Source: Eledone cirrhosa (lineage: Eukaryota). From it: a stretch of DNA of 64,000 nucleotides. Under the pieces are notes generated by a model that saw only the letters and a program-made list of their open reading frames with translations, searched no databases and was not told the origin of the DNA. Below are positions 1 through 64,000 of the stretch, in pieces; positions within the stretch are counted from its first letter, which is position 1; each line of letters starts with the position of its first letter. The position numbers and the translations under genes were made by a program. The DNA lies in contig OZ024743.1 in NCBI GenBank assembly GCA_964016885.1, positions 158,224,001-158,288,000 on the forward strand, in the 5' to 3' direction.

Positions 1-807
1 AAGTAATTCTTTTCCTTTTTTCAAAAATACCTAACTGTACCAAAGATTTCACACTTTTTCCAATATATATATATATATATAGCCCATGCAAACATGGCAT
101 GGAAAAGTGTATGTAAAAAGGATGATGATGATGATGATGATAACATATGTGTGGGAAGAGGAGTGTGTGTGTGTGTGTAATTAAGTTACATAAGTTACAA
201 CTTAGAATTGTTTACTCGTTCTAAAAATAAGATACAACAGTAAGGAAATATGGCAGCATAAATAAATGACCAATTCCTCGACCATCCTCTCCATTCTCTT
301 TCTGTATGTTGTAGTGTATGTGTCTGTGCAAGCGTTTGTAAGAAGGCAGCTGGGAGGGGATGTTACTCAATAACATCCCTTCCCAGCTGCCTTCTCAATT
401 TCTTTCTTTTTTATTTTTACTCTTTATTTATTTATTTATTTATTTATTCTTGCTTAATGATGGATTCTTCACTGAAAATCTAAACACACATGCTCACACA
501 CAGAGAGACATTCAAAAACCAGCACACACATACACACACACACACACACATACATACGTACACACTCATAAACACAAACATACACACTGATGCATATTTA
601 CAAATGTACACTTACAAACACTTGCACAGACACATACACTACAACAGACATACACACACAGACAGACATTCACACACATACACACACACACATAAAAAGA
701 AACCCTCAGACTTTTTTAACGACTGGAAGAATATTTAGTAAGAATAATATTAGAATTCCTAACTTTTAGGGAGCAGTTTAATGTCGGCTACCTCTGTTAT
801 CTTCATA

Positions 808-960
808 TCTGAGTTCAAATCACACCAAGATCCACATTGTCTTTCATCCTTCTGAGATTGATAAAATAAAGTATCGGTCAAGTTCTGGGGTTGATATAAA
901 CAACTTTTTCTCCCCTGTCATAAATTTGCTGGCCTTCTGCCAACATTAGAAACCATTATC
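808..960 (+). mobile_element. 5'-truncated tRNA-derived SINE (MetaSINE/Sauria-like core)
   Basis: B-box-like tctgagttcaaatc, core ctttcatccttctgagattgataaaataaagta and 3' end ggccttctgccaacattagaaaccatt; same family as 12578-12765. Confidence 0.7.
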
Positions 961-2214
961 GTCATTATTCAAAATATAATCCATGGCGGAAACAGTAGGA
1001 TGATGAACAAAGTCTTTTGCAGCATTTAGTTATGGCCCTTTATGTTCTCAGTCCAATTACAACCATGTTTCTTGTTATTTTACTTCAAAGGCATCCCAAC
1101 TGTAGCATACTAATCTCAATGTATGTACAGGACTGTCTCCATAAGATACTTAAAATAACAGTATTTGTTTGTAAGTATGACAGTAAAATGCTAATAACCT
1201 CTCAGGTTAGTGGACTTGTTATGTAATAAATATTTCTTTCTATGAAAACATCTTCTGAAAGTAAAACAAACTCACCAATCTCGAGCAATGAAGGAAAGCT
1301 CTCTGCCTTCAAAATTAACAGTAACTGAATTTAAGATGGCTGAAAGGTTTCAGAAGGGATCACACAGGAAAGGACTTAGAAAGTATATGTTTCCCTGAGA
1401 GTTTCTTTCTTTCTTTCTTGTCCTTTTTACTGAATTGGTGGTGATATGATCAAATTTTTTTTTATCCCCTTCACATAACAGTTTATGAAATAGAGGAGAA
1501 AATTCATCTAATCTAAAGAGATGGAAGGTAAAATTGGCTTTGGTAAGATTTGAACCCAGGCTGCAAAGAGTCAAATCAAATACATACCGTAAGGTATTCT
1601 ATTCAATGTTCAAATGACTCTGTCAATTCACTGCCTTCACAAGTTTCCATTTCCTACTTCCTGAAACAAAAAGATAAGATAGTCATGTTTAGAATACCTT
1701 TGGGGTTAACCTGGAGCTGATCAACACCAATATCAACTATAATTCACTTTTAAATATATATAATGTTTCTCTGTGGTTCTTATAGTCTGGTTTCAAGTTT
1801 TCCTCATATCATTTGACAAACAAAGCATTGGGAGGACTCTTCGATTATGTCAAAGGTATGACAACCTCACTAGTGTTGGGGATTTACATGACAAATACAA
1901 CCAGTACACATTGTAAGATGGTTGGTGATTGGAAGGGCAAACAAAAAGTATGGAGGACTCTTCATTCGTCATGACAACTTCCCTAGTGTTGATGATTTAC
2001 ACTATAAATGCACCCAGTACACTCTGTAGAGAGATTTGTGATAGGATGGGCATCTAGCTGTGGAAAACCTGCCAAACTTCCTAATACTGGTGCCTCAATA
2101 AAATGTGCTTTGTGCAGAATAGGAACGTTTTGTATGTGCAATGCAGGTCTTCAGCCTGCCTGAAGACCTGGTAAACTGCAGAAATGTAAGTAAGCAAAAT
2201 GGAGAGGATGCAAC

Positions 2215-3153
2215 ATGGATCTATCCAAATCGTTTATTTGTGGCTGTTTACTTTATTACTTTCAATCTGGCCTAAGCACAGCAGCATTGAGTCATCACAT
2301 TAACAATGCATTCGGGTCACACACCATGTCTGAATGCAGTGCCAGGGACTGGTTTGCACACTTCTATTCTAGTGATTATGGGCTTGAAGATCGACTTCCA
2401 TTCGACTTCAATGACAAACAACTGCATGAGCTGGTGGAAGCCAACCCACACCAGACATCATGTCAACTCTCCAAAGTGTTTGGGGCATTGAAAACAACCA
2501 TACTCAACCATTTGCATGCAATAGGGAAGGTGTCCAAGCTGAACCAATGGGTACCCCACAATCTGACTGATCATAATCATGAATGTCAGGTGGCAATAGC
2601 GATTTCTCGTCTACCATCGCACAACCAACTGGTTACATTTCATTGTCCCTGGTGATGGAAAATGGTGTCTCTACATTGAGGACGAGTGCAAATGATTGTT
2701 GGCCTCCACACTCACAAGATCCAAGTGAGCCTCTGGTGGGACTGGAAAGGTGTCATCCACTATGAGCTGTTCCCACCAAACACCAGCATATTCTCTGATG
2801 TTTATTGCCAACAACTTGAAAGATTAGCCGTGAAAATCACACAGGTGTACCCACACCATGGTTCTGTACAATTCTTTCATGATAACACTCAGTTACATAC
2901 TTCAGGGATGACCTGTGAAAAGCTGCTGGAGCTAGGTTGGGAGGTTCTGCTTCACCCTCTGTATTCAACTGACTATCACCTTTTTCTCTCAATGAGCAAG
3001 GCAATGCAGTCAAAGACATTCACCATCAAAGACCAGTGGCTGATGGAATTCTTTACATTGAAAACAGAAGAATTCTACAGTGATGGAATCATGTGCCTTC
3101 TTAAACAATTAAAGATGGTAATCGTAAATGATGGCATTTATTTTGACTTGTAA
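2215..3153 (+). mobile_element. Degenerate mariner transposase (frameshifted)
   Basis: WVPHNL, WWDWKGVIHYELFP, FFHDN and HPLYS-TDYHLF (PDLAP part deleted) across two frames; no TIRs recognised. Confidence 0.88.
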
Positions 3154-4226
3154 ACATCCGTATATTTTTCTACAATTATTCAGATCCCCTTTCTCTTTCT
3201 TCTCTTCCTCGTTCCCCTTCCCCCCCCCCTCCTCCTCCTTCTCATCCTCATCATCACCTCATCATCATCATCATCATCATCTCATCATTAACATTTCATG
3301 TCCAGTTTTTATGCTGGCATAGGTTAAACATCTCATTATATTACAAGACTAAATAAACAATAAATAAAGAAAGAAATCATTATATTACAAGAGTATTCTT
3401 ATTCAGAATTTCTAGCCTTCTTGATGAGACCACATCTCACTCATACAATATCCTGTTATTCTTTTACTGGTTTCAGTCATTAGACTGCAGTCATACTGGG
3501 GCACCACTATCAAGGGATTTAATTGATTATATCAACCTCAATTTGTTTTTCTTTCAAGTATATATATGTGTAACTATATTCAGTAACTACATAGATTCAT
3601 TCATGCAAGTGTCTTATATTTAGAATGGTTTTTAATTCCATTTATATTCATTCTATTTATGGTAGAATTAAGTTCACAGCACACCAACACCATTCTCTAT
3701 CTGTCTATCTATTTACCTATCTGCCAGCTGACGTCACAGTTCTAAATCTCTTCATTTCTATTAAATCTTTCATAGAAAGCACTGAAGAAAACAACAACAA
3801 CAATAACAAAATCAAGAAAAATATTTTATTCATATATACATACACATACATAAACATATTTTGATACATCCACTTAAAAACATGTATGTATGTATGTAGG
3901 TAGGTAGGTTGGTATGTATGTATGTATGTATGTATATGCATGTATGTATGTATATATGTATGTAGGTAGGTTGGTAGGTTGGTATGACTATATACATATA
4001 TATATATATGTATTGGAAATGCACATATATGTATATTAGCATGAATGTGAATGTATATGAGTATGTGAGCTTCATATTGATTTAATGGTGCTATATGCAA
4101 TAAAAACAAAATATAGATTAAATGTACAGGCCTGTAAATGATGGAATGCTCCAGAAATTCTTCCTCCAATTATTGACTTTCAGCTTGTTTAGTCGTTTCT
4201 CTTGTTTGTACCGTTATATATATATA

Positions 4227-4333
<107 letters not shown>

Positions 4334-4360
4334 GTATATGTCTAAGATATATATATATAT

Positions 4361-5421
4361 GTCTAAGACTAAAGTTCTAGTTTGTAGGAAGGAAAATAGG
4401 GCACCGGTCCCATCTGGGAAATGGCCATGCTCAGTGTGTAGGAAAGGAGTAGGCAGAAACTCCATTTTATGTCCCAAATGCAAAGTATGGGTGCATAAAA
4501 GATGTAGTGGGATCACGGGTAAGCTAACTAAGAATATAGATTTTATATGTGGCCGGTGCTCTGGTGCAATAAGTAGCAGCAAGAGCCCACAGAATACTAG
4601 CTCATTCCATTGCACAGATGGTTCTATAGAAATAGTGGACAGCTTCCGTTACCTGGGTGACAAAATCAGCAGTGGGGGAGGGTGCTCTGAAAGTACAGTA
4701 GCTAGAGTCAGAACTGGATGGAAAAAGTTCAGAGAGCTTATACCACTATTGGCCGCTAAAGGTTCTCTCTAAAAATGAAAGGCAGGCTGTATGATGCCTG
4801 CATACGAACACCAATGTTACATGGCAGTGAGACCTGGGCATTCTGTGCAGAGGATATACGCAGACTGGAGAGAAACGAAGCTTGCATGCTCCGCTGGATG
4901 TGTAATAGTAATATATGTGAACAGCAAAGCATAAACGAACTCAGGGAGAAATTAGGAATAAGAGGGATCAGATGTTGTTTACTCGAGAGAAGACTACGTT
5001 GGTACGGTCACGTGATGTGCATGAAAGATGACAGCTGTATAAAAAGTGCAGGGCGATAAAAATAGACGGTAGCCACGGAGTAGGCAGACCCAGAAAAACC
5101 TGGGACGACTTGATAAATTCCGACCTCACACACTTACACCTCTCCAAGACAATGTCACTGGACCGAGATCTTTGGCGCTACACAGTTATACAGAAGACCC
5201 ACCTTGCCTAAGTACAAAGCGAAACCTACAGTCAGTAGGCACCTCTAACAAAATACACCCCCATCCCACTACCCCCACCCTATCCACACCACCCCCTTAA
5301 ATGTGAAGTTATGTTGGTACCACAACATCCAGTCCGAAACAAATGAGGTCGTGTAGGTGTCACAACAAAAAAACACAGTCCACACTGTAATGTGGCCGTG
5401 TAGGTAACACGGTAAAAACCT

Positions 5422-5423
<2 letters not shown>
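4361..5423 (+). mobile_element. 5'-truncated RTE-clade LINE with a PHD finger inside the RT C-terminus, plus 3' UTR
   Basis: KTKVLV...C4HC3...IEIVDSFRYLG, MLHGSETW, RRLRWYGHV, GRPRKTW; 5' end abuts (TA)n; 3' UTR shared with 48590-48830. Confidence 0.9.
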
Positions 5424-5471
<48 letters not shown>

Positions 5472-5647
5472 GGATCCGCTAAGGTGAAACAATTGTTCTC
5501 GGTATGGTGAACTAACTGTTGTGTAACCACTTCTACCTAACTCGTCCCATGGACTGAGTGCTCTACCACTACGGATATTACCTACCAGTGTTCTACCACT
5601 ATATATATATAAATATATATACATATAGGAAAATGTTTGACCCCGAC

Positions 5648-5729
5648 AGCAGAGCTCAAGCTGTTTCGACAGCTATTTCTGGACCGAAATAGAGTCCAGA
5701 AATAGTCATCGAAACAGCTTGAGCTCTGC
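5648..5729. repeat. Fold-back palindrome built from the 3' half of a hammerhead-like motif
   Basis: gcagagctcaagctgtttcga..ctatttctggac / gtccagaaatag..tcgaaacagcttgagctctgc. Confidence 0.8.
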
Positions 5730-5850
5730 CGTATATATATCGTGAATTGAAGTTCACAGGGGAGCAGGCATTCGATTCATGAACATCGCTGTTTGCCAGT
5801 TCCCTTGTCGCTTCAATTTTGGATTACCTCCTTGATTGTAACCTTATTAT

Positions 5851-5940
5851 GTAAGATGCTGTCTGATGAGATCATGGCACTGGGTACTACACCAAATCTT
5901 CTGGCCACTGTCATCATCGAAATATGTATCACAGCCTTAT
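5851..5940 (+). ncRNA. Type I hammerhead ribozyme
   Basis: stem I gctgt/acagc; CTGATGA 5863-5869; stem II gatcatggca/tgtcatcatc; GAAA 5919-5922; short stem III tatgta; NUH=ATC; aataaa just downstream. Confidence 0.78.
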
Positions 5941-6104
5941 CAATAAAGGACTTTATCATATAAACTTTGTATTTATGTTTTGTGTTTAATTTCATTGTTT
6001 TAATATTTCTATATATATATATATATAATATAATAGAAATATATATATATAGAAATATTATAACAATGAAATTAAACACAAAACTGTTAATTCATAGTGA
6101 AACA

Positions 6105-6242
6105 CATTATTTTACGATCGTTTCTGGGGGGTAGTCGTCTGAATGTTCATTCAATTATTGATCTATGTAAAACATATTACAAAATATCATAGTAAAAAAA
6201 AAATACATACGTCTTCACTACCCGCCGTCTTCAGAAATAATG
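6105..6242 (-). ncRNA. Type I hammerhead ribozyme
   Basis: minus strand: cattattt CTGAAGA c ggcgggtagt...actacccccc a GAAA cgatcg TA aaataatg; perfect 8-bp stem I, palindromic stem III, GUA site. Confidence 0.8.
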
Positions 6243-6367
6243 AGTTTTGTTTATTGAAGAATACAAATATACATATGAAGAAAAAACATACATATGAATA
6301 AGTAAGGTTTTATAACCAGGTTGAAATTGACTATTGTTAAGAATGGAAAGGGGCAGTATAAATCCTT

Positions 6368-6414
<47 letters not shown>

Positions 6415-6611
6415 GAGTATGTGTTGGTTGTTTACCGACACTTCAGTATGCAGGTTGGAGGACTCAATGAAGTGCACAGGTTGGTCTGTTTACTCCAGAA
6501 TAAACAGTTCCTTAAATGACTAACAACACACTCTGGATCTGAACACATCAATTAATTAACAAGGTAAAATCTATTACAACATTATGTTTTCGTGTTTTTT
6601 CTGTTCAAGTT

Positions 6612-6676
6612 CTTACAGCCTGATGAAGTCATAGCTGTTGAATAATGGCTATCACTGAAATATATATAGCAGTGAA
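6612..6676 (+). ncRNA. Degenerate type I hammerhead ribozyme
   Basis: ttacagc CTGATGA a gtcatagc...gctatcac t GAAA tatata TA gcagtga; mismatches in stems I and II. Confidence 0.6.
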
Positions 6677-6724
6677 TGTGAATAAGCAAAGCTAATTTTA
6701 CCCTATTGACTTACACTTCTTGTT

Positions 6725-6776
<52 letters not shown>

Positions 6777-6799
6777 CACAGTATACATACATACTTCCT

Positions 6800-8640
6800 T
6801 CATCATCATCATCATCATCATTTTTCATCCGCTTTTCCCCGCTTGCAAGGGTGGGACCGGTCTATTGAGCACAGCATCTCTCCACTTGTCACAGTCCTTC
6901 GTCATCTCCCCCGTGAGCTTCAGCGAGCTGAGGTCTGCTTTCACCACCTCTGCCCATGTTTTTCGTGGTCTTCCTTTACTGCGTCTTCCTTCTACTGGGA
7001 TTTCTTGGCACTTCTTTACCCAGCGGTCATCTTCCATCCACATCACATGGCCACACAAATGTCTTCTCTCCTGCACACTACAGTTTATTCCTCTTATACC
7101 CAGTTTCTCTCTCAACTCATCTATGCTTGGTCACTCACGCACATTGACATTACACATCCAATGGAGTATGCTTGCTTCATTTATCTCCAGCCGTCGCATA
7201 TCCTCTGTAGTTGCTGCCCATGTCTCACTACCATGCAGCATCGTGCATCTCACACAGGCATCATATAACCGGCCTTTCATATGCAGGGAGAAACCCTTCT
7301 TTGTCAACAAAGGAAGCAGCTCCCTAAACTTCTTCCAACCCGTCCTTATTCTAGATACTATGGCCTCGGAACACTCCTCTCTCGTGCTAATCTGATCAAC
7401 TAGGTACCGGAAGCTATCAACCACTTCTATAGAACCCACCTGCATTGGAAAAATGTGTCTATCACTGCGATTACTACTGTCAACTTTCTCTGTACATCTA
7501 CTCATACATAGTTTTCCCTACCTGTTAATTTGCCTGCTGTCCCATACATCTCTTGTGTACCCAAGATCTGCATTGCGTACATTTTATAAAATTTATGCCA
7601 GTTCCTCTCTTGCTTACTGAGATGTCACTGGCGACTAATCTATGCTGTGAGGTACACTTTTCCTCAGGGTATGCCTTAGTATTTGACACCTTCTGTCTGT
7701 CTCGCTGCCTAACTAGCAAGAAGTCAATCTGGCTTATGTACTCACCTGATTTGTAGGTTATTAGGTGGTTGGTAGGTTTCTTGAAGTTAGTGTTGCAAAT
7801 GGTTAGTGCACTTGCATCACAAAATTCAAGAAGCCTCACTCCTTCTTCATTTCTTCAGCCATAACCATGCTCACCATGTACCTCAGTGTATCCATCCTGG
7901 AGCTGCCCAACATGACCATTGAAGTCTCCTGCTAGCATAACGATGTCTCCATCCTCTGTCATTGTGACTGTTTGTAAAAGTTGCTCATAAAAGCAGTCTT
8001 TCTCTTCTTTACCTAGGCCTGCCTGGGGAGCATAGGTAGAGATGATTGTCAGTAGTCTCTTGTCTACAACTAATCTAAGCTTAATTATTCTATTACTAAC
8101 TCTAACTACCTCTATTGTCTTATCGATCCAGCTCTCAGCCAGTAAAATGCCTACGCCACCTAACCCATCATCATTACCCACCCAGAAAAGCTTATAACTA
8201 AGATGTTTGCCTGCGATTAGTCTTCCAGAGGCACCTCTCCATCTCACCTCTTGCACACAGCACACATCCACATGCCTTCTCTCCAGCATCTCCACTATCT
8301 CACCAGATCTACCCGTTAGAGTGCCAACATTAAGTGTGGCAACTCTGAGATGTGACGTCTTCATATTCTTGTCCTTGTTCCTGTTGTGCAATTGCTTGAT
8401 GACAGTCGGGGGGGGGGGGTTCTCACACATGGCCACACCAGCCACCCCACTACCGTGTGCAGCCCTAACATGGTTAGTGTTATTGCTGTTTACGCAGTTG
8501 CTGCAATTCTCATTTTTTGTGGTCATAGTTGTATATATACTGGTTGGATGCCCTTCCTAACACCAGAACCACTTTACAGCATGGACTGGGTGCTTTTATT
8601 TGTGCCACCAACACTAGAGAGGTTGTCTTACTGGACTTAG
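6800..8640 (-). mobile_element. Internally deleted RTE LINE (5' UTR, APE, PHD remnant, 3' end, (GAT)n tail)
   Basis: ATLNVGTL, CCVQEVRW, GDFNGHVG, IDFLLV, HRLV (APE); KCTQCRSWVHKRC; LHGSETW; GRPRKTW; RT core absent (deletion near 7612). Confidence 0.9.
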
Positions 8641-9009
8641 GGCCCTATCCACAAATGGAAAAAATCGATAAACACCTTTAATTGATTTTTAGATTTGATT
8701 GTCTGCATATATGTATATTTAAGATGTAATATAACTGAAATAGTATTATTTTGGTCTATTCTTAAATTTTTACTACTCCCATTAATTAATTAAATTAATC
8801 TAGGTAGAGTTGTTTTTATTTAGAGGTTTTTTATGAGTCTATTTCTAGCTTCCCTTTTAACCACTGGCTTTTTGACATCAGACCTACTGTAAAGCACATG
8901 GAATTTTATTTATTATATTAGAGTGTGTTTTGGGCTGAAATATGGTTATTGCTGTCTAGATATGTAACAGCATTTTCATGTAAAATCCATAAGGTATGTT
9001 TTAAGATAT

Positions 9010-9102
9010 TGCTTACTGATGAGTTTTCAGCGTCTTAATTTTTTAATTAATTATCTTAAACAATATCTATTTCTTTGCTGGAATGAAACCGTGGTATAAG
9101 CA
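9010..9102 (+). ncRNA. Type I hammerhead ribozyme
   Basis: tgctta CTGATGA g ttttcagc...gctggaa t GAAA ccgtgg TA taagca; 6-bp stem I, GUA site. Confidence 0.8.
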
Positions 9103-9318
9103 CGAATTTGTAAGTGAAATTATATTTTTGTTTTAAAATGTATTTTTGGCTTACAATGCTTACTTTTAATATACTGTAAATTTTTCCACCTAAATGTAAT
9201 TTTGGAAATATGAAGCTTTACAAATTATAGTTTTTAGCCTATATAGTATTTGAGCTATTTAAGGTGTTATATGACTGAAATAGTTTTATTTTAGTCTATT
9301 ATTATTATCATTATTATT

Positions 9319-12300
9319 GTTCTTTGAGTCTCAGTCATTGATGTTAGTTAACTGGAAAGTTTGTTGAAATGAATATCAAGCCACTACCTGCAGCCTCAGA
9401 TATTCAGGACGTATCGGAGTGTTCTTGCTGTTCCCAGTAAGCATGCCTTTTGAAGTGTTCCAAAGGGCGGGGCTAGGCCAATTTTATTTAACAATCCCTG
9501 GAAACTTTTTGAGATAGTACCTAGTGCGCCTATGATAATCGGGACCACTTTGACTTCATGGCAGTTCAAAATCCTTTTTACCTCCCACTTTAAGTCCTGG
9601 TATCGGTTAATTTTCTCCCTCTCCTTCTCTTGCACTCTCGTGTCGAATGGGCAGGCCACATTCACAATCAGGCACGATCTTTTTTCCTTGTCCCAAACTA
9701 TCAGGTCAGGCCTATTGTGTTCCAGTTTCTTGTCCGTCTGTATCCTAAAATCCCATAGCACCTTCACCTGATCGTTTTCTATCACCGACTCTGGCTTATG
9801 CTCATACCACTTCGCAGAATGTGGTAAATTGTTTACTTTGCATAGATTCCAGTGGATCACCCTGCCCATCACATCATGTCTCCAGCCTTTATAGTGAGTC
9901 TGGGCTAGGTGTTTACACTCGGATACAATGTGAGCCACAGTCTCCTCTCTCTCTCCACAGATCCTGCACAGTGGGCTAGCCTCCTTCTTGTAAATATGGT
10001 GTTTCAGCCACTTCGTTTTGAGGGCCTGCTCTTGCGCAGCCATTAGCATTCCTTCTGTAGCCTTTTTAAGGTCTCCTCTTCTCAACCAGTTCCATGTCTG
10101 TGGATCTCTGAATTCCGTTTTCTCAAAGAAGGTACTATGAAGGAATTTTTCATGAAGGTTGCTCTTTCACCTTGTTGTTATTTCCTCCTTGGACATCCCC
10201 TGGTCTATTGTCCTCTCCTTCAGTACAATTCTGAGCATTGGTTCCTTACTATCAGTCACGTATTTGTGTAGGTTGTTTTTCTCCATCTGAACACAGTCCT
10301 CTATGCTGATAAGACCTCTCCGCCTTCAGATCTCTTTAAGTAGAGTCTATTGACCCCTCTTGTGGAACATGTTGTAGATAGTCAATAGCTTCCTAGTCTT
10401 CCTATCGATTTCTTTTTTTTCAACAACATTCCATCTCAGAATTCCTGCACTGTACCTAATAATAGACACAGCTCTGGAATTTACTGCACTTATGGCATTC
10501 CTACTGTTCAGATGTGACTTTAATACGCTCCTTACTCTCCAAATGTATTCAGATCTTATCAATTCCTTCATGTTTTTGTTCTTGATGTCATCAGCCTTCA
10601 GAATACCCAAATACTTGGATCCTTCTTCAGTGTCAATTTCCTTTATCATCTCACCTGTTGGTACCTGGATTCCGTTGCTTCTGCTCAATTTACCCCTCTT
10701 CATCACAAGGACTCCACACTTACTAATACCAAATTGCATACATATATCATTGCTGAAAATATGGACAGTGTCAACAAGCACATCCAACTCCTTCTCACTC
10801 TTCCCGAAGAGCTTAAGATCGTCCATGAAGAGGAGGTGATTGATGGTAAGCTCTCCCTTTCCCAACTTGTATCCTGCTCTCACTTTTCGCAGTATAATGG
10901 TCAGGGGCATCAGGGCAAGGACAAACAACAGAGGGGACAGACTATCTCCCTGGAAGATACCTCTCTTGATCTTCACGCCTCCCAAGGATTCTCCAGCCGA
11001 TGTTAATTCTGTTTTCCAGGACTTCATACTTTTGCTCAACAACTGTCTGATGTTATCTGCCACCTTGAAGATCACTAGGCTTTTGGTGATCCAAGAATGA
11101 GGCACCATGTCAAATGCCTCTTTGTAGTCTATCCATCCCATGGCAAGACGAGTGTGTCTCCTCTTGCAATTCCTCATTACCATCTTATCAATAAGTAACT
11201 GGTCCTTTGTACCACGGGACTTCTTTCGGCATCCTTTCTGTTCGTCTGGTAACAAGTTGTTTGTGTGGAGGTAATGGTAGATTTCCTCAGACACAATGCT
11301 TGTCAACAGTTTCCACATTACGGACAGACATGTGATAGGTCTATAGTTGGTAACATCATTACCCTTGATTCGGTCTTTCATTACCAGAACTGTGGTACCT
11401 TTTGTCAACCACTCTGGTACCTCACCTGACATCAAGCAGTCATTGAACATGGTTGTCAGTTTCGGGTGGAGGGATGTTACATTTTTAATCCAATACCCCT
11501 GCACACCATCTGGGCCTGGTGATTTCCAGTTGGTTAGTTTTTTGGCCTGCCCCTTAAGAGTTTCAACTGTGATACTCAAATCAGTTTGTTGGTGTGCTTG
11601 TTCACTAATCTCCTTTTGTACTGTCTCAATCCACACTACCTGATCATTATGTTTAACATCCTGCTCCCATATTCCTCTCCAGAATGTTTTAGTTTGTTCC
11701 GCCTCAGGGATCAAGTTGTTGCTTGTTTCTTTCCCTTCAAGCTGTCCAAACAACATCTTCTGGTTGTTGTCAAACATGCTGTTCTGTCTATACTGACTGA
11801 CTCTGCTCTCGTATCGCCTAATCTTTGCGCTCTTTGCTACAATACGTTGCTTCAGTTCCTCTATGATAATATTTAGCTTTTTCCTCCTAGTTTTGTACTT
11901 TATTTCCAGTCTATTTTTAGTGTCTATGATTTTTAGTGTCCCATTCAGTAGAGACTCAAGCTTTCATGTCATTTCTCATTTCCCTGATTTGACCATTCAG
12001 TTGTTTCTTCCACCAAGGTTCTGATCTTTCTTGTTTGTTGTTTCCTCTCGCTTTTATACCAAGTAATTTCCTCACGGCATTTGCTGTTGCTTTGAGGATA
12101 TTGTTGCACTGGTGAAGGCTCCTCGCCTCAAGGTATGGGATGACTTTGTTTACCTTAGCTGTTGTTTCTTTTAAATTTTTCTTGTCTACAAATCTTAGGT
12201 TCATAGGTTTCCCACTATCATTGTTCATTTCATCTACCACTATGTTTAGGATATCAACCAACTCTTGTCCTAGCCCATCAGCATCCATCTCCTCAATGGC

Positions 12301-12535
12301 CGTATCTTTGTTCCAGGTATTATTTATTTCAGCATTCAGATCATTGTCTGCTTCGGATGGTTCCTCCGTTCTCTCAACCTCTTCACCTTCATTTCCCACT
12401 GGCTCATTTGCCTGGCATACTCCACTCTCCATTTCCAACCTAATCTCTCTGCTCAGTTCCTCCAGTTCCAGCTCGCTTATCCACCCATTAGTTCTTATTA
12501 CCCGAGCCTGCCCAGCCAATTTTTGTTCATCTAAT
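9319..12535 (-). mobile_element. Dong/R4-clade non-LTR retrotransposon (family A), 5'-truncated, disrupted
   Basis: RT (KSPGPDG, GIFQGDSLSP, LFMDDLKL), CCHC (CRIC..ETVAHIVSEC), REL endonuclease (RHD, NRPDLIV); (TAA)n at both ends. Confidence 0.93.
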
Positions 12536-12577
12536 TTAAATTATTATTATTATTAAATTACTATTATTATTATTATT

Positions 12578-12765
12578 GGCGGTGGATTGGCAGTATCGGT
12601 AGAGGGTCAGATGCCATGCTTTCCAGCATAGTTACGTCCCTTTACGATCTGAGTTCAAATCCCTCCGAGGTTGACTTTGCCTTTCATCCTTACGGGGTCG
12701 ATAAAATAAAGTACCAGTAATGCACTGGGTAATTGCTGGCCTTGTGCCTAAAGTAGAAACAATTA
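12578..12765 (+). mobile_element. Full-length tRNA-derived SINE with MetaSINE/Sauria-like core and (ATT)n tail
   Basis: A-box-like tggcagtatcgg, B-box gagttcaaatc, core gttgactttgcctttcatccttacggggtcgataaaataaagtaccag; flanked by (ATT)n. Confidence 0.85.
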
Positions 12766-12799
12766 TTATTATTATTATTATTATTAATATTATTATTAC

Positions 12800-15700
12800 T
12801 ATTTACATTTATCTTGCTTTATGTTCATACGAGTTATCACCAAGTCACAACCAGTGACCTCAAGAGACAACAAGGTCCACTCTGGTTCAAGAAAGAACAC
12901 ACATGCGTCTTTATGTGTTTTGACTTGTGATGTACTTATATTGACAGAATCTTCCTTAGTATATGGGCAGTTCCCATTAGTACTATCTTTTGAATATCTT
13001 CTATACATTCCTGGGATTTGGGAAGTAATCATTAGACCCCTTAGGTATCATTCCTAGAGCGCCTACAACTACTGGTATTGTTTTAGTTCTCAACTTCCAC
13101 ATATTTCCAATTTCTATCTCCAGGTCTTTATACTTGCTCAATTTTTCAAATGATTTTATAGATACATTCTTCTCTATTGGAATGGACATATCAATTAGCA
13201 GGCATACCCTCTTTTTAAAGTCCTTCAGTTTTATTTGCATCTATTTTGGGGTCTGTTTGGATGCTAAAGTTCCACAAGATTGAGATGTGATCTTTTTCAA
13301 GTACGGGAGGTGGTTGATGCTCCCACCAATTCTTTTGATGGGGTAGGTCAAAATGCTTACACACTATCCAATGTATGTATTGTGCAGCTCTGTCGTGCCT
13401 ATTTAGGTATTTGGTTGGAGCTATAGGACTGCACATTGAAATTATATGATCAATGGTCTCTGGTTGTTTTTTACATACACGGCATAATGGGTTGCATCCA
13501 TTTTTTATTATGTTGGCTTGATAATTTTTTGTTGGCAGATACTGATCTTGTGATTATATAATCAGTCCTTCAGTCTCCGATTTCAGTCCAGAGGATGCCA
13601 ACCACTGATGGGTTAAAGTTTTGTCAACATCAGGATTGTTAGCTCTTTCTGGGTATTTTCCATACAGAGGCTTTTCTTGCCATTTCTTAGCCAGTTTCTG
13701 TAGCAGTTCTTTCTTTGCAGTTACTTTTACCTGCCTTGCTTTTTCTGTGTTTTTCATTTCAGCAGTAAATGCAACTTCTGAAATTTGTAGTTCATTATTG
13801 TATCTTTATGCATCTTTTGTAATGGAGTATGATCTTTTGATGCTTTCATGTTTCAAAACGAGTTTGATCATCCAATCATATGATTCCCTTAGATATGTAG
13901 ATAATCCAATTGTTGCAGTTTTCAACGCAATGTCTAACTGGATTAACCCACGTCCTCCTTCTTTCCTAGGGTGATATATTCTATCTGTATCTGCCTTAGG
14001 GTGATGCATTCTGTGCATGGTTAAGAATTTTCGAATTTTTGTATCGAGCCTACGGATCTCTGTGCTTGACCAGTTGATGACATTGTAACTGTAGGTTACT
14101 ACTGGTATGGCAAGCGTGTTTATGGCATCGATCCTACTCCTTGCATTCAACTCCATTCTTAAAATTGCTCTTACTCTGTGGTAACATTCCTTCCATATCC
14201 TTTCCCTCATTGTCAAGTGCTTGATTCTGTCTCCTTCACAAACACCTAGATATTTGTAAGTTTCCCCTTGATCAAATTCTCTTATCACATTCCCCCGATC
14301 AAGATTAATGTCTGAACTCTTCAGCAGCTTTCCTCTGGTGAACGTTGCTTTGGCGCATTTATCTAGTCCAAAATCCATTTTAATGTCATCACTGAACTGC
14401 TTCACAGTTACAATTGCTCATCATTTTTTGCAAATAGTTTCAGGTCATCCATGTAGAACAAGTGATTAATGGTTTTGTCATAGACTTTATATCCATGTTT
14501 TGTTTCATTGAGCATTTTACTTACTGGCATAAGTGTGATGCAGAATAAAAGCGGTGATAAAGAGTCACCCTGAAAAATTCCACAATTAATATTAACTTCT
14601 CCAGCTTCCAGTGATTTTTTTTCACTATTCAAAAGGAGTGTCGTTTTCCATGTCTTCATACTGAATGACAGGAATCTCCTGACAACGGGGGATATTTTGA
14701 AAATCTCAACACTTTTCAATCCAACTGTGTGGCAAACTATCGAATGCTTTTTTGTAATCTATCCAAGCAATTGATAGATTTTTGTGTCTATTATGACAAT
14801 CTTCCAGTATCATTTTGTTTACTAAAAGCTGATCCTTACAGCCATATGAGCCTCGTTTATACCCTTTCTGCTCATTGCGAATTAGATCATTTGCTATCAG
14901 GTGATCATATGTATATTCAGTTAGGACTGATGTTAAAATTTTATACATTGTGGTCAAGCAAGTTATCGGTCTGTAATTTTGGGGATTGTTTGTCTCATCA
15001 TTCTTCGGAAGTAGGAATGTAATGCCGTTAACTAGCCATCATGGTATCTTTTCTGATTCCTTAACTATTTCATTGTAAAGTTGGGCTAACAGCTCATGAG
15101 ACACTGTGAAGGCATTTATTCAAAAATTTGGTATTTTGTCTTTCCCTGGGGATTTCCATTTGCTGGATTTTCTAAGAGCTAAACGCAGATGTTCAACTGT
15201 TATATTTTCCCATGTTTGTTCCTCAAGGTGAGCTGTATCTTTCATTTATATGGGGCATGTATATTATGAACTTTTTCTTCAGCCCAGATCTTTTCACAGA
15301 ATTCTTGCACTTCCTCCTTGGGTGGTATTGATTTAGCAGTTATTGTTGACTTGCCAATTTTTCTGTAGAAGTTTCTTTGGTTGTTTTTGAACATATTATT
15401 GTCCTTATAGAATCTAGATCGTTTTTCAAAGCGCCTTATACGAGCAGCTTTGGCCAACATTTTTTGCTTGATTTTTTCTATCAGCATGTCTATGTCACTT
15501 GTTGATTTAAATCGTATTTTCTAAGTCTAGTTTGTTTAACATGTTCACTTACTTTGTAGTTTGCTAAAATGGCTATGTCAGATCGGATAAGGTATATTTG
15601 GCGATTGATGTTCTCTTGCCAAGTAGGTTTTTTGTGGGAATTCCTTTGTTTTTTTCATTTTCACTCCACATAAGTGAGTGGTGACTTTAGGCGATGCATA

Positions 15701-16670
15701 ATAGAGATGATTTAGATCAGTAATGTTTAGTTTATTTGTGATTATGTTTTTGAGAGCTATTTTAGTCTTGTGTATTATCTTTTGGTTTTGTTTGGAGTTC
15801 TGGATCTTAGGGAGAGTGTCTCGTTCCCCAATGTCAGATTCTTTCATTTTCATCCATTTGATCATAATTTCATTCTTCAGGTTGGCGAGTTCATTCTCAT
15901 TCATTTCTTTATCATTGACGATCTCATTGTTTTCATTTTGAGTTTCATCTTGAGCATGCACTCCTGCCACTTTTTCGATCCTTTCTTTAATTTGTTCTGC
16001 TGTCAGTGATTTCGCCCCAACCCTGGGATTAACAGTGTTACAATTTACTTCGTTTTCACTGACACATGTTTCATTTTCCCTTCGCTGACTTTGCGCTAAT
16101 TGCTTGATCTGATCAATTTCTATATCAGTTAGTATCTTTTTCTTAACAATATTTCTTCATATATTGGCTAGTTTGTTACTGTCAATATAGCCTCTGTTTT
16201 CGGGATGTTTCTTTTTCCAGTTGATATACGTCTGTTCTGTATTCGATCTATTTGATGGGTAGTACATGGCAGTGTAGAAAGCCTCAAGGACTTCTTTATT
16301 GTCTTCCCTTGACCATTTTCCTTTCTTTTTCTTTGGATTTCTTGGTGGTGAGCATGGAGGGCCAACAGTAGGAGTATTCCGGTTATGGGAGGTCTCCAGC
16401 TCCGAATTGATGGGAAGGTTTGAACCATTAGCTGATTTTTCGATCCCAGTCTGGTTCCTCTCTGACCCGGGTGACGGCCGATCCGGTATGAGTTTTTATC
16501 ATTTGACATTGGCTTTATTTTGTTGCGTTTTATCCTTAACCGCCAAGGGGTAATCATTTTGTGTTACCACTCCGAGGACGAGTGTCAACCAAGACTAGAG
16601 GGGTCATCCTCCCCTAGAGACATGGCTATTCCCCACCGGCTGCCATTGCAGTATTTCTTGGTCACAGGGG
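12800..16670 (-). mobile_element. Dong/R4-clade element (family B), near full length, multiply disrupted
   Basis: WIDYKKAFDS, GIFQGDSLSP, FYMDDLKL, GGRGL, RHD, LLIDMSIP, EKLSKYKDL; (TAA)n tail at 12763-12800; clearly diverged from family A. Confidence 0.9.
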
Positions 16671-17856
16671 TTTTTTTTTGGGGGGGGGGGGGGGTAAATT
16701 GTTATTATCATGAGTGGTTCCTTAATGTGAGCCCTGCGTGGCTAAGAAAGAAATTATTAATATAATATACTTTTTGTTGAAGTTGCCTCTGTTGTTGTTG
16801 TTGGATATGCTGGTGGTGCTGGGGCTATTTCCGGGGGGAAAGAGGAGTTTTCTATTGTTGGTGGGGAACTTCAATGCCATAGTTGTTAACTTTTGACCGA
16901 GTCACTGAGTCAGTCTATTTATATCTTTTGTTAGCCTCTCCCTTGTCTAGTGGTACCGCCACCTTCCCCTTTCTTATGTTAACAGAATGTAGTGGGGGAA
17001 TAGTGGTGGTAGCAATGATGGAGTGGTGGCGGTGGTGATGGCATAGTGGTACTATAGTGATGGCACTGTAGCCACTGTATTCTGTTGAATAGGCTGTAAT
17101 TATTATTTCGTTTGTTTGATCTGTATATATATGCGGTTTGTCACCTATGTTTAATATACATGTTGACATATTTTCTTTATATTTGAATTAAACATTTTGA
17201 GAAAACTTGAGATACAATAATAATAATTATTATTATTATGCAGGGATTGGTGGTGGTGAAATTGCCGTTATTTGGCTGTTGTATTTAGTGTACACAGAGG
17301 TGGGGATAGGTGGTGTATTTAGGTGGTGGGGGTGAAATTGCCGTTATTTGGCTGTTCTATCTAGAGTAGACAGGGGATTTTCTTCCATTTATAACCATTT
17401 TCTTTTTTTTAATATAAAATTTCTAATGCAAAATTAAATATTTGAGCCATATGCCAGGGTGTTATGGATTCTCATTTCCTGAGAGAAATACTGGTGCCTT
17501 ATGTCTCATTTGTACTAAGAATTGTTATATCACAATTGTTTTAAATATGTTAAAAATCAAAAACTTACGGGAGCGATTCCATGACACTATATCCACCACG
17601 TGTGTCTGCTTCCCTATTCTTCTTCTTATTATTATTATTATTGAATGCTATGGTTGACGGAGGCTCGGCTCTGTAAGGTATTGTAAATTTTGACCGCTAT
17701 AACAATTGTAAAGTGTTTAAAACTTTAACCAAATTCTAGACAAAAACACCCTCCTCCTCGTGAGAGGGGTCTTTCTGTCCGTTATTTGGCCCTTCGGGGT
17801 TAAATAACCGCTTATTGGGGTTTTGTGCCCAATATTTATTTCAAACGAAAAAAAAC

Positions 17857-19922
17857 ATGGCTACGAAAAAGAATTTTCATAGGTCACTCCCACTCATTCC
17901 GTCTTCTTCTTCCTCAATCGTCACTACAGCAGAGAGAAGATTGTCTCTCTCCCTCCCTTCTCTTTCGCAAGCGACGCCAGTAAAGAAAAATCATGTGCAA
18001 AGCGTGCAAAATTTCTCCAGGACGACGACAACGACGAAAAAGGTGTGCGGGAAATACGAAAACCCATTTCATTCGTCTGACGTCATGAATAATAGCAGTA
18101 GCAGCCGTAATAACAGCAGCAGCAGCAACAGTGACAAGGAAAACAACAGTAGCAGCCGCAACAGCATCAGCAGCAGCATAAACAACAAAGCATTAGCAGC
18201 AACAGCAACAACAACAGCAGCAGCAGCAACAACAACAACAACCACAGCAACAGCGGCGGCGGCAGTAGTCGTAGTACCTGCAGCAACAACAAAAGTAACA
18301 GCAGCTCTGACGACAACAACAACAACAACAACAGCAGCAAAGAAAAACGAACCTCGTTTGCAGGTATCGCAAAGAACCTGGAAACCATCCTCATAACAAA
18401 TGAGGAATTACAGGAAGCGAAGAAGATGGTGACGAAAACCGGACACCGAGCAATCTGCAAGGCAGCCGAAAAATGTTTCGAAACCCAACAGCTCTGTACG
18501 GTCACGTACCGTACAGTAAGCACAAAATCCCGTAGGGTTGAAAGAGCCACAGAGGCTCAAATACAAAAAGCCTTGTGGTCTATGTGGCAGCGGAAAACGC
18601 ATATCACCCGAGGCAAGAAATATGCCACCGTAGACGTGCTTTTTGCCACACCCCAGGAGGCAAAGGCTCAATCCTTAGTGACCCTAAGGAGCGAGGAAAT
18701 GGTGTTGGTGCCCTCCTACTGCGGGCAAAAAATTGTGAGGGTCAAACTGACCCCCCCCCCCCGTATGGCCCCTTCTTGGCTGGCCGCGTCTGTCCTCGTC
18801 GGAATCGAGGACAAAACAACTGTACTGCAAGTACAGAAAAAAGTAAGAGAAGATTGGGTCGGCACCTCCATTGAGATGTTAATCCAAACCAACCAGGAGT
18901 GCATCGAAGCTATCCCGGATGTGATAGACTTCGATAACGGCACTCAACTGCCCATAAGTGTTGAGGGCAAACGCCCGAAATGCTTTCGCTGTGGATCGAA
19001 GACTCACCTCAGGGCCTTCTGCAACGAGAAGACCCTGAGAAAGGAGAAAACCCCCCTCCTTCCGAAACCGGCTCCACGGCTACCAGCAACAGGACAAGCG
19101 GCAACTAGGAACGATAGGTCCGTGGAACCCATACCCACGCCACGGAAATCAAGAACAGCAACAGCAGTGGAAGTATTAACAACAACAACAGTAATACCAA
19201 ATGCAGCTGCAACAGAGACTCCACTGCAAACATCACCAACAACAACAAGTGAAAGAGGGGAGCTGGTACCCCTCCCCGACCTCACAGAATCAGACATGAA
19301 GTGTGAGGTGGGAGAGGGATGGCAAAAGGTCGTAAGAAGGCACAAACGCAGAAGCAGCGCATCGTCGCCTTCGAAAAGGGAGGAAAGAAATGAAAAAAGG
19401 GTAAAGGCTACTGCAAAGAGACTCACAGCAGCAACACCACCAACACCACCACCACCCACACTAGCACCACCATCACCACCGGCGACAACCCCACCGCCAA
19501 CAACAACAACACCTTCAACACCACCACCACAAGCACCAACATCGCAAACACAACAACAAAACACACACACCCAGCAACAACGACAAGAAAATAGCAGAAC
19601 CACACCCCACCCCCATAAAAACAAATGCACGGCAATAAATACACACAACAAGAAACTAATGACTTACATAATTGAACACACAGACATTCCACAGCACGAC
19701 TACATAATACCAACACCAATCAAAACGCCAACGAACATAAGACTGCTAAAAATAGCACAGAAACAATACACAAACATTAAAACGAAATTCCCCAACGCAG
19801 TTGGTGATTTCAGAGTCCTAGGAGGGACTCTCAACCGGAGAGTATATTCGGACATACTCATAGAAGAGCCGACGACCAGCCGAAGGGACGATTCAACGGT
19901 CCCTTCACCAGACGATCAATGA
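17857..19922 (+). pseudogene. Tx1 ORF1 (zinc knuckle), probable single frameshift near 18188
   Basis: CFRCGSKTHLRAFC (CX2CX4HX4C) in the 498-aa ORF; that frame stays open back to ~18189 and continues the S/N-rich tract of the ORF starting at ATG 17857. Confidence 0.75.
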
Positions 19923-20001
19923 AAAGGGATGGAGAAACCATCCTTCCTCTACGAAAAGTACGGTAAGTGGTCTTTCCCATCTTTTCCACTCCATTTTAAA
20001 C

Positions 20002-23000
20002 ATGACCTCACTCAGAATAGGCAGCATAAATGCGCGTGGCTTGGGGTCGTCATGGAAGCAGGGTCACCTGCTCAACTACCTCAGGTCACTAAACATAGAT
20101 GTAGTGGCCATCAGCGAGACCAGAATCTCCGAAGCACGGGCCTTCGCACCGATCTTCGGCGGCTACGATGTGTACGCATCTCCCAGCCGTCTTGGATCGG
20201 GAGGAGGAGTTGCTGTGCTTTTTCGGAGAGGTTTGGATCTCGCCATACGGGCCATCTTCCTGGACCCAGAGGGTAAGTTGGTGGTGCTGGATGTGACCAG
20301 CGGAGACGGGCAAGCTTTCAGACTAGTGGTCTTATATGCCCCGACAGGAGCAGGGCGGCCTGATTTCTTCCGGCGTCTGGAGACCTTTCTTGGAACGTCC
20401 CGCTCGTTAGTGGGCGACTGGAACGGGATCTTAGATGCACGCTGGGACTGTGTGGGATTAGCGGATAGGGGTGGAGGGTGTAAGAGCCTCACCAACCTGC
20501 TCAGGCGTTTTGAACTGTCTGACAGGTACCGATTGGATTTCCCGAATGTGCCAATGTGGACTTGGACAAATCGCATAGGGTCATCCAGACCATATCTAGA
20601 TAGAGTATTTTGTAGGGAAATAGATAGGTCTATCATAGTCTGTCCACAATTCAAGATAGTCAGCTACACGGACCACAAATTCGTGATCTGTGTGCTTGAC
20701 TTAGATAAATTTCATAAACGAGGACCCGGCTACTGGAAGCTAAACGCGTCCTTACCAGCGCGCAAGGCCTACAGAGACCGGATTAGCGAACTAGTTAAGC
20801 GGGCGTTGACGGGGGCCATCGTCAACAACAAGTGGTGGTTTGCTTTGAAAAGAGCGATTAGAATAGAATCCATTAGGTTTAGTAAGGCTTTAGCAATAGA
20901 GAAAAATAGAGCAGAGGGAGAACTAGTTAGAAAATTAGACGAGGCGCTTAGCAAAGGCATCGCGACCGACGTGCTTGCGGCGAAATTGGCCCTTGACCAA
21001 TTCTTCAATGCAAAGCACGAAGGCTGCGTTGTCAGAGCTAGGGTGCGTGCTCTCAGAGACGAGGGGACGAAAGCCGTTCAATGGGCCCGAGTGGCAGAGG
21101 CGCGTCGTGGCAACAAAGCCACGATCCGGTCTTTGGTGGACCACGACGGGCGCATGCTACTCGATCCCGGGCAAATGTGTGAAGCTTTTCAGCGATACTT
21201 CGCGCAGCTGTTCGGGGGCAGCGGTGGGCCGGGTCGAGGGATGGACTTTAGTGTCTACCACGACGGACTGCCGCAGCTCTCGGCCACTGAGGCGGAGTGT
21301 TGCGAAAAGCCGATAACAGCCGCTGAAGTACGGGAGGCAATGACTGGCTGCACAAGGTGTAAATCGCCTGGTTTGGATGGTCTGCCCTATGAACTTTACG
21401 TACAGATGCCAGACTTGTTCGGAGGCCTCATGGCGGACGTCTACTGCAACTGGCAACAGAACGGGAGAATTCCTAGCTCTGTGAGCCGAGGAGCGGTGGC
21501 ACTGCTGAGAAAGGATCCGAACAAGGAGGATAACATAGATAATTTCAGGCCCATAACTCTGCTAAACACAGAGTTCAAGATTTTGGCCAAGGTGCTAGCA
21601 AAGAGGTTGGCGCTTGTCGTTGGTGGTCTGGTGGGAGAGGCGCAAACATGCGCCATTCCCGACAAATCCATCCACGACAACCTCCACCTCATGCGATACA
21701 TCGTAGAGAGGGTAGCTAGGGAACCTGGCACGGGTGGGTCCTTGATCAATTTAGATCAGTCGAAAGCTTTCGATAGGGTCGACCATCGTTACCTAGCGGC
21801 AGTCCTGAGGGCGGCTGGCTTTGGGCCCGTCTTCAGAGGCTGGATCGCTGCCATGCACAGCGACATCTGCTCTGTGGTGAGAGTGAACGGTCACCTGTCG
21901 GAACCGTTCAACATCATGCGCTCGGTCCGCCAAGGATGTCCCCTCTCGTCCCTCTTGTACGTATTGACTCTCGAGCCATTACTGCACAAACTGGAGACGT
22001 TGAGTGGAGTCCCGCGCGAACTAGGATGCGGAAGATCCGTGTCAGCATATGCGGACGATGTCACCGTAGTGGTGTCGAACGCCAAACACATCGAGGCGAT
22101 CGGCACTACACTAAGAGAATACGAAGCGGTGACAGGAGCAATGATCAACCAGGAAAAGTCAGTGGGCCTGCAGCTCGGCACCTGGAGAGGCAGGTCCATG
22201 CCGTCCAACAGTGTCGTCGTACGCTGGACGGACGGACCGGTTAAATTGCTAGGGGTCTGATTCGGTCCGGACCTCCAGACGGACAAAAACTGGGACGAGG
22301 TGACGAGCAGGGTGGCTTCTCTCACCCAGAAATGGGCGGAGAGGAAGCTATCCCTGAAAGGTCGAGCGGAGGTGGCTAACGCGTACATCGCGTCTGTCAT
22401 CTGCTACCGCCTGACCGTCGTACCTTGTCCTAAGCCTCGCCTGACTGCGCTGGAGCGTTTGCTCTTTCGCTTTTTGTGGAAGGGACGCGCTCCGATGGTC
22501 AGGCGGTCCATCTGTTGTCAACACCCGCTACGTGGAGGGCTGGGCATGCCGTGGCTGATGATGTGCAGGCACGCGCTCAGGCTACGACATCTTCACCTCT
22601 TCCTCGACGGTGATCAGGTGTGGTCGCCGTTTGCTAGACACGTATTTCCCCAGCTCGTTTCCTTGACGGAGCTGCAGTCCTGGGTCAAGCGAAGACCGAG
22701 AGGGAGCGCCTGGAGACTGGAATGTCTTCAGGTGCTCACAGCCCTCGACCAATCGGGCAATGTGATCGGTGGAAACTCCACCTCGGCGTTCTATAGAGGA
22801 TTAGTGGAGGGGAAGAGCGACGACGTACTTGGGGAAACTCTAGGCGTCGACGAAAATCAACTAGCCAATCTCTTCGGAAGAACTTTCGGGCCAGGGCCTA
22901 TGGACAACTTCCAGAAATCTCTGGCCTGGCAGTGCTTCCGAGTAGCCTTGCCAGTTCGAGATAAACTCTACAGGCATGGAGGTGCCGTCAGCCGGGCATG

Positions 23001-23415
23001 TCCGAGATGCGCGCAGGGCGACGAAACCGTCCTGCACGCACTCGTCCAGTGTCCGAAAATTGCTGACTTGTGGGTTTATGTCGAACACCTGCTGTCGCGT
23101 TTAGGACGGATCCGGCTATCATCTGAGTCCATCGTGAGGATTGCCCCGCCCTCCTCCTTTAGCCGGGAAGGGCAGGCAGTTTTTATCTGTCTGGTGGCTA
23201 TGGCGAAAGAGATAGTATGGTGGACACGTTTGAAAGGGCTGAAGACGAGCACTTACCTCTTCGGTGATGCTCTGATTGACTTTTTCAAATTTCATTTGAA
23301 AAGGAAAATCAGAGTAGAGAGGGAAGTGCTCTCTTCCCAGCATTTTGTTGAAAGATGGGTGAGAGAAGCAAGAATGGCCCGAGTGAATGGGCCTACTCTG
23401 AGTATATATCTGTAA
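20002..23415 (+). pseudogene. Tx1 ORF2 (APE + RT + CCHC) with one in-frame stop
   Basis: SINARGL, GDWN, YLDRVF, TDH; KSPGLDG, VRQGCPLS, AYADD; CPRC..ETVLHALVQC; TGA 22258-22260 where LGV-W-FG is expected, same frame continues. Confidence 0.92.
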
Positions 23416-23705
23416 ATTAAAGGTGGAAAACTGGGAGAGGGCACTTGCCTTGGTGGTCAGGGTCACTGTGGCTTTTTACTGGGCTTTCTCCACAAATGTC
23501 CCTCCGAAGTCTCCCCCCTATTGGGGAATTTTTCATTGTTATTTTTTTGTTACATCCTCTGTTTTTGTTTTTTACACGCAGAAATGCCCATTTGTACCGT
23601 ACTGTATTGTCCTGCACTGTCCTTAATGTCTACTTTATGTAAACCCTTGTGGTTAATAAAGAAATCATTATTATTATTATTGTTATTATTATTATTATTG
23701 TTGTT

Positions 23706-26606
23706 GTTCTTTGAATCTCAGTCATTGATGTTATTTAATTGGAAAGTTTGTTGAAATGAATATCAAGCCACTACCTGCAGCCTCAGACATTCAGGACATA
23801 TCGGAGGGTTCTTGCTGTTCCCAGTAAGCATGCCTTGTGAAGTGTTCCAAAAAGCGGGGCTGGAATAACTTTCTTTAACCATCCTTGGAAACTCTTTGAG
23901 ATAGTACCTAGTGCGCCTATGACAATCAGGACGACTCTAACTTCATGGCAGTTCCAAATCCTTTTTACCTCCCACTTTAAGTCCTGGTATCGGTTAATTT
24001 TCTCCCTCTCCCTTTCTTGAACTCACGTGTCAAATGGGCAGGCTACATCTACAATCAGGCATGATCTTCTTTCCTTGTCCAAAACCACCAGGTCAGGCCT
24101 ATTGTGTTCCAGTTTCTTATCCGTCTGTATCCTAAAATCCCATAGCACCTTCACCTGATCGTTTTCTATCACCGACTCTGGCTTATGCTCATACCACTTC
24201 TCAGAATGTGGTAAATTGTTTACTTTGCATAGGTGCCAGTGGATCACCCTGCCCATCACATCATGTCTCCAGCCTTTATAGTGAGTCTGGGCTAGGTGTT
24301 TACACTCGGATACAATGTGAGCCACAGTCTCCTCTCTCTCTCCACAGATCCTACACAGTGGGCTAGCCTCCTCCTTGTAAATATGGTGTTTCACCCACTT
24401 CGTTTTGAGCGTCTGCTCTTGCGCAGCCATTAGCTTTCCTTCTGTAGCCTTTTTAAGGTTTCCTCTTTTTAACCAGTTCCATGTCTGTGGATCTCTAAAT
24501 TCAGTTTTCTCAAAGAAGGTACTATGAAGGGATTTTTCATGAAAGTTGCTCTTCCTCCTTGTTGTTATTTCCTCCTTAGATATCCCCTTCAGTACAATTC
24601 TGAGCATGGGCTCCCTACTGTCGGTTACGTATTTGTGCAGGTTGTTTTTCTCCATCTGAACACAGTCCTCTATGCTGATAAGACCTCTTCCACCTTCAGA
24701 TCTCTTTAAGTAGAATCTATCGACATCACTCCTCTTGTGGAACATGTTGTAGATAGTCAATAGCTTCCTAGTCTTCCTATCCATTTCTTTTTGTTCAGCA
24801 ACATTCCATCTCAGAATTCCCACACTGTACCTAATAATAGACACAGCTTGGGAATTTACTGCGCTTATGGCATTTCTGCGGTTCAGATGTGATTTTAATA
24901 TGCTTCTTACTCTCCAAATGTATTCAGTTCTTATCAATTCCTTCATGTTTTTGTTCTTAATGTTATCTCCCTCCAGAACACCCAAATACTTGTATCCTTC
25001 TTCAGTGTCAATTTCCTTTATCATCTCACCTATTTGTACCTGGATTCCGTTGCTTCTGCTCAATTTACCCCTCTTCATCACTAGGACTCCACACTTATTA
25101 ATACCAAATTGCATACATATATCATTGCTGAAAATACGGACAGTGTCAACAAATACATCCAACTCCTTCTCACTCTTCCCAAAGATCGTCCATGAAGAGG
25201 AGGTGATTGATGGTAAGCTCTCCTTTTCCCAACTTGTATCCTGCTCTCACTTTTTGCAGTATAATGATCAGGGGTATCAGGGCAAGTACAAACAACAGAT
25301 GGACAGACTATCTCCCTGGAAGATACCTCTCTTGATCTTCACGCCTCCCAAGGATTCTCCACCCGATGTTAATTCTGTTTCCCAGGACTTCATACTTTTG
25401 CTAAACAACCGTCTGATGTTATCTGCCACCTTGAAGATCTCTAGGCTTTTGGTTATCCTAGAATGAGGCACCATGTCAAATGCCTTTTTGTAGTCTATCC
25501 ATCCCAGTGTGTCTCCTCTTGCAATTCCTCATTACCATCTTATCAATAAGTAACTGGTCTTTTGTACCATGGGACTTCTTTCGGCATTCTTTCTGTTCAT
25601 CTGGTAACAAGTTGTTTGTGTGGAGGTGATGGTAGATTTCCTCAGACACAATGCTTGTTAACAGTTTCCACATTACGGATAGACATGTGAGAGGTCTTTA
25701 GTTGGTAACATCATTACCCTTGATTCGGTCTTTCATTACCAGGACTGTGGTACCCTTTGTCAACCACTCTGGTACCTCACCCGACATCAAGCAGTCATTG
25801 AACATGGTTGTCAGTTTCCGGTGGGAGGATGTTATATTTTTAATCCAATACCCCTGCACACCATCTGGGCCTGGTGATTTCCAGTTGGTTTGTTTTGTGG
25901 CCTACCCTTTAAGAGTTTAACTGTGATACTTAAATCAGTTTGTTGGTGTGCCTGTTCACTAATCTCCTTTTGTACTGTCTCAATCCACACTGCCTGATCA
26001 TTATGTTCAACATCCTGCTCCCATATTCCTCTCCAGAATGTCTTAGTCTGTTCCGCCTCAGGGATCAAGTCGTTGCCTCTTTCTTTCCCTTCAAACTGCC
26101 CAAACAGCATCTTCTGGTTGTTTTCAAACATGCGGTTCTGTCTATACTGACTGACTCTGCTCTCGTATCGCCTAATTTTTGCACTCTGTGCTACAATGCA
26201 TTGCTTCAGTTCCACTATGATAATATTTAGCTTTTTCCTCCTAGTTTTGTACTTTATTTCCAGTCTATTTTTAGTGTCTATGTTTTGTAGTGTCCCATTC
26301 AGTAGGGACTCAAGCTTTCCAATGTCATTTCTCATTTCCCTGATTTGACCATTCAGTCGTTTCTTCCACCAAGGTTCTGATCTTTCTTGTTTGTTGTTTC
26401 CTCTCGCTTTAATGCCATTTCCTCACCACATTTGCTGTTGCTTTGAGGATATTGTTGCATTGGTGAAGGTTCCTCGCCTGAAGGTATGGGATGACTTTTT
26501 TTTTTCCTGTCTACAAATCTTAGGTTCATAGGTCTCCCACTATTATTGTTCATTTCATCTATCGCTAAGTTTATGATATCAACCAAATCTTCACCTTCAT
26601 TTCTCA
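23706..26606 (-). mobile_element. Second Dong/R4 family A copy, 5'-truncated, with small deletions
   Basis: Alignable to 9319-12535 along its length; REL motifs intact; (TAA)n at both ends. Confidence 0.93.
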
Positions 26607-26666
<60 letters not shown>

Positions 26667-27387
26667 TTATATATATATATATCTATTGGACTCTCCCGTC
26701 GATTCAATGTATGAGAGTTCAACTGTCTTTTCAGTTCATTGTCTGTTGCTTATGCCTCATATGGCACTTCATTCCAGTTGTTAATTTGCATATCAATCCG
26801 CATTCAATGCAAGTGACAGGATCTAAAACAGATCAGGTTGGAATGCCTGACCGAGGTGGGCTAAACGAGATTTCTCAAAGTTCTTTATACCTTTGTGGCA
26901 GACAGTTATCCATTTTTTACAGTTGGCAGTCATGGCTTCAAATGAAGAAAGAGTTTCATTAACAGACTTAAGATTGTACTTCAGTTTGTCTTTATATCAG
27001 AGTAGTGGTCTGCCCACACCATGCACACCATCCGGGAACTCTCTGTACAATAATATCTTAGGTACTGTTAATCACATCTCCAAGGCAACTGATGCTTTTG
27101 ACAAACTACATCACCGCCTGAAAACAAAAAATTGCAGTTAATTGTGCAATTGTATATATATATCTGTGTGTGTGTGTGGGTGTGGTACTGGGATCAGGAA
27201 GACCACAAATCAAAGAAGTACTCAATACATGATATGCTGCAGAGTGAGTATATTAGTAAAAGTTGAGTATTGACCAAGGTAACTAGCCAAAACCGCCAAG
27301 CCTACAGTCAATCCTCTACTTTTACTAATATATATATATACAATCCTTATGGAATCCTCTTCAGATTTTGGTCTTTCTATTTATTGT

Positions 27388-27439
<52 letters not shown>

Positions 27440-27577
27440 CTGTGTGTGTCTGTGTGTGTGTGTGTATGTATGTATGTATATATGTATGTATGTATATATG
27501 TATATATGTATATATTGTATGTATGTATATATGTATATATGTATATATTGTATGTATGTATGTATGTATGTATATAT

Positions 27578-28187
27578 GTCAGGTCACCAGTTGGTGCTAC
27601 TGGTAACATGTATCCCAGTACAACCTGTCTCATGGTCGAGTCGTTGGTGACTAAACTGGCAACCCCACCAAGGTTTCTTGGTGAGGTGGGTGACTTTGGA
27701 CATCCTGCAGGACTAAAAACAAAACCTGTCAAAGGGCAAAGGAGCTCGTAAGAGTCAATGGCCATCCAAAATCACCGGGAGAGATGACCCCTTAGCCTTT
27801 GTCAAGGCAGAATTCTAGGAGAAGGAAAACTCTGATATAACACCTGCAACCCTGATGGTATCCAATGATGTTGACTTGTTCTTCTTTTTGGTTAATATCA
27901 TCTTCGTTAAGAGAGTGGGACTGGCTTTGTGCAGTGCCTTTGCTCACTATAAAAGCTTCACGGCACAGGCATTGCTTTATATCTGGAGATCTCTCTGCAC
28001 TTGTCGTCACATGGTGCCATGGGCCCAGCACTATGTGTCAATAATTGTCACAAGTGTAGTGTTTGTACCAGAGTTTTCAAGTCGTTTGCTGGACTAAAAA
28101 GTCACACTCATTCAGCGCATCGGTAGGGGTTCTCTTACATGGATATAAAGTAGTGGCCGTACTCGAAAACGAGTTGGCAGCCACCAT
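27578..28187 (+). mobile_element. ~610-bp non-coding element inserted in (TA)n/(TATG)n, with a structured 5' end
   Basis: Sharp microsatellite boundaries; head, middle and tail similar to 40366-41010; orientation inferred from the truncation pattern. Confidence 0.6.
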
Positions 28188-28235
28188 GTATATATATATA
28201 TATATATGTGTATGTATGTATGTATATATATATAT

Positions 28236-28647
28236 CCGGGAGAGATGACCCCTTAGCCTTTGTCAAGGCAGAATTCTAGGTGAAGGAAAACTCTGATATA
28301 ACACCTGCAACACTGATGGTATCCAATGATGTTGACTTGTCCTTCTTTTTGGTTAATATCATCTTGGTTAAGAGAGTAGGACTGGCTTTGTGCAGTGCCT
28401 TTGCTCACTATAAAAGCTTCACGGCACAGGCATTGCTTTATATCTGGAGATCTCTCTGCACTTGTCGTCACATGGTGCCATGGGCCCAGCACTATGTGTC
28501 AATAATTGTCACAGGTGTAGTGTTTGTACCAGAGTTTTCAAGTCGCTGGCTGGACTAAAAAGTCACACTTGTTTAGTGCATCGGTAGGGTTCTCCTACAT
28601 GGATATAAAGTAGTGGCCGTACTCGAAAACGAGTTGGCAGCCACCAT
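28236..28647 (+). repeat. Tandem 5'-truncated second copy of 27775-28187
   Basis: Starts ccgggagagatgacccc at offset 461 and ends ggcagccaccatg + (TA)n; a few substitutions. Confidence 0.9.
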
Positions 28648-31556
28648 GTATATATGTATATATGTATGTATGTATGTATGTATATATATTTTTGCCATGC
28701 TTGCATGGGTTAGAAAGGTCTTTTCCAGCACAACACCCATGGTCATTTGTGACCAAAGAGGGTTTTTACTCCTTTTATTTATGAAATAATCTTTAGATAT
28801 TTAATGATCCTAATATGGCAACCACACTAGAGAAAGGTGGGTGGGTGATCGAAAAAAATATGGAACATTGAAAATTATGGTCGTATGTCAGGGATAAGAT
28901 CTGATTACAGTCAATAAGCAATGAATTTCTCTGAGAGTAGTAACATATATCTCACATTCAGTGGAAATCAGATGGTTATAGAAGAGTTCAGTTCAGTGCA
29001 ATATTCAGTGCAACATTCAATGCAATATATTGACAGAGGAGTTATTTATGGTGTCCTTTTAATATATTTATGGTTTGCTGCAATTGAAATATAAGATTGT
29101 TTTTACCGGAGGAGATTGGATAAGTTGGTAGGTAGTTAGGTAGATGCAGGAGTATGTTGAGAGAATGACAGGCAAATAGAGAGACAGATAGATTAAAAGC
29201 AGGTAGTGAAAATAGTTATTATTAGCATATCTGTCAATGTTAGAGAAGTGATGTATTTGAAGAAGAAAATGATGATGATGATGATGATGATGATGTTGGT
29301 GGTGGTGGTGGTGGTGATGTCAATAATGGCAATGTCAATGACAATGGTAGTTTTCTTTTAAAAATTACTAGCCATGGAACTAGTATTAAGAAAATAATGT
29401 TATTAGCAGTCCTGCATGGAAGTTCTTATTAGAAACTTCTTATGTTCATCGTGATCATATTATTGTTCATCGTGGATTGATAGAAGATATCAGAGTGAAC
29501 CACAAGAGACTGTGACACCAATATTTCTCTATAATTAGACAGGCCTCCTATTATCTCAACTCAGTAATGCTGTGGATTCATTGACTTTTTAGACCAAACA
29601 GTGGGAATCCAAATTGTGACTCTCTTCCACACTAAGCAAATTCACTAGCAAATTGCTGTTGCATTTCAGAAAGTTTGGTAACATCCTTGACAATGAGGAA
29701 ATGCCACTGCCTATATGAAGCAGTATTGGCAAGCATTTTTTTCACCAAGGGTGAATTATCATGTAAATTCATAGAATGCAACATTTAAATTACTATTCTA
29801 GTTTTTTGTTTTTTTTTGTCTTTTTATATGGACTTTGTCAGCAGAAAATTTCAAATTTGAATGGACTCAAAATTTCCCTTTATACACATACTTTTTTCTT
29901 AGTGTAAAAGGTTTTTTGTTGGTTTTCTTGGGGGGGGAGGGGGGTCACCTAGGGAACAAGAGAGAAAAGTACCCTCAAACTGGATACCTGGCCCAATTGC
30001 TTGTAATAGAGTGAAGGCACTCAAAGGCCAGATTGTGGTTTTAAACTAGACAACTGATTAAGTCTATCACCTAATCAGGTCACAGTGTGATTTGATCTCA
30101 GAATACAAATACTGTGAGGTATCCTGTTCAATACTCTAAAAACTCCAGCTGTCTACCACTTGAAATTGGTATTTTATTTATAACTCCCAGAAGGATAAAA
30201 GACAAAATTGGCCTCAGTCAGATTTAACTCAGAATGAAAAAAAAAACATATATATATATACCACAAATCATTTCCTCTGATGTTCTACTTTTGTCAACTT
30301 GTCCTTGCCTTAATGTAACAAATTCACCAACCCTGCCTCAATAAATCAAAACATTGTGTTGTACATTTACAATATGGTTACTGTTACTATTCTTCTTTAT
30401 AATATATAATACTATTACAAAAATAAGACAAGATTTAATATAATGGTATGGAGGTGTTTGTTCAAATAGTCTAGCATGGCCATTTCATAATGTTTTATTA
30501 TGACATTGAATTGGCAGAGTTGGTAGAATATTAGATAGAATGCTTTAGATCAGGGGTGTGCAACATATTCCATTGGCAGGCTACTTTTGAACATTGGAAC
30601 AACTATCAAAAATATGTAATAAAAAAAAATATGGAACAACTGTCCAAAATATGTAATCAAATGAAAACCACAACCTTTTTCCATAACATGAAACTGGAAA
30701 ATTATAACACACATAACCCTAGCAGTGAAGCCTAACAGAAAATTGTATTACAGTTACGAAAAAAATTCTAAATAAGCCTACAAGGTAAAAATTAAAAACA
30801 GTCAATGCAGCCCACTCTGACTGGTCTGGTCTGGTGGGCTTTAGATTATTTGTTTCAGCTCTCTGTACTCTAATTCAAAATCCCAGTAAACCAATTTTGC
30901 TCTTCATCCTTGTTTAATCATCAGTGGTATCTATTCAAGCTCTTTGATTTCTGACAGCAATGCCTGTGGTGACACTAATGTAGAGCTTTATCAGCACTAG
31001 CATTTCCCTTGAATGACTTTGGTGGCATTGAGAAGAAAGAATTGCATGCATGGATAACTGCTGGTCGTCCATAAAAACCTTGTTCAGCTGTGACAGCATC
31101 TTGGTGTGAAACTTACGAGGTACAGCTCGGTGGTCTCATGAGACACACAGAGATCTCAATTTTTTGTTTCTACATACTATCTCAAATAAAGTCACTTGTC
31201 AAACATGTACAACTCTGAAATTATTTTCCATTATCTAGAAATATATAATATCTACCCCCACTCTACTCACACCCAGTTAAGTGAATGCAACTGAGTAACA
31301 GTTTTAACTTATGACAACAAAACAGCTGAATTGATTATACTTATTCTATCAACTCTTGATAGCATTAAAACCCATATCAACATTAATTGTATTTAAACAC
31401 ATAATATAAAGAAATGTATTTAAATACTACAACGAATTTAGTTTGATTCTCTATATCTTGTGAAGTTTTCATCTTTTCTACAATAATAATACCAAATTCT
31501 GATTCCTTTTTAATACTATAATTAACTCTTTTAATAGGTTTACACTTCTAAAGAAA

Positions 31557-31702
31557 ATGTCCAGTCAGACAGAACCATGGCAACCATGCAAATCTACTGG
31601 AAATTTCCTCAGATCTTCAAGATTTGCACAAAGGTTATCTCCTATGAAAGCCAGTCACACCTTAGGTTACAGCCCATATGCAGAATCAGACAGTGGCTTC
31701 GG
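31557..31702 (+). CDS. Host coiled-coil gene, first coding exon
   Basis: acceptor ttttaatag at 31537, ATG 31557, MSSQTEPWQPCKS...AESDSGF, donor gg|gtaag (phase 2) matching the 45641 exon. Confidence 0.75.
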
Positions 31703-32859
31703 GTAAGAAACAAGGTAATTCTTTATTGTAGGTGATTAGATTGTGAAATACTTTACTTTAAATTGTTTAGTACCTCATTCTCTTCAGTTCCAATCCAGCC
31801 TGGTTTTTTACTTTTGTCTTTCAACCTTCCAACCATTAAATATTGCGATTGGTTCAATCAATAAAGTATTCTTCCTTACAAAAAATTATATATTTCTAAT
31901 CAAAAGAAATTATCATTTATTAAGTTCAACTAATGTTTCTTCCTAATTGATAGTATCTTTTTCCTATTCAATTTTTGTTGGGAGACAATAAATGAGCAAA
32001 TTGTTTCAAATATATGAAAATGTTCCATAACCCTAAATGGATTGTTGAACCAGCATCAGAAGCATCATTTTTATCTTCATGTGATATACCAAATAAAAGT
32101 CAATCTAGTGACTACTATCTCTCCTTAAGCTAGTGATTATAACTAGAAGTTGCTGATATAAGGAGCAATAGATAAGAAGTGAATCTACTGTAAATTTCAA
32201 CCTGAATTGCACATTCAGCTTACTGAAATTTATATTACTTCATGCTTAGAATATTGTGGGACATTTTGTAGCATAATAAACTTGTTCTTTCAATAGAAAC
32301 TCCAATAGTTATGACTCTGTGTTATGGATAGGGTGCATGTATATGTGTGTGTGTGTGCATGTGTATGTGTGTGTGTGCACAAATAATTTGTTTTATGTGG
32401 AGTAAATTTGGGGACAGCCTACACCACTCAGTCTTCTTTTTTGTGGTACTTAGACTGGTGCACAGTCTGCTGCATGTCATGTCAGACACAAATGAATACA
32501 TGCTAGGGAATGTAGTGATACAAAATCCAAACATAACATTGCTGATTTGACTTAGTGTTGCTGTTTTCATTATATGCAAAGCTTTCTTTTCCAAAGTTCT
32601 TCTAATAATACCAAGTATGTGCCTTAAAGGATTGCATACATAAACAGGACTATGTCAATATGATGCATCAAACCATCAGTTGCCATGGTTGAAATGTTCT
32701 AACAAGTTTCCACCTGATTTACTAACATTGGACATAGGACACAACTTCCTATGAGGTACTCTTTCTCAGAATTTTTTTAGTTAGTTTACCCTAGGAATTA
32801 CAAGATGATAATTGACTCTATGCAGAGTTCATTTGTCCTTTTGATAAGTCTTGTTTATT

Positions 32860-33345
32860 CAAATATCCCTGAGGCCAGATGTAGTACTCTAGTCTGAAAG
32901 GATAAAAATATAATCCTGATTGAACTCATGGCCTCACAGGAAGAAGAGTGCAGCAAAGCCTTTGAGTGAAAGAGTGCTAAATATCAAGAACTTGTGCAGG
33001 AGTGTAGGGAGAAAGGTTAGAAGGCATGGCTATTTCCAGTCATGGTGGGTTTCAGGGGTTTCTGGCTCACACAGTATGGAGAATGCTCACTGCCATTGGA
33101 ATGACAGGAAGAGAGAAGGCTGCAATTTGCAGGATGTTGGAGGTAGAAGAAAGGACCTCTTGTTGGCTTTGGAGCAGGAGAGAGGAGATAAGCTGGTAGT
33201 AATTTGTAAGATGAGCAGTAATTTGTCCACCACTGCTAACCCACCTGCGAGAGGGTGTTATAATTGAAGGTCAAAACACCCAATGAATATTGGACACTGT
33301 CTGATTACATCAATGCCTTCTAGTCAAGATTATGTCCAGTGAAGG
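32860..33345 (+). mobile_element. Hero-like REL non-LTR 3' fragment
   Basis: frameshifted LRPDVVL..IILIEL, AWLFPVMVGFRGF, VWRMLTAIG, SCWLWSRRE. Confidence 0.7.
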
Positions 33346-34581
33346 TAAATGAATGTGAGGCATCTTCATGAAGATGAAATTATGCCTATTCTACTGGATT
33401 TTTAGCAATGTTTCTCACCTGGCTAGGACTACCAGTTAAGACATTAATAACTTGACCATGTAACAAGTTGTACTGAGGTTCATGTTACAAGTGACCTTAA
33501 TTATGAGTGACCTGGCCTTTTCTCACAGCACACTGGGGCCATTTCTGTATTATGACAAATGTAAGAAAATATCTATATTTTTTAATAAAGATAAAAATAT
33601 TTTTTTTCTGTTATCGGAGAGAAATAAAATCTATTTGCTTACATTTTACGCACGTCCTATCAAGTCACATTGTCGCTCTGAGTACGTATCAAGGGGGAAA
33701 TCTATTGTGGTGACTCATTTCTGACGAGTGAAAAATACCACCACCACCACTGGAATGCTCAACGACTATAATCACTTGATTCCGTGGTAAAAGTTACAAC
33801 TGTGGTGTTGGACCATTAGTTTTGCCACAATCCTGCTATTTGTTGCACTGGTTAGAGGGCTTTCTAAAAGATCTGATGCAGGCCTACCGCCAGGGCCTGC
33901 TAGTTTAATGTACTGGCAATTAACATATGAAGGAATATAGTGTTGACTTCAGCTGAATGCGTCAACATGCTGCTTGATTGTCTTCATGCTCCCCGTTGTT
34001 ACCAGCATGACCCTCACTGGCCTATATTTCCCCCTCCAGTAAACATGCCCATCTCTTCTTTCTATGTAAGTCTGGATGAAATGCTAGTGGCAAGTATTAG
34101 GTTTTCAATACGGAGCTAAGGGAGGAAAGTTATTGTGGTGACTCAATCTTAGTGTGTTTATAATTATAGTTCAGTGCGTTGTGCAGATTCCACCTGATGC
34201 ACATGTCATCAATCTCCCCGAAAGTTAGCGCCAGCTTGCCTGACCCCTTGGGCGCATGTCTAACTCCTTCCCCTGACCCTTTGAACCCAATTATCTTTGA
34301 TATTCGCCTGGCCGCCCTTTTTAACCCTCTGTCATACACACACACACAATAGACAACCCTATCAATTACGCATGTGTAAGAAAAGAAAGTCGAAAGTAAC
34401 TTTAAAATCTAAGAAGATCATCATCATTACATAATAGTGATTGTTTTCGAGGACATAAAAAATAATTTGTTCCCAGAATATTTTGAATTTTCAGTCACTG
34501 ATACCAAAATTCTTATTGATTACTGTAGGCAAACAAATATTGATGACAGCCCTGTAACAAGTTTGTTCAGAATTATTCTGC

Positions 34582-35100
34582 TTATGCTCTCTTAAAGATC
34601 GGACTCAGTTTTGCAAGGACCTGTATGGCACATTGATGCTGTAATGCAATGTGGATGCTATCAGCTTGTGAACTTACCTGCTGAAATCTGGCTTGTTCTG
34701 TCTGTGTTGCTCTCCTGCCTTCTGCACGGGACCTCAGTTGCTGAAAGCGAGACTGGCGCTGCTCTTGAGACTGACCTGCTTGACTGGCTCTTTCATGAGT
34801 CCTCATCTGCTGAAGGCGAGACTGGCACTCCTCTTGAGGCTGGCCTGCGAGACTGGCTCTTGCATGAGTCCTCATCTGCTGAAGACGACGTTCATGGTCA
34901 TCTTCAGACTCTGCTGCTCTAGTAACATTTTTTCTTTTGGAAAATCGGATCTTGCGGCCAAACTGGCACTTTTTGGGTGGCATATCGGCAGTAACAATGA
35001 TTGTTCGAACAGGGTCATGTTTGCTCTTTATATAGGTATTATTCAAGGGAGGGTGACACATAGAAATCAAATAACCAATCAAGTTATGAGGGGTAATCAT
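34582..35100 (-). mobile_element. Helitron-like N-terminal fragment with 23-aa STPR-like repeats
   Basis: 69-bp repeats encoding AESEDDHERRLQQMRTHARASLA / GQPQEECQSRLQQMRTHERASQA / GQSQEQRQSRFQQLRSRAEGRRA; (gtct)-like tract upstream on the minus strand; no Rep or helicase seen. Confidence 0.55.
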
Positions 35101-35685
35101 GACTGATAGTGATTGGCCTCAGTTAAAATGTGATTGCACGTGCAGGAGTCAAAAGGTCAAAGGGGTCATTGTGTTGTTTAGTGAGATTGGTGGTGCTAAT
35201 CTGTATGCCGCCTACATGGAAAGATGAGAAATCCACCATTGGCCTGTTCTATGGCATCCAGATATATATAGCTGACGTGACGATAAGCCGTTCCTACTTT
35301 CGTACAGTCCTACTAAATGTAAACAAATCGCTGCATAGTTAACGAAATAAATACAATGTTTGTTTATATTTTGTTTTTGTAGTTCTGTTTTCCGATGTAT
35401 TTTGTGTTTTTGTGTATGCAAAAATATCTGTTCACGAATATATATATAATTAATTAAAAGTTGGTTAGAAGCGAAGTCAAAGCAGACAGGCAGACATACA
35501 GACAGATATTATAAGCGCGTGACGTTAGAGCTATGTATCTAAAAAGACAGAGTAAGAAAGAGAGAGGAATGTTGTATTATATATACTATATATAATAAAG
35601 TACCAGTAATGTATTCCTCACTTTCTTCCTTAGAAAAAGTTATATCTATGGTGCAAATTTGGTGTCGTTTGGTCCAGCCGTTTGG

Positions 35686-35803
35686 CCAAAAGTTTGTTAC
35701 ATACATACATATGGCCGTCAGCTTTATTAATATATATATATATATATTAATAAAGTTGATGGCCATATGTATGTATGTATCTATGTATGTAACAAACTTT
35801 TGG
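35686..35803. repeat. Palindrome centred on (TA)n, abutting the Penelope-like element
   Basis: ccaaaagtttgttacatac..ggccgtcagctttattaat / attaataaagttgatggcc..gtatgtaacaaacttttgg. Confidence 0.85.
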
Positions 35804-36499
35804 GAGGGAGTGGAGGAAATCCAGTCAAGCGTTGAAAGTGAAAAATACAGCAGATTCTAAGGATAGTGTATAGAAGGTCAAAAAAGTATACTAGAGAAGG
35901 AGAGGGGGCGGGGTTGAAACAATAAGTAAATCTAGAGGGAGTAAACAGAAAAGCCATTATAAAAATGAGGAAATATATAAAAAATATATTAAAAAAATAT
36001 AAAATACAATTTCTGGTTACTACTCCCCTTCCACAATCACCAAATCTCTCACTGGTACTGCTAAGCTATAGAAAAGTTTAATAGGTGGGAAGGAATACTA
36101 AATACGAGATTGTAGTGAAAGAATTTTATGAGGCCATCATTACAGGGGTTCTACCACCACTACGATAGTTAGTAGTAATCAGCCAATGTTATCTTACAAT
36201 GACAGGTTAATAAGTTGAGGACCAACATACTAAAAAAAAAAAAAAACCTAATACGAAATATTAATTCAGAATCCCGAAACTAATACGAAATATTAATTCA
36301 GAAACCCGAAACATGAATACTAATACAATATATATAAAAGTACTGCTACAATACATAAATTCTAATACAATCTACATAAATACTCATTCAATATATATAA
36401 AAAACTAATACGAAATATTAATTCAGAATCCCCAAAAAATAAATACATATAAATACATATAAATACATACAAGAAACTAAAGCAGAAATACCACTAAGA
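35804..36499 (-). repeat. Inverted pseudo-LTR (left arm) of the Penelope-like element
   Basis: Reverse complement of 39079-39785 throughout, with small indels. Confidence 0.92.
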
Positions 36500-36590
36500 T
36501 ATAGCTCCTATTCCCGTAGTAGAGCATATTCCGACCCTACCACGCCTTATCCAGACTTTTTCGCTAAGCTCAAGCTCTTTCTCCCGCACC

Positions 36591-38725
36591 ATGCGAAAAC
36601 ACTACATCGACTTCTCCACCAAGAACATCCCAGTCCGACCGAGAAAACTTCGGATACTCACGCAAAAAATCGACCTCTTTGCGAAAAGACTAAGATGGAG
36701 AACTTTTTTCTACGACAGATATTGCGACAATCAGGACTTCGATACCAAGGAGAGATTCGGATTTAATACATACAAATCTCCCCCTCCGAACCCTATGCTC
36801 TCACCCTTCGAGGGTGACCTTTTCCAACTGGTCAAGAGCATTAAATTCAAACCCAGACACAACAGATTCCTACAAAAACTCCGTAGCAAATTAACATAGT
36901 ATGAAAACACCAACGACATCATGGTGCACTCGGATAAAACTGGTAACCTCTACTTCGTCAACCCCGACAGATACCACACACTGATCAGGAGCAGCCTAAA
37001 CTCCACCTATAAAGAAGGCTAACCACTCAAGCATCGAGGACATAAATCGAGATGGACAACAAATTACCTCCAGCCTCGGGGTCGCCGACCGCACTGAACC
37101 CCTAGACCCACGGACTCCCAACTTCGCACTGAAGGACCACAAATCCGACATCGTCCGTAAACCATCTATCAGGCTTATAAACCCAACGAAGTCCGACATA
37201 GGGAGAATCAGTAACAAAAATCCTAGACCGCGTTATACCAAAAGTTAAGCAAAACGCCAGACTTAGCCTATGGGTCAACACCCAGGAAGTAATCTCATGG
37301 TTCAGCAATATGGAAGACAAACGAGAGACAAAATTCATCCAGTTTGACATAGAGAGTTACTATGCTTCAATTACCTTACCGCTCCTTACGGCCGCCTTGG
37401 ACTTTGCCGAGACACACGCGCCCATCACCGACCAGGAAAGAAATATCATCCTCCACGCCAGGAAGACAGTCCTACTTTTCGACAACTCCAAATGGATAAA
37501 GAGAGCTCCCGACTCCCCCTTCGACGTCAGTATGGGCGACTGATTCGACTGAGGTCACAGATCTTATAGGATTATTCCTACTATTTAAACTCACCGATAT
37601 GTTTCCTGCATTCGGCGGTGGATTGTACCGTGATGATGGGCTCCTTACCCTCAAAGGGTACAACCCCAGTAGTACAGACCGAGTCCGTAAACAATTAATC
37701 AGCTTCTTCCGCCACTGGGGATTTAAAATAACCCTACAAACGTCCCTAACCCGAGTAAACTTCCTGGACGTTACCGTTAACCTCGATAACGATCTGTACT
37801 ACCCATACAGGAAACCAAACGACAACCTGCACTACATCCACCGCCGGTCGAACCATCCTAGAAACATCACCAATAACCTGGTTAAAAACATCTCCCTCCG
37901 CATATCTCGTTTGTCCGCTAATGAGCAGATATTCGAGGAACATGCGCCTTATTACAACCAGGCCCTCAAGCGGAGTGGCTTCCGGGAGGAAATATCCTAT
38001 TATCCAGCTTCTATTAGCGGAACCAGCAGACGACACCGCCGCTCACGCAACGTAACGTGGTTCAATCCTCCCCACAATGCCGAGGTGACAACACCTATCG
38101 GGAAAATCTTCTTTAGGCTCATCGAAAAAGACTTCCCACTACAACACCGCTATCACAACATAATCAACAAAAAACACCATCAAATTCTCCTACAGCACCA
38201 CACCTAACTTTGCACAAAACATCGTCTCCTCTACCAACAAAAAACTCAACCCCTATGGAAGAAATAACCTAGATAGCAGTGGAGAGCCGACCAGGAGGTG
38301 TAACTGTCCCGATGGATCCCTTTGCCCACTTGACAACAGATGCAGAGATCGTAATGTGATCTACCAGTGCAACGTGAGGACGGACACCTCCAACAAAGCT
38401 TATATAGGATTAACCGCTTGTGACTTCAAGACCCGGCTCTACCAACACAGACATACTTTCCAGAACCCGGCCCGGCGTCACGCCACTACACTTTCGGGCC
38501 ACATCTGGGACCTCAAAGATAATAATATAACCTACTATCTCACTTGGAGCTTACTGTCCAGAGCCAACTCTTACACGGGAGGACGCGGTCCGTGTAACTT
38601 ATGCTCGGGGGAAACATTATAAATACTGTTTTCGACGGACCAACTCCTAAACAAGAAAGACGAACTTGTAAATGCATGCAAACACAGATTGCGTAGGACT
38701 TACCTCGCCCTCAAACCCCATAATG
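36591..38725 (+). mobile_element. Penelope-like element ORF (RT + GIY-YIG), Naiad-type, disrupted
   Basis: IDFSTKNIP N-terminus, FIQFDIESYY, GLYRDDGL, VNFLDV, YIHRRSNHP, WFNPP, CNC..CPLDNRC, IYQC..YIGLT..FKTR..H, CNLC. Confidence 0.92.
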
Positions 38726-39078
38726 ACCCGGGGGGGGGGGGGGCGAGACAAGGGGTGAAACACCTCACTTGCCGACTTTGTAAGGGTTACCCCTAATTTT
38801 TTAATATATTTTTTAAATATATTTTTATCGTTTCCTCTATATTTCCTTCTTCCCCCCATCCCTTCCTAGTCCTTCCACCCCAGATCTCATTCTTTGTCGT
38901 CGTTCTTTTCACCTTCTCGCCCACCCCGATGCAGCCCTTCAATCCTCTGTAGCCTCAGTACCCCCCCCCCTTATTTTATGATAGAATTGGCCGATTCCGC
39001 TTTGTATAGCCTATGTGCTAGACCCCAGATACTTGCTTTCTTCTCTGGTTGCTGCCTCATTTCCGTGATTTCTAGATT

Positions 39079-39785
39079 TCTTAGTGGTATTTCTGCTTTA
39101 GTTTCTTGTATATTAGTATTTATTTTGGGGGGATTCTGAATTAATATTTCGTATTAGTTTTTTATATATATTGTACGAGTATCTATGTAGATTGTATTAG
39201 AATTTATGTATTGTAGCAGTATTTATATATATTGTATTAGTTTTTTTATATATATTGTATGAGTATTTATGTAGATTGTATTAGAATTTATGTATTGTCC
39301 AGTACTTTTATATATATTGTATTAGTATTCATGTTTCGGGATTCTGAATTAATATTTCGTATTAGGTTTTTTGTTTTTTAGTATGTTGGTCCTCAACTTA
39401 TTAACCTGTCATTGTAAGATAGCATTGGCTGATTACTACTAACTATCGTAGTGGCGGTATACCCCCTGTAATGATGGCCTCATAAAATTCTTTCACTACA
39501 ATCTCGTATTTAGTATTCCTTCCCACCTATTAAACTTTTCTATAGTACGAGTGAGAGATTTGATGATTGTGGAAGGGGAGTAGTAACCAGAAATTGTTTT
39601 TTATATTTTTTTTATATACTTTTTATATATTTCCTCATTTTTATAATGGCTTTTTTGTTTACTCCCTTTAGATTTACTTGTTTCAACCCCCTCCCCTTAT
39701 CTAGTATACTTTTTTCTATACACTATCCTTAGAATCTGCTGTATTTTTCACTTTCAACGCTTGACTGGGTTTCCTCCACTCCCTC
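39079..39785 (+). repeat. 3' pseudo-LTR (right arm) of the Penelope-like element
   Basis: Inverted copy at 35804-36499. Confidence 0.92.
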
Positions 39786-39915
39786 TCCCTCTTTCTTCTA
39801 CTGGCAAGTTCAGCTACCCCAACCTTCCACAAAATGCCATGATAGAATCATATGTCTTAACAACAAACTTTTGACCAATCCTTGTGACAATCACTTTTAC
39901 CATATATGGAATTAC

Positions 39916-39988
39916 CCCCTGAGAAGTTCGGCTATTCATTTACCAGGTTAAAAATTTTTATTTAGTCCAGAATTAGCCGTCGAAACGG
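39916..39988 (+). ncRNA. Degenerate hammerhead-like motif at the 3' end of the PLE, truncated by a SINE
   Basis: cccc CTGAGAA gttcggcta...tagccgtc GAAAC; core deviates from CUGANGA; 3' half similar to 5691-5720. Confidence 0.45.
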
Positions 39989-40310
39989 CACATGGCTTAG
40001 TGGTTAGAGCATTCGCCTTGCAATCGAAAGGTTGTGAGTTCAGTTCTCGGACCGGGTGATGTGTTGTTTCCTTGAGCAAGACACTTTATTTCACATTGCT
40101 CCAGTTTACTCAGCTGTAGAAATGAGGACTGGGATCCCTATCATTCCACTGTAAAGTGGTCATGGAGGTGCCACAGCAAAAAGGGACTCAGCACTCACTG
40201 TAAATGAGGTTGATGTTTGGAAGGGCATCCAGCTGTAGAAATCAAGCCAGAATCAGTTCCCACCATTGCAAGCAGAGAAAAGCGGATGTAAAATGATGAT
40301 GATGATGATA
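39987..40310 (+). mobile_element. tRNA-derived CORE/V-like SINE with RTE-derived 3' part and (GAT)n tail
   Basis: tggcttagtggttagagc A box, gagttcagttc B box, tccttgagcaagacactt core, ggaagggcatccagc motif, tail aaagcggatgtaaatgatgat. Confidence 0.8.
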
Positions 40311-40333
40311 TATATATACATATATATATATAC

Positions 40334-40365
<32 letters not shown>

Positions 40366-41010
40366 GATGTTAGGGCTGCTACTGGTACCATGTAGCCCAG
40401 TACAACCTGTTTCATGGTCGGCGACTAAACCAGCTCCCCCACCAGACCCTGGTGAGGACAAAACAAGAGCTGTCATAGGGCGGATGAACTCCCCAAATAG
40501 CCTCACCAACCTGAAATTGACTAAATGGGGTGAGTACGGCTACAACCCCATGACAATAACACATGCTTTCTTCATATCTATCCTGTTATCTTGCCTTGGC
40601 TTGTCACTGGAGTGAGTGCTAAATTTGTGGCACAAGCACATAGCATTGCCATCTGTATCTGCAGATATTTCTTTACAAGTCCCACAGTGGTGGAGGAGTT
40701 GTATCATGTGCAGACTCAACTGGTTAGAAACACATAGTCACAAATCTCCACATGGGCAACTGAAGTCTTAGCCTACCTAATGTCACTTCACTGTTAACCT
40801 GAACGGCAACATGCTAGAATATCTGAGCAGCCCTTATGGGGGGAATGCACTGCTCACCCATACCACATGGGACACTCCTAGAAAAGTTGACCTCAACAAA
40901 GCCTCTTCAGCCATCAAACTGGCCAGCATGCTGCAGGTGACAGTGATTCATAATAGCAGAAAATTTGTTGAAGTGATGGCCATCTTCTGTAAAGAAGTGG
41001 CAGTTATCAT
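40366..41010 (+). mobile_element. Diverged relative of the 27578-28187 non-coding element
   Basis: shared head gctactggtaccatgtagcccagtacaacctgtttcatggtcg..gactaaac, shared middle and tail; (TA)n at both ends. Confidence 0.6.
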
Positions 41011-41389
41011 AGATATATATACATATATATCAATATGTAAAATACCAACTGCAGTGCCAAGTGGTTTCAGTGCCAAAACTGCTTGACGCTGCAGTCGAGA
41101 TTTTATATATCTCAATACCCACTCTGCATCTCGCCATGCATTGATTCCATGGTCTCAGCACCACATACTCTCTCTCTCTCTCTCTCTCTCTCTCGCTCTC
41201 TCTCTCTCGCTCTCTCTCTCTCGCTCTCTCTCTCTATCTATCTCTCTTTCTCTCTCTCTCTCTCTTTATATATATATATATCCAGGGAGTGTAACGTGAA
41301 GTTACTGTAGGTTCACCCAGGTGAGCACTCGATGTTTAGGTTCACATCAGTATCAAGGTGTAGAGCTAGACCGAGTGTAATATAATAAT

Positions 41390-41482
41390 GGTTGGGGGAG
41401 GGGAAATCGACCTCAGTGTGTGACTGGTACTTTCCGTAAGGATGAAAGGCAAAGTTAACCTCAGCGGAATTTGAACTCAAGA
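41390..41482 (-). mobile_element. MetaSINE-like SINE fragment
   Basis: reverse complement of gagttcaaattccgctgaggttaactttgcctttcatccttacgg. Confidence 0.75.
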
Positions 41483-41509
41483 GTGTAATATAATAATACA
41501 AGGACGAAT

Positions 41510-41584
41510 GGTTACTTCATTACGTTTATCTGATCAGTAGCGAAACTCGCGTCACCAACCAATAAACGTAATGAAAGAGTAACC
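41510..41584 (+). ncRNA. Degenerate minimal (PLE-type) hammerhead within a long hairpin
   Basis: ggttacttcattacgtttat CTGATCA gtagc GAAA ctcgc GTC accaacca ataaacgtaatga..agtaacc; G-to-C change in the core. Confidence 0.5.
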
Positions 41585-41619
41585 TTGTATTATTATTATT
41601 TATATATATATATATAGCT

Positions 41620-42850
41620 TGAGGAATTTGGAGACAGAGGGCAACCTGGAGGAGAAGGATATGGAAGTTGAAAGAGCCCTCAACTAGTAACAAATTCAAA
41701 TTTAAAGGTATGTTGCTCAATGCCTACGACAGTAAGGAAGAACAAATAGAGAGATTCAATATAGAAGAGCATTGGTAGTTCCTGAAAGATAATCTGCTGA
41801 AGGTGACAGATGAGATCTGTGAATAGAGCAAGACTACAGGGAGGAGAATGACTTGGTGGTGGAGCAATAAGGTAGATGAGACAATTAAGGCCAAGAGACA
41901 GGCATGGAAAAAATGGATGCATGGGGTAGGGTAGTGGCCAGGAGGGAAACTAGGCGACAAGTATACTTAGCTAGAAGGGAAAATTCAAGCATGTTTTGCA
42001 GCAGGACGACCAGAAACGGGAGGTGTTCAGGATTGCGAGGCAGTATGTCAGAGAAAATTGTAATGTCATTGGAGAGAAGTGTGTCTGTAATGATAAAGTT
42101 GTGCTTGCCCTCACAAGTGCTGAGAAGAAAGCTGCATGGAAGAGCCATTATGAAAGATTACTGAATGAGGAGAATGAATAGGAGAAAGAGATCCTACCCC
42201 AAGTGGACCCAACAGAGGGCCAAGCCGTACAAGTCAGCAGCAATGTAGTAAGTAAGGCAATTATGAATATGAAGACTGGGAAAACAGCCAGTCCATCAGG
42301 GATAGTTGCCAAGATGCTGACAGCATCTGGGTCAGTGGGTCACATTTGAACCACTCATATTGTAAACCAAGAAATACTAGATGGTGTCATACAGAATGAT
42401 TGACACAGCAGCATCATTATCAACTGCTACAAGAGTACAAGCAACACAGATGCTCTCTTCCTTGTGAAGCATCTACAGGAGACATACCTAGCTAAAAGTA
42501 AGCCATTCTACTTGATATTTGTTGATTTGGAAAAAGCTTCTGACAGAGTCCCCCGTGCCATAATCTGATGGGCTCTTAGAAAACTAGAAGTAGATGAGTG
42601 GCTTGTGAAGGCTATACAAGCCATGTATAGAAGAAACTACAACTATAGTGAGGAGTTTAGCGTACAGGTTGACATCCACAAGGGCTCTGTTTATTATCAT
42701 TCTGAAGGCTGTAACATAGGAGTTCAAGACTGGCTGCCCACAGGAACTCCTGTATGCAGATGATCTTACACTCATAGCTGAATTAGAGAAGAAATTGCAA
42801 ATCTGGAAGCTTGGCCTAGAAACAAAGGGTCTTCAAGTCAATCCTGATAA
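41620..42850 (+). mobile_element. Old degenerate RTE LINE fragment
   Basis: WWWSNKVDETIKAKRQAWKKW, VFRIARQ, FVDLEKASDRVP and ELLYADDL in broken frames. Confidence 0.8.
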
Positions 42851-43014
42851 GGAGCAAAACACTCCAAAACAATTGTCAATTGTATTCTCTCAGCTACTGC
42901 TGGAACAAAAGGATGGCATTAGCCATCTAACACATGGTGTTTATGAGGCTGTTTGCTTGCAACAAGCTAAATATTAATAATATTATGATATTATTATAAT
43001 ATTATTAGCAGTAG

Positions 43015-43390
43015 TTTGGCAGTATCGGTAGAGGGTCGGATGCCATGCTTTCCAGCATAGAGTTACGTCCCTTTACGGTCTGAGTTAAAATCCCACCGAG
43101 GTTAACTTTGCCTTTCATCCTTATGGGGTCGATAAAATAAAGTACCAGTAATACACTGGGATAATTGCTGGCTTTCTGCCAAAAATAGAAACAATAATTA
43201 TAATATTTGTCAGTATCGGTAGAGGGTCAGGCGCCATGCTTTGCAACAAAGAGTTACGGCCCTTTATGATCTGAGTTCAAATCCTGCCGAGGTTAAATTT
43301 ACCTTTCATCCTTACGGGGTCGATAAAATAAATTACCAGTAATGCACTGGAATAATTGCTGGCCTTGTGCCAAAAGTAGAAACAATTATT
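43015..43390 (+). mobile_element. Two tandem MetaSINE-like SINEs
   Basis: two copies of the 12578 family separated by an ATT-rich tail. Confidence 0.85.
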
Positions 43391-43444
43391 ATTCACTTAC
43401 GAATACATTTAGGTATCTACCACATTAAGAGTGAAAACAAATTT

Positions 43445-43475
<31 letters not shown>

Positions 43476-44014
43476 ATATATAAATCTCTTTTTCAATTTA
43501 TTTATTTGTATTTTATTCATTTTATTTATTTTATTTTTTTGTCAGAACATACTAACTTGTATTCTGTTAGTGTGTTATAAAATATTCAAATATACAATAA
43601 GTCTTTGAATTATATAACTCTGCTTATTGTTAAACAATGCCATATTCTTTCCTTCTGTCTTAAATGTGTTAAGATCTTATATTTTCAACTCATATATTTG
43701 TTCATAAATTGAAGGTTTTAAGATGTTTAACTGTTTCTTTGTTGCAGTGGAATAGTGTCACTAACCTGATTGTGGATGTATGACAATAATTTTAACATTT
43801 TATACTCTAATGGCAAAAGCTAACTTCAGTGAGATATGAACTCAGAACATAAGGGACCATAACTATATTCCGCAAAGCATGTTGTCTGACACCCTACTGA
43901 TACTCCTAAAATAATAACAAGCAAAACCTTTCAAAATTGAACATTTTATAAATGTTCTTATTTTTATTTTGATAAATTTATATATCATCTTAATTTTCTT
44001 TCATTATATTAAAG

Positions 44015-44292
44015 GGAGGTGGAATGGCAGTGTCATTAGAGTGTCTGACAACATGCTTTGCAACACTTTCTGAGTTCAAATCCTGTTGAGGTTAGCTTTA
44101 CTTTACATCCTCACAGGGTCAATTTAATTGACTTTCCCCTCACCCAGAATTGTTGGCCTTATGTCTAAATTAGAAACCATAAATCCCGCCGAGGTTGACT
44201 TTACCTTTCATCCTTACGGAGTCGATAAAATAAAGTACCAGTAATGCACTGGGTAATTGCTGGCCTTATGTCTAAATTAGAAACCATTATAT
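44015..44292 (+). mobile_element. SINE plus truncated SINE in tandem
   Basis: core repeated at ~44085 and ~44190, each ending tggccttatgtctaaattagaaaccat. Confidence 0.8.
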
Positions 44293-44896
44293 TAAAGATT
44301 CCAATTATGTCTTCAATTTTCTTCAATAGATAAGCTCAGTTAAAGCATAACACTCAAATGTGTTATAATAAAACATTTTAGTATGTCTTTGATTTCTTTG
44401 CATAGTTGTGGTTGTTAAATGTGTAACACTCATATCATGACAAGCAGAATAATATTATAGAGAGTTTGTGTTGCATTAATGTTTTTGTATACTATGGATA
44501 TTGCAGAGTCTTCATCTAGCAGACATAATGGCACCCATTGTAGCCTGCTTACCAGCAGCAGAATGTAATACTTTGTAGTATGTTAACAGATATAATAATA
44601 CTTTTGTGATCTGATAGTAGTAGAAGGATTGGCACATGATGTAACCAACCAGGAGGCAGAATATCTCCCTTTTTGATCTGCTAACAGATAGAAATATATC
44701 ATTTGCGTGCCTACAGACAGATTGGAACCCTGGAACCCCTTGAGATATATTAGCAGTCAGTTTGGCTCCTTTGTGATATGTTTCCAAACAAAACTGCCTG
44801 CTAGCTAACGATTTGATTTTATCAACTATTGGAAAATATTTGGTAATGACATAAACAAACTCGGTTAAGATAATAGTGTATAATTCTTTTATGAAT

Positions 44897-45075
44897 ATCA
44901 TCATCATCATGGTCTTCATATGTCAGCTTTTCCATGCTTGCATGGGTTGTACAGGTCTTTTCCAGCACTCATAGCATCGCTTTGTCATTTCATCTGTGAT
45001 GTTCAGCATTTTGAGATCAGTTCTAACTACCTCTGCCCACTTTTTCTTCACCTTCCAGGGGGTTTGCTCATGATC
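44897..45075 (-). mobile_element. RTE 3' end fragment
   Basis: KKWAEVVRTDLKMLNITDEMTK and (GAT)n-type tail. Confidence 0.7.
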
Positions 45076-45640
45076 AGCCCTGTTCCAACTGAATGATGAC
45101 CAAAGGTATTCCATCCTTTGTCATACAATTATTTTGTATATCTAAGATAACATTGGCTAATGTGTCCATCTTAAGTAGATTGCCTGTGTGTTTCAAAGAT
45201 TTGAGGGATATAGTAACATTTCTGTACATTTATGGATAGAGGATTAATAAAAAAACAAAAAGAGCTACAGCTTGGAAAAAATAATTAGCAAAGTGTTTTT
45301 GTTGTTGTTGTTGTTGTTTTTGTATAGCCCAAGTCATCTTTTTTTAAGAATGCCTGTGATGTAATGCAGGTAATTGGTCAAAGGTCTGGATGTGACCCCA
45401 CATCCAAAAGATCCATCTAGTTAAGGTGCACCCTAGTAAGTTATGGTAGTTTTTGTTGCTGCTTAGCCCTAGGTCAGAACAAATTGAGCAGTTCTATGAT
45501 CAAAAGCATGACCATCCAATCTGTAAATTTGCAGAGCTAATCAATCCAAAGTAACATGTAAACAAGTAATGTAAAAATGTTACTTGTGACTATATTTTAC
45601 TACTTTCTTTTTTTTTCTTTTTTTTTCTTTCTCTCGCTAG

Positions 45641-45908
45641 TTCAAGTTATCAAACAAAAAGCAATTCTGCTTCAAAGTTGGATGGATTCCATCCACTGCC
45701 CTTGACACGGTCCAGTTCACTTAGTCAACTCAACAACAGGTCATCAGAAATGCAACATAATTATAGTAATTCATGGCTGAACCGAAGTTTTTGCAGTTTT
45801 GAAAGCAATGATCCTATTTTGAAGGAACTGAGAGACTGTTTGGAGGACAGTGAGAATAGAAGAACAAATCTAATCGAGAAGTTGAAAGAAGCACAGAATA
45901 CTTTGCAG
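45641..45908 (+). CDS. Host coiled-coil gene exon
   Basis: long polypyrimidine tract + ag; SSYQTK...LKELRDCLEDSENRRTNLIEKLKEAQNTLQ; donor cag|gt, phase 0. Confidence 0.88.
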
Positions 45909-46438
45909 GTTTGATATTTATTAATCTTTAATGATATGTCATTATTCAATATAATTATAATTTCAAAGACGTTTTTAAAGATAAACGATTTTTTGGTATT
46001 TACACATTTACTATGCTTTGAACAAACAAGAGAGCTTCTATGTACTTGTTCAATCTGCAAGATACAACAGCTACATCTTTATATCATACTTGGCAGCCTT
46101 TAAAAAAGGAGAGAGCTACATTGAATATTCTGTGACTATAAAAACAAAACAAAAAATGCTTAAGCATTTTTACATTTTCATCATCATATTTCTTATGAAA
46201 TACACTGCCTATGTGTTTCAGTGATATTTGAAAATAACCAAATATGTGGATGAATTTAATAAAGTGACTTTTTTCCTTAGTAAGTTAATATTCAGAACAT
46301 TACTTTTCCAAAATAAAATTACAATGGAAGATTTTAATATAAGGATAAAAATTTAAAAAGTAACAGTTTCTTTTCATAAATCCAAAGTATTTTGAAATAC
46401 AGTCTTTATAAAAACTGTTCTGATTGGTTGTTTTCTAG

Positions 46439-46522
46439 GGACAAAGTGAGAGACTATCTAAGATTGAAATAACGTCAAAAGGTAACAGTTCCATGCTGAC
46501 TGAATTGAAAAAGAAAGAATCG
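46439..46522 (+). CDS. Host coiled-coil gene exon
   Basis: ttttctag| GQSERLSKIEITSKGNSSMLTELKKKES |gtaagt; 84 nt, phase 0-0. Confidence 0.85.
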
Positions 46523-47301
46523 GTAAGTATCTGAAAAAATATGCATAACAGACATTTTACACCCCAATTACGATTATTGTGTTTTTTGTATAATCTGGCT
46601 AAAATATCGTAGAAAGTGATACATCTTAAACTTATTTAATATTAAGACTTTTTATGGCTTAATGAGAGGGAAAAGGGTAGCATCCATGACTTTCTTGTGG
46701 TGACTCTATGACTGGTGGGAGACAATGAAGAAGAAATTATAACTAATGGTTAGCTGATGTAAGAAGTAGTGTATCAGATGCCAGAAACCTAGCATTTGCA
46801 CAGTTTCCATCTTTCTAAAATGCAGTGCTGTGAGATTAAAATAGGAACAAAGTGATATTTATATACAGCTTTGTCATACAGTATCATGGTGATTTGGTCT
46901 GATAATTATATTAAATGTACAAATGTCTGTAGAATATTCAGCCCTGTACATTAAAATCCATGATTAGCTAGTTCCATTGCTCAGAAAACCGAAATACTTA
47001 TCAAAACCAGCATGAAATTCCTTTAGTTTTATTAGTTTTATGTATGTGGGGTTGTGCATGTATGTGTGTGTATGTGTGTGTTTATAAAGTCTTCCCTGCT
47101 CCAGAACAAATCAATTCTTGCTTACACTCAGTGTGTTTATGTATGTGTGTGTATGTGCATATATATGTGTTTGTGAGTCTATGTATGTGTGTATGTGAGT
47201 GTATAGGTGTTTGTGTATGTATGTATATATGCATGTATGTGTGTATGTGTGTGTGTCTGTGTGTGTGCGCATGTGTGTATAGCTTGTGTTTTATGTTTCA
47301 G

Positions 47302-47399
47302 GATTACAAGAAGAAACTTCTGGAACTGGAGAAAATGAAAACAGAAAGAAATCAACTGAAAATAGAAAAGAAATGTTTGATGGAAGAAATGCAACGAAG
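47302..47399 (+). CDS. Host coiled-coil gene exon
   Basis: tttcag| DYKKKLLELEKMKTERNQLKIEKKCLMEEMQR ag|gtaac; phase 0-2. Confidence 0.87.
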
Positions 47400-47419
47400 G
47401 TAACATCACAATTGTTTCA

Positions 47420-47870
47420 CACGGATTAATACACATATACACTAACACACACAGATTCATACATATATACACTAACACACACACACAGATATATACACAT
47501 ATACACTAACACACACAGATTCATACATATATACACTAACACACACACACAGATTCATACACATATATACTAACACACACACAGATATATACACATATAC
47601 ATTAACACACACACACACAGATTCATACATATATACACTAACACACACACACACACAGATTCATACATATATACACTAACACACACACAGATTCATACAT
47701 ATATACACTAACACACACACACACACAGATTCATACACATATATACTAACACACACACAGATATATACACATATACATTAACACACACACACAGATTCAT
47801 ACATATATACACTAACACACACACACAGATATATACACATATACACTAACATATACCTACATATACACTA
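47420..47870. repeat. Minisatellite of ~28-34-bp units
   Basis: repeated (ac)n-agattcatacatatatacacta. Confidence 0.9.
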
Positions 47871-48587
47871 CATAATTGTACCCCTCAAAGGTGATGACAT
47901 CAGACCATGATCTCTGATGTTATGCAGTAATATGTGTACAGCCTGAAGCATACGTGTAGTATGCACCACCTTCCCCTCCAATACTCCTTCTATACACTTC
48001 CCACATTGTAACATCCTACCCATGTCCTAACACCCTGCCCCTCACCCATACCTCTAGATCTACCTCTCCAATCCCCATGCACCTTCCCCACTGCAGCCCC
48101 GCGTCCACACTGTAAAGTGGTAGTTTTGGTGCCACAATAAAAACTACCCAGTCCACTCTGTAAATGTGGTTGGCATCAAGAAGGGCATCCAGCCATAGAA
48201 ACCAAACAAAAATCAGTTCTGTATGAACAAGACAGGGTCATCAGGCCTGGATTGTCTCACACTGGGCCAACTCATCTGACCCATGCTAGCAGAGAAAATG
48301 GATGTTAAACAATAATGATGATGATGATAAATACCCAGATAAAAGTATTTAGTAACATCTAAATAGAAACTAATTAACTTCATCCTTTTGCTGTTTCTGA
48401 TTTGGTTTTAGATTTTACTTCTGAATGATTTCAGCGTGTTAGTACAATAGGAAACAATATGAGCATAGATATGAAATATAATGAATATTTCATATATTGC
48501 CACTATAATAGAAATATCTTGAAGTTAAAAAAAAGTTAAAGTCTGTCCCAAACCATCAGGCTATCCCTAGTTTCAGTTTCCATTTAC

Positions 48588-49003
48588 AGAGAAGACCCGC
48601 CTTACCTAAATACATAGTAAAACCTACTACAGCCAGTAGGCATCTCTAACAAAATACACCCCGTCCCACCACCCCACCCCATCCACACCACCCCCTTCTA
48701 TGTAAAGTTATGTTGGTGCCACACCATCCAGGCCGAAACAAATGAGATCGTGTAGGTGTCACGACAAAAAAACACACAGTCCACGCTGTAATGTGGCCGT
48801 GTAGGCAACACGGTAAAAACCTCCCAGACCCACACTGTAAATGTGGTTGGTGTTAGGAAGGGCATCCAACTGTAGAAAACCTGCCAGACAGTCCTATGCA
48901 AGCAAGACAATCACTCTTGCCTCAAGTGGGAATACCCCCGTCCAAACCCATGCAAGCGTGGAACACGGACGTTAAACGTTGATGATGATGATGATGATGA
49001 TGA
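48588..49003 (+). mobile_element. RTE 3' UTR fragment with (GAT)n tail
   Basis: matches 5192-5423, then continues through aggaagggcatcc to the tail. Confidence 0.8.
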
Positions 49004-49184
49004 TTAAGAGTACAAGACTTCCCCCCTGGACATGATCCAGTCCATTGCAGGGTTAACTCCCGGCTACTGCTGGTACTCATTTTCAGCTGAGTGTATTGAA
49101 GCAACATAAAATGAAGTATTTTATTCAAAAACAAACGTGCCATCTCAACCAGGAATTGGACACACCTACATAAAATTATACAGC

Positions 49185-49780
49185 AGAGGATTGGCAGTAT
49201 CGGTAGAGGGTCGGACGCAATGCTTTGACGCATAGAGTTACGGCCCTTCCCGTTCTGAGTTCAAATCCCACCGAGGTTAACTTTGCCTTTCATCCTTACG
49301 GGGTCGATAAAATAAAGTACCATTAATGCACTGGGATAATTGCTGGCCTTGTGCCAAAAGTGGAAACAATTATTAAAATGATTTCAAGGCGGTGGATTGG
49401 CAAAATCGGTAGAGCATCAGACAACATACTTTGCAGCATAGCATTATGATCCTTTATGATTTGAGTTCAAATCCTGCTGAGGTTAAATTTGCCTTTCATC
49501 CTTACGGGGTCGATAAAATAAAGTACCAGTAATACACTGATAATGCTGGCCTTGTGCCAAAAGTAGAAACAATTATTAAAATGATTTAAACTCTTTGTTA
49601 TGCATCATTTTGCTTTGACAATAGATATAACTTATTTCAAGGTGGCAAATTGATAAAGTCATTAGAACATTGCATAGAGTGCTTTGTGATATTTCTTTCA
49701 GCTCTCTGCTCTCTGAGTTCAAATCCTGTCGAGGTCAACTTTGCCTTTCATCCATTCTAGGTTGACAAAAAAAATACTGG
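49185..49780 (+). mobile_element. Three tandem MetaSINE-like SINEs
   Basis: cores near 49270, 49480 and 49730. Confidence 0.85.
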
Positions 49781-50249
49781 GTCAATTCTTCCTCTATATC
49801 TTTTTTTCTGTCTTCCATTCTCTTATTTTCTATCCTTCACTGGAAGAAATCTGCTGTATTGCTGTATTCAGATCTGGAAAGGATTGGTCTCTGCTAGGTT
49901 TTAAAAAATGCCATAAAAATTCTGTATGTCAAAACACCACCCCTACAACACTGTCAGGACTTACAGGAACATGTATGCATGCATAACTTAGTACAAGTCA
50001 TGCCATCTTGACACACACTTGAAACTGGAAAAATATGGGTGACATTTAGTTCTCATATTTAATGTACACCCCTAATATTTGTTTGTATATGTGGGCCCCC
50101 AAAAAAACCTGAAGTGTCCCAGGGCGCCCAAAGTTTAAATCTGACCCTGTCTACACCCTTAATATTTTGGTTTAAAACTCTGGAAAAAAAGTACATATTA
50201 TGCATGAATAAGTATGGTATTTTCAATGTATGTATTTATGTATGACAAT

Positions 50250-50518
50250 AGTGAAAAGATGGAAGCTTGCTTGGTAGGGTCACATATCCTGCCACAACTC
50301 CTTGTCCAAAACCATCATTTAGGGTACAGCTGAGGGAGGGCGAAGAAGAGGCAGATAAAGAAAATCCTGGTCCAACAACATCAAAGACTGGACTGGTCAC
50401 AACACTGAGATTCTTCTACACATGATGGAGAATAAAGACCAATAGCAACAACTGATTGCAAAAGCATCAAGAGAAGCACCCCAATGGCTGCACCAGTTGT
50501 GGGAACATGAGGATGATG
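50250..50518 (+). mobile_element. RTE 3' fragment
   Basis: KLAW*GHI..SLSKTII*GTAEGGRRRGR*RKSW..NIKDWTG. Confidence 0.7.
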
Positions 50519-50571
50519 TATTTATGTATGAATACATAATATTCAACTTTATAACTGAATTTTGTTTTCAG

Positions 50572-50716
50572 ATTTGACAATGTCCAAACCCAATTGAAGA
50601 CATTGCAGTTTCGTTACCAAGGTTGTCAGAAAGACAATGAAAAAAAGATGAAACTTCTGGAACAATCAACTGAAGCTATCAAGATGGTGGAAGAGGAAAA
50701 TTACAAACTAATCAGG
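50572..50716 (+). CDS. Host coiled-coil gene exon
   Basis: ttttcag|a FDNVQTQLKTLQFRYQGCQKDNEKKMKLLEQSTEAIKMVEEENYKLIR |gtgag; phase 2-0. Confidence 0.88.
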
Positions 50717-52521
50717 GTGAGCAAAAAATTGAAATATAACCACTGATGTGTTGTCAATTAAGGTTTTTGTGAAAATAATGTGGATCACCTGAAAATTGTA
50801 TATCTGTTTCATTATGTCTTCCCATGTCTAACTGCCTATCTATCTCTGCCTGACCTTTTCTATCTATCTTTTCTTGTCTATCTGCCTGTCTCTGCATGTC
50901 TACCCCCATCTGTCTCTACCTGTCTTGGTGTATCTGTCTAACATTGTCTCTAATATGGAACATAGGAGCAAAAAGAGGTCCCTCCAACTCACCTAATCTC
51001 AAACTGTGACAACCTATCCAGCCATGCCTGATGGAAAGTAGGCATAAAATGATGATGAGGATGATCTCTGCCTGACTTTCAGTCTATTTCTGTCTATCTG
51101 TGTATATATATTCTTGTCTATATATTTGTCTGACTGCTTTTGTATCTGTCTTTGTCTATATTATATCAGATTCTGCCTCTCTTTTTATGCAGTTCTTTGT
51201 TTGTCTGCTATCTCGATACACATATTTTGCAACATCACACTTCATACTGAGGCATCATATAGTTGAGGCCTTATAGTCACCCCCCATAGTATTAAATGTA
51301 GTGTTTTACTTTTATCTAAGAGAACATTAGTAATACTATGTACTGGTACAAACCTGAACTGAATCTTGCCTCAGCTAATTCTCTTCCTAATTAGATGTGC
51401 TCTAAATTTTTCTGTTACATTCATAACTTGATCCATCAATTTCATACTTTTATAGCTGCTTCTTTCTAGAGCATCTTCTTTGTTCTTTTAATTATTGTTG
51501 GTAATATTGCTATACCATCCATTAGTGATGACATCTGTACTACCTTACTGACTATACAAATGATTGGTACATCTCTAATTCTTCAGCTATTTTCAGTATC
51601 TCCTGATAGTCTAGCTGCTTTCACTGCCTTCATATCCTTAACTACCCTTTCATCCATATGTAACTTTCAACTCCAATAGATAAACACTCGGTTGAGTCTG
51701 CTCCAGGTAGTCCCTCTCTCTATCTTAAATTCTCCTCCCTCAGCAAGTACTCCTAGTAGCATTTCCATACATCTTACTTCTTACTATCATTGAAGGCAAA
51801 TGGTTTGCTATCATTCAATATATGCTTTTCCCCAATAACATCCTGACACCTCTGATCCGCTTATTTTAGACCATTGGCAAGTATCTTACTTTCTGCTTTT
51901 CTTCCTGCTAAGAATATTTGATGTCCAGCTTCTCTTCAAGTTACCAGGTGTCTTGTGTGTTATAAGTCTCTGTCTCTTCCTTGTTATAGGTGTTGCCTTA
52001 TATTTCTTTGAACTTATTTATGGCTAAAGGATCTTTCAATTTTTAAACCTTCATTCTCCAAATTGCCTCATGTCTCTGGATTTATCCAGCTCTTACTGTG
52101 ATGTCATTGGTCTCCAGTCTATTTGGGTGTTACATTCTCTATTGGAAGAAATACTTATTATTCATAACCAGATGTATAGTATATTTCGTTGTGAGTGTAA
52201 AGTCTATTTGGCTTGTATATTCATTTGAATGGAAGCTGATCTGGTGGCTTGTCGGTTTCTTGAAGTTAGTACTACAAATACAACTCCAAAAGCTTTGATC
52301 TCACTTTATTCTTTACATGATATCCATCGACTTCATGGTCACTAGAGTAGCCTCCTTAGTGTTGTTCAATATGTCCATTAAAGTCATTAACTATAATTCC
52401 GATAGCTTACACATAAACATATAAAGACTAAAGAATAGTGACCAAGCATAAAATTGATGAAACTTTATGGTAACTAGATGCAATTTCTTTCCCAATCCAT
52501 ACTTTAACACCCCACCCCCTT

Positions 52522-54185
52522 TCAGACTCAGACTCAGAAGCTCCCGCGTGCATGAGGGAATCATAGTGTTCCACCGCGTTCGGTCAGCAGCCAGTTGCAC
52601 AGCATCCCGCCATTGTCTGTTTGTCTCTCGCACTTTGTCTGGCGCCAGTTCCTTTTGGGTCGTCCTCTCCGTCTGCTTCCCTGAGGGCTCCATTTAAGTA
52701 CTTGGTTTGCCAGTCTCTCCGGGGGAAGTCTCAAAGCGTGTCCAAACCAGCCCAGGCGTCGCTTGCAGATGGTAGAAGAGATTAGCTGCTGGTTGGTGCA
52801 GTTCCTGACTTCCTGGTTTGTTACATGGTCACTCCACTTAATCCCCAGGATCTTTCGCAGACATCTGGAATCGAATGCGTCCAACTTCTTCTCTTGGCTG
52901 GTCTTAAGGTGCCATGTTTCACTTCCGTACAAGAGTGTGGACAGCACGTTGCTGTTGTAGAATCTCATCTTTGTTTTGAGGGTGAACTTCCTGCTCTTCC
53001 AGATCTTGTCAAGCTGGTTAAATGCTGCTGAAGCCTTTCCCATTCTACATTGCAGTTCACTGTCCATGGTGCCCTCATTGTTAATGGAGCTTCCTAGGTA
53101 GATGAAGTTGTCCACTATCTCCACCTCCCCCTGTTCAATGAAGTTGGTGGTGGGTGTGTCCCAGATAACATGCTTTTGGTCTTCTTGGCACTGATATTGA
53201 GACCTAAGCTTCCTGCTTCAACATTGATATTGTTCACAATGATTTGCAGGTCAGCTGTGCTCTCTGCAAGTGCAGCAATATCGTCCGCAAAGTCCAGGTC
53301 AGACAACTTTTGCTCTCCCAACCAAGATATACCCTGGTCTTTAGACGCTCTTCTTAGCACCCAGTCAATGGCTATGGCAAAGAGAATTGGAGAGAGTGAG
53401 CAACCTTGACGCACGCCAGTAACCACCTCAAACCAGTCGCTGTAACCATCCTCTGTCCGTATGCAGCACTTGGAGTTTGCGTAAATCTGTTTGATTGCCG
53501 AAATGACTTTCTGGGGCAGACCATACTCATGCATGATGCTCCAGAGCGACAGTCGATAAATGCTATCGAATGTTTTGGAGAAATCGATGAAGCTGATGGC
53601 GAGGGGCCTCTGGAATTCGTTGTACCTCTCAATGATGTGGTGTAGTGTAAAGATCTGCTCTGCACAGGAATGTTTTGGTCGGAACCCTGCCTGTTGTTCT
53701 CGCAGTTCCCGGTCTATCATGCCACGCATGCGGTTCAGGATCACTAGACAATAGACCTTCCCTGGTATGGAGAGAAGTGTCACTCCCCTCCAGTTGTCAC
53801 AATCGGCAAGGTTGCCCTTCTTGGGGATACAGACAACCGCTCCGTTTCTCCAGTCTTCTGGGACTTCACCCATGTTCAACACAAGATTACATAAGTGGCC
53901 CATCCACTTGACCATGCTTTCGCCTCCTGACTTCAGCATTTCAGCAGAAATGCCATCCATACCTGGTGACTTGTTATTCTTAAGGGTTTTGATGGCCATG
54001 TGGACTTCCTTCTCGGTGAAGTCATCAGTATTGATAGGTAACAAACTAGTAGGTTCCTTAGTGCCTGCTAGCATACGTGGCTCCGGTCGGTTGAGGACTT
54101 CCTTGAAATGTTCAGCCCATCTGACTAACTTTTCTTCACCCTTGGAAAGCAGCGTACCATCTTTCGCTTTTACCGGGCCTGAGTT
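52522..54185 (-). mobile_element. 5'-truncated RTE LINE (family without PHD insertion)
   Basis: KSPGMDG, QAGFR, FIDFSKTFDS, GVRQGCSLSP, FADD, LLYGSETW; one frameshift near 53120; (tgagtc)-type tail. Confidence 0.92.
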
Positions 54186-54804
54186 AATATTATTGAAATT
54201 TGTTGAAATTTCATATAAATCGAAGCAAAAAAAGTTTCAGCTCGGGTTTGTGCCCAGGGGAAGCCTTTGATTAAAATGAAATATATTTATCCAAGTACCC
54301 TGGGCAATGTAGTTTCAGAATATATATGGTTATGGGGGTCTATCTCGAAAACCATAGGAGGAGTTTGTGAACAAACAAACAAACAAACAGACAGGAACTA
54401 CACCTTTACATATAGAGATATTGTTGTTGTTTTTGCTGCTGTTTAGCCCCTAGGTCAACCTTATTTGAGCATACCCAGGATCAAAAGTGTTCCAACCATG
54501 TTCATCTCATCTTTCATCAGATAACTAAATTGAATATTTAATTCTGCCAAAACTCATTACATCAGGGTAAAACAACTGGTGAGATATAAACATTTGTTTC
54601 TTTAATTGGCTTCAGTTAATTGGCTGATATAATCATAACTTGCCCTTAACATAGATAACAGGACTTAGAATATAAGATATCATATTTATAGATGATATCA
54701 TATTTATAGATGATAGCAATTTGGAGAATGTTTACATTACTGTTTCAAAGTTATAGTAGTATAGCAAGGGATTTAATTTGAGTATGTGAGTTTACATTGA
54801 AGAA

Positions 54805-55026
54805 ATTACATAGAAGGTTCATTTTAACCATTCAGAAAGCACATACAAAAAACTTAATTTCACTTAACAATTATCATATATTTTATGGTGTCAAAATTTT
54901 CCTTGTGTGGAACTGTCGTTGTGACCAGCAGAAATATTGACTCCATAAAATAAATTATGAAGGTAATGTGAATTTAAGAGTTTTTGTGAGATTTTTAAAT
55001 GGCTAAAATGACGTTTCTATGATGTA
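54805..55026. repeat. ~220-bp imperfect palindrome (MITE/foldback-like)
   Basis: catagaaggttcattttaaccatt..attttatggtgtcaa / ttgactccataaaat..aatggctaaaatgacgtttctatg. Confidence 0.8.
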
Positions 55027-56077
55027 ATTGTTTATATTATTGTATCCTAAAACAAAAGTTTATTTGTCAACTAAACTATTACTGTAAGGTTTTTACAGCA
55101 AACTCTTACTGAAACATTTCATCTGACTCCAAACACATGAACTGTGAAACAAATGGTGATGTTTTCCATCAATATAATTCATAATTACAATGTTTAAAAA
55201 ATACAACTTCTGCTGAGCAATGCAAGGTTTTAAAGTCTGGTATTTTACCCAAAACAGATAAAGTAATAATTTCTAACATAAACACCAGGCCACACATTTG
55301 ATTTCTGGTAATTTATTTTATTGGCCTCTGAAAAATAAAAAGCAAAGTTTATCTCAGTGGAGTATGAACCCCAACCATAATGAGCCAAAACAAACACCAC
55401 AATGCATTTTGTCTGAAACTCTAAGAATTAGAGGAGGTGGAGGATGGTTAGCCATGTATTTGCACTTAGAAAGTTTCTCTTTAAGGTACAAACCCTGGTG
55501 GAAGACCATCTGGAAAACATGCATACCAATCTCCCCTCTCCATGCCACCAATGGTGTCTAAGAGAAAGGCAACGGCACCAATGATAACACCAATCATTTT
55601 TTTCCAGCTGAGTGAACTGGAACAATGTGAAATAATGAAATGTCTTGCTCAAGGTCACAACACACCATTCAGACTAAAACTCACAACCTCATGATTTTGA
55701 ACTGAACACTTTAACCACTACAGATTGTTCTTTCTTTACTAGCATCTCTTGGACAGGTTAACATAACCAAGTTGTTCTTATTTGTCAACGAACCACATCT
55801 TCCTCATATATTTCACTTTTGGCATGGTTTCTGCAGCTGCATAGCCTTCCTAATATTAATCACTTTACTAGGTGCATTTTGTTGAGGCATCAGCACTACT
55901 GAAGCTGCCTTGTATTTAGTAAGACTAAGGAGTTCTCACTAATCTACAATGTCTCCATTTGTTCAAGGAAAGATAACTAATTGTATGGATTATAGAGAGC
56001 AGAGTGACTGGGTGTTATTTCTAACAAGTTGAGTGACCATATATTCTTCATCGCTGCTAATGGTTTCAATTTTACAG

Positions 56078-56203
56078 GAAAAAGGAATGATCAAAGCTGA
56101 AAGTGATATCTACAAAGAATCTGTAAGGACACTCAAACTAAAATGCACCTTATTAGAAGACAAAAACAAATCTCTTGAAACAGACATCAATACTGTGAAG
56201 GAA
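56078..56203 (+). CDS. Host coiled-coil gene exon (last one recognised)
   Basis: ttttacag| EKGMIKAESDIYKESVRTLKLKCTLLEDKNKSLETDINTVKE |gtaagt; 126 nt, phase 0-0. Confidence 0.88.
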
Positions 56204-56326
56204 GTAAGTGTTTGTCTCTCCATTCCATAACATTTTTTTGCTCTTGTTTGTCTTTAAACTTCTTTCCAGGTTACTCTCAGTAGAATGTTATTTTATGAAG
56301 TTTTTCAATATTTTCATTTAAATCAC

Positions 56327-56620
56327 TAGACAAGTGTACTCTCCAAGTACTGGTCGCTCTCCGACAGGTTCGCGGTTGTGCCCTTGACAGTGGAGACTTC
56401 TGGTGTCCTTGGTCCTAGGGCTACCTTCCTATTCACCACCATAGGTGCTGAGCTGACCAGCCGCAGGTGTGAGCCTCGCGAGCTGGAATGGCTCTTCCAG
56501 CGCATCTCCCTTACCATCCTCCGGGCAAACGCCTTCTCCATCCTTTCCGCCGGGGCTGTGGGGAGGCCAGCACACGGGACCCCATTTGCTCACTATACGG
56601 ATTAACGCAAATAAATTATG
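56327..56620 (+). mobile_element. CRE-like REL non-LTR 3' end
   Basis: VVPLTVETSGVLGP...WLFQRISLTILRANAFSIL then aataaa. Confidence 0.75.
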
Positions 56621-56883
56621 TATAGTGTTGTTGTTGTTGTTGGTAGTGATGGTCTAGTTATTGGTGTTGTTGTTGTGGCTTAGTCTTCATCTCAGCTGTG
56701 ATTTAGTACATCAATGATCAGAAGTATTCCAACCATGACCATCCTGTCATTTTATATCAATGCTTATATTATCAAATATGCACCTCATTTGGCAAGTGTT
56801 GTTTATTTCCCAGGTCAGCTCTGATTGGTTATAATCAGACTATTCCAGCCATGACTATCTCATCTTTTGTATATCAATAATGT

Positions 56884-57087
56884 CTAATTTAGACACAAGG
56901 CCAGTAATTTGGGTGTGGCAAAGTTGATCATATCAACCCCAATACTTAACTGGTACTTTAATTTATCAACCCAAGAATGAAATGCAAATTAAACCTCAGC
57001 AGAATTTGAACTCCGGATGTAAAGTGTCATAACTAAATGCTGCAAAGCATTTTGTCTGATGGTCTAATGATTCTACCAATCCACCTC
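56884..57087 (-). mobile_element. MetaSINE-like SINE
   Basis: reverse complement of the family head, B box, core and 3' end. Confidence 0.7.
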
Positions 57088-57879
57088 TCTCTTTTGTATC
57101 GTCATCATCACCTAATAACGTCTATTTTTTCCAAACTTGCATGAGTTAGACGTGTCATCCATGTTATGAGACAAGTCTGGCCAGTTGCCCACACTGTACC
57201 TTGCTCAAACAGAACTGTATTTTGGGAGCTGGGGGATCTTGTTATGAGGGAGGTCTCATCAGTTGGCTGTGCCATACTTTACTCATAGTGGGACCAGGTT
57301 TTGGCTGGGATTTTACGATTGCTGGATGCCCTTCGTAACATCAGCTATGTTTACAGCATGGGACTCTGTGGTCCTGTTTATGAGGCAAGTCTAGCCAGTG
57401 GGGCATGCTGTACTTCATCCATAATGTGACCATGTTTTGGCTGGGTTTGTACAGCTGCTGGAAACCCTGTATAACACCAGCCATGTAGAACCAGGTGCTC
57501 ATAGTGGAACTGTATTTTGGGAGCTTATTGGTCCCATTATGAGGAAGGCATGGTCAAGGGCGAATTACAATATCCAATTAATCCTTCTTCATTTTAAGAT
57601 GGTAGGGTGTGATTTAAGCGATATTTAAGCTGATATTTCTAGCAAGTTGATTGACCTCATCGAAGCTCCCATGCTGGTCTAATTGTTTTGACAATTCAAT
57701 GTATATATTGTTAACCAACCAATTAGAAATTTTTAGACTACACTTGCTCTCTGGCAAAAGGGAAAAGAGAAAAGTGTGAAGGAAGTATCAGACGTTATGG
57801 AGGTGAAGATTATGATGATGTAATTGTCATAATATAATGAATGTAACAACCATCTAACCCATGGTCTCATCATCTGTCT

Positions 57880-58520
57880 CACATTCAAACAGTGATGCAT
57901 GTTTCAATTTGGTGCCCTCCTCATCAACCAGTACCTTTCTTGATGATGAATGCACTCACATTAGAATAACCAAGCACCTTGGCCTCCACATCTGTGAGCC
58001 ATACAAAGCCACTGTGGGGCTGTTGTTTTTTAGTTCAGCCTGCACCCACTATCATGTTCACTTAGTGAGGGCCAATTCCTCTGACACACTGCTTTGAACA
58101 ACATCTTCAAAAGGAGCCTTGATGCATCTGGCTTTCTATCACAATTGGAACCAGCTGATCTCAACTGGGGTGATGACAAGTGCCCTGACAGAATAACCCT
58201 CTTTCCATTCAAGCAAGGTAAGTCCCTAATCTGGGATGTGACAAGCTGTAACTCGTTCTCTTCCTCCAACTTTGTTGCTTTGGCTGCACACCCACAATGC
58301 AGAAGAGTCAAAAATAAACAAATACCAGGACTTGTCCAACCACTTCCTTTTCAAAGAACTCTGTTGTCTTTGGTCCCCGCACTACCAATTTCCTCTACAA
58401 AATCAGAAAGACAGTAGCCCACCTGAGGAAGGATCCCACGAGGCAGGGTGACTGTTGTAGTGGATGTTACTGCCCATTCTCCATGGCAATGCCTTCATCA
58501 TTCTGTCTGCAAGGTATGGC
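57880..58520 (+). mobile_element. Degenerate CRE-like REL endonuclease fragment
   Basis: LNNIFKRSL..LEPADL..DDKCPDRITLFPFKQGKSLIWDVT. Confidence 0.7.
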
Positions 58521-59914
58521 TGAATCATCACTCAGACTGTGGTGTAGAGTCTGTCTCTCCCTTCCTTTTTCCCTTTCCTTCATTACTTCATTCTCTTTTT
58601 TTCTTTTTCTTCTTTCCCTTTCCTTTGTTTGTTTCATTTAAATATTATTACTTTATTTGCTAACCTGAAGTAGGATTTTCCCACTGCTTATAGCAATCAA
58701 ATATGCATACCTTCTTCTCCATTGGACTAAGCCAAGAAGAGTTAAGTATATTGGATATAAGTAATACACTTTGTTGTTGCTGATGAGACCCATAAACCAT
58801 TGGGTTATTAATATGGGCATTGTATATCTAGTGCATGTAATTGTTGTTGCTGTTTAGCTCCTATGTCAGACATCATTGTAAAGACTCCTTCATTGCCTAA
58901 TGCTGTTCATGAAAAGTATGCTGTTATGTTTTGGTTGCTCATCTTTGAAGTAATGATATATGAAAGTCTGAAGCTCCTCAATTTCAGAAAAATAGGATTT
59001 CTATGCACTCACACTTACATTCACACTCACTCATTCATGCATTCATAAACACATTTTCTCTATCAAATGCACTCCTCTGCTTGATAATAAATGTATGCAT
59101 ATATATACTCGCATATTTACACTATAACACACAATTATAGACACAGTCATAGACACATATATGTATAAGCACACACATACAGACATACACATACATACAT
59201 GGAAACTCAAATATAAACATTATGCATGCATGTATATATGTACTATGAAACACAAAACCATATACACATACATGCGAACACATAGTCTCTTACATACATG
59301 CACAGTTTTGTGCATGTATGCATACATGCTCTTACACATGCGCATGGATAAACACACTCACAAAGGCACTTATATATACTTACACTCTTTCCATATATAC
59401 ATACACCTATATGAATACATCCTCACACATATTCATACTTACACAACAAATATATATATTGAATGATTTCCATATAGAGATCATTCTACAATTTTTAATG
59501 TAGTATGTATGTATGTGTTATATAATACAATAGCTCATACTAGCCATGACAACTGAAGCATGAAGCAGATATTGGCAAAACATTTCCTTTTTTCCAACTA
59601 GGTAAACCTGTGTAAACCTACTTAATTTGTCTTATTTAGAGATACAACATCAAATGATTGCCAATGTGCCCAGTGATTGTGTGTTTTTAAACGATTATCA
59701 CAACCCTTTCCAGCTTCTTACAACTTTTCAACAAATAGCTGCATGTTTGTTATTGCTTGTTCATTTGAAGATAAAGTATTTATAGGGATGTTGGCCTATT
59801 CATGACTATATTTTTAATGAGTAGACTACCAAACGTTTCAATTAGTTTCAAATATAATTAAGCCTTTGGAGAAGTATTGAAGAATATTTGTTTTTTATAT
59901 ATTTGTAGATTATT

Positions 59915-60056
59915 AACAGCAAATTGCTAGAGTTTTTAGAGCACAAGATAGAATGCCTTACAGCATTTGTTCTGACTTTCTGTGCTCTGAGTTCAAATTC
60001 TACTAAGGTCAACTTTGCCTTTCATCTTTTCAAGATTAATAAATAAAATACCAGTC
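59915..60056 (+). mobile_element. Old MetaSINE-like SINE
   Basis: ctctgagttcaaattctactaaggtcaactttgcctttcatc. Confidence 0.65.
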
Positions 60057-60744
60057 TAGGGTGAATTGTTAGAGCTTTGGATAGGATGTTTTGAGGTATA
60101 TGCTGTAGCTCTTGGATATCTGATCAATAGCATTGCTGGTGTAAAGAGAGGAAACTTACATGCATTGGAAACTCCTGTTTTTTTTATAAAACTTTACTTA
60201 GGCCTGCACAATGGAGAGAAACATTCTAGGATCAGATCCATAGTCTCGCAAAACATATAGAGGCCCTGGAATATATATTGGTGTTGACTAACTGAAAATC
60301 TCATATCATTTCATATTTTAATGAGATATTGATTGTTTTTAATTCAAATATGAACAATTTAGTACAAGTGGTTTTAAGCAGAGTGGCATATAAAGGATTA
60401 ACTTTCATGCAACAAGCCAGCATGAAAGCTTCTTCATGACCACTCAATGTGCTAAAAGTAGCAGCCAAATATCCTCAAATCACAGCCTACTGTCCTATAA
60501 AAGAGAAGTACACATTGGACAATGTAGTTTTGGAGTTAAGAAAGGATGAAATTGCCATGGTTGAAAAGTATTTGATTAAAGATCTACTGAGTGAGTGATG
60601 ACTTGAGATGAAGTAACTACAATACTAGCTACTACCAAGACTAACTATACTGCCATAAACACCAGAAGCCAATAGAACTTCGAACAAGTCACCTGATATG
60701 CTAGAAATAGCTCATCCAGTTACCATAATAAGGAAAGGACATAA

Positions 60745-60835
60745 ATAATTGTTTCTACTTTAGGCACAAGGCCAGCAATTAGCTGGTACTTTATTTTATC
60801 GACCCCCGTAAGGATGAAAGGCAAAGTCAACCTCG
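60745..60835 (-). mobile_element. Truncated MetaSINE-like SINE
   Basis: reverse complement of the core and 3' end of the 12578 family. Confidence 0.75.
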
Positions 60836-61236
60836 AATGTGGTCCAACATAGTCCTGAAAACACAGAATTATGTCTATTAGAATGCTTTTAACAATAGGC
60901 CTCTTGGAGAGGGCTTCACCTAAAGCAAAACAATGACAACAGCAACTATAGACCCAAACCCCAAAGTGAGTTTCTGTATGGTTGTTTGAACTGCTAGAAA
61001 TAGAAGCAAAATCACCTTCAAATCACACCCAACAACAAAAAGGATATATTCAACAATATAATCCTTGATACACAAAAAACATGGATGATCACTGCTGAAA
61101 CATCTTTGGTCATAGATTTAATGGATGTGAGCTGACACAGTGCTAAACAACAACAGCAACACTAGAGCAAAATAAATAAATAGGAAGATGGATTCATTTG
61201 TCACAGTACGTGATTAATAAGCTTTTAAAATACATA

Positions 61237-62519
61237 CAGGGTGGGGCATAAGCCCAGAAGCAAATTTTTGAAATTTGATCTCTATAAATTTTGTAAGTAT
61301 ATCATTAATCTTCTTTTATTTTCATGTTAAAACATTAATCTAAGTAAACATATTGGACTTTGTTTAAATTTCTTAAGGAATTTGAAAATGTCATCCAATA
61401 GAGAATTGATGCTTCATCGCACAGGGAGCTCAGATTTGGATATTGCAAAGTTACTTTTGGTTGCAAGATCTGTTTGGAAAACTGTGAAGCCTTTTAAAGA
61501 GCAAGATTTGTCAGATAGACTCGGAAGTGGAAGACCACGAACTAAACGGACTCCTGTTCCCATTAAAACTGTTTGAGAAAGGATAAGAAGGAATCCGAAA
61601 AGGTCCATGAGAAAAATGGCAAATGAGATCCGAGTAAGCCCTAGGACAATGAGAAGGATCATTAATGATAACTTGGGAATGTCTTCCTTCACCCTTCAGA
61701 AGAGACAATCCATTTCTGAAAACACAAAACAAAAAAGGCTAGAGGGAAACAAGAATTCGCTGAAAGAAATGCAACCCAACATGGCAGAGGAAATTGTCTG
61801 GTCAGATGAAAAGATTTTTACAGTTGAGCAGACACACAACCGAAGAAATGATTGAGTCATTGGAAAAAAAGCATCGGCAATCAGTATTGACCAAACATCT
61901 GTATTCCATATAATGAAACCAGGTTTTGTTATCGTCTGGAGGGCTGTTTCATCATCTTAGGGGGTCTCCTCTCATTTTTGTGGAAGAAAGGACAAAAATC
62001 AGCTCCCAATCTTGCATAAACGGTATTCTGGAGCCCATGCTTGCCTCTGCAACTAATTATTTTGGCAATGATTATCTGTGGACCTTCCAACAGGATGGAG
62101 TTATCTCCCATACAGCAAATGTCACACAAGCTTGGTGCAGAGACCATCTTTCGAGGTTTTGGTCAAAAGAAACATGGCCTCCTTGTTCATCTGATTTGAA
62201 CCCTATGGACTTTTCAGTATCATCTATCCTTGAAGAAAAAAGCCTGTTCAAAATCCCATAAGACAGTCGATGGTTTAAAGACACCTTTACTAAGTGCTTG
62301 GAAAGAAATTCTCCAAGAAATTTTGCATGCTTCGGTGAAAGATGTTCGATGAAGGTTAGAATCTGTTATTGCTGCATGAGTGGGTAATTTTGAATAAACT
62401 CTATACACTATATTCTAAATATATTTATGTATAATTACATATATGTTGATGGTCAATAAAGTTAGTAGTTTTGTTATTAAAAGCATTTTTATTTGCTTCC
62501 AAACTTATGCTCCACCCTG
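61237..62519 (+). mobile_element. Full-length degenerate DD37D (maT) Tc1/mariner transposon
   Basis: TA|cagggtggggcataag..gaagcaaat and atttgcttc..cttatgctccaccctg|TA; IVWSDEKIF, FQQDG, SDLNPMD with 37 residues between the 2nd and 3rd D. Confidence 0.92.
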
Positions 62520-63134
62520 TATATAACCATTGAGCAAAAACCACAATGCAGATGAGACATTATACATTTGATTGTTGCCATTGTTGTTTTTCTTAACCTG
62601 ATTCCATTTTTTTATGATAGAGAGTGATTTGAGAAAGATTTGGCTGCTCCAAAACTAACTTGTACTGTTATTGTTGTCATCGTCGTTTAGCCAAAAGTCA
62701 GCATTTATTTAGTAAACATATGATCATAGGTGTTCTAGCGGTAACCATCTTATCTTTTTATGTCTAAAACTAGATTCTCCATGTGTCCTTCACTTTTGTC
62801 TTATGATGGTAGAGTATGTACGAATTGAGGAAGACATGGCTGCTATTTTTAACAGTCTGAGTAACTACATAATGGCTGCCTTGTTGTTGTTCTGTTATAG
62901 TAGATGAGGCAGTGGTAAGATATGCTTGTCGTATTGATGAAATGTGCAATCATGTGGAACAGCAGGTGAAGCTAGCTCTACATGAAAGGTTTAATATGCT
63001 CTATTTATTGATCCATCACCACTGAGCTATTGATGCGTATCTAGTTGAGGTTTGTATGTGTTTATGTTTGTGTATATGTGTGTGTGTGTGCGTATGTATG
63101 TGTGTATGTGTCTGTGGGTGTGTAGCAAAAAAAA

Positions 63135-63351
63135 GTAACATCAGAAATAGCAACAACAAAAACAACAACAATAACAGAAGAGTATCAATAACAGCAACCA
63201 CAGCAACAACAACAACAGCACAACAACAACAACAACAACAACAAAAACATCAGCAGCAACAACAACATCAGCACAACAACAACAACAACAGCAACAACAT
63301 CAGCAACATCAACAACAACAACATCAGCAACAACAGCAACAACAACAACAA

Positions 63352-63383
<32 letters not shown>

Positions 63384-63480
63384 ACAACAACAACAACAAC
63401 CGCAACAACAACAAAAACAACAACAGCAGCAGCAGCAGCAGCAACAACAACAACAACAACGACATCATCAGCAGCAGCAA

Positions 63481-63539
<59 letters not shown>

Positions 63540-63640
63540 GCAACAACAACAGCAACAACAACAACATCAGCAGCAGCAACACCAACGACAACAACATCAG
63601 CAACAGCAACAACAACAACGACAACAACAACAATAGCAAT

Positions 63641-63671
<31 letters not shown>

Positions 63672-63672
63672 G

Positions 63673-63707
<35 letters not shown>

Positions 63708-63792
63708 ACAACATTAACAACAGCAACAACAACAATATCATCAACAACAACAGCAACAACATCATCAACAACAACATCATCAACAACAACAG

Positions 63793-63840
<48 letters not shown>

Positions 63841-63918
63841 TAACAACAGCAACAACAACAATATCATCAACAACAACAGCAACAACATCATCAACAACAA
63901 CATCATCAACAACAACAG

Positions 63919-63965
<47 letters not shown>

Positions 63966-64000
63966 GCAACAACAGCAACAACAGCAACAACAACAACATC
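63135..64000. repeat. Long (AAC/AGC/ATC)n trinucleotide array
   Basis: continuous triplet register; 126-bp higher-order duplication (63711 vs 63837). Confidence 0.95.

What the first reader, a model, noticed from the sequence alone, without database searches (positions are those of the whole stretch)
5636..6700. Four hammerhead-ribozyme-like motifs packed into 1.1 kb between (TA)n tracts
Type I hammerheads lie at 5851-5940 (+), 6105-6242 (-) and 6612-6676 (+), with a fold-back half-ribozyme at 5648-5729. Each sits in its own short non-coding block bounded by (TA)n, and their stem sequences differ, so this is not a tandem duplication. The short palindromic stem III is typical of Penelope pLTR and retrozyme hammerheads. 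This suggests several independent ribozyme-bearing non-autonomous families repeatedly using one (TA)n site.
Basis: partly seen in the sequence, partly recalled or inferred. Interest (0 to 1): 0.75.

Follow-up and report, generated by a model that had tools for sequence, protein, structure and literature searches.

The report
Pile of Penelope jumping-gene tail ends
The hammerhead-shaped RNA motifs are real, but they are the ordinary cut-short tail ends of five different Penelope-like jumping-gene families that likely landed one after another in the same TA-repeat stretch, in a genome that carries such a motif about every 13 kilobases.

Summary
Besides three complete type I hammerheads and the fold-back half, there is a second half-hammerhead (5471-5507) and a 34-nt end of family D (5976-6009). 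Each block belongs to its own dispersed high-copy family (400-2,975 first-look candidates), with two alternative 3' ends running into (TA)n. The reading 'non-autonomous families' is mostly wrong. In longer copies, blocks A, B, D and E lie about 170, 690-830, 640 and 1,100-1,200 nt behind a GIY-YIG endonuclease gene with the motifs of the Hydra clade of Penelope-like elements. That clade is published with (TA)n targeting, such hammerheads and an octopus member (PMC8557442). Only family C looks non-autonomous: a 1.2-1.7 kb unit without a gene that shares hammerhead, 3' end and tail with a coding family. Background is high: 30 dispersed motifs in 390 kb of blind-picked DNA. Five families within 1.26 kb is an upper-tail pile-up, not a system. 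Cleavage and transcription were not tested. The scan noted many hammerhead-Penelope loci in this genome before.

The parts
5424..5471 (.). (TA)24 tract, left boundary
5471..5600 (+). Family A 3' end, cut inside the hammerhead core (AGGA left of CUGAGGA; GAAA 5486-5489, stem III ACAATTGT, predicted cut after U5497), with the about 65-nt tail
   Evidence: nearest copies 98% identical; endonuclease end about 150 nt upstream of the block in longer copies
5601..5626 (.). TA-rich spacer
5627..5732 (-). Family B head-to-head fold-back of two 5'-truncated 3' ends. Each arm has GAAA, a 5-bp stem III with palindromic loop, and UH; the 5' core strand is missing. Intact copies have a U3-A8 core
5741..5975 (+). 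Family C 3' end with complete hammerhead (stem I 5858-5862/5931-5935, core 5863-5869, GAAA 5919-5922, predicted cut after C5930); last about 8 nt of the family end missing
5976..6009 (+). 34-nt 3' end of a second family D copy fused to C; the exact-match pattern for this junction occurs only here in the genome
6010..6050 (.). Interrupted (TA)n tract between converging 3' ends
6051..6371 (-). Family D 3' end with complete hammerhead (core 6234-6228, long stem II loop, C-A at the base of stem II, stem III ACGATCGT, predicted cut after 6113)
   Evidence: endonuclease end about 640 nt upstream of the GAAA in 13 of 24 copies
6372..6409 (.). (TA)19 tract
6410..6503 (-). Inverted family E tail (about 95 nt)
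6504..6726 (+). Family E 3' end with complete hammerhead (core 6620-6626, GAAA 6657-6660, predicted cut after A6668). One stem I pair is broken in this copy (A-A; T-A in 38 of 42 copies)
6728..6776 (.). (AC)n(AT)n tract, right boundary

Best explanation
The 1.26-kb stretch is a stack of six cut-short 3' ends from five Penelope-like retroelement families, each ending in a TA repeat, likely inserted one after another by target-primed reverse transcription that stopped early. Shown: each block is one of hundreds to thousands of dispersed copies. Copies end at two fixed sites 65-145 nt apart and run into (TA)n. Inverted 5'-truncated partners are common. Four families lie behind a GIY-YIG endonuclease gene with Hydra-clade motifs, and the fifth (C) is a gene-less unit that shares its hammerhead, end and tail with such a family. 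Inferred from published work on Penelope-like elements: the endonuclease, probably guided by its CxCX5C linker, cuts (TA)n; the reverse transcriptase starts just 3' of the hammerhead at two internal sites, so even very short copies keep all or half of the ribozyme; copying from both broken ends gives the inverted arms (B, E); every insertion leaves TA at its ends, a fresh target for the next. The hammerheads were selected in the source elements. Here they are likely passive, decaying copies without a function of their own.
For: Copy number: first-look candidates C 2,518, D 1,373, E 2,975, B 1,951, A 400 (40 scored each); a 35-nt B pattern has 1,240 exact matches, reversed control 0. Gene linkage on the same strand: D 13 of 24 loci, mostly 620-680 nt; B 10 of 30, mostly 685-833 nt; A 2 of 19 at 169-170 nt, plus inverted arms and L147 at similar spacing; E 17 of 24 loci chosen by the gene end show the E block about 1,000-1,100 nt behind it (9 of 24 with an exact motif). 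The five endonucleases are 30-50% identical to each other, so these are separate families. Hydra motifs RWR, DKT, YRDD, CxCX5C, YIG, CxxC and CxH occur in the 682-aa B-family frame; CxCX5C also in A, D, E and intact C-partner copies. Two 3' ends followed by TA in A, B, D, E. Nearest copies differ in identity (A 98%, D 93%, B 92%, C 90-93%, E 87-92%), and the C/D junction pattern is unique, which fits separate events. Core positions are more conserved than unpaired flanks in all five families, while N7 varies freely in A, B, C. Published Hydra hammerheads have the same build, including a U-U or U-C pair at the base of stem II and H17 = A, C or U (PMC8557442 File S2).
Against: Five of my probe families within 1.3 kb was not matched elsewhere: at most 2 in 40 blind-picked 10-kb stretches, and 2 in 13 of 120 family-selected loci, none with 3. 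The probes were chosen from this locus, which inflates the contrast. A permutation test found no excess of different-family neighbours (2 observed, mean 0.78, 675 of 2,000 shuffles as high), so 'insertions seed further insertions' is not shown. Pfam gave only a weak GIY-YIG match (E 0.013) for the D protein and none for the A and B proteins; clade assignment rests on motifs, not on a tree. No target-site duplication or pre-insertion allele was seen. Many copies were picked by similarity to the window, which biases conservation counts.
Confidence: 0.9

Rival explanations
1. All blocks are short non-autonomous, retrozyme-like families that move as small (circular) RNAs and share a target.
For: Most copies are short and lack a gene: 0 of 29 C loci and 0 of 24 E loci picked by the 3' block show own-family linkage within the 1.5-kb flank. 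Family C is gene-less and head-to-tail. True tandem hammerhead arrays exist in this genome (468-nt unit, L347).
Against: A, B, D and E continue upstream into endonuclease genes at family-specific distances. Their 5' ends are ragged, not unit-length. No 170-400 nt tandem monomer occurs at this locus.
Confidence: 0.06
2. The stack has been co-opted as a local RNA-processing cassette: convergent C and D hammerheads or dimers cut transcripts passing through.
For: Three motifs keep all core nucleotides, whereas only 35 of 64 C, 32 of 35 D and 31 of 42 E copies do. Stem III palindromes could pair in trans (duplex -2.2 to -10 kcal/mol).
Against: The three palindromes differ, so the neighbours cannot form the usual homodimer with each other, and D is on the other strand. 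E has a broken stem I pair. A and B lack core strands. Intact cores are the majority state in all three families.
Confidence: 0.03
3. Chance motifs in AT-rich DNA or an assembly artefact.
For: Microsatellite-rich, repetitive region; Rfam lists no hammerhead match.
Against: 0 of 2,000 shuffles give a hit; 0, 0 and 1 hits in three shuffles of 400 kb against 49 observed; each block has many genomic copies.
Confidence: 0.01

Closest known systems
Hydra-clade Penelope-like elements, incl. Hydra-1_Obim of Octopus bimaculoides (Craig et al. 2021, PMC8557442; passages, sections 6 and 11, supplement part 2 of 59 read)
   Same: C-terminal GIY-YIG, RW(K/R), DKT, CxCX5C linker, CxxC and CxH motifs, (TA)n targets, hammerhead near the 3' end with palindromic stem III, 5' truncation, inverted partners, tail at one end.
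   Different: The hammerhead listed for Hydra-1_Obim differs from all five here, so these are other families (whole sequences not compared). 3' UTRs are longer (up to about 1.2 kb). Tails are 65-145 nt against the 30-40 bp stated for PLEs. Family B has a U3-A8 core, not listed among the Hydra rows I saw.
Minimal hammerheads of metazoan PLEs (Cervera and de la Pena 2014, PMC4209133; parts 1-2 of 4 read)
   Same: Thousands of dispersed single motifs from truncated PLEs, many families per genome, pairs 100-700 bp apart on opposite strands, long helix II, palindromic helix III for dimer action, U3-A8 core variant (Schistosoma Cercyon).
   Different: Different phylum and clade. Family B has a 5-bp stem III that could fold as a monomer.
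Anolis Poseidon PLE mechanism (Frangieh et al. 2024, PMC11167929; parts 1-2 of 4 read)
   Same: Two internal reverse-transcription start sites explain two 3' ends and the tail; AT-rich cutting.
   Different: There the hammerhead overlaps the start of the gene and needs protein; it was not required for insertion in vitro. Not tested for Hydra elements.
Metazoan non-LTR retrozymes (PMC7229834, passages; bioRxiv 10.64898/2026.07.22.740005, part 1 of 5) and non-autonomous Chlamys elements (PMC8557442, passage)
   Same: Family C is gene-less, head-to-tail, carries one type I hammerhead per unit and shares its 3' end with a coding PLE.
   Different: The C unit is 1.2-1.7 kb, not 170-400 nt; copies are mostly truncated singles; circular RNA not shown.

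Membership tests
Type I hammerhead ribozyme | Core CUGANGA / GAAA / UH with helices I-III | tested here: met
   Met for blocks C, D, E; A and B in the window are halves, complete in 10 of 16 and 28 of 33 other copies
Type I hammerhead ribozyme | G10.1-C11.1 pair at the base of stem II | tested here: inconclusive
   Present in C and B; G-U or A-U in E, C-A in D, U-U in A. Similar departures occur in published Hydra motifs
Type I hammerhead ribozyme | Compensatory changes in stems | tested here: met
   Between subfamilies: D stem II three G-C pairs become A-T/T-A in 7-8 of 35 copies; C stem II T-A becomes G-C in 10 of 64; core 3-8 pair is U-A in 31 of 33 B copies. Few independent events; no tree-aware test
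Type I hammerhead ribozyme | Self-cleavage at the UH site | not testable with these tools
   Needs in vitro assay
Hydra-clade Penelope-like element | Single RT gene with C-terminal GIY-YIG endonuclease upstream of the hammerhead | tested here: met
   A, B, D, E; a full RT-EN frame was read only for B (682 aa); Pfam support weak
Hydra-clade Penelope-like element | RWK, DKT, CxCX5C, CxxC, CxH motifs | tested here: met
   All in the B family, with RWR for RWK; endonuclease motifs in A, D, E and the C partner
Hydra-clade Penelope-like element | (TA)n insertion preference | tested here: met
   19 of 21 insertions against 16% background
Hydra-clade Penelope-like element | 5' truncation, inverted partner, tail at one end | tested here: met
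Hydra-clade Penelope-like element | Phylogenetic placement of the RT in the Hydra clade | not tested
   No tree built with published Hydra sequences
Non-LTR retrozyme | Tandem monomers of about 170-400 nt, each with a hammerhead | tested here: not met
   No such repeat at the locus; A, B, D, E are gene 3' UTRs; the C unit is 1.2-1.7 kb
Non-LTR retrozyme | Abundant circular RNA | not testable with these tools
   No RNA holder listed
Non-autonomous PLE derivative (family C) | No gene in the unit; 3' end shared with an autonomous family; head-to-tail pseudo-LTR | tested here: met
   Longest open frame 81-129 aa and 0 tblastn hits in 4 of 4 units; tail runs into the unit start in L302, L304, L305, L310 and hammerhead-to-hammerhead in L294; 72-79% identity to the 3' UTR behind the L263 endonuclease (one such locus examined)

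The most novel reading that the evidence does not exclude
Family C is an undescribed 1.2-1.7 kb gene-less Hydra-clade element that keeps hammerhead, 3' end and tail of a coding partner and is excised by hammerhead-to-hammerhead cleavage as a long circular RNA: an intermediate between a PLE deletion derivative and a retrozyme. With the other families it would make TA tracts self-renewing landing pads that help inflate cephalopod microsatellite content.
Probability: 0.2. Interest if true: 0.45.

Novelty: new member of a known kind. Interest (0 to 1): 0.22.

Why it matters
As a locus it matters little: it is retroelement debris of a published kind. As a by-product it shows that Hydra-clade Penelope-like elements, known from one octopus family in PMC8557442, are diverse and very abundant in this genome: at least five families, roughly 15,000-100,000 insertions each for A, B, D, E by crude extrapolation from 21 hits in 400 kb. 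It also shows that the most abundant family (B) uses a U3-A8 core that CUGANGA descriptors miss. Family C is a clean example of a gene-less element sharing its ribozyme-bearing end with a coding partner, useful for testing how such elements are mobilised.

Tried and rejected
Rfam scan: no hammerhead family among 35 matches at E<=10; not informative for minimal motifs. Free-energy folding of single motifs did not give hammerhead folds, expected for dimer-type stem III and not used. Search for intact B copies with a canonical CUGANGA core 15-45 nt upstream gave 25 mixed chance juxtapositions; the real core is UUGANAA. My first idea that C and D share a 3' end because they share a partner was rejected: the junction pattern matches only the window and other C copies end differently. 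PLE gene fragments next to C copies in L012, L023 and L257 lie downstream and were not taken as linkage; L257 is a different PLE type. Clustering of different families beyond chance: not significant in 400 kb. Literature: four answered searches; the four-term search cephalopod + hammerhead + Penelope + Hydra listed only PMC8557442; no paper describing these particular families was seen, but Repbase, Dfam and the Octopus vulgaris repeat library (PMC13282606, passages only) were not checked and may hold them. Supplements of the bioRxiv retrozyme preprint were not seen.

Full report
Setting. The window lies on contig C4 of a 3.0-Gb animal assembly. Its repeats and (TA)n content look octopus-like; that label is my inference and also appears in earlier scan notes. 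The stretch sits between two LINE fragments (RTE-like, name recalled) at about 4400-5420 (+) and 6790-8400 (-).

Observation. None appear in 2,000 shuffles of the span or 40 shuffles of the window. The hairpin at 5627-5732 consists of two inverted 3' halves. Reading the sequence showed one more half-motif at 5471-5507 and a 34-nt copy of block D's 3' end fused behind block C. I named the families A to E from left to right.

Copy number and anatomy. Each block retrieved many dispersed copies: 2,518 (C), 1,373 (D), 2,975 (E), 1,951 (B) and 400 (A) first-look candidates, 40 scored each. Copies share a sharp 3' end and ragged 5' ends. Each family has a short end and a long end (tail about 65 nt in A, 80 in B and C, 97 in E, about 145 in D), both running into (TA)n or another microsatellite, and inverted 5'-truncated partners are frequent (the C tail pattern caught only 1 copy, so C rests). 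Block E is an inverted tail plus body. Block B is a minimal head-to-head pair whose two arms share copy-specific variants in several loci, as expected if both were copied from one RNA. These are the PLE hallmarks in PMC8557442 section 6, and the two ends fit the two internal start sites shown for an Anolis PLE (PMC11167929).

Link to genes. Longer copies run upstream into a GIY-YIG endonuclease frame on the same strand: D in 13 of 24 loci, B in 10 of 30, A in 2 of 19 (more in inverted arms). For E, 0 of 24 loci picked by the 3' block showed it within the 1.5-kb flank, but 17 of 24 loci picked by the gene end of L130 carried block E about 1.0-1.1 kb behind it. The five endonucleases (four linked, plus C's partner) are 30-50% identical. 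The B family gave a 682-aa stop-free frame with DKT, YRDD, CxCX5C, YIG, CxxC and CxH, and RWR in the overlapping upstream frame. These are the features that define the Hydra clade, almost all of whose families insert in (TA)n and carry canonical hammerheads. Its table lists Hydra-1_Obim from Octopus bimaculoides, and its hammerheads show the same palindromic stem III, U-U or U-C at the stem II base and H17 = A, C or U. Pfam support is weak: GIY-YIG at E 0.013 for D, nothing for A and B. No tree was built.

Family C. 0 of 29 C loci showed gene linkage. Walking upstream gave a non-coding unit of 1.2-1.7 kb whose start is preceded by C's own tail (L302, L304, L305, L310) and which returns to a second hammerhead (L294, L287). 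Four of four units have no open frame over 129 aa and no tblastn hit to PLE proteins. The 3' UTR behind a Hydra-type endonuclease in L263 matches C's hammerhead at 72-75% and its end and tail at 79%. C is therefore best read as a non-autonomous derivative of that family; this rests on one partner locus.

Are the hammerheads real motifs? Across 64, 35, 42, 16 and 33 distinct copies (C, D, E, A, B; identical rows dropped, five window-derived loci left out, only copies covering the motif), core positions are 95-99% conserved against 85-93% for unpaired flanks, and N7 varies in A, B and C. Subfamilies show both-side changes in stem II of C and D, a few events rather than many. Family B has U3-A8 in 31 of 33 copies, a variant already reported for Schistosoma PLEs (PMC4209133). 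That paper also reports that such motifs are mostly single, probably from truncated PLEs, sometimes 100-700 bp apart on opposite strands, and cleave weakly and only as dimers. In the window the three full motifs have different palindromes, E has a broken stem I pair, and A and B lack core strands, so activity here is unlikely to be high (inference).

How unusual is the pile-up? In 40 stretches of 10 kb picked by round coordinates the descriptor found 49 motifs, 19 of them in one tandem array, against 0, 0 and 1 in three shuffles: about one dispersed motif per 13 kb, not counting family B. Six of 40 stretches had two or more within 900 nt, and two had three (the array, and L335 with an inverted pair plus one more). 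With my five probes, 21 insertions were found; 19 lay next to (TA)n (background 16%); at most two families shared 1.3 kb; 13 of 120 family-selected loci held two families and none three. So five families in 1.26 kb is in the upper tail, with the caveat that the probes came from this locus. The sample holds 633 (TA)6+ tracts, so rare pile-ups are expected somewhere in 3 Gb. A permutation test showed no significant clustering. Different identities to nearest copies (87-98%) and a unique C/D junction point to separate insertions at different times.

Verdict. Real motifs, ordinary origin: truncated ends of Hydra-clade Penelope-like elements in their preferred target. Families appear undescribed in the papers searched, but the kind, the target, the ribozyme and an octopus member are published. 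The scan has 975 notes in this genome that fit 'hammerhead Penelope'. Interest 0.22; the gene-less family C is the only thread worth following.

Noticed in passing
window 35800-39990: Near full-length decayed copy of the family B element: frameshifted RT-endonuclease gene 36695-38736 (+), 82-91% identical in protein to the L137 frame, 3' UTR reaching its hammerhead at about 39910-39989 where another repeat cuts it, and an inverted 3' UTR arm at about 35800-36450.
   Followed up: partly
window 9011-9101 (+): Lone complete type I hammerhead (stem III ACCGTGGT) in AT-rich DNA; no match among fetched loci; family unknown.
   Followed up: partly
   Followed up: no
L171-L200 (family B copies): U3-A8 core with a 5-bp stem III closed by a palindromic GAGCTC loop; the most abundant family in the sample (14 of 21 insertions) and invisible to CUGANGA descriptors.
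   Followed up: partly
L081-L105 (family B hairpins): Many fold-backs turn inside the stem II region, giving near-identical hairpins of about 120 bp; may mark a preferred stall site of reverse transcription, but these loci were selected by similarity to the hairpin.
   Followed up: no
L257:1673-5600 (-), L135, L145, L041: Other PLE types (canonical RYLDD / GIY-YIG frames) sit directly next to Hydra-type ends in TA tracts.
   Followed up: no
window 63151-63998: Long (CAA)n-rich tract of about 284 units, possibly part of a low-complexity coding region or PLE N-terminus.
   Followed up: no
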